A program made the translations under genes and the position numbers. Source: Octopus bimaculoides (taxonomy: Eukaryota). From it: a DNA stretch of 38,206 nucleotides. Shown here piece after piece: positions 1-38,206 of the stretch. The notes beneath the pieces were generated by a model. That model did not search any database, was not told the origin of the DNA, and worked only from the letters and a program-made list of their open reading frames with translations. The stretch is taken from the NCBI RefSeq assembly GCF_001194135.2, contig NC_069002.1, positions 27,281,686 through 27,319,891 on the forward strand. Reading direction: 5' to 3'. Every line of letters begins with the position of its first letter. Position 1 is the first letter of the stretch.

Positions 1-348
1 ATATTGTTTTTTTTTGGTGGGGGGAGAAAGAGAATTCTCTTATACAAGCAAGAAAAAGAAAAATAAACCCTACAAAAGGATGAAAGAAATGCCAAAAAAT
101 ATATTTAAACAGGCCCTGCTTTATTATATAATTTATATCCCACAGAGTGGCTTCCAGCTAAATATACAATATATGTACAAAGCTCATTTAATGAGGCTTG
201 ATTAAATGTACATAGAAAATAGATTGAATTATAAACAATACCGAATTATCTTTTTATATTCTGACTTTATTTTCCTAATTTATGAATATTGTACTAATAT
301 TTGATGTTTGTTCATGCAAAACATGGAATTACACAGAATATGGGACTT

Positions 349-564
349 GAATGGCAGCGAGCTGGCAGAAACGTTAGCATGCCGGGCAAAATGCTTAGTG
401 GTATTTCGTCTGTCTTTACGTTCTGAGTTCAAATTCCACCTAGGTCGATTTTGCTTTTCATCCTTTCGGGGTCAATAAATCAAGTACCAGTCGTGTGCTG
501 GGGTCGATCTAATCAACTGACTCCCCCTCCCCAAAAATTTCGGGCCTTGTGCCTAGAGTAGAAA
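349..564 (+). mobile_element. SINE (family A: GAGTTCAAATTCC...AAGTACCAG...GGCCTTGTGCC tail) with target-site duplication
   Basis: 14-bp direct repeat AGAATATGGGACTT at 335-348 and 565-578. Body recurs more than 12 times in the window. Confidence 0.85.
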
Positions 565-1538
565 AGAATATGGGACTTTACAATACAAGTGTAAAGGAAT
601 ATACATTTTCATAGGACTACGAAATTTGAACTCTTTTCTTTAATTTTTCAGTGATGACTGCACCCTCCCCTCTTTTCTTATTTCTTCCATCCTACTTCCT
701 AAAATTGACATCTTTGAAAGGCCAACAGCCCTTGTGAGAAAATGTGTTTATTTACCAATATGTTGATAGGTATACAATGGAAAGAAAACAGGAAGAACAG
801 AGAAAGAAAACTGCTTTGTAATGGAATTNNNNNNNNNNNNNNNNNNNNNNNNNNNNNNNNNNNNNNNNNNNNNNNNNNNNNNNNNNNNNNNNNNNNNNNN
901 NNNNNNNNNNNNNNNNNNNNNNNNNNNNNNNNNNNNNNNNNNNNNNNNNNNNNNNNNNNNNNNNNNNNNNNNNNNNNNNNNNNNNNNNNNNNNNNNNNNN
1001 NNNNNNNNNNNNNNNNNNNNNNNNNNNNNNNNNNNNNNNNNNNNNNNNNNNNNNNNNNNNNNNNNNNNNNNNNNNNNNNNNNNNNNNNNNNNNNNNNNNN
1101 NNNNNNNNNNNNNNNNNNNNNNNNNNNNNNNNNNNNNNNNNNNNNNNNNNNNNNNNNNNNNNNNNNNNNNNNNNNNNNNNNNNNNNNNNNNNNNNNNNNN
1201 NNNNNNNNNNNNNNNNNNNNNNNNNNNNNNNNNNNNNNNNNNNNNNNNNNNNNNNNNNNNNNNNNNNNNNNNNNNNNNNNNNNNNNNNNNNNNNNNNNNN
1301 NNNNNNNNNNNNNNNNNNNNNNNNNNNNNNNNNNNNNNNNNNNNNNNNNNNNNNNNNNNNNNNNNNNNNNNNNNNNNNNNNNNNNNNNNNNNNNNNNNNN
1401 NNNNNNNNNNNNNNNNNNNNNNNNNNNNNNNNNNNNNNNNNNNNNNNNNNNNNNNNNNNNNNNNNNNNNNNNNNNNNNNNNNNNNNNNNNNNNNNNNNNN
1501 NNNNNNNNNNNNNNNNNNNNNNNNNNNNNNNNNNNTAG

Positions 1539-1603
1539 GTGACACTTATTTGGTAGCCATGATAAAACTTCGAGTTTTATCATGGCTACCGAATAAGTGT
1601 CAC
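1539..1603. repeat. 31-bp-arm hairpin, a collapsed derivative of the TIR element at 36506-37025
   Basis: GTGACACTTATTTGGTAGCCATGATAAAACT-TCG-AGTTTTATCATGGCTACCGAATAAGTGTCAC; 30/31 complementary. Confidence 0.85.
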
Positions 1604-1699
1604 ATATTTTTACAGATAAATTCCTCTATTTACATAATATCAAAGTCTCTTTCTTTCTTTTGTTGTCCTTCCTATGAATATATATATATATATATATAT

Positions 1700-1917
1700 G
1701 AGAGGATGCGCAAAAGTTCCTGACTTTGGGTAAAAGAAAATACAGGAGGATCATCAGTTAATTATGATTTTATTCAACATATTCCTCTCTCAGATTCACA
1801 CACTTATTGCAGCGGTCCTTCAGTTTCTGTAAGCCCTGTAAATGAACTCAGAAAGTTGGGCCTCCAACCGAGCCTTTCATGACACCCTTAAAGCCAAGAA
1901 CTTTCCAGCACCCCTTG
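1700..1917. mobile_element. mariner-derived MITE (degenerate TIRs, TA flanks)
   Basis: Left GAGAGGATGCGCAAAAGTTCCTGACTTT versus right AAAGCCAAGAACTTTCCAGCACCCCTTG|TA; lies in a TA microsatellite. Confidence 0.65.
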
Positions 1918-1947
1918 TATGTGTGTGTATATATATATATATATATA

Positions 1948-2150
1948 CAGGGTGTGGCAGAAATACCTCTCACATTTTAAACTTTCACCTATGTGTTGCT
2001 AATGAACTTATGCAAGTGCCAATGATGTTTTCAATGAACAAAAACTGTAACCCTTTGTTTAAACAACAGTAAAATTAATTTTTCATAAATGTTGTTTCTT
2101 TTTCCTTTTGTCAACCTTTCAAATGTGGGAGGTATTTCTGCCACACCCTG
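1948..2150. mobile_element. Tc1/mariner-type MITE, about 203 bp
   Basis: TIRs CAGGGTGTGGCAGAAATACCTCTCACATTT / AAATGTGGGAGGTATTTCTGCCACACCCTG; TA on the left. A solo copy of the TIR occurs near 3930 and 4162. Confidence 0.85.
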
Positions 2151-2179
2151 TTTATGCATGTATATATATATATATATAA

Positions 2180-2256
2180 AAGGATTTACTTTCCGTAATG
2201 AGATAAAAAACCAAGGCTGTGTTGGTTTTTTATCTCATTACGAAAAGTAAATCCTT
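2180..2256. repeat. 35-bp-arm hairpin with 7-nt loop
   Basis: AAGGATTTACTTTCCGTAATGAGATAAAAAACCAA-GGCTGTG-TTGGTTTTTTATCTCATTACGAAAAGTAAATCCTT; 34/35 complementary. Confidence 0.9.
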
Positions 2257-2903
2257 ACATTCACACGCTTGGTATATGACCTACGTTGGACCCCTTATTC
2301 GCATAATCACCGAACCTGGAGCTTAACTGTGGTCTATCCATAGTACTTACTCAGCATTACCTGAAACCTCTGGGTCTAATTGACACCACTATCCCTCATA
2401 ACCTATATGCCGGTGTTAAAACGGGGGTAGCTGATGAAGGAAAATGTTCTCTATGTGGCTTGTGTGTTTTCTGTACTCTGGTTATTATTATTTTCTTGTC
2501 TACGTTTTGTTTGCAATGTCCTGTACCCAGATATGCACCTATATATACAGGTAGACGTAGGTATGCACATACTTGTACGTATATATGCATATACTCATTT
2601 ATTATTTGTTTNNNNNNNNNNNNNNNNNNNNNNNNNNNNNNNNNNNNNNNNNNNNNNNNNNNNNNNNNNNNNNNNNNNNNNNNNNNNNNNNNNNNNNNNN
2701 NNNNNNNNNNNNNNNNNNNNNNNNNNNNNNNNNNNNNNNNNNNNNNNNNNNNNNNNNNNNNNNNNNNNNNNNNNNNNNNNNNNNNNNNNNNNNNNNNNNN
2801 NNNNNNNNNNNNNNNNNNNNNNNNNNNNNNNNNNNNNNNNNNNNNNNNNNNNNNNNNNNNNNNNNNNNNNNNNNNNNNNNNNNNNNNNNNNNNNNNNNNN
2901 NNN

Positions 2904-2942
<39 letters not shown>

Positions 2943-3696
2943 AATAAAAAACAAAGAACAAACACAAACAAAAACAACAACGTGAGGACGTGGTGCATGT
3001 AAAGTATTAGCAGACGCTCAGGGAAGGAAAGAAAGGTGGTTTTACGTTTCAAGCAAAGCTCTTCTTCAGAAACAGAAGAAAGTCCAATAGAAAAGGAAGA
3101 CAGAGGAAAAAGATCTCCTACAATTCACTGCAGTGTTACTTATCACATGACACATAACTCCAGTATAATAATATTATCATTAACATTTATGATTTCATCT
3201 CTTATTAACATTAGTATAACAGAGTTCTTCTGTAAAAAAAAGACATTCATCTAAAGTTCCAGTGGCAAGAATGCAGGTGAAGCATTTACCTCGGTAATGA
3301 AGGAATAACAATTAACAATCAGCAATGGTTAAATGGACAATTATGTCTGGAACAAACTAATCAAAGAACACCATTCTTTTGGTGCAACAGACACGTAAGA
3401 AAATGGTAATTGGGAAGAACAGAACTTAAAAGAGACAATTATTCGGCAGATATCTGCTCCTTTATTATTCCTCTGCATTATTTCAGTTAAATGTTGTATT
3501 GGTGATAATGTCTGGCATGATTCCAAGATACTATTGTATTGTTGGCTTACCTCAATATACAGCAGACAGCAAATTCTTAAACTTTTAGCAACTTTTCAAA
3601 AAGTTAGGGTGACCTTACATAGAAATAAAACATCAATTATTGAATGGAATTAAAAACATGGTGCACAACGTTTTACTTTATTTATTCAAAGGCACC

Positions 3697-3860
3697 GGCA
3701 TGGCTGTATGGTTAAGAAGTTCTCTCTTGAATCAGATGGTTACAAGTTCAATCCCATTGCACATCACTTTCATCAAACATCTTCTACTATACTCTCAGGT
3801 GGACCAAAACTTTGTGAATGGATTTGGTAGACAGAAATTGAGAGAAATCTGCTGCATATT
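3697..3860 (+). mobile_element. tRNA-derived SINE (family B), 5' part
   Basis: TGGTTAAGAAG...AGTTCAATCCC head, then GGATTTGGTAGACAGAAA motif shared with many other copies. Confidence 0.75.
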
Positions 3861-4341
3861 GTGTGTGTGTGTGTGTCTGTGTGTCTGTGTATGTCTGTAT
3901 GTGTATGTGTGTGTGAGATATATATACACAGGGTGCGGCAGAAATACCTCCTACATTTGTCTGTACATGTGTGTGTTTGTGTGTATGTGTGTGTGTATGT
4001 GTCTGTGTGTGTCTGCATATGTGAATGTGTATGTGTTGTGTGTATGTGTGTATATGTGTGTGTGTGTGTCTGTGTGTGTGTGTGTGTGAATGCATGTAAG
4101 TGTGTAGTNNNNNNNNNNNNNNNNNNNNNNNNNNNNNNATGTGTGTGTGAGATATATATACACAGGGTGCGGCAGAAATACCTCCTACATTTGTCTGTAC
4201 ATGTGTGTGTTTGTGTGTATGTGTGTGTGTATGTGTCTGTGTGTGTCTGCATATGTGAATGTGTATGTGTTGTGTGTATGTGTGTATATGTGTGTGTGTG
4301 TGTCTGTGTGTGTGTGTGTGTGAATGCATGTAAGTGTGTAG
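3861..4341. repeat. Compound (TG)n microsatellite, duplicated across a small gap
   Basis: Visible TG/TATG repeats; about 200 bp are identical on both sides of the Ns at 4109-4138. Confidence 0.9.
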
Positions 4342-4346
4342 TGAAG

Positions 4347-4665
4347 GTATGTGGCTTAGTGATTAGCATATTTGGCTCACAATCATAAGGTTGTGAGTTC
4401 GATTCCTAGTGTCACATTGTATCCTTGGGCAGGACACTTTATTTCACGTTGCTCCAATCCACTCCACTGGCAAAAATGAGTTGTACCCGTAATTCAAAAG
4501 GACTGGCCTTGTCTCATTCTGTATCACACTGCATCTTCCTGAGAACTATATTAAGGGTACATGTGTCTGTGAAGTACTCAGCCATTTCTATGTTAATTTC
4601 ATGAGTAGGGTGTTCTGTTGATTGGATCAGCTGGAACCATTGTTGCCGTAATTGATGGAATGCTA
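4347..4665 (+). mobile_element. tRNA-derived SINE (second family)
   Basis: A-box-like TGGCTTAGTGATTAG and B-box GAGTTCGATTCC, then TTGTATCCTTGGGCAGGACACTTTATTTCACGTTGCTCC central domain. Confidence 0.75.
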
Positions 4666-5229
4666 GTTAAGAGTGTGTAGGAAATTCCATGTTTGCTTAC
4701 ATTTGCTTTTTTCCAACCAACTTATGCAAGCAACAAGCAGTGACGTAGTGGTGTTCATCAATTTTCTTGGCTTTGTGCCTTTGAAGACATAAAAAATAAG
4801 AAATCCCTGGCTTGAAAAACAGATAAGGTTTAGTGACAGGAAAGGCATCCAGCTACAAAACAATGCCTCTGTGATATGTAATCATCTAACCCATGCTAGT
4901 ATGGGAAAATAGACATAAAAATAAACAAATGAGTGGAATATACAGGTGCAAGTACAGCTATGTGATTAGAAAGTTTGCAAACCATATGATTCCAGGTTCA
5001 ATTTCATTGAGTGTTACCTTACACAGGTGTTTTTTTACTATAGCTCCAAGCAAATCAAAACCTGGAGCTACAGCAAAAGTGGATTTGGTAAGATATTAAC
5101 TGAGAGAAATCGGCAAATTTTCTACAGTTGGATGCTTTTCCTGTTACCAACCCTCGCCTGTTTCCAAATAAGGTAATATCTCTCCATGGCCAGACATGTT
5201 TCCACGAAAGATTGGAAACAAAGGACACT

Positions 5230-5677
5230 GCCTGTGTAACAGGGACACTCATTTACAACAGAACATACTACCTTCGTTTCTCTCCAGTCTACGCATGTCT
5301 TCTGCATTCAGAGCCCATGTCTCACTACCATGGAGTATAGCCATTCATACACAAGCATCATATAGTCTATTTTTCACTNNNNNNNNNNTCTCCACCCAAT
5401 TCTTATTCTAGAAACAATACTTTCATAACATCAACCACCATTGCTAATTTGGTAACAGAAACACTGTCACTTCAAGAGAGCCTCCTGGGCATTTGAGAGA
5501 ATCTAATTCTTAAGTGCTCTTAATGCTTATTGTTCCTGCACATCTGCAATATACAAAGACGACTTTATCTGTTATGGAATTTCTTCAAACTCCTTTCTTT
5601 CATATCGAGCAGGGCCATTTACCAGACACAAAGAGAGTTTTATCTTCTTTCTTACTAACAACTTTGGTCTTTACTTT
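5230..5677 (-). mobile_element. RTE-clade LINE fragment (post-RT region), degenerate
   Basis: Minus translation with stops and frameshifts gives SGKWPCSI..KGV.RNS, ...RIRIGW..., RLYDACV..AILHGSETWALNAEDMRRLERNE, typical of RTE ORFs. Confidence 0.8.
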
Positions 5678-8109
5678 ATTCTTTGTAAGCCTAGTACTTA
5701 TTCTGTTGGTCTCTTTTGCTGAACCACTAAGTTACGGGGACGTAAACACACCAGCATTGGTTGTCAAGCGATGTTGGGGGGACAAACANNNNNNNNNNNN
5801 NNNNNNNNNNNNNNNNNNNNNNNNNNNNNNNNNNNNNNNNNNNNNNNNNNNNNNNNNNNNNNNNNNNNNNNNNNNNNNNNNNNNNNNNNNNNNNNNNNNN
5901 NNNNNNNNNNNNNNNNNNNNNNNNNNNNNNNNNNNNNNNNNNNNNNNNNNNNNNNNNNNNNNNNNNNNNNNNNNNNNNNNNNNNNNNNNNNNNNNNNNNN
6001 NNNNNNNNNNNNNNNNNNNNNNNNNNNNNNNNNNNNNNNNNNNNNNNNNNNNNNNNNNNNNNNNNNNNNNNNNNNNNNNNNNNNNNNNNNNNNNNNNNNN
6101 NNNNNNNNNNNNNNNNNNNNNNNNNNNNNNNNNCATATACAGGGCAGGGAATCGTCAATTAGTAATAAAATTAATAATTAACAATTATGCCGGGTAGCTC
6201 AGTATGAAAAAACCTTTTCGGTAAAGCCATTTATAATCATAAATATATAGGGATTAGCAGAAAACCTGCTTCTCCAACATACTGAGAATTCAGAAACAGC
6301 AGCCAAAGAACTACTGATTCTAAAACTACAAATTTTTCTCTAATTGATAGCGATATTCATGGTACACACAGAACTAAAGACAGAAGAGAAGAGTAAAAAA
6401 AAAACAACCTGCCTTTAATTAATTTGGTACGAATCGTTTCACGATTAGTGGTAAGAAATGACCTCATTTCGATCTTCAGCCAAATATTTTAATAAATTTG
6501 TCAATGTCTAAATAACTCAAGTAAATTTTGACCATGCGACATCAAGACCACGTGAGGCAGGTTGAGCGATTGAACCTTCACCCATATTATTGTAAGCCTG
6601 ACACTCTAACCACTAGGTTAGGTGCCTTCCCTAATGGAAGTGAGTTATTGGAGAATAAAGATTTAAAATACAATATTTGGATAGTCAACCAGATTAAACG
6701 GGTAATTAATAGATAATGATTAAACAACAAGGCTTTTTTTTTTTTCAATGAAAGTAGTTTTATTAATGAAAATAATTATGGTTTGAAACAGAGAGAGGGG
6801 AGGAGAGAGAGAGAGAGANNNNNNNNNNNNNNNNNNNNNNNNNNNNNNNNNNNNNNNNNNNNNNNNNNNNNNNNNNNNNNNNNNNNNNNNNNNNNNNNNN
6901 NNNNNNNNNNNNNNNNNNNNNNNNNNNNNNNNNNNNNNNNNNNNNNNNNNNNNNNNNNNNNNNNNNNNNNNNNNNNNNNNNNNNNNNNNNNNNNNNNNNN
7001 NNNNNNNNNNNNNNNNNNNNNNNNNNNNNNNNNNNNNNNNNNNNNNNNNNNNNNNNNNNNNNNNNNNNNNNNNNNNNNNNNNNNNNNNNNNNNNNNNNNN
7101 NNNNNNNNNNNNNNNNNNNNNNNNNNNNNNNNNNNNNNNNNNNNNNNNNNNNNNNNNNNNNNNNNNNNNNNNNNNNNNNNNNNNNNNNNNNNNNNNNNNN
7201 NNNNNNNNNNNNNNNNNNNNNNNNNNNNNNNNNNNNNNNNNNNNNNNNNNNNNNNNNNNNNNNNNNNNNNNNNNNNNNNNNNNNNNNNNNNNNNNNNNNN
7301 NNNNNNNNNNNNNNNNNNNNNNNNNNNNNNNNNNNNNNNNNNNNNNNNNNNNNNNNNNNNNNNNNNNNNNNNNNNNNNNNNNNNNNNNNNNNNNNNNNNN
7401 NNNNNNNNNNNNNNNNNNNNNNNNNNNNNNNNNNNNNNNNNNNNNNNNNNNNNNNNNNNNNNNNNNNNNNNNNNNNNNNNNNNNNNNNNNNNNNNNNNNN
7501 NNNNNNNNNNNNNNNNNNNNNNNNNNNNNNNNNNNNNNNNNNNNNNNNNNNNNNNNNNNNNNNNNNNNNNNNNNNNNNNNNNNNNNNNNNNNNNNNNNNN
7601 NNNNNNNNNNNNNNNNNNNNNNNNNNNNNNNNNNNNNNNNNNNNNNNNNNNNNNNNNNNNNNNNNNNNNNNNNNNNNNNNNNNNNNNNNNNNNNNNNNNN
7701 NNNNNNNNNNNNNNNNNNNNNNNNNNNAATAGAAAGCACGTGGCATTTTATCTAATACTCTAAAGATTCTGCAGCCAATCCGTTGTCCTTAACTTCTGAA
7801 TATCCATAACAGCACACCCCCACCCCACATCAAAAAAAAAAAAAAAAAGGTAATGTGGATGAAATAGAGAAATGTTTGTCCTATAATGTAGAATCTATTG
7901 CTACATCAGAACTGATGATATTTAGCAGACCAAGGAATCAGGATTGGCAGAGAATTAATAACAGAGGCTCTATATGAATTGCTTAACCATTTTGTTACCA
8001 TATTTCTGTTGAAATATACCCTCTTTATTTCAATTAATCTTGAAAATAAATAAAGAATTTTTGAAAATAATGAAGAACTTAGTCATTATTAAGCTGGTGT
8101 TTAGAATAT

Positions 8110-8283
8110 AAATTAAAATGAAAATTTGGCACAAAGCCACCAAGTTCAAGGGGACGGGCTTAAGTCAATTACATTGACCCCAGTATTCAACTGGTACTTA
8201 TTAGACCCTGAAAGAATTAAAAGCAATGTTGACCTCGGCAGAATTTGAACTCAGAATGTACAGACAGATGAAACAGCTCGCTA
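8110..8283 (-). mobile_element. SINE family A
   Basis: Reverse complement of the family A body (GGCACAAAGCC...CTGGTACTT...GAATTTGAACTCAGAA). Confidence 0.75.
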
Positions 8284-8383
8284 GAAGTAGTAGATAGTTT
8301 CTGTTACCAAGGTGACCCAAGAGGTATCAAGAAGTATTCTAAAGAGGATTTGCTTCTTCTTTGAAATCCCCCAAAACCTTTAA

Positions 8384-8593
8384 CCCTCTAGCATTCAGAT
8401 TACTCTGACAAATGTAATGTTTATTTATTCAAATTGCTTTTAATTAATGACTCATTATCTGGTAGCTTTGAGATTTTGATGATGTAATTGTTTATTTTTA
8501 GAATGGCATTGCTGCATAGGTGTGAGAGGCCAGATCTGGTCAGTTTGAACATAAAACACAGAGCCAGATATGACCAGTTTAAATCCTGAAGGG
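8384..8593. mobile_element. piggyBac-like MITE (CCCTTTAGCATT family)
   Basis: TTAA|CCCTCTAGCATTCAGATTACTCTG...AAATCCTGAAGGG|TTCA; paralogues at about 24715-24862, 26427-26850 and 34630-35058. Confidence 0.7.
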
Positions 8594-10002
8594 TTCAGCA
8601 TTTTCTAAAGATTTCTTTTTTATGTTTTTCCCAAACAGTTTCTGTGAAACTTGTTCAAGAATCTCAGTAGTGTTTCTCTGTCCCTTCCAATGAATGCAAG
8701 TCTGTTAGAGAGACAAGTAATGGAAAGATGATTGCTAAGCTAACCAAGAAACATTTAATTTCCACATAAAATATATTTCTAAAATTAAAAAGGCAAAAAA
8801 TGATATTTAAAAACAATTAAAATCTAAGATAACCCCAGTTCTAGAAATCTAAGATATATCAAAAATATCTATGTCTTTGATGTAAGCACCAACTTTAAGA
8901 ATACAACAGAGTTCTTTCTTTTTAATAATGGTTTTTTTAGGGTAAGTAAAGGAAGAAAATTAAGTAACAATTAGATTGTAAATAGTTCAATAATTCTGCA
9001 GAGTAATTCTTTTAGTGATTCCAGTTTAACTAAGTAAACTTCGTTTTCACTTTTATCATCAATGTCTGATTCAAATATGCAACAATATTAACCATTTGAC
9101 GATTTCTTAAGAATCATCGAAATAAAAACTTTTGATTTATTTTAAAGAAGCAACATTAACACATAAACAAAATTAAATTTCAAAAAATATTTAAAACATT
9201 AAATTCAAATTATTCATTGAAGCAGAACTAGATTAAAATCATTATCTAATTGACATACTTAATATATGTTACATCATTGAAAAGTCAGAGGTTGCAGTGA
9301 ATGTCTGAGGAAAGATTTATTTATAAATGTGGGGTGTCTAGTCTTCAGAGTTTTATTTCAGCAAGCTCTGAAGTATAATTGTGCATTTTAACACACTTCT
9401 TCTATAAAAGGATCTTTTCTGAGATACTCTCTGCAGCTTCTGATATTTCAAAAATACACGTGTTAAAGTACATCATAAAGATGAAGATTATAAAACATTA
9501 AATAAAATGGAAGTGAGAGACATTCACCAAGAGTTTAGTTCCATTTGTTAAGAATTCTATCACCAGTGATTAATAAAACTTATAGCTTGGATTCTTAGGG
9601 GAAATACAAAATAAAAAAATAGGGAGATAATTTGTATTTTCATTTTAAAATATATTTTTGGCTTCTAAAAAATGTTTCTCATGAAGAAAAAAATGACAAT
9701 AGTGATGGTTGATATGTATTTAGTAGAGAGTAGGTGCACTGTGGCTAAGTGGTTAAGAAGTTTAATTCACAACCATGAGATTCTGGGCTCAATCCAAGTG
9801 CATGGCATCTTGGGCAAATATTATCTGTAATCTTGGGTGAACCCATAATTTGTGAATAAAACTGGGTAAAGGGAAACTGTACAGAAACCTGTTAATGGAC
9901 TGTACCTGTAATTCATTCTGGGACAGTTTTATCACATATTGTGTCTGGTTGATTCTATTTGAGAATTATGTTAAGAGTACACATGTCTATGGAATACTCA
10001 GT

Positions 10003-10052
<50 letters not shown>

Positions 10053-10598
10053 ATGTTAATTCAAGGACAGGTAACTTCAGTAGATCAAACAACTGTATCT
10101 TCATTCTCAAAAGAACAAAGAACCACCACATAAAATTGTAACATAGAAAACCCTTCCAACCAAAGCATGTCTAGGTAGGCAAGGTAGACGGTGCCTAGTT
10201 AGTCTAAAAGCATGAATATTCATTATTAAAGTAAATCATTTCATATTATAAAAGTAAACCATTTCATATTATAAAAAATGCTTATTTATTTATTTTACAA
10301 ATTTATATCTATAATTCAGTAAATAACTAATATTTTGATGGAAGAAGTCAGGTACAATTTTCCTGTACCATCAACCTCAGTATTTACATATATTGGTTTC
10401 AAATTTTGGCACAAGGCCAGCAAGTTCGGGGGAGGGGATAAGTTGATTAGATCAACCCCCAATAACCAGCAGGTACTTATTTTATTGACCCCAAAAGGAT
10501 GAGGAGCAAAGTCAACCTTGGTAGAATAATATTTATGTATATTAACACATGGAAATGTTGAAACCATGTGCTGTGGGTGAAATTCCAAAATGCATTAA

Positions 10599-10808
10599 CC
10601 CTTTCGTTACTGTATTTATTCTGTTTCTTTCAATTAATTTTAAATATAACAAAAAATTTAGTAAAATAACTTGGTTATCATTAAGCTAATGTTAGGAACA
10701 TAAATTGTGACTAAGGTTTGGTGGAAAATTTTAATTCAAAACTTATGAAAACAAGACATTTGTACTACAGAGCCAGAGCTGGTTTCAGCCAGGTTGGTAA
10801 CGAAAGGG
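10599..10808. mobile_element. piggyBac-like MITE (CCCTTTCGTTAC family)
   Basis: TTAA|CCCTTTCGTTAC...GTAACGAAAGGG|TTAA. Confidence 0.8.
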
Positions 10809-10962
10809 TTAAATNNNNNNNNNNNNNNNNNNNNNNNNNNNNNNNNNNNNNNNNNNNNNNNNNNNNNNNNNNNNNAAGACATTTGTACTACAGAACCAGA
10901 GGCAGTTGCAGCCGAGTTGGTATCAAAAGGGTTAAGAATTGTTTCTCTATTATATATTTTAA

Positions 10963-11184
10963 CCCTTTTGTTACCATATTTCTGTTGAGATGCTCTGTGT
11001 TTCTTTCAATTAATTTTAAATATAACAAAAAATTTAGTAAAATAACTTGGTTATCATTAAGCTAATGTTAGGAACATAAATTGTGACTAAGGTTTGGTGG
11101 AAAATTTTAATTCAAAACTTATGAAAACAAGACATTTGTACTACAGAGCCAGAGCTGGTTTCAGCCAGGTTGGTAACGAAAGGG
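10963..11184. mobile_element. piggyBac-like MITE (CCCTTTCGTTAC family), second copy
   Basis: TTAA|CCCTTTTGTTACC...GGTAACGAAAGGG|TTAA. Near identical to 10599-10808 across a gap, so possibly an assembly duplicate. Confidence 0.7.
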
Positions 11185-12101
11185 TTAAATAGCTTTTTAT
11201 TCAGTGTTGTGATGATTGTAAGAGCATTACAAATACCATTGTGTAACTTGGCTTTACTTTAATGACTGCATTAACTTTCTTTCAAACATATACATTTGGT
11301 ATCAGTTTTTAAATAGTAATAAATTTAGCTGTGTATATTTTCTGCACTGTATATACATATATAACAGTTTATATTTAAACTATATGTATACATAGTTACA
11401 ACCGACCTATTTTATTATTCCTATAGAAGCGTATACACTGTTTGAGAGTGTATGTGCCTTTGTTAAAATACTTTAACATATTTCCTCATAAGGTGTTTCT
11501 TTGACTATTTACATTATCAGTGCCTACTGCCTACCCTAAGTATCTACTCACAACACATACCTTCCCCAACCAGGCATACATCGTTAATGATTCCAGTTTG
11601 AAGATAAGGAAAATTTAGAAATATATTGAAATTCAACAGCAGAGATAGAAAAATGCTTCGTCTGAGAGATATAACTTTCAAATTAATGTTACATGGTCTT
11701 TATTTAGACAGAGAGCTCGGGTACAACAGGAAGTTATTATATATAATTTTATAGGGAGATTGCGGCATGGTTGTGATATATTGTACCCGGTGTGTGTGTC
11801 ACTGTTGTGTGTCACTGTTGTGTGCCAGAGCTGTATACGTGCAAGTGTTTTATGCCAGTGCTTGGGTCTCTGCCAATAAATATATAAGTAAACAGACAGC
11901 TGGGTACTTGTAAGGAACAATCTGTTCCAATCTATAGACCAATTCTGGGAATGTTGAAGACCTAAGTCAGCTAGCAGGTGACATTATGCTGGAATAAGGG
12001 AGTAGATAGGGCCACAAGAAGTACATTAAAGGGAGCAGTAAGGGACAATAGTAAGAAACAAGTCAGAGACATCTGGCTCCCTTTAACAAAGTAAAAAAAA
12101 A

Positions 12102-12294
12102 TCTATTAAAGAGGATTTGTTAACATTTTGTGCCATGGAGAGAAGCATAAAGTATTTAAGAGCACCGTGATATAAGGATTGGAGAGAAAAGGGGCTGGGG
12201 AGAGAGGTTAAAAATATCAGCCAATGTGAGGTTCTCTTAAATACTTTATGCTTCTCTCCATAGCACAAAATGTTAACAAATCCTCTTTAATAGA
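12102..12294. repeat. Long inverted repeat: 61-bp arms, 71-bp spacer
   Basis: 12102-12162 versus reverse complement of 12234-12294: 60/61 identical. Confidence 0.92.
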
Positions 12295-12642
12295 CTGTAA
12301 TGGGGTATGTGGTGGGACTGGATGGAAGGGTGGTGGATTGATAAGAGCAGGCAGATGATAATGATGATGGAGGGCAGCGTAGGAAGAGATACGATTTCAG
12401 GATGTTGAACATTAGAGATGGAAAGAGAGAGAGAGAGAGAGAGAGATCTGTAGGGGAGTGCTGATATGCTGTTGGGCAGACTCAACCAAAACAGACATTG
12501 AAATGATGAAGACGATAATGATGATGATGGTGGTGGTGATGGTGATGATGGTGGTAATGGTGGGTACATATACAAGATGAGAATTTATCTTCAGGAAGAT
12601 TTCAAGAAGGAGAACGATAAACTATATATATATATATATAAT

Positions 12643-13025
12643 CTTTTATTTGTTTCAGTCATTTGACTGCGGCCATGCTGGAGCACCACCTTTATTCAAA
12701 CAAATCAACTCCAGGACTTATGCTTTGTAAGCGTAGTACTTATCAGTCTCTTTTGCTGAACCGCTAAGTTATGGGGATATAAACACACTAACATCGGTTG
12801 CCAAGCAATGGTGGGGGGTGGGGACAAGCACAAACACACAAACATATACATATATATATATATATACAATGGGCTTCTTTCAGTTTCCATCTACCAAATC
12901 CACTTTGGATGGCTTTGGCCGGCCGAAGGCTATAGTAGAAGACACCTGCTCAAAGTGCCACACAGTGGGACTGAACCCGGAACCATGTGGTTGGGAAGCA
13001 AGCTTCTTACCACAAACCCATGCCT
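12643..13025 (-). mobile_element. Near full-length composite tRNA SINE (family B)
   Basis: Plus strand reads TTGTTTCAGTCATTTGACTGCGGCCATGCTGGAGCACC...GGGACTGAACCCGGAACCATGTGGTTGGGAAGCAAGCTTCTTACCACA. Confidence 0.85.
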
Positions 13026-13031
13026 GCGCAT

Positions 13032-13076
<45 letters not shown>

Positions 13077-13087
13077 NNNNNNNNNNC

Positions 13088-13230
13088 TGGTTAAGAAGTT
13101 CACTTCCCAACAATATGGTTCTGGGTTCAGTCCCACTGTGTGGCACCTTGGGCAAGTGTCTTCTACTGTAGACTCAGGCCAACCAAAACCTTGAGAATGG
13201 ATTTGGTAGAGAGAAACTGAAAGCAACCCA
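13088..13230 (+). mobile_element. SINE family B head, divergent (head-to-head) from the 12643-13025 copy
   Basis: GGTTAAGAAG...GGGTTCAGTCCCACTGTGTGGCACCTTGGGCAAGTGTCTTCTAC. Confidence 0.8.
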
Positions 13231-13244
13231 TGAATGTGCGTGCT

Positions 13245-13289
<45 letters not shown>

Positions 13290-13829
13290 TAATTGCAAAC
13301 GAATGCCACCATCATACAAGGACAGCTGTTCATTTGCAATCTTCCATGAAAACATGTCCAGTCACTGTGCTGTTTGTGTTCGAAGGATGAGGTGAAATAC
13401 TACCTCATTTGGAAATAGGTGAAGGTGGGCAACAGAAAGAGCATCCAACCATAAAAACATCTACTTCATATAATAAGTATGAAAAGGTGGATACATGTCA
13501 AGCCAAGTGAAATCAGAGTCGTGGCCAATGCCAGTGACACATAAAAGGAACCCCTGCCAGATAGTTTGACAGGAGCTAACAAGCCAGGGATTTGTATTAG
13601 GCTCCATTATCAACTTTGGCAATGTTTCTATGGTTTGATGCCCTTCCTAATGCCAAATACTTTATAAGGAGTGCTGGGTGTGTGTGCTTTTTATGTGGAG
13701 CTAGCAATTGTACTTTCCACCTGGCACCAACAGCAGAGGGGGTCACCAAGTAACTTGCAAGATGAAGACTTCTCAGCTGGGAGAGGGAAATGAAAGAACT
13801 GGTTTTGGACCAAGGGAGATTAAAGTATC

Positions 13830-14154
13830 TTCGATGTGTGAGCCTGTGCATCTGTGTATGCATGTGTGTGTCTGTGTGTTAGTGTGTGTGAACCTGTGCT
13901 TGTGTGTGCATGCGTCTGTGTTTGTGTGCATCTGTGTGTATGTGTGCATGCATCTGTGCGTGTGTGTCAGTGTGTGTGTGTGCACGTGCGTCTGTGGGTG
14001 TGCTTGTTTGTGTGTATGTGTGTGCTTGTTTGTGCTTATGTGTGTTTGTGTTTGTGTGAGCGTGTGTTTGTGTTTTTATGTGTGAGAGTGTGTTTTTATG
14101 TGTGAGAGTGTGTTTTTATGCGTGTGTATGTGTGTTTTTATGTGTGTGTATGTG

Positions 14155-14189
<35 letters not shown>

Positions 14190-14275
14190 TGAGTGTTGTG
14201 TGTGTGTGAGTGTTGTGCATGAATGTTGTGTATGTGTGTGTGTGTGTGTGTGCGCATGCATGTGTGTGTTTATTT
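13830..14275. repeat. (TG)n-rich compound microsatellite
   Basis: Directly visible. Confidence 0.9.
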
Positions 14276-14510
14276 ACATTGGCGTTTCTCCAAAAATCAC
14301 CGATCTACAATCTGTGGCATTGTTGTCATTTCCCTGCCAACAAATCATCTGCTGGTTTTGCACCTTCAGAGACAGGTAAAATAAAAGATCCTCTCTCGTA
14401 AAAAACGGTCAACGGTTAGCAACGGGAAGGGCATCCAGCCATAAAACAACATGTCAATAATATATTAAACAGGCAAAAAATAGGAACAAACAATTCAGTT
14501 GACTTTTTAA

Positions 14511-15707
14511 CCCCTTGACTGTCAAACATATTTCAACAAGTTTTTCCTAAACCTCCATACTTGTTTTAGTTTGCCTTCGTTCCATACGTTTAGAGTAATA
14601 AAAAGCTTTCCTTTCATAGGTCCCAAGTTACTCTAGTTACTGAGAAAAAATTGGGAATGTGTATCATATATAATGCACGGACACCAGAGAAATATGTCTT
14701 GTGTATCACAAATGATATACAGAAGAGACAAGGGGTTAAGAGGTTCTGTTAGAAGAAGCAGTTTTTGTGGGACATTGGTGAGTTATGTTAAACAAAACAT
14801 GTCTTTATTGAGAGGCTATCTGTGATATTAGCTCTTTGCTTACCCAAAGCATTTCCATATGTTAGTCCTAAACATCTGTGCTTGTTTTCAGACATTTAGT
14901 TCTACCTTGCTTCTGGGTAATATAAAGCTTTCTTTTCATAAGTCCCAAGTTACTCTGGTGTTTGAGAAAAAATTGGGACTGTATTATATATGATGCACAA
15001 AGGCCAGAGAAATATGTCCTTTGTATCACAAATAATATACAGGAGAGGCGGTTCTGTTAGAAGAGGCAGTTTTTGTGGGACATTGGTGAGTTATGTTAAA
15101 CAAAACATGTCTTTATTGAGAGGCTATCTGTGATATTAACTCTTTGCTTACCCAAAGCATTTTCATAAGTTAGTCCTAAACATCTGTGCTTCTTTTCAGA
15201 TATTTAGTTAGACCTTACTTCGGAGTAATATAAAGCTTTCTTTTCATAGAAAGCTTTATATTATATTCTCATGGTTGTTGAGAAAAAAATTGGGATTGTA
15301 TTATATATGATGCACAAAGGCCAGAGAAATATGTCCTTTGTTTCACAAATGATACACAGGAGTGGCAAAGGGTTAAGCGGTTCTGTTAGAAGAGGCGTTT
15401 TAGCATGACATTAGTGAATTACGTTATGCAAAATGTGTCGTTATAGAGAGACTATCTGTGGTATTAACTCTTTGCATACCCAAAGCATTTTGTTTTTGTT
15501 AGTCCTAAATGTTCGTGCTCTATTTTCAGACTTTAAGTTAACGCCTTGTTTCATTTGTTCCAAATGAAATAAAGCTTTCTTTTCATAAGCTTCAAGTTAT
15601 TCTATTAATTGAAAAAAAAAAAAAAAAAAAAATACAGGATGCAAGGGTGCCAGGGGAATAAGTCCTGTTTATGGCATGCGATACACAGGACAGGACAGGC
15701 AAAGGGG
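14511..15707. mobile_element. piggyBac-like non-autonomous element with about 3.7 internal tandem units of roughly 310-340 bp
   Basis: TTAA|CCCCTTGACTGTC ... GACAGGCAAAGGGG|TTAA. The anchor AAAGCTTTC recurs near 14602, 14923, 15232 and 15570. Confidence 0.75.
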
Positions 15708-17397
15708 TTAATTTAGACAAAGGACATTGTTTCATGATAAATGTAACACGAAAATATATAAAACAACATCAAAGAAAAACAAAAGGATAAAACAAAAAAA
15801 AAAACCAAGGACAGTGAATTCTGTGGACGGTTTGTCAGATGGTGGTGGTGGTGGTGATGGTGGTAGTGAATATTTTAACAAACAGAAATAATTAATTAAC
15901 TGAATTGAAATAGCAACTAGAAGTAACCTAATTATAGCAGTAACCTAATTATACAAGAAACAGGCAACAAGTACTTGTAGAAAATGGAGAGTTTGGAATA
16001 AACCATTGGACAAGGCAGAATAGATATAAAGAATGATAGGAAAAAAGAAAAGAAAAGACAAATATACATACATTTATCACATGATAATTACTAAGCCAAA
16101 CAGCTAATTATATTTGTTCTTTGCGTTAGTAATTTACTATCAATTTCCAGAAAAAGAAAAGTTTTTAATGGCTCTGACTTGACCTAGAAGAGACAATTAT
16201 GATATGGGCTGTTTTATGTTGTTGTTCTTGTTTGAGAGTGCTAACGTGAAATATAAACATGGGTTTTTATCAAAGAATTCTTAGAATGGGTGGGAGAGAA
16301 ATTATTATTATTATTATTGAAATCCTCATGTAATCGGAGTGGGATGTTGCAGATACTGATGGTGGTGATGATGATGGTGGTGGTGGTGGTGGTGGTGGTG
16401 GTGATAGTAACTGCAATCTCAACTGAAGTATTTTTGTAATAAGAAAATGGAAAACTATACATATACTAGTTTTAAATTCTGAGTGAGAAATATGTAGTAA
16501 CGGTACCGAACATTGTGTTGGCAAATAGACTTTACTATACATACATACACGTATGTATGTATGTATGTATGTATGTATATATANNNNNNNNNNNNNNNNN
16601 NNNNNNNNNNNNNNNNNNNNNNNNNNNNNNNNNNNNNNNNNNNNNNNNNNNNNNNNNNNNNNNNNNNNNNNNNNNNNNNNNNNNNNNNNNNNNNNNNNNN
16701 NNNNNNNNNNNNNNNNNNNNNNNNNNNNNNNNNNNNNNNNNNNNNNNNNNNNNNNNNNNNNNNNNNNNNNNNNNNNNNNNNNNNNNNNNNNNNNNNNNNN
16801 NNNNNNNNNNNNNNNNNNNNNNNNNNNNNNNNNNNNNNNNNNNNNNNNNNNNNNNNNNNNNNNNNNNNNNNNNNNNNNNNNNNNNNNNNNNNNNNNNNNN
16901 NNNNNNNNNNNNNNNNNNNNNNNNNNNNNNNNNNNNNNNNNNNNNNNNNNNNNNNNNNNNNNNNNNNNNNNNNNNNNNNNNNNNNNNNNNNNNNNNNNNN
17001 NNNNNNNNNNNNNNNNNNNNNNNNNNNNNNNNNNNNNNNNNNNNNNNNNNNNNNNNNNNNNNNNNNNNNNNNNNNNNNNNNNNNNNNNNNNNNNNNNNNN
17101 NNNNNNNNNNNNNNNNNNNNNNNNNNNNNNNNNNNNNNNNNNNNNNNNNNNNNNNNNNNNNNNNNNNNNNNNNNNNNNNNNNNNNNNNNNNNNNNNNNNN
17201 NNNNNNNNNNNNNNNNNNNNNNNNNNNNNNNNNNNNNNNNNNNNNNNNNNNNNNNNNNNNNNNNNNNNNNNNNNNNNNNNNNNNNNNNNNNNNNNNNNNN
17301 NNNNNNNNNNNNNNNNNNNNNNNNNNNNNNNNNNNNNNNNNNNNNNNNNNNNNNNNNNNNNNNNNNNNNNNNNNNNNNNNNNNNNNNNNNNNNNNNN

Positions 17398-17465
17398 CAA
17401 GAGTGGCACCAGTAGACCAACAGCACAGGACAAGTAGCAGACAAATGGACCAAACAGCCAATACA
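17398..17465 (-). CDS. MFSD10: MFSD10-like last coding exon, truncated by N gap (stop codon not visible)
   Basis: ttttgttttcttcccag|TG TAT TGG CTG TTT GGT... = (V)YWLFGPFVCYLSCAVGLLVPLL; cf. human VYWLAGAQACFTTWSGLFLLPFFLL. Runs into gap 16584-17397. Confidence 0.9.
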
Positions 17466-17499
17466 CTGGGAAGAAAACAAAAAAGAGAGAAACAACGTC

Positions 17500-17530
<31 letters not shown>

Positions 17531-17890
17531 ATAAATTGTTTTGAATGGCACGACAATGCACTATAATACAAACAATGGACTATAAGAACTGTTGTAATTT
17601 AATCATCCATAGTCTGATACAATATTTCGAAATAAAAATTCCTTCTTCAGATATCCCTAGGAATTGATCGAGTCACTGCTATAATCAATTTTCCAACGTT
17701 TTTTTTTTTTACAGAAGCTTCTCAGCAGTGGTCTCACGAAGCTCCTTCCAGAATTCCTCATGAGAAGTGCATGAGGTCGGCCATGTCTCAAGCTCATGTC
17801 TGCTGGCACATCCATAGCTCTGCTTCTAAGTTATGTGTTATACGTGCAGCTTCCTTTTTTCCCCCTTTTTTTCTCTCTCTCTCAATAATA

Positions 17891-19065
17891 ATAACAGTTT
17901 CAAACTTTGGCACAAGGCCACAAATTTGTGGGAGGGGACTAGTCAATTACATGGACCTCAGTATCACAACTGGTACTTATTTTATCAATCCCGAAAGGAT
18001 GAACGGTAAAGTCAACCTCGGCAGAATTTGAACTCAGAAAATACAAGCAGACGTCCTGCATGCTAAAATAATAAGAATGGTTTCAAATTTTGGCACAAGA
18101 CCTCAAATTTGTGGGGAGGGGACTGGTCAATTACATGGATCCCAGTGTGGCACTGGTACTTTATCGATCCCGAGAGGATTAAAGGCAAAGTCAATCTCGG
18201 CGGAATTTGAACTCAAAACATAGCAACAAGCGAAATACCACTAAGCATCCTGTCCACTGTGCTAATGATTCTACCAGCTCACTGCCTTAATAATAATAAT
18301 AATGGTTTCAAATTTTGCCACAAGGGCAGCAATTTTGGGGAAGGGGATGAGTCATTTAAACCGACCCCAGTGTTCAATTGGCAATCAACCCCGAAAGGAT
18401 GAAAGGTAAAGTCGACCTCGGTGGAATTTGAACTCAGAACATAGTTAAGCATTTTGTCCAGCGTGCTAACGATTCTGCCAGCTCACCGCCTTAATAATAA
18501 CAATAATAATAATAATCCTTTCTATTATAGGCACAAGGCCTGAAATTTTGAGGGAGGGGACCAGTCGATTACATCGACCCCCAGTGTTTCACTGGTACTT
18601 AATTTATCAACCCCGAAAGGATGAAAGGCAAAATTGACCTTGGCAGAATTTGAACTCAAAACATAGCCACAGGCAAACTACCCTAAGCATTTCATCCAGT
18701 GTGCTAACAATTCTGCCAGCTCACCACCTTCATAATAATGATAATAATAATAATAATGACAACAACAATAATAATAATGATGATAATAATAATAATAATA
18801 ATATCCATTTCAAATTTTGCCACAAGGCCAACAATTTCTGGGGGACTGGGATAAGTTAATTACATCGACCCCAGTGTTTCACTGGTATTTATTTTATCAA
18901 CCCCAAAAGGATGAATGGCAAAATTGACCCCCAACGGTATTTGAACCCAGAATGCAAAGACAAAAGAAACTCTGTGAAGCATTTTCCCCCCCACACACTA
19001 ATAATTCTGTCAGTTCGCTACCCTAACTATAACAACAACAACAACAATAATAATAATAATAATCC
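17891..19065 (-). mobile_element. Array of five head-to-tail family A SINEs separated by (AAT)n
   Basis: Copies at about 17896-18066, 18078-18290, 18302-18494, 18516-18733 and 18806-19023, each with CTGGTACTT and GAATTTGAAC. Confidence 0.88.
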
Positions 19066-19171
19066 TTTATGGTGATTACATGTTGTCACACCATAGCAGA
19101 CATACAGTGATGAAATTATCTAAAATATTATTTACATTTGATGGATATTTGTCCTCATCTTCTTTGTTGTT

Positions 19172-19217
19172 AACACAACGTTTCGGCTGATATACCCTCC
19201 CACCTTCATCAGGTGTC
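19172..19217 (-). ncRNA. Minimal type I hammerhead ribozyme motif, core intact
   Basis: GACAC-CTGATGA-AGGTGGGAGGGTATATCAGCC-GAAA-CGTT-GTGTT. Stem I is GACAC/GTGTT, stem III is the palindrome AACGTT, cleavage triplet GUU; stem II partly degenerate. Confidence 0.6.
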
Positions 19218-19427
19218 TTGCGGAAATTTCAAACCTGGGTTCTCATTCCTAAGGTATTTTTCGATATCATTATTATCATTATTATCATTATTATTATTGT
19301 GTAGTGGTTAAGAGTGCAGGCTACTAACCCCAAGATTCCGAGTTTGATTCCAAGCAGTAACTTGAATAATAATAATAATATAAAAAAATACCTTAGAAAT
19401 GAGAACCCAGATTCGAAATTTCTCGAA

Positions 19428-19473
19428 GACACCTGATGAAGGTTGGAGGGTGTATCAGCTGAACCGTTGTGTT
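19428..19473 (+). ncRNA. Minimal hammerhead motif with mutated core (GAAAC to GAACC)
   Basis: GACAC-CTGATGA-AGGTTG-GAGGGTGTAT-CAGCT-GAACC-GTT-GTGTT. Confidence 0.45.
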
Positions 19474-19603
19474 ATCAACAAACAAGATGATGACAAATAT
19501 CCGTCAAATGTAAATAATGTAAATAATGTACATAATTCTTCATCTTTTAAATATTGAACTGTATTATCAAAAATAGTCAAGAAATTCAATTTTATGCCCC
19601 TAC

Positions 19604-19741
19604 CTGTGCACATAGCTACAGGTCCTAGTGCACGTGCTAGCGCCCCCAGAGAGCGGAAGACGCCAACAATGGCACCTTTCTGGTTAACTTTGCCGTATCT
19701 TGAGATCAAAGTTGTTAGACATGGCACCACAGTTGCAGAAC
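19604..19741 (-). CDS. MFSD10: MFSD10-like penultimate exon (138 nt)
   Basis: ttaattttag|GT TCT GCA...ATG TGC ACA G|gtaggg = (C)SATVVPCLTTLISRYGKVNQKGAIVGVFRSLGALARALGPVAMCT. Strong match to human VVVPCLSSVVAGYGSPGQKGTVMGTLRSLGALARAAGP. Phase 1 to 1. Confidence 0.93.
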
Positions 19742-19798
19742 CTAAAATTAACAGAATCTCCGTAAATAACAATACAAAATAGTACAGCCACAGAGATG

Positions 19799-20118
19799 GC
19801 AACAACAACAATGATGATGATGATGTTAGTGAATGATGATGATGATGATGATGACGATGATGATGATGACGATGTTGATGACGATGTTGATGATGACGAT
19901 GTTGACAATGACGACGATGATGATGATGATAACAATGTTGGTGAATGATGATGACGATGATGATGACGACGATGATGGTGAATGATGATGATGATGACAA
20001 TGATGCTGCTGCTGCTGATGATGATGGTGGTGCTGCTGGTGAAGACAACGACGATGATAGTTATGATGACAGTGACAATGATGACAACAACGATGGTAAT
20101 AGAAATGATGATGATGAT
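19799..20118. repeat. (GAT/GAC/AAC)n trinucleotide tract
   Basis: Directly visible; begins about 57 bp from the acceptor of exon 19741. Confidence 0.92.
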
Positions 20119-21527
20119 ACATTAATTTATAACAGATGATGTCGGGGTATCTAGACAGTTCTAGCAAACCTCAAAACCAGAAAGTAAAGAACAATGCCTC
20201 CACTTGATTTATTTTCACTTGTTGTGTCGGAGGGAAAATTGGAAAGGAGGTCAATGTCTTTGACCTCTGCAGAGCCTCTGTGAAACAGAGAGGAAAAGCT
20301 TATCCGATGACTCACAGGAAACAAGAGAGAGAGAGAGAGAGGCTGGGTTGCAAGATAGCATAGGCTGTTGTCAGGAACATGACAGAAACTATCCCTGGTG
20401 TCAGTCGGTGGTGATGAATAAAGACATTTTCCCTCCAACAACAAAACAATTAGTGATTTGAGCTTCAATTTCAGGAAGTCTATGGAAAGTCACTTTATGA
20501 ATCAAACTGGCTTTGCTTCCAGAAACACCCTTAAAAGGTTATTAACAAAGGATGAATACTCGTGTAATTGAAAAACAGAAGTGCTACCAATATAAGGATT
20601 AAGTGCTACCAATATAAGGATTGATTAAGTGCACCACGAAAGTCGGAGGTCGGAGGTCCCGCAATTGCACGTAGACCCTCACCTCGCTCGTGATGGACGG
20701 GTGTTAATGTGTGGCCATGCGGCGACCCCCCACCGGGGTTTACATAAAGGAAGCCGCACCCCGGCCGGGACCCAATGTGAAAGTTTGGTGTCTGATGTAT
20801 ACATATGAAATCATATATTCTTTATGCTGTGTACAACAAAGAGGGATTGGATATATTTATTGTTCATGTAGTAAGCTTTGAAATTCTTACATTCAAAATG
20901 GAAAAGGCATTGCTCCAGAGGATGGTGAGGGAGGTGCGACCGAACAGCCATTTCCTCCCTGATAGCAGTAAGCAAGGGACATGATCTAGGAACCAAGAGC
21001 ATGGGGATGGCGGGGTTTCACTGCTGCAGGTTCGGCCATAAACCCGTCACAGAGCAGAAAGTTATCTCTTTATTAACCTTTTGACCAGCACATATGACTC
21101 AGCAGGAAGGATTTTGTTAGACTACCCCTGGTATAGTCAAACGCAGGTGAGCAGACAGCTATATGGTCTTGTGTTTAGGACTCACAAATCGACAGAAACC
21201 TTGTTATTTTCACCTGTAAATACACAACCATTTCGCAACCTCTCCTCTGAGTTTCAGTGGGTCTGGTCAAATGAAATTGTACCTACAAAGCTGTACTTGT
21301 GGATGCATAGGCTTAAAATACATAAGCACATATATTCACCCACCTTCACACACACACACACACGCACATTTGCATGCCCGAATATATATCATCATTCTCT
21401 TCATCATTTTTCCACTTTTCCATGCTTGTATGGGTCAGACAGAATTTGTTAAGGCAGATTTTCTATAGCCAGATGCCGTCCCTGTCACCCACCCTCAACT
21501 GTTTTCAAGCAATTGATTGTATTGCCA

Positions 21528-21570
<43 letters not shown>

Positions 21571-21574
21571 ATAA

Positions 21575-21735
21575 GCTTCTTTCAGTTTCCGGCAACCAAA
21601 TCTACTCATATGGCTTTGATTGACCCAGAGCTGTATTAGAAGACACTTGCTCAAGGTGCTGCACAATGGTACTGAACCGAATATCACATGGTTGGGAAAG
21701 AAGCTTCTTAACCACACAGTATCACACCTGTAGCC
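21575..21735 (-). mobile_element. SINE family B head
   Basis: TTTCAGTTTCCGGCAACCAAATC...GAACCGAATATCACATGGTTGGGAAAGAAGCTTCTTAACCACACAG. Confidence 0.75.
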
Positions 21736-22201
21736 TGTACCCATGGTTATGTCTGCACACACATACATTTACAAACATTTTGGGTGAAAAATGATCATCA
21801 GAAACAAATTATATATATAGCAAGTGTCTTCTGCTTATAGCCTTGGACTGACCAAAGCCTTGTGAGTGGATTTGGTAGATGGAAACTGAAAGAAGACCAT
21901 TGTATATGTGTGTGTGTCTTTATGTCTGTGTTTTCCCCTCACACACACACACACCACTGCTTGACAACCGGTATTGGTGTGTTTACGACCCCATAAGTCC
22001 TAAGCTACAAAAAATAAGTCACCGGGTTGATTTCTTCAAATAAAACCCTTCAAGGTGGTGCTCCAGCATGGCCACTGTCAGATGACTAAAACAAGTAAGT
22101 TACTGCTGTTTAACCCTGGTCAGGACTGATCAAATAGGCCTTTGATCAACAGCATTCCAATCCTGACCACCCTGTCCTTTTTCATTCTTTTATATTTTAA
22201 T

Positions 22202-22373
22202 AAGTGGATATTTCATCTGTCTTTATGTTCTGAGCTCAAATTCTGCTGAGGTCGACTTTGCCTTTCATCCTTTCAGGGTCGATAAATTAAGTACCAGTTG
22301 TGTACTGGGCTTGATCTAATCAACTGGCCCCCACACCTCCAAAATTTCGGGCCTTGTGCCTAGAGTAGAAAAA
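22202..22373 (+). mobile_element. 5'-truncated SINE family A with 18-bp TSD
   Basis: ATTCTTTTATATTTTAAT at 22184-22201 and 22374-22391. Confidence 0.85.
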
Positions 22374-22599
22374 ATTCTTTTATATTTTAATGCAAGGTAG
22401 CCACATATTTCCTCTCCATGTCCTTCCATCATGCTTTAATTTTTCAACATTTATCTTATCATAAAGTCACCTCTCCACTCCACTCCACTCCCACTCAGTC
22501 GGGTAGTGGTGGTGGTGGTGGGGTAAGGGGATCTTTAGTATTGGGAGTTACATGGCAACATCATTGATGATGTTGCCATGAGAAAAGCACTCGGTACAC

Positions 22600-23420
22600 T
22601 CTTTTCTACTCCAGGCACAAGGCCCGGAATTTTGGGGGAGGAGGCCAATCGATTACATCAGCCTCAGTACGCAACTGGTACTTAACTTATTGACCACAAA
22701 AGGATGAAAGGCAAAGTCGACCTCAGTGGAATTTGAACTCAGGACATAAAGACAGACGAAATACCGCTAAGCATTTCACCCGGCATGATAACGTTTCTTA
22801 TTTCATTATTGCCCACAGTGGGGCTAAACAGAGAAGGGACAAACAAGGACAGACAAAGGGATTAAGTCGATTACATCGACCCCAGTGTGTAACTGGTACT
22901 TAATTTTATCGCCCCCGAAAGGATGAAAGGCAAAGTCGACCGCGGTGGAATTTGAACTCAGAACATAACNNNNNNNNNNNNNNNNNNNNNNNNNNNNNNN
23001 NNNNNNNNNNNNNNNNNNNNNNNNNNNNNNNNNNNNNNNNNNNNNNNNNNNNNNNNNNNNNNNNNNNNNNNNNNNNNNNNNNNNNNNACAAAAGGATGAA
23101 AGGCAAAGTCGACCTCAGTGGAATTTGAACTCAGGACATAAAGACAGACGAAATACCGCTAAGCATTTCACCCGGCATGATAACGTTTCTTATTTCATTA
23201 TTGCCCACAGTGGGGCTAAACAGAGAAGGGACAAACAAGGACAGACAAAGGGATTAAGTCGATTACATCGACCCCAGTGTGTAACTGGTACTTAATTTTA
23301 TCGCCCCCGAAAGGATGAAAGGCAAAGTCGACCGCGGTGGAATTTGAACTCAGAACATAACGGCAGACAAAATACCTCTAAGTATTTCGCCCAGTGTGTT
23401 AACGTTTCTGCCAGCTTACC
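22600..23420 (-). mobile_element. Cluster of family A SINEs, partly duplicated across a gap
   Basis: Repeated AAAGGATGAAAGGCAAAGTCGACC...GAATTTGAACTCAG; 22700-22969 is repeated at 23088-23360. Confidence 0.75.
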
Positions 23421-23573
23421 GCCCTGCACCCAGTACACTCTGTAAAGTGGATGGCGTTAGGGAGGGCAGCCAGACATAGAAACCATGTCAAATCTTGTGA
23501 AACCATCCAACTCAGGCCAGCACGAAACAGGATGTTAAATAATGACATTGATGATGATGACGATGATGATGAA

Positions 23574-23890
23574 CAATGGTGTCCATTGTGGGCCACTTTA
23601 ATCACAGAAAGTTTATTGAGGGCCACTTGTATTCTGATGGAATTGAAAGCATTTTGCTTTCTCATGCTATTATTACAATAATGAACGAATGATAGTTGAT
23701 TCAACATGAAATATTATCATCGCAAAAACAGTCCCATCTTTCTTTTCTACTTTTCATTACAATCTTTAATTGTTGATAAAATTTATAAAATTTTGGTTTA
23801 AATAAACCCATTTCCAGAAAGTATCAAGTGGGCCACAAGATAGGTCTGTGGGCCACATGTGGCCCGCGGGCCTCAGGTTGACCAGCCCTG
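23574..23890. mobile_element. Probable hAT-type non-autonomous element
   Basis: Right end GGGCCACATGTGGCCCGCGGGCCTCAGGTTGACCAGCCCTG (CAGGG terminus with GGGCC subterminal motifs); left end degenerate. Confidence 0.45.
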
Positions 23891-24290
23891 GTTTATCCCA
23901 AAGATAAAACTAGCTTGTTAACATTGTTTACACACACACACACATGGGCGCACACGCAAGCACACACACACATGCAAAAAACACAAGTTAATGACTGCAA
24001 CATTGTTAGGTTTCATCTAAGAGCATTTCTTTAAATATTCATTAGTTATTACGTGCTTCTGATAAGGCAATGGGCATCTTAAAAATGAAGATTTATGCCT
24101 ATGAATACAATATCCAATAGACATCCGTATCCCCTACATGCATTAGCATACATTGACAAGCCTAGTTAGGCAAAATAGTGAAACTACATTCTGTAGATTT
24201 AAGATCTGCGTCATTAGAATTCAGAATAGTCTGTGACATGTAGTGATTTTTTTATTCACATGGTTTTGAATTAAACAGACATACAAGAAC

Positions 24291-24705
24291 AGGTGTGGCT
24301 GTGTGGTAAGAAACTTGCTTCCCAGCTGCATAGTTCTGGGTTCACTCTCACTGCGTGGCACCTTGGCCAAGTGTCTTCGCCTATAGCCTCGAGACGACCA
24401 AAGCTCTTGTAAGTGGATTTGGTAGACGGAAACTGAAAGAAGCCTGTCGTATATATGTAACTATCTATGTGTGCATTTGTGTCTGTGTTTGTCCCCCCAC
24501 CACCACCATCACTACCCACCACTGCTTGGCAACCAGTGTTGGTGTGTTTGTGTCTGCAAAACTTAGCAGTTCAGCAAAGGGGAGTGATCGAATAAGTACC
24601 AAGCTTTGGAAAACAATGGTAATGGAGACAATTCATTCAACAAAAATTCTTCATGGTGGTGCTCCAGCATGGCCGCTGTCTAATGACTGAAACAAGTAAA
24701 AGACC
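24291..24705 (+). mobile_element. Full-length composite tRNA SINE (family B)
   Basis: GGTGTGGCTGTGTGGTAAGAA...GGGTTCACTCTCAC head through GGTGGTGCTCCAGCATGGCCGCTGTCTAATGACTGAAACAAGTAAAAG tail. Confidence 0.85.
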
Positions 24706-25856
24706 AAAGGTATCTTGTAACTTTGAGATTCCAAGGGCATGATTGTTTACTTTTAGAATGACATTGTAGGGTGGGTGTGAGATGCCAGATCTGGCTGGTT
24801 TTAACATGAAACAAGTAGAATATATGGGGTGGATTTGGTCAGTTTAAATGCTAAAGGGTTAAGCTGCATCATTAAAGTTAGCTAATTATTCTGTAATTAA
24901 GAAATATGCTAATGTGTTGTCTTCAATCGTTATCAAAAGCAACGATGTTTACAATATGTGATAAATGTTGAACTTTGTTGATGTAAACTTATTATGAACA
25001 TCCAGTTGCTTGATTAATTGGACAAAATTCCGACTGAATTACCTTTCTAACTGGCTGGGTATTCCACAGACATGTGTACCCCTAATGTTATTCTCAGGCA
25101 GAATCAGCATGACACAAGGCTAGGAATTTGAATTACAGGAATGGTTCGTTAGAAAGGCTTCTACACAGTTTCCACCACCACCACCACCACCATCATTTAA
25201 CAACTGTTCTCCATGCTGGCGTGGATTGGATTGTTTGATACAAATTGGCAAAATGAAGGACTGCACAAAGCTTTATTGTCTGTTTTGGTAAAGGCTCTAC
25301 AGCAGGATGCCCTTCCTAGTGCCAACCACTTTACAGAAAGTAATAAGTGCTTTTTCCATTCATGACACCAGCACCAGTGAGGTCACCAAATGACCTGCAA
25401 GATAACACAAAGTTCCCTCAACTGTGGGGGAAGTAGAAATGAGGGGGGTGGCTTTGTGTCAGTTGACGAGAGATTAAAAGAATACTAGAGAGACAGAGGT
25501 GGGTGTCTTTAGGTCGAAGAGATACAAGGAAACCCCACTTGGAGAAGAAGGGAGAGAAAGATAGAGATGGGAAAGGTGGGAGAGATTTGGGGTGGGTATG
25601 TGACAGGGTATACCTTCAAGTTAGGATGATGGGGTGAATACAGGTGAAGTGATACAAAAGATTGGATTGGGGGCAGAAGACAAAGACAGAGGGGTGAATT
25701 TCATAAGAATATGAAGGGAGATGGTTAGAAGGGACAGTTAGTGAAGGTGAGAGATATAGGAGGGCTCAGTGGAAGGTTACGTTAGGTATATGAGGGCATG
25801 CAGAGGGATAGGGGATGAAAGAGGGGTTAAGGATGGAGTATGGCAGAGAAAAAGGA

Positions 25857-26060
25857 GCATGGCTGGAGGAAGATAAAGAGGAATGGAAGGGGTTCTAAGG
25901 ATAGCGTTTAGCAGAGGGGAGAGAATATGGCTTGAGGAAGATAATGAAGAATGGAAATGGTTCTAAGGATGGCATTTAGCAGAGGGAAGACAGCATGGCT
26001 GGAAGAAAATAATGGAGAATGGAAGCAGTTCTAAGGATGGAGTCTAGCATGGCTGGAGAA
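25857..26060. repeat. 68-bp purine-rich minisatellite, about 3 copies
   Basis: ATGGCT(G/T)GA anchors at 25859, 25927, 25995 and 26049; shared GTTCTAAGGAT motif. Confidence 0.8.
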
Positions 26061-26260
26061 ATCACAAATTCACACACAGGGATTAATATCCCAAGATGCT
26101 ACGCATGAGGAACAAACCCAGGAACTTGTGGTAGCAAAGCAAGCTTCTGAACCATTCAACCATGCCTCTGTTGGCATCAAACAAATACAACTGTGTTGTT
26201 GTGATGCATATAAAAGAGTAGACATGAAAAGAGAAAAAAGTTTTAAAAATGACTACCTAC

Positions 26261-26351
26261 AAAATGCAAAGAGTCCCAGAGCAGAGTATAAAGCCAGTTG
26301 TGATGAAGCGAGGGAAAGAATCAGGAGAGATGGAATGAGTACAGCAATTCC
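26261..26351 (-). CDS. MFSD10: MFSD10-like exon (91 nt), transmembrane segment
   Basis: ttttctctttatttcag|GGA ATT GCT...TTT GCA TTT T|gtaggt = GIAVLIPSLLILSLASSQLALYSALGLFAF; cf. human ALLLLVPAFLLIGWGRSLPVLGLGLLLYSF. Phase 0 to 1. Confidence 0.88.
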
Positions 26352-26426
26352 CTGAAATAAAGAGAAAACAACCAAGAATATATCATTGAAACAAACAAAC
26401 AAAAAAAAAACAAAAAAAACGTTTAA

Positions 26427-26850
26427 CCCTTTAGCATTTAGATTACTCTGTCAAATGTAATCCTTATTTATTCACATTGTTTTGAATTAATCATGGATTA
26501 TCTTGTAGCTGTGAGATGATGATGCAAATGTTTATTTTTGGAATGACAATGTTGGGTGGGCATGAGTGGCCAGATCTGGCCAGTTTGATCATAAAACCGG
26601 TGGAGTATCTGAGATGGATAAGGCTGGTTTAACCCTTTAGCGTTCAGATTATTGTCAAATCTAATTCTTATTTATTCACAAGGTTTTGAATTAATCGTGT
26701 ACTAACTTGTACCTTTGAGATTTTGATGCTGTTATTGTCTATTTATAGAATGGCATTGTAAGGTTGATGTGAAAGGTTAGATCAGGCCAGTCTGAACATA
26801 AAACAGGTAGAATATTTTGGTTGGGTGGGGTCGGCTTACATGCTAAAGTG
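26427..26850. mobile_element. Two tandem piggyBac-like MITEs (CCCTTTAGCATT family) sharing a TTAA
   Basis: TTAA|CCCTTTAGCATTT at 26427 and TTAA|CCCTTTAGCGTT at 26633. Confidence 0.75.
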
Positions 26851-27754
26851 CTAACAGAAACCTAAAGCGCATAACGAAATATTTCATAAAATATATAATG
26901 TTTTTATTTGCTTGGTTTAAAGGAAAGGGAACATGAGGAGGTTGACCAGTGACACAGATGTCATTAAGGTTCTTCATGAACCCTTGTAAGTCAATATTTG
27001 CAGGGAATTCTAGAGGAATGACATTCTGGGAAGGCAGGTCTATGCATAATGATTAGTGTGGGGCCAGGTGGGAGGGGATACACATGAACACAGATGCACA
27101 CACACATATACAAAAACACAAACAAGAGAGATGAAAGGAGAAGATACAAGTGGGGCAGGAATGTTTGAATAGATAGGACAAGTCCAGCCAGCTGTAATGA
27201 AGAGACTCCCTTTATAGTAGCAGTAGAAAAGAGAATGAGTGGATACAGCATGCTTGTGGGCCAGAGGCTGTAATATGTCTGGGATGGACTATGTCGGTCA
27301 GTAAGATGGCTGTTTTCTGCATGTTTGTGTGTAAAGTAGCAGCAGTGTCCTGGATGTAACAGAAGGGTTTAACTGAGCTTTGTAGAACAACAATAATTGT
27401 TAGGGATCTGAAGTATATTCTAGCCCTGAAGAGAAAGGTTACACTTTGGAGAAAATCAGAAAATTCTAACAATACCACAAAAGTTAGCTAAAATTTCCTA
27501 AATTATTAACAATGACACTCCAGCATGGCCACAGTCAAAAGCATTAAGAAATATTTCTTAGTTAAGCTTTTTTAATAAGTGGCTGGATTATTTTTCCTGT
27601 TTTTTTACTTAATTTTTGAGAGCAGTCAGGTTCATTTTTAGTATTCTTGTTTGCGAGAGCAGTCAAGTTTATTTCAGATATTCTCATTTTAAAAATCTCC
27701 CTGGATATTGGGGTTGCCTTGGGGGAGGTTTGTGCTCTCTGAATGCTCTTCTTC

Positions 27755-28575
27755 TGAGCTGGCAGAAACATTAGCACGTCAGGCAAAATTCTTAGTGGCA
27801 TTCCATCTGTCTTTATGTTCTGAGTTCAAATTCAGCCAAGATCAACTTTGCATTTCATCTTTTCAGTGTCAATAAAACAAGTACCAGTGAAACACTGGGG
27901 TCAATGTAACCAATTTATCCCCTCCCCACAAAATTTCAGGCCTTGTGCCTTTAGTAGAAAGGATTATTATTATTATTATTTTTGAAGATTGACATAACTC
28001 TTCGCAAAGGTCAGTAAACAATAAACAGAGTGTGATGCGATTTGTAATAATTAGAGATTGAGCTGACCAAGCTGAATAATATCTCAAGAGATTGTCTGTC
28101 TTCCTTGGGTTCAAAACATGAAGAAACAGAGAAATTGAAAATATGAACAAGAATTATTATTATTATTATTAAGTAAGAAGCCAGTACAATCGTTAGCACA
28201 CCGAGCAAAATGCATAGCAGCATTTTGTCCACCTGAGTTCAAATCCTGCCAAGGTTGATGCTATCTTTCATTCTTATAGAATAAGCACAGTTGAGTGCTG
28301 GGGTCAACATAATTGACTTACTTCTTACCCAAATTTGCTGGCCTTGTATCAAAATTTGAAACCAATAAGTATTGCTTCGTTAAGGTTTGTTGACTGGCAT
28401 TATTGACAATTTTCGTCTGTTTTCACGTTCTTAGTTCATATGCCGCCAAGGTCAACTTTGCCTTTCATCTATTCGGGGTCAATAAATTAAGTACCAGTTA
28501 TGCACTGGGGTCGATGTAATCGACTCATCTCCCTCCCCTAAAATTTCAGCCCTTGTGCCTATAGTAGAAAGGATT
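27755..28575 (+). mobile_element. Three family A SINEs in the same orientation, with (ATT)n tails
   Basis: Bodies at about 27755-27965, 28175-28345 and 28380-28575. Confidence 0.7.
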
Positions 28576-28794
28576 ATTGACAATTTCCAAGATAACATTG
28601 TAAAGTATACAACCATAATACTTTACATGAAAACCCAAAGACACACCTGCAGTAATACAGGTAAAACTGTGAGAGGAAGACAAAGGTTAAATGAAGGTGA
28701 AACAAATCTATGGACTTTGATTTTACTAATTAAACTTCCAGGTATATGACTCCCTACGTTTTCACAAGCTGTCTAAGCAGCTAAGAATGTCTTA

Positions 28795-29179
28795 ATTAGG
28801 TACTCGTAGTCTTCTTCCTGCAGCTTCTCACATAGCAAATTCTCCCTGTGTTTGACGAGCAAGTTCTGCTACAATATCTGCAAGAAAGGAAGGTGCTGCA
28901 GAGTAGGGGTGGGTTGTCTTTCTTTCTTCAGCATTTTGCTTTGAGGGTCAGGATGATTTCTCCCTTGAGCTGTTTGACTCCCTTGTTCAATGAGGTGCCC
29001 CATCCTTTCCTATCTTCAGCTACCTTTTCCCAAGTCATTGCATCGATGTTGCATTTGGTCAGGCTGCACTTACATGTATCTTTAAAACTCAGCTATGGTC
29101 GTGCTCTGGGTGTGCTACCCTGAGCCAATTCCCCATATAACAACTGCTTGGGAATTCTGTTGTCACCCATCTTCCATGT
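28795..29179 (-). mobile_element. RTE/BovB-like LINE 3' ORF fragment, degenerate
   Basis: MGDNRIPKQLLYGELAQGSTPRARP*LSFKDTCKCSLTKCNIDAMTWEKVAEDRKGW...CRYCSRTCSS, a typical RTE C-terminus with a Cys motif. Confidence 0.85.
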
Positions 29180-29697
29180 AACGTAATACAAAATAGTATC
29201 TTCTATCACCACTTTGCTCTGTTAAGACTTTTTACACACCTTCAGGTTCTGAGTTCAATCCCCACAAAGGTCGACTTTGTCTTTTATTCCTTGAGGAAGT
29301 TATTAAAATATACAACAGATGAGTAATGGTGTCAATATTACCAAGCAGAGCCTTGCCTAGGGCCTTCAACATTTGATGGGGTCATGACATACAGTCTGCC
29401 TTGGACATCATTTTAGACCTGGCAAGAGAGAGAGGGGGTGGGGGATGTTGCAAGGAAGGAAGAAATAAGAATCTCCCCTCCCTAGTACAGGACTAGTTTT
29501 TTTTTATTTATCCGACCCCCTGAAAAGATGAAAACCAAAGTTTGACCTCGGCGAATTGTGAGTCAATTTGTTCGACCAAAAAACAAAAAAAAAAATCAAA
29601 AAAAAAAAACCAGTCCAATGACTGAAACAATTAAAAAAGTATATAATACTATAATTTGGGGGAACAAATTATTTTGTTTATGTAACTGTTTGAAAAA

Positions 29698-29905
29698 CCC
29701 ATTAATGCCCATGGTCCTTTTTTTGGGACCAGAAGAATAATCTATCAGATTTTTCCAATACCTGTATTTTTAGTCATCAAGACTGGAGTGTCTTTCAAAT
29801 ATTGTAATAATTTTTTTTTTTTATACATTTAGTATCAGACAAAATTGTATAAAAAAAAGATTTTTGGTAATAAATTAAATGAAAAAAAATTCGGGCACTA
29901 ATGGG
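29698..29905. mobile_element. piggyBac-like MITE (CCCATTA family)
   Basis: CCCATTAATGCCC ... GGGCACTAATGGG|TTAA. Confidence 0.6.
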
Positions 29906-30925
29906 TTAATTATTTTCGGTGGGATAATTTACAATGTAAAGTTATCTCCCCTTGCACACAAGCTCAAAGCCTGACATCTAATGGAAGTTACTTCCCTTAG
30001 TATAGTAAGACAACAAACGAACGCCGTCAGTAGGAGAGGTCACGAAGGGAAAGAAGGGAGATGAAATACTATAACTTAATAAATCAATAAGTTAAAAGCA
30101 ATTAATAACAACTACACCGTAACCATGGTGACTGAGATACACCGGGACGTTGACGTTATTTCCCTTGGAGTTATTTTAACCTTAAAGCAGAGCTGTTCCC
30201 GTAAACCAATGGTTAAAGACATTTTAACTGTGACTATCAAATATTTTATTCAGGTATAGTGTATCTCGGAGTACAACATCAAATGTGGGATCTTTTTTAA
30301 AACGGGGGCCACATTTTTCATTAACGAAACACTTTGAAACTTGGAACACTGGTAGAATGTGTCATATAAAACATCTTTTTCTCTTAGTCTTCTTAAAAAA
30401 AAAAGAAATCCATCAGTTATTCCATGTTAAAGATGTCGTATTTCTGTAATTTCAACCAATCACTGACGTCCATTCAGCCGATATACATTAAGTGCCGACT
30501 ACATAAACAAACGATTCTGAAACAGTTAACCCTAACCCTAACTTTAGGGTTAAAGCAAATTTAAAATGAAAAAAGCAAATAAAACGAAGGTATGGAGATT
30601 AAATACGCTTTACATCGCTTAATCAGCCAAAGGAGTAAATATAAACAACTGAATACNNNNNNNNNNNNNNNNNNNNNNNNNNNNNNNNNNNNNNNNNNNN
30701 NNNNNNNNNNNNNNNNNNNNNNNNNNNNNNNNNNNNNNNNNNNNNNNNNNNNNNNNNNNNNNNNNNNNNNNNNNNNNNNNNNNNNNNNNNNNNNNNNNNN
30801 NNNNNNNNNNNNNNNNNNNNNNNNNNNNNNNNNNNNNNNNNNNNNNNNNNNNNNNNNNNNNNNNNNNNNNNNTTGGCTGTTGTTTCTGAAACATTGAGTG
30901 ACTGAATAAAGATGAATTGCAAATA

Positions 30926-31797
30926 CGAGGGTGCATCAAAAAGTAATGCCATTTTCTTTATTTCATGTAAAGGTTTTGATAAAAATAAATGAAAATTTTC
31001 CCAGTTATAAATGATTATATTATTTACGGTCTGGAATATTTTGTTTCTTTACTTTTCAGGTTTTTAGACCGGAAAGGAAAATACAAAATGGCTGCCACCT
31101 TAGAGTTACGTCAAAAGCAAAGAGCAATGATTGAATTTCTTGTTGCTGAGGGGGAAACCCCTGTGAATATTCACCAACGATAACAAAATGTCTTTGAGGA
31201 CAATACTTTAGATTATAGCAATGTATGCAGGTGGGTTCGTCGTCTGAAAGATGAAAAGGTGGGAACTGTGAATGTAGCCGATAAACCCCTTTCTGGCCGT
31301 CCGTCCGCTTCTGTGAATAGCAAAAGCAGACGCTCTGATCAGAGAAGACAGGTACATAACTCTTGATGAGTTGGCAGAAAACCTTGAAGTGAGCCATGGA
31401 AGTGCTTACAACATTGTCGAATCACTTGGCTTTTCAAAAGTCTGTGCCCGTTGGGTACCGAGAGAGCTGACTACCGAACTTGACTGACAGGGTCAATGCC
31501 TGCATTGAACCTCTCGAACAAAGAGGGTTTGAGAGGCAAACATTATTCCAGTGACGAGGAAATGAAAACTGCAGTGAAGAAGTGGCTCAAAGAACAATCA
31601 ACAGAATTTTACGGGGCAGGGATACATACTCTCATTCGAAGGTGGAACATTGCTATTGAGAGAAACAGTGACTATGTTGAGAAGTAGGGATATGATCCAC
31701 AGAGGACCAGCTTCATTTTGATGTATGATACATGTTCCGGTGTCGGTAATTATACCTGTCCTAAACAAAATGGCATTACTTTTTTTACTCACCCTCG
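30926..31797 (+). mobile_element. Mariner transposon, internally deleted (872 bp)
   Basis: TA|CGAGGGTGCATCAAAAAGTAATGCCATTTT ... AAAATGGCATTACTTTTTTTACTCACCCTCG|TA; TIR resembles the Hsmar2-type CGAGGG terminus. Confidence 0.92.
31088..31687 (+). pseudogene. Mariner transposase pseudogene lacking the catalytic core
   Basis: MAATLELRQKQRAMIEFLVAEGETPVNIHQR*...SGRP...VCARWVPRELT joined to KEGLRGKHYSSDEEMKTAVKKWL...DYVEK*; has a stop codon and frameshifts. Confidence 0.9.
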
Positions 31798-32804
31798 TAC
31801 ATTAAGACTTGTGGGACAAAGTTGTGCTGAAAGAAAATAATTAGTCTTTAATCTTATCAATGTATAAGTGTAGGCACAGGCATGTAGGAGCGGTTAAGAA
31901 GTTCAACTCCGAACCATATGGTCCTGGGTTCAGTCCCACCGTGTGGCACCTTCGCCACAGTGTCTTCTAAAGTCCCGGGTCAACCAAAACCATGTGAGTT
32001 AAAGAAGCTCAGCGTGTGTGTGTATATACATATGTATGTATAATTGTGTGTGTGTGTGTATATAAATACGTGTGTATAATGTGAGTGTATATATACGCAC
32101 GTATGTGTGTGTGTGTGTGCATATAAATACGTGTGTGTGCATATAAAATACGTGTGAGTGTACATATACACACATGTATGTATAATGTGTGCCTGTATAT
32201 ACACACATGTATGTATAATATGTGTGCGTGTATATAAATGTGTGTGTATACACACATATATAAACGTGTTGTGCGTTTGTGTACCCTTGTTTTGCGATTA
32301 CGAGAAAGTTGTAAACAAAGCGGCACTGTCATGCAAGCAGAGTCCCTAGTCTCCAATTGTCTACGAAAAAAAAAAAAAAAAAAAAACTTGTCTAGCAATA
32401 GGGAAATATCACCTTGGAAACAGGTGAGTGTTGACGACAAGAAGAGCATCCAGTTGTAGAAAACTGACCTCAACAAATTCCACTTGACTCATGCAAGCAC
32501 GGAAAAGTGGAAGCTAAATGATGGTGATGATGATGATGACGATAATGATGATGCTGATGATAGCAGAGGTGGCGATGATGACGATAGTGGTGATGACAAT
32601 GACAATGATGACATGGTTAGGCCCAGTAAACGTGAGGTGAACTACTGACCATAATACATTTATTTGAAATTTTTTCAAGTTATTGTGTTGTTGTTTTTTG
32701 GTTTGTTTTGTTTGTTTGTTGTTGTTTATTCCCAGATGGTTTGTTTGTTGCTGTTGTTGTTGTTGGTCCATTTGAGAACTCAGCAACCCACCTCTTCTGC
32801 AAAC

Positions 32805-33200
32805 ACTATGCTCTTGTTTCAGTCATTGGACAGCGGCCAAGCTGGGGCACCACCTTAAAGGATTTAATTGAACAAACTGACCCTATCACTTACTTTATAA
32901 GTTTGGTACTTTTTCTATTGGTCTCTTATGCCAAACCGCTACGTTGCAGGGACGTAAACACACCAGTACCAGCTGTTAAGAAGTGATGGAAGACAAACAC
33001 AAAAACACACATACACATATATATGGCGAGCTTCTACACAGTTTCCGTCTACCAAATTCACTCACAAGTCATTGATTAGCCCAAAACTACATTAGATGAC
33101 ACTTGCTCAAGTATCTTCGAGTGTAGTGCTCCGCAGAGGAATTGAACCCAAAGCCACTTGATTACAAAGCAAGCTTTTTAACCACAGTCATGCCTGCACC
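32805..33200 (-). mobile_element. Composite SINE family B
   Basis: Same tail and head motifs as 12643-13025. Confidence 0.75.
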
Positions 33201-33689
33201 TAGAAACATTTTTTTCTTCTCTCTTTGATTCGTTAGAAGGAAGAAGAACAGCTCATGACCTTTGCTGGTCATCCAAGGCCAATGTCTCATAACTATTGTA
33301 GGTGAACACTTGCAGGATAGAGGAAATACATGAGCAAGGATTCCAGAGGGAGTCAATGCTCTGGGGAAGAAGGATTGTGCATAATGGATGGTTAGTGCAG
33401 CACAGGCAGCGTTGGACACAACAGGTGGGTGGAATAGATCAGGAAGATCTGAATAGAGAAAATTGTATGGCATTAGCTAATTCTGAGAAACAGAAGCCAT
33501 GACAATAATGATAGAAATGAGAGAGAGAGGGGAGACAGCATCCCTGTGAACTGAAGGATGGCATGCGTCCGTTTGTGATATAATTGGATGGTTAACTGTA
33601 GGAAGAATATCTAAGTGGAAAACTAATTATCAATAAACTATTCCAATCATCTTAATAAGGAAATTTGAATGTAATACGCAAACACTTAC

Positions 33690-33742
33690 AATACACGCCA
33701 CCTTCTTTTCTTTCCCAAAAGGGACTCGTCTTGTGTAGCTAC
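33690..33742 (-). CDS. MFSD10: MFSD10-like exon (53 nt)
   Basis: tcttctaattccag|GT AGC TAC ACA AGA CGA GTC CCT TTT GGG AAA GAA AAG AAG GTG GCG TGT ATT|gtaagt = (G)SYTRRVPFGKEKKVACI; cf. human GAYARRIHPGGEVAAVKR. Phase 1 to 0, compatible with both neighbouring exons. Confidence 0.88.
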
Positions 33743-34629
33743 CTGGAATTAGAAGATATATCGCAGATGAAAGGACACACAGACAGACAAACATATATAT
33801 ATTTAAACATCAGCAAGAAGAACAGAGTGAACAACTTGTTTTATTGCATAACTCTACAATTGTTTCATCATGTTTCACCAGAAGTCTATAGCCAGATTTT
33901 CAAATGTATCATTAGAGCAATCCATTGTTATTGGATGATAGTTTCTAATAGCTGCTACTTGTGGACAGGCTTTATAAAGTGAACTCCGGTCCACTCTTTA
34001 TCATTTTGCTCACTCAAGGCCCTAATTATCCACAAATTTTGCAGATGCCGCCAATACGCGAAGTTCTCAGTATTATCATTAAAGGCATGAAACTGAGTAT
34101 TACCATTCTGTTGATAACTGATGAAAAATTAGGGCCTTCAGTGTCTGTCCTACTTGTACATTTTTTTAGCTATCATTTATTTAATGCATTTTTCATTTAT
34201 TGGGTAACTGACTTTTGTTAGCAGTAAGTTTTTCATATAAATTTACATATTTATATATATAACATGCTTCTTTCAGTTTCCATTTACCAAATTCTCTCAC
34301 AAGTCAGCCAAGAGGCTATAGTAGAAAACATGTACCCAAGGTACCATGCAGTGTGACTGAACTTGGAACAACATGGGTTGGGAAGTAAACTCCTTAACCA
34401 CACAGCCATATCTGTTCTGGCAAGTATATATATACATATATATACTTTGAGGAACAACATTTGTAGTTTACTCCAGGAGTATGTACCTTGTATGATATAC
34501 AGATATGTTAAAACAGACACCAGAGAGACAAGTGTTTGGCAAGACTTGTGAACTTGCTGTGGGAGGTGGAAAATCAAATGTTTTGGACAAAGTCATTCTT
34601 CAGGAAAAAGTTAACAGCAACAAAATTAA

Positions 34630-35058
34630 CCCTTTTGCATTTAAACCAGCCAAATCTGGCCTAAATATTCCACCTGTTTTATGTTGAAACTGGCCAGACT
34701 CAGCCTCTCATGCCTACCCTTCAATGCCATTCTAAAAGTGGAAATTCACATCATTGAAATCTCAAAGCTGTGAGATAATCCATGATTAATTCAAAACAAT
34801 GTGAATAAATAAGGATTACATTTCACAGAGTAATCTGAATGCTAAGGGTTAAACCAGCTATATCTGAGCCAAATATTCTACCAGCTTTATGTTCAATCAG
34901 ACTAGATCCTGCCTCTCACACCCATCCTATAATGTCATTCTAAAGACACACACTCCCATCGAAATCTTGAAGCTATAAGATAATGTAATAACAATATAAA
35001 ACAACATGAATAAATAAGCATCACATTTGACAGAGTAATTTGATTGCTAAAGAATTAA
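34630..35058. mobile_element. piggyBac-like MITE (34630-34848) plus an adjacent partial copy
   Basis: TTAA|CCCTTTTGCATT...AATGCTAAGGG|TTAA; opposite orientation to the 8384 copy. Confidence 0.75.
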
Positions 35059-35301
35059 AGAGAAACAACAGAGATTTACATCCTTAAAATTAAAATAATT
35101 TGCATCCAGGTTCCCTAATTTAGGGGTTGTAAAACTTTGCAGCCTCTTATTAGTTTCTCTCCTTTCAACTTTTCCACTGAACAAGGATTCTGCCCAAAAC
35201 ACAAGATTTTCCTCTCAGTATGACAAGTTCAAAGTTCTTTCTGTCAATTTTATTACACACGAGTAAATACATTTGTAGTTTAGTCCAGGATAACAACTCA
35301 C

Positions 35302-35357
35302 CTTGTATTAAAGCCATGATACAACCAATGTAAATAAACATAATGCCTTTCTGTAAG
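35302..35357 (-). CDS. MFSD10: MFSD10-like MFS transporter, internal exon (56 nt; first exon visible in window)
   Basis: Minus strand: tttcattttacag|C TTA CAG AAA GGC ATT ATG TTT ATT TAC ATT GGT TGT ATC ATG GCT TTA ATA CAA G|gtgagt = LQKGIMFIYIGCIMALIQG. Matches recalled human MFSD10 LQQGKMFFLIGLTMATIQG. Phase 2 to phase 1. Confidence 0.88.
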
Positions 35358-35417
35358 CTGTAAAATGAAAGTTAAGTTCGTTAGTTTAAAATCAGGTGAT
35401 GGAATTCACAACAACAT

Positions 35418-35558
35418 GTTCGAAAAAATACTTTAGAGACCTGTGAACAAAGACTATGGGGATCAATGGAAGAAGAGTGGGAACGAGAAAGGCAGAAAAT
35501 GTTGAATGCTTTGTTAGGAACAGGACACCAAATGTTGGATTATTCTCAGGAAACTGAG
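35418..35558 (+). pseudogene. NUP93: Orphan NUP93-like exon fragment (47 codons), antisense within an MFSD10 intron
   Basis: VRKNTLETCEQRLWGSMEEEWERERQKMLNALLGTGHQMLDYSQETE followed by GAG|gtaagt. Aligns without gaps to recalled human NUP93 [46 protein letters not shown]. No AG acceptor immediately before the homologous start (aacat|gtt), and there is an in-frame TGA just upstream. Confidence 0.75.
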
Positions 35559-35704
35559 GTAAGTTCTTCTGTGCAATAATGTGCCACACTTTTGAGCTGG
35601 TTGTAGTATTATTGAACATACAAAGGCAACTTCTTTCAAAGGACTGTCTTTTAAATGGCAGATTCATCAATGTTGAAGTGAGACACTATAAAATTTTTAG
35701 TATC

Positions 35705-35880
35705 CTGACCGGCCTTCATGCCGGTGGCACATAAAAGCACCCACTACACTCTCGGAGTGGTTGGCGTTAGGAAGGGCATTCAGATTGGAGCCTGGTGTAG
35801 CCATCTGGTTCCACCAGTCCTCAGTCAAATCGTCCAACCCATGCCAGCATGGAAAGCGGACGTTAAACGATTATGATGAT
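35705..35880 (+). mobile_element. SINE-like repeat (GGTTGGCGTTAGGAAGGGCAT family) with (GAT)n tail
   Basis: Motif recurs at about 13620 (minus), 23450 and 25310 (minus). Confidence 0.7.
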
Positions 35881-36505
35881 GTTATATTAAAAAAAAAAAA
35901 TCAACTCCATTTCCTTCAGTTGCACAAAGAACAAAGAACAACCCTCCTCGCAGTTGAGATCAGCTATCAAACCAACATTAAACTATTAAGCCTTCATGTG
36001 GTGACTCATTCTGAATGTCACACATACCTCATTTTCTTTGGTTGCGCTGCTTTTGCTGATTCCCATGACTCTGTCGCCGTCCAATTCCATTATCAGAAAT
36101 TTGAATTGGGAGCTCAGCTCAGAGTGAATCTTTCATTAGCCGTTTAACACAATCATGGATGCATTGCAGTTACTCTCTTGATAGATCTTGGTGATCCTGA
36201 CCATTGATCTTCTAGGATTCCTCGGCTCAGCATCAATGAAAGAAGCACCGTTGGCTCAGTTGTACTGTTCCACTGCTTCTTCACAATCCACCATGCTGCA
36301 GTCCCATAGCTTCACTGTATCCCTGGCAGGGTAGCTAAATGGATGCTACGCCTTGCCAGAGAGCAGCCCATAACTCTGCAAGGCATGGTCGTCACTCCAT
36401 GAGCGATTTCTTCTGTCTCTATCTTTCTCTCTAATTCCTTCTCTCCTTCCTTTTCCAAATGGGGTATCTCCTCTTCAACAAGACACCTCTCTCTGTCCCT
36501 CTTTT

Positions 36506-37025
36506 ATATGTGACACTTATTTGGTAGCCATGATAAAACTACGAGTTTTGGATGCCAGGGTGGGAGCCCACGCCACCATCTCTTCAGTTATCTGGCCATT
36601 GAAAATTCCTGTGAAAAATGACCATTAAACAAAGGGAAATTACTGTGTAGTTGACCGTTATTAAGACAGAAGAGTTATTAGAATGACTGCTAAGTAAGGG
36701 GAGGGAGTAAAGGTAAGGGAGTAGAGAAGTCTATAGTGTTCATGTAAGCGCACCAATCCATACATTCGCCTATATTTATATACTAAACCACCCTCTCTTG
36801 AAACACACACATGCTCACCCACATTCTTGCCAAAAACTATACATATATGTACATATACATATATGCACCCACATACACACCCACACACACACACATGCAC
36901 ACAACAACCTCGCACCCATACACATGCACGCAAAAAAATTTTATAGGACTGAAAGCAAAAACAGAAGAAAGTGTGGCATCTGAAACTTGGAGTTTTATCA
37001 TGGCTACCGAATAAGTGTCACATAT
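36506..37025. mobile_element. Unclassified TIR element, about 520 bp, TIRs about 43 bp
   Basis: ATATGTGACACTTATTTGGTAGCCATGATAAAACTACGAGTTT versus AAACTTGGAGTTTTATCATGGCTACCGAATAAGTGTCACATAT. Confidence 0.8.
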
Positions 37026-37031
37026 TTTTAC

Positions 37032-37082
<51 letters not shown>

Positions 37083-37085
<3 letters not shown>

Positions 37086-37810
37086 TTTTACTTGTTTCAA
37101 TCATTTGACTGTGTCCATGCTGGAGCACTGCCTTTAGTCAAACAAATCGACCACAGGACTTATTCTTTGCAAGCCTAGTACTTATTCTATCAGTATCTTT
37201 TGCCGAACTGCTAAGTTACAGGGATGTAAACACACCAACATCGGATGTCAAGTGATGGAGGAGATAAATACAGATACACAAACATATATATATATACAAC
37301 GGGCTTCTTTCAGTTTCCATCTACCAAATCCACTCACAAGGCTTTGGTCAGTGTGAGACTAATGTAGAAGACACTTGCCCTGAACCATGTGGTTGGTAAG
37401 CAAGCTACTTACCACACAGCCACTCCTGCGGCTATATATATATCTATATATTATCGTTTACTTGTTTCGGTCATACTGGAGCACTGCCTTGAATGAATCA
37501 ACCCCAGTACTTATATTTCTGGAGCTTGGTATTTATTCAATCCGTCTCTTTTGCCGAAACATTAACTTATGGGGACATAAACACAACAACACCAATTGTC
37601 AAGTGGTGGTGGTGGTGGAGGATAAACACACACACACACACACGTATACGAGTAGCTTCTTTCAGTTTCTGTCGATCATATTCACTCACAAGGCTTTGGT
37701 TAGTCCAAGGCTCTAGTGGCAGTCACTAGCCCAAGGTGCCATGCAGAGGAACTGAACCTGAAACCATGTGGTTAAGAAGCAAACTTCTTACCACACAGCC
37801 ATGCCCATGC
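37083..37810 (-). mobile_element. Two tandem composite family B SINEs (about 37083-37430 and 37445-37810)
   Basis: Each has a TTGTTTC..GTCAT...GCTGGAGCACTGCC tail and a ...AACCATGTGGTT...CTTACCACACAGCC head. Confidence 0.8.
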
Positions 37811-37817
37811 CTACATT

Positions 37818-38206
37818 ATATACATACAAATATACATACACGCATACATACACATACGTACATACATATACATAGATATACATACATATATATATACATA
37901 CATACACATACATACACATACATAGATATACATACATACATATATATATATACATATACATACATATACATACATACATATATATACATAGATATACATA
38001 CATAGATATACATACATACATATATATACATACATACATACATACATATACATACATACATATATATACATACATACATACATATACATACATACATATA
38101 TATACATACATACATACATATACATATATATATACATACACATACATACATATATATATATACATACACATACATACATATATATATATATATACATACA
38201 CATACA
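37818..38206. repeat. (TACA/TA)n compound microsatellite
   Basis: Directly visible to the end of the window. Confidence 0.95.

What the first reader, a model, noticed from the sequence alone, without database searches (positions are those of the whole stretch)
35418..35558. Lone NUP93 exon antisense inside MFSD10, 60 bp from a splice acceptor
Seen: a stop-free 47-codon block ending in a perfect GAG|gtaagt donor, roughly 40 percent identical by eye to recalled human NUP93 around residues 118-163. The donor falls where I recall the human exon ending (QESE). The retained donor shows a DNA-level copy, not a retrocopy. No earlier NUP93 exons were found on the plus strand, and the expected acceptor reads AT, not AG (a weak alternative AG at 35435-36 would give a phase 1 exon). 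Either a captured or duplicated exon fragment was inserted beside the MFSD10 branch region, or a functional NUP93 is interleaved antisense with MFSD10 and its other exons lie in gaps or outside the window.
Basis: partly seen in the sequence, partly recalled or inferred. Interest (0 to 1): 0.75.

Follow-up and report, generated by a model that had tools for sequence, protein, structure and literature searches.

The report
Orphan two-piece NUP93 fragment in MFSD10 intron
A roughly 560-base piece of the nuclear-pore gene NUP93 (one full exon, its intron and part of the next exon) sits backwards inside an intron of the transporter gene MFSD10 in an octopus-like draft genome, and it is most likely an ordinary dead gene fragment, not a working interleaved gene.

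Summary
Bases 35418-35558 (+) encode a stop-free 47-codon block followed by GAG|gtaagt. It is NUP93: the top PDB hits are NUP93 residues 118-163, it is 55-61% identical to invertebrate NUP93 exons, and a profile gives E 4e-16 within the window. The donor sits exactly at a deeply conserved phase-0 intron site. MFSD10 exons lie on the minus strand, and one acceptor is 60 nt away.

Two points change the picture.
- **The exon is not alone.** A second NUP93 piece (35932-35979, QRTTLLAVEISYQTNI) lies 361 nt downstream behind a strong phase-0 acceptor. It is the best of 30,259 six-frame 16-mers.
- **The 5' end looks spliced.** At least 94 of 115 animal NUP93 exon sequences have an intron just before T121. 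Here the DNA reads VRKN-TLE straight through, as mRNAs do. Homology stops there, an in-frame TGA lies 7 codons upstream, and no AG acceptor can include these codons. The second piece also lacks a GT at its conserved end.

No other NUP93 block occurs in the window. The best reading is a short, truncated, non-functional NUP93 fragment (35418-35979). The rivals are a larger partial duplicate, a contig chimera, or a functional interleaved gene. They need the whole assembly or RNA-seq to exclude. Interest is low.

The parts
35397..35399 (+). In-frame TGA, 7 codons upstream of the first NUP93-like codon. It sets the upstream limit of any reading frame that enters the block.
35418..35429 (+). Codons V-R-K-N. 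They match the last residues (A)RKN of the UPSTREAM NUP93 exon as read in mRNAs, yet they are joined directly to the next exon's codons with no intron. NUP93 homology begins here.
   Evidence: coral NUP93 and P0060 read ARKN|TF, while at least 94 of 115 genomic ORFs have an in-frame NAG acceptor at this point. The RKN triplet occurs at 1.6e-4 per position in the window.
35430..35558 (+). Homologue of the conserved NUP93 exon (human T121-E163), 43 codons with no indels: TLETCEQRLWGSMEEEWERERQKMLNALLGTGHQMLDYSQETE.
35435..35438 (+). AGAG: the only AG dinucleotides available as acceptors (35435-36 phase 1, 35437-38 phase 0). Both would cut off the homologous codons RKNTLE, and the upstream tract is A-rich.
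35559..35564 (+). Consensus donor gtaagt at the conserved phase-0 intron position.
35559..35919 (+). Intron-like spacer of 361 nt. It contains an octopus-type dispersed repeat (about 35718-35884) and an A-run (35889-35900), and ends in the strong acceptor tttccttcag (35910-35919).
35920..35979 (+). Second NUP93 piece: LHKE + QRTTLLAVEISYQTNI. It matches the GRSxLDxVEMxYARQ(I/V) block (human residues about 174-189), and its phase-0 start is compatible with the donor at 35558. There is no GT at the conserved exon end (35976|35977 reads AAC|ATTAAA), and homology stops here.
   Evidence: rank 1 of 30,259 16-mers, score 23.0 against 15.6 for the runner-up.; the tail is not NUP93-like; only weak support by the HMM and shuffle test.
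35302..35357 (-). MFSD10-like exon A (SLQKGIMFIYIGCIMALIQ-, human residues about 305-323). The acceptor ttttacag ends at 35358, a ctaac branch-like motif lies at 35384-35380, and the donor is CAAG|gtgagt.
33690..33742 (-). MFSD10-like exon B (GSYTRRVPFGKEKKVACI), with ttccag|..|gtaagt splice signals.
19604..19741 (-). MFSD10-like exon C (human residues about 370-415), with ttttag|..|gtaggg splice signals.

Best explanation
Bases 35418-35979 are a short, non-functional relic of NUP93 lying antisense in the MFSD10 intron that precedes exon A.

**Content of the fragment**
- the last 3-4 codons of one NUP93 exon, fused without an intron to the whole next exon (human T121-E163);
- that exon's own downstream intron, with consensus GT and AG signals, later invaded by an octopus dispersed repeat;
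- the first 20 codons of the following exon.

Both ends are breakpoints, not splice sites. At the 5' end homology stops inside coding sequence, with no AG acceptor and an in-frame stop just upstream. At the 3' end homology stops at the conserved exon end, where no GT is present.

**Origin (inferred, not shown).** Most likely a small piece of genomic DNA was copied from the organism's real NUP93 locus into this intron, for example as filler during break repair or as part of a small segmental duplication. The parent gene, like the Tara plankton genomic ORF P0089, would lack the otherwise widespread intron before T121.

**Function (inferred).** The fragment is not expected to contribute to nuclear-pore protein. 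Its only plausible activity is passive: the MFSD10 pre-mRNA carries about 200 nt complementary to NUP93 mRNA.

**Shown versus inferred.** Shown: the homology, its limits, the splice signals and the position relative to MFSD10. Inferred: that an intact NUP93 lies elsewhere, the copying mechanism and the lack of function.
For: **NUP93 identity**
- PDB top hits are NUP93 residues 118-163.
- The profile search gave 139 NUP93 exon or transcript hits, and the block is 55-61% identical to invertebrate exons.
- The profile scores only this block in the window, E 4e-16.

**Structure of the fragment**
- The donor sits at the conserved phase-0 site.
- The second piece is rank 1 of 30,259 16-mers, lies 361 nt downstream on the same strand, and follows tttccttcag in a compatible phase.

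**The 5' junction is mRNA-like**
- The window reads VRKN|TLE against ARKN|TF in coral NUP93 and P0060.
- 87 ORFs read Q|TF and 7 read K|TF, which places an intron there.
- The chance of RKN at that position is 1.6e-4.

**The block cannot be spliced as a whole**
- AG dinucleotides occur only at 35383, 35394, 35435 and 35437, and a TGA lies at 35397-99.
- The second piece has no GT at its conserved end, and its tail is not NUP93-like (p 0.28-1.0).

**Nothing else in the window**
- No outlier for six other conserved NUP93 blocks on either strand, and no other tblastn or HMM hit.

**Context**
- The fragment and MFSD10 exons A and B lie on one gap-free contig, 30873-38206.
- An intron-less N-1/N junction exists in nature (P0089 from a Tara metagenome scaffold).
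Against: - No intact NUP93 locus could be examined. The tools hold no cephalopod genome or NUP93, so 'orphan' is an inference.
- Both reading frames are still open (59 and 148 stop-free codons). The GT..AG pair of the internal intron is intact and phase-compatible. Exon identity to the invertebrate consensus is high (about 71% by eye). This fits a young copy, but it also fits a live gene.
- Octopus introns can exceed the 35 kb of upstream sequence available, and 3.5 kb of the window is N.
- A phase-0 donor-like GTG|GTGACT at 36000/36001 could in principle serve the second exon.
- By the HMM and shuffle test the second piece adds only +5.2 bits, against +2.9 +/- 1.3 for shuffles.
- No target-site duplication, poly(A) tail or transposon termini mark an insertion.
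Confidence: 0.5

Rival explanations
1. Semi-processed retrocopy. The fragment was reverse-transcribed from a partly spliced NUP93 pre-mRNA in which the upstream intron had been removed and the next intron retained. It was 5'-truncated on insertion, and again it is non-functional.
For: - The N-1|N junction is intron-less and reads as mRNAs do (VRKN|T), while nearly all animal genomic ORFs have an intron there.
- The abrupt 5' end inside coding sequence resembles 5' truncation.
Against: - No poly(A) tail follows the 3' end of homology at 35979. The only A-run (35889-35900) lies inside the retained intron.
- There is no target-site duplication.
- The copy ends after one more exon and does not run on to the transcript's 3' end.
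- An intron-less junction can also be inherited from a parent gene that lost the intron, as in P0089.
Confidence: 0.15
2. A larger 5'-truncated partial duplicate (pseudogene) of NUP93 begins at 35418 and continues rightwards beyond the window end, with long introns.
For: - Two consecutive pieces lie in the correct order, strand and phase.
- Only 2.2 kb of sequence remains after the second piece, and MFSD10 introns in this window are about 1.6 kb (A to B) and up to about 14 kb (B to C).
- A possible phase-0 donor GTG|GTGACT lies at 36000/36001.
Against: - That donor would add 7-8 unrelated residues inside the strongly conserved YARQ-IYxYNE stretch.
- No GT sits at the conserved exon end.
- No further NUP93 block lies in 35980-38206.
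Confidence: 0.12
3. Assembly chimera. The contig wrongly joins the MFSD10 intron to the real NUP93 locus somewhere in 35358-35418, so these would be genuine NUP93 exons cut off by a false join.
For: - This is a draft assembly with 11 gaps.
- It shows a clear gap-flanking artefact: 22696-22969 is 100% identical to 23088-23361 across the gap at 22970-23087.
- Both reading frames are open and the internal intron signals are intact.
- A false join would explain the abrupt 5' end and the absence of upstream exons.
Against: - There is no N and no repeat at the putative junction, and 35060-35700 is unique in the window.
- The missing donor and conserved continuation after the second piece remain unexplained.
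Confidence: 0.1
4. A functional NUP93 gene is interleaved antisense with MFSD10. Its upstream exons would lie more than 35 kb away or in gaps, and this exon would be joined through a non-canonical acceptor between 35400 and 35420.
For: - The exon is well conserved and its frame is open.
- The donor is perfect and sits at the conserved site.
- The downstream acceptor is phase-compatible and strong.
Against: - No AG lies between the in-frame TGA (35397-99) and the homologous codons.
- There is no polypyrimidine tract.
- No U12 branch or 5'ss motif is suitably placed.
- The available AGs at 35435-38 would delete the conserved TF(L)E start, and would leave the coding-like RKNTLE stretch as intron.
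- No N-terminal NUP93 block is present in the window.
- The second exon lacks a donor at its conserved end.
Confidence: 0.05
5. Chance similarity in an open reading frame.
For: The single-query PDB E-value is only about 1e-3. Multiplied over roughly 900 six-frame segments, that alone would not be decisive.
Against: - The profile gives E 4e-16 within the window.
- The block is 59% identical to P0060 over 49 aa.
- The alignment has no indels and ends exactly on a consensus donor at the conserved intron site.
- The next NUP93 block follows in order.
Confidence: 0.01

Closest known systems
Unprocessed (duplicated) pseudogene fragments: gene-fragment relics inside introns of other genes
   Same: - Partial copy of a multi-exon gene that keeps an intron with GT..AG signals.
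- Breakpoints fall inside coding sequence.
- No way to be spliced into a full transcript.
- Sits in a repeat-rich intron.
   Different: - One deeply conserved intron (before T121) is missing from the copy.
- The parent locus was not available, so neither divergence nor duplication size could be measured.
Semi-processed retrogenes and retropseudogenes (classic example from my own knowledge: rodent Ins1, derived from a partly spliced pre-mRNA that kept one intron)
   Same: One intron is removed precisely and the neighbouring intron is retained. The 5' end is truncated.
   Different: No poly(A) tail at the 3' end, no target-site duplication, and only about two exons long.
Transposon-mediated gene-fragment capture (Pack-MULE or Helitron type)
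   Same: A small exon-plus-intron fragment of a host gene at an ectopic site in a transposon-rich genome.
   Different: No terminal inverted repeats, hairpin or element termini flank 35418-35979. The only repeat lies inside the fragment's intron.
Interleaved or nested antisense gene pairs
   Same: An exon of one gene lies in an intron of a gene on the other strand.
   Different: Here the 'exon' has no usable acceptor, and no further exons of the gene are present in 35 kb.

Membership tests
NUP93/Nic96 nucleoporin (sequence homology of the fragment) | Significant, collinear similarity to bona fide NUP93 proteins | tested here: met
   - PDB NUP93 residues 118-163 are the top hits.
- 139 NUP93 hits with the profile, including Stylophora NUP93 and Pfam-Nic96-bearing transcripts.
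- HMM E 4e-16.
NUP93/Nic96 nucleoporin (sequence homology of the fragment) | Presence of the Nic96 domain (PF04097), the alpha-solenoid body of the protein | tested here: not met
   - No Pfam hit for the block.
- No LGGVPG or CLRCGD blocks anywhere in the window.
- The fragment covers only the N-terminal linker region, upstream of the domain.
Functional internal coding exon | Canonical AG acceptor (with pyrimidine tract) upstream of all homologous codons | tested here: not met
   AG dinucleotides occur only at 35383, 35394, 35435 and 35437. An in-frame TGA lies at 35397-99, and the upstream tract is A-rich.
Functional internal coding exon | GT donor at the conserved intron position, and an open frame | tested here: met
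   - First piece: GAG|gtaagt at 35558/59, with 47-59 stop-free codons.
- Second piece: no GT at 35976/77.
Functional internal coding exon | Neighbouring exons of the same gene present in order | tested here: inconclusive
   The next exon piece is present. Upstream exons and later exons are absent from the window, but only 2.2 kb lies downstream and 3.5 kb of the window is gaps.
Processed or semi-processed retrocopy | Precise absence of introns | tested here: inconclusive
   The intron before T121 is absent. The next intron is present.
Processed or semi-processed retrocopy | 3' poly(A) tract and flanking target-site duplication | tested here: not met
   No A-tail follows 35979, and only a 7-nt shared word was found between the flanks.
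Unprocessed duplicated pseudogene fragment | Retains parental intron(s), and has disabling features | tested here: met
   - The GT..AG intron at 35559-35919 is retained.
- There is no acceptor for the first piece, no donor at the conserved end of the second piece, and truncation at both ends.
Unprocessed duplicated pseudogene fragment | An intact parent locus elsewhere in the same genome | not testable with these tools
   - No cephalopod genome or NUP93 is in the accessible collections.
- The peptide search found nothing and the metagenome scan found nothing.
MFSD10 (host gene, minus strand) | Specific similarity to MFSD10, and spliceable exons | tested here: met
   - PDB 6s4m_A (MFSD10) is the only significant hit, E 5e-15, over residues 305-342 and 370-415.
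- All three exons have AG..GT signals.
- MFS_1 gives only a weak hit, E 0.0086.
Transposon-captured gene fragment | Element termini (TIRs or a hairpin) flanking the fragment | tested here: not met
   Only short, chance-level inverted and direct repeats were found.

The most novel reading that the evidence does not exclude
These could be the genuine NUP93 exons of this octopus. In that case NUP93 and MFSD10 would be truly interleaved on opposite strands, and the NUP93 exon would be joined through a non-AG acceptor or another unusual mechanism. A weaker variant is that the dead fragment is retained because the MFSD10 pre-mRNA then carries about 200 nt antisense to NUP93 mRNA, giving a trans double-stranded RNA substrate for the very active cephalopod A-to-I editing or small-RNA machinery.
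Probability: 0.05. Interest if true: 0.6.

Novelty: new member of a known kind. Interest (0 to 1): 0.2.

Why it matters
Mostly for annotation.
- A gene finder or a homology-based pipeline could call a spurious 'NUP93-like' gene here, or build a chimeric model.
- The fragment lies within about 35-60 nt of the MFSD10 branch site and acceptor, so it marks how close to a splice signal an insertion can be tolerated.
- The intron-less VRKN|TLE junction gives a testable prediction: either octopus NUP93 has lost an intron that at least 94 of 115 sampled animal NUP93 sequences retain, or the fragment passed through an RNA intermediate.

If the fragment is instead the real gene, it would be an unusual interleaved pair with non-canonical splicing of an essential nucleoporin.

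Tried and rejected
- **Protein search with the 47-aa peptide:** no candidate. That database holds mostly prokaryote-style ORF calls, with few annotated full-length animal proteins, so a search with the human fragment returned only single-exon ORFs. Those ORFs turned out to be useful for locating intron positions.
- **Pfam on raw frames:** Pfam on concatenated stop-free segments of the minus strand, 37.7-21.7 kb, gave no hits, because single exons are too short.
- **Weak minus-strand NUP93-like hit at 27016-26960** (PLEFPANIDLQGFMKNLND, residues 89-107, E 0.13-0.9). It drops to E 7.6 with a profile, is not an outlier in the block scan (z 4.1 against 4.0 for the runner-up), has no NALLSAIEE continuation and no donor. 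Treated as chance.
- **MFSD10-like hit at 26162-26124** (E 0.81). It is out of order and resembles the dispersed repeat, so it was treated as chance.
- **Continuation of NUP93 after 35979:** not significant against six references.
- **Insertion hallmarks:** target-site duplications around 35418 and 35900, and around the repeat, were not found. No terminal inverted repeats.
- **U12-type signals:** none placed to serve the block.
- **Rfam and tRNA scans:** nothing.
- **PDB search with the spliced two-piece peptide:** the alignment did not extend into the second piece. The HMM and shuffle test gives it only weak support.
- **Literature search for a NUP93-MFSD10 link:** nothing relevant.

Full report
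**Setting.** The window is a draft eukaryotic scaffold of 38,206 bases with 11 runs of N totalling 3,512 bases. It is AT-rich and full of microsatellites and dispersed repeats. One repeat inside the region of interest (35719-35841) shares a 20-residue exact stretch with a repeat-derived 'hypothetical protein' of Octopus vulgaris. That was the only database hit for the 148-codon frame 35701-36144, so the window very probably comes from an octopus or a close relative. The assembly has visible artefacts: 22696-22969 is 100% identical to 23088-23361 across the gap at 22970-23087.

**The observation.** Bases 35418-35558 (+) read VRKNTLETCEQRLWGSMEEEWERERQKMLNALLGTGHQMLDYSQETE without a stop, followed by gtaagt. 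The evidence that this is NUP93:
- phmmer against all PDB chains puts Xenopus and human NUP93, residues 118-163, first (E 0.0011 and 0.0014), and the next hits have E above 1.
tblastn with it is therefore valid. It finds only this block (41.7% identity over 48 aa, E 1.2e-5), and everything else has E of 0.9 or more.

On its own, E of about 1e-3 for one of roughly 900 six-frame segments would not be decisive. I therefore built a profile from the block plus vertebrate exon ORFs (A1) and searched 1.84 billion representative proteins. That search gave 139 hits. They include full-length NUP93 from the coral Stylophora pistillata (named), Tara metatranscriptome NUP93s bearing the Pfam Nic96 domain, and dozens of single-exon genomic ORFs. 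The block is 55-61% identical to many invertebrate exons, for example 59% over 49 aa to P0060. An HMM of eight real NUP93 sequences, run against all 1,512 six-frame segments of the window, scores only this block (E 4e-16; next best E 4.4). Chance is excluded.

**Exon boundaries in other animals.** The genomic ORFs give the intron positions directly.
- All exon ORFs end ...E|V.., which is a GT donor straight after the residue aligned with window E47.
- At the 5' side, 87 of 115 sequences read ..Q|TF and 7 read ..K|TF. That is an in-frame NAG acceptor immediately before human T121.
- The 17 mRNA-like sequences read (E)(A/S/T)(R/K)(K/R)x|TF there. Coral NUP93 and P0060 read ARKN|TF.
- The window's DNA reads VRKN-TLE straight through. 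The conserved acceptor position (35428-29) is the AT of an AAT codon, and the three preceding codons are exactly the RKN that other animals encode in the upstream exon.
- RKN occurs at 1.6e-4 per position in this window.

So the copy is 'spliced' at this junction. Upstream of V (35418) homology ends (WNSQQH against LSAIEQ), and an in-frame TGA lies at 35397-99. The only AG dinucleotides between 35380 and 35445 are at 35383, 35394, 35435 and 35437. No canonical acceptor can bring the homologous codons into a transcript. The two AGs at 35435-38 would discard RKNTLE, including the near-invariant TF/TL start, and they sit behind an A-rich tract. No U12-type motifs are placed to help.

**A second piece.** tblastn with P0060 and the HMM gave a weak + strand hit at 35929-35979. 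I scored every stop-free 16-mer in all six frames against the conserved block GRSxLDxVEMxYARQ(I/V) from eight NUP93s.
- QRTTLLAVEISYQTNI at 35932 is rank 1 of 30,259, with mean BLOSUM62 score 23.0 against 15.6 for the runner-up.
- It lies 361 nt downstream of the donor, on the same strand and in the right order.
- It is preceded by tttccttcag| at 35910-35919, so an exon starting at 35920 is in phase 0, matching the phase-0 donor at 35558.
- From the tail of the score distribution I estimate roughly 1e-3 for such a match anywhere in the 2.6 kb downstream, before counting the acceptor.
- A more flexible HMM and shuffle test is only weakly supportive: +5.2 bits against +2.9 +/- 1.3. A PDB search with the spliced peptide did not extend into this piece.

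I regard the piece as probable, not certain. Homology stops at 35979. The conserved exon end reads AAC|ATTAAA with no GT. The in-frame tail is not NUP93-like (p 0.28-1.0 against six references), and no IYxYNE, DMW, LGGVPG or CLRCGD block is found anywhere in the window. The N-terminal blocks (FLKNERENA.., VKAS.., VERNL.., the N-terminus) also have no outlier on either strand. The minus-strand hit at 27016-26960 is chance-level.

**Context.** On the minus strand, three exons with good AG..GT signals match MFSD10: A at 35357-35302, B at 33742-33690 and C at 19741-19604. PDB 6s4m_A (MFSD10) is the only significant hit (E 5e-15), covering residues 305-342 and 370-415. Exon A's acceptor is 60 nt from 35418, with a ctaac branch-like motif at 35384-35380. 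The NUP93 fragment therefore lies in the MFSD10 intron upstream of exon A, just beyond its branch and pyrimidine region. The fragment and exons A and B share one gap-free contig (30873-38206), and 35060-35700 is unique in the window.

**Interpretation.** The simplest account of all these features is a short (about 560 bp), doubly truncated, non-functional NUP93 fragment. The features are:
- an intact internal intron;
- an intron-less 5' junction;
- abrupt ends at both sides;
- no acceptor and no terminal donor;
- no other NUP93 blocks in the window.

Its origin is inferred. The first possibility is a DNA copy from a parent NUP93 that lacks the intron before T121. Such a structure exists in nature: the Tara metagenome ORF P0089 reads ..EQARKNTFEE.. 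contiguously behind its own upstream acceptor. The second possibility is a partly spliced RNA intermediate, but poly(A) and target-site duplications are absent. No transposon termini flank the fragment.

The still-open frames and the good conservation mean the copy is either young or not dead. That is why three rivals remain: a larger partial duplicate running off the window, a chimeric contig carrying real NUP93 exons, and a truly interleaved functional gene using a non-AG acceptor. None of them explains the missing donor and the missing continuation after the second piece as well. None can be excluded without the rest of the genome or transcript data, and the accessible collections hold no cephalopod NUP93.

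**Verdict.** The 'lone exon' and 'DNA-level, not retrocopy' statements need amending. This is a new instance of a familiar kind of object, a gene-fragment pseudogene in an intron. Its interest is low apart from the neat intron-less junction and its relevance to annotation.

Noticed in passing
window 22696-22969 and 23088-23361: These 274 bases are 100% identical on both sides of the N gap at 22970-23087. This is a typical gap-flanking duplication artefact of a draft assembly, and a reason for caution about local assembly correctness.
   Followed up: yes
window about 31080-31684 (+): Frameshifted remnant of a mariner/Mos1-type transposase. It keeps the N-terminal HTH_48 domain (Pfam E 3.2e-5) and a C-terminal ...RWNIAIERNSDYVEK end, with the catalytic middle missing.
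   Followed up: partly
window 35718-35884 (+), with related copies at 23426-23556 (+), 25192-25330 (-) and 32487-32532: A dispersed SINE-like repeat lies inside the NUP93-like intron. Its translation shares CRWHIKAPTTLSEWLALGRA exactly with an Octopus vulgaris 'hypothetical protein', which points to an octopus origin for the window.
   Followed up: partly
window 27016-26960 (-): PLEFPANIDLQGFMKNLND resembles NUP93 residues 89-107 (DIQGFLKNE motif), the segment just before the fragment, but it lies on the opposite strand 8.4 kb away. E is 0.13-0.9, there is no continuation and no donor, and it is not an outlier in the block scan. Probably chance, though it is a curious coincidence.
   Followed up: partly
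window 33689-19742 (-) and below 19604: The MFSD10 exons for human residues about 343-369 and about 416-451 were not found. The 14-kb interval between exons B and C holds two N gaps (30657-30872 and 22970-23087) and the artefact noted above, so an exon may be hidden or the order of contigs may be wrong.
   Followed up: no
window 35395-35685 (-) and 35701-36144 (+): Two unusually long stop-free frames for this AT-rich sequence. One of 97 codons runs antisense across the NUP93 exon. One of 148 codons runs through the repeat, the second NUP93 piece and 55 further codons. Neither has a recognisable family beyond what is reported above.
   Followed up: partly
window 34641-35060 (+), related to 26421-26817 (-), 8378-8555 (-) and 24711-24827 (-): Two tandem copies of a dispersed repeat of about 200 bp (74-75% identical between copies) lie downstream (3') of the donor of MFSD10 exon A.
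   Followed up: no
window 36139-36503 (-): Several overlapping stop-free frames look like a decayed transposon coding region just downstream of the fragment (e.g. KRDRERCLVEEEIPHLEKEGEKELERKIETEEIAHGVTTMPCRV..). They have no Pfam hit.
   Followed up: partly
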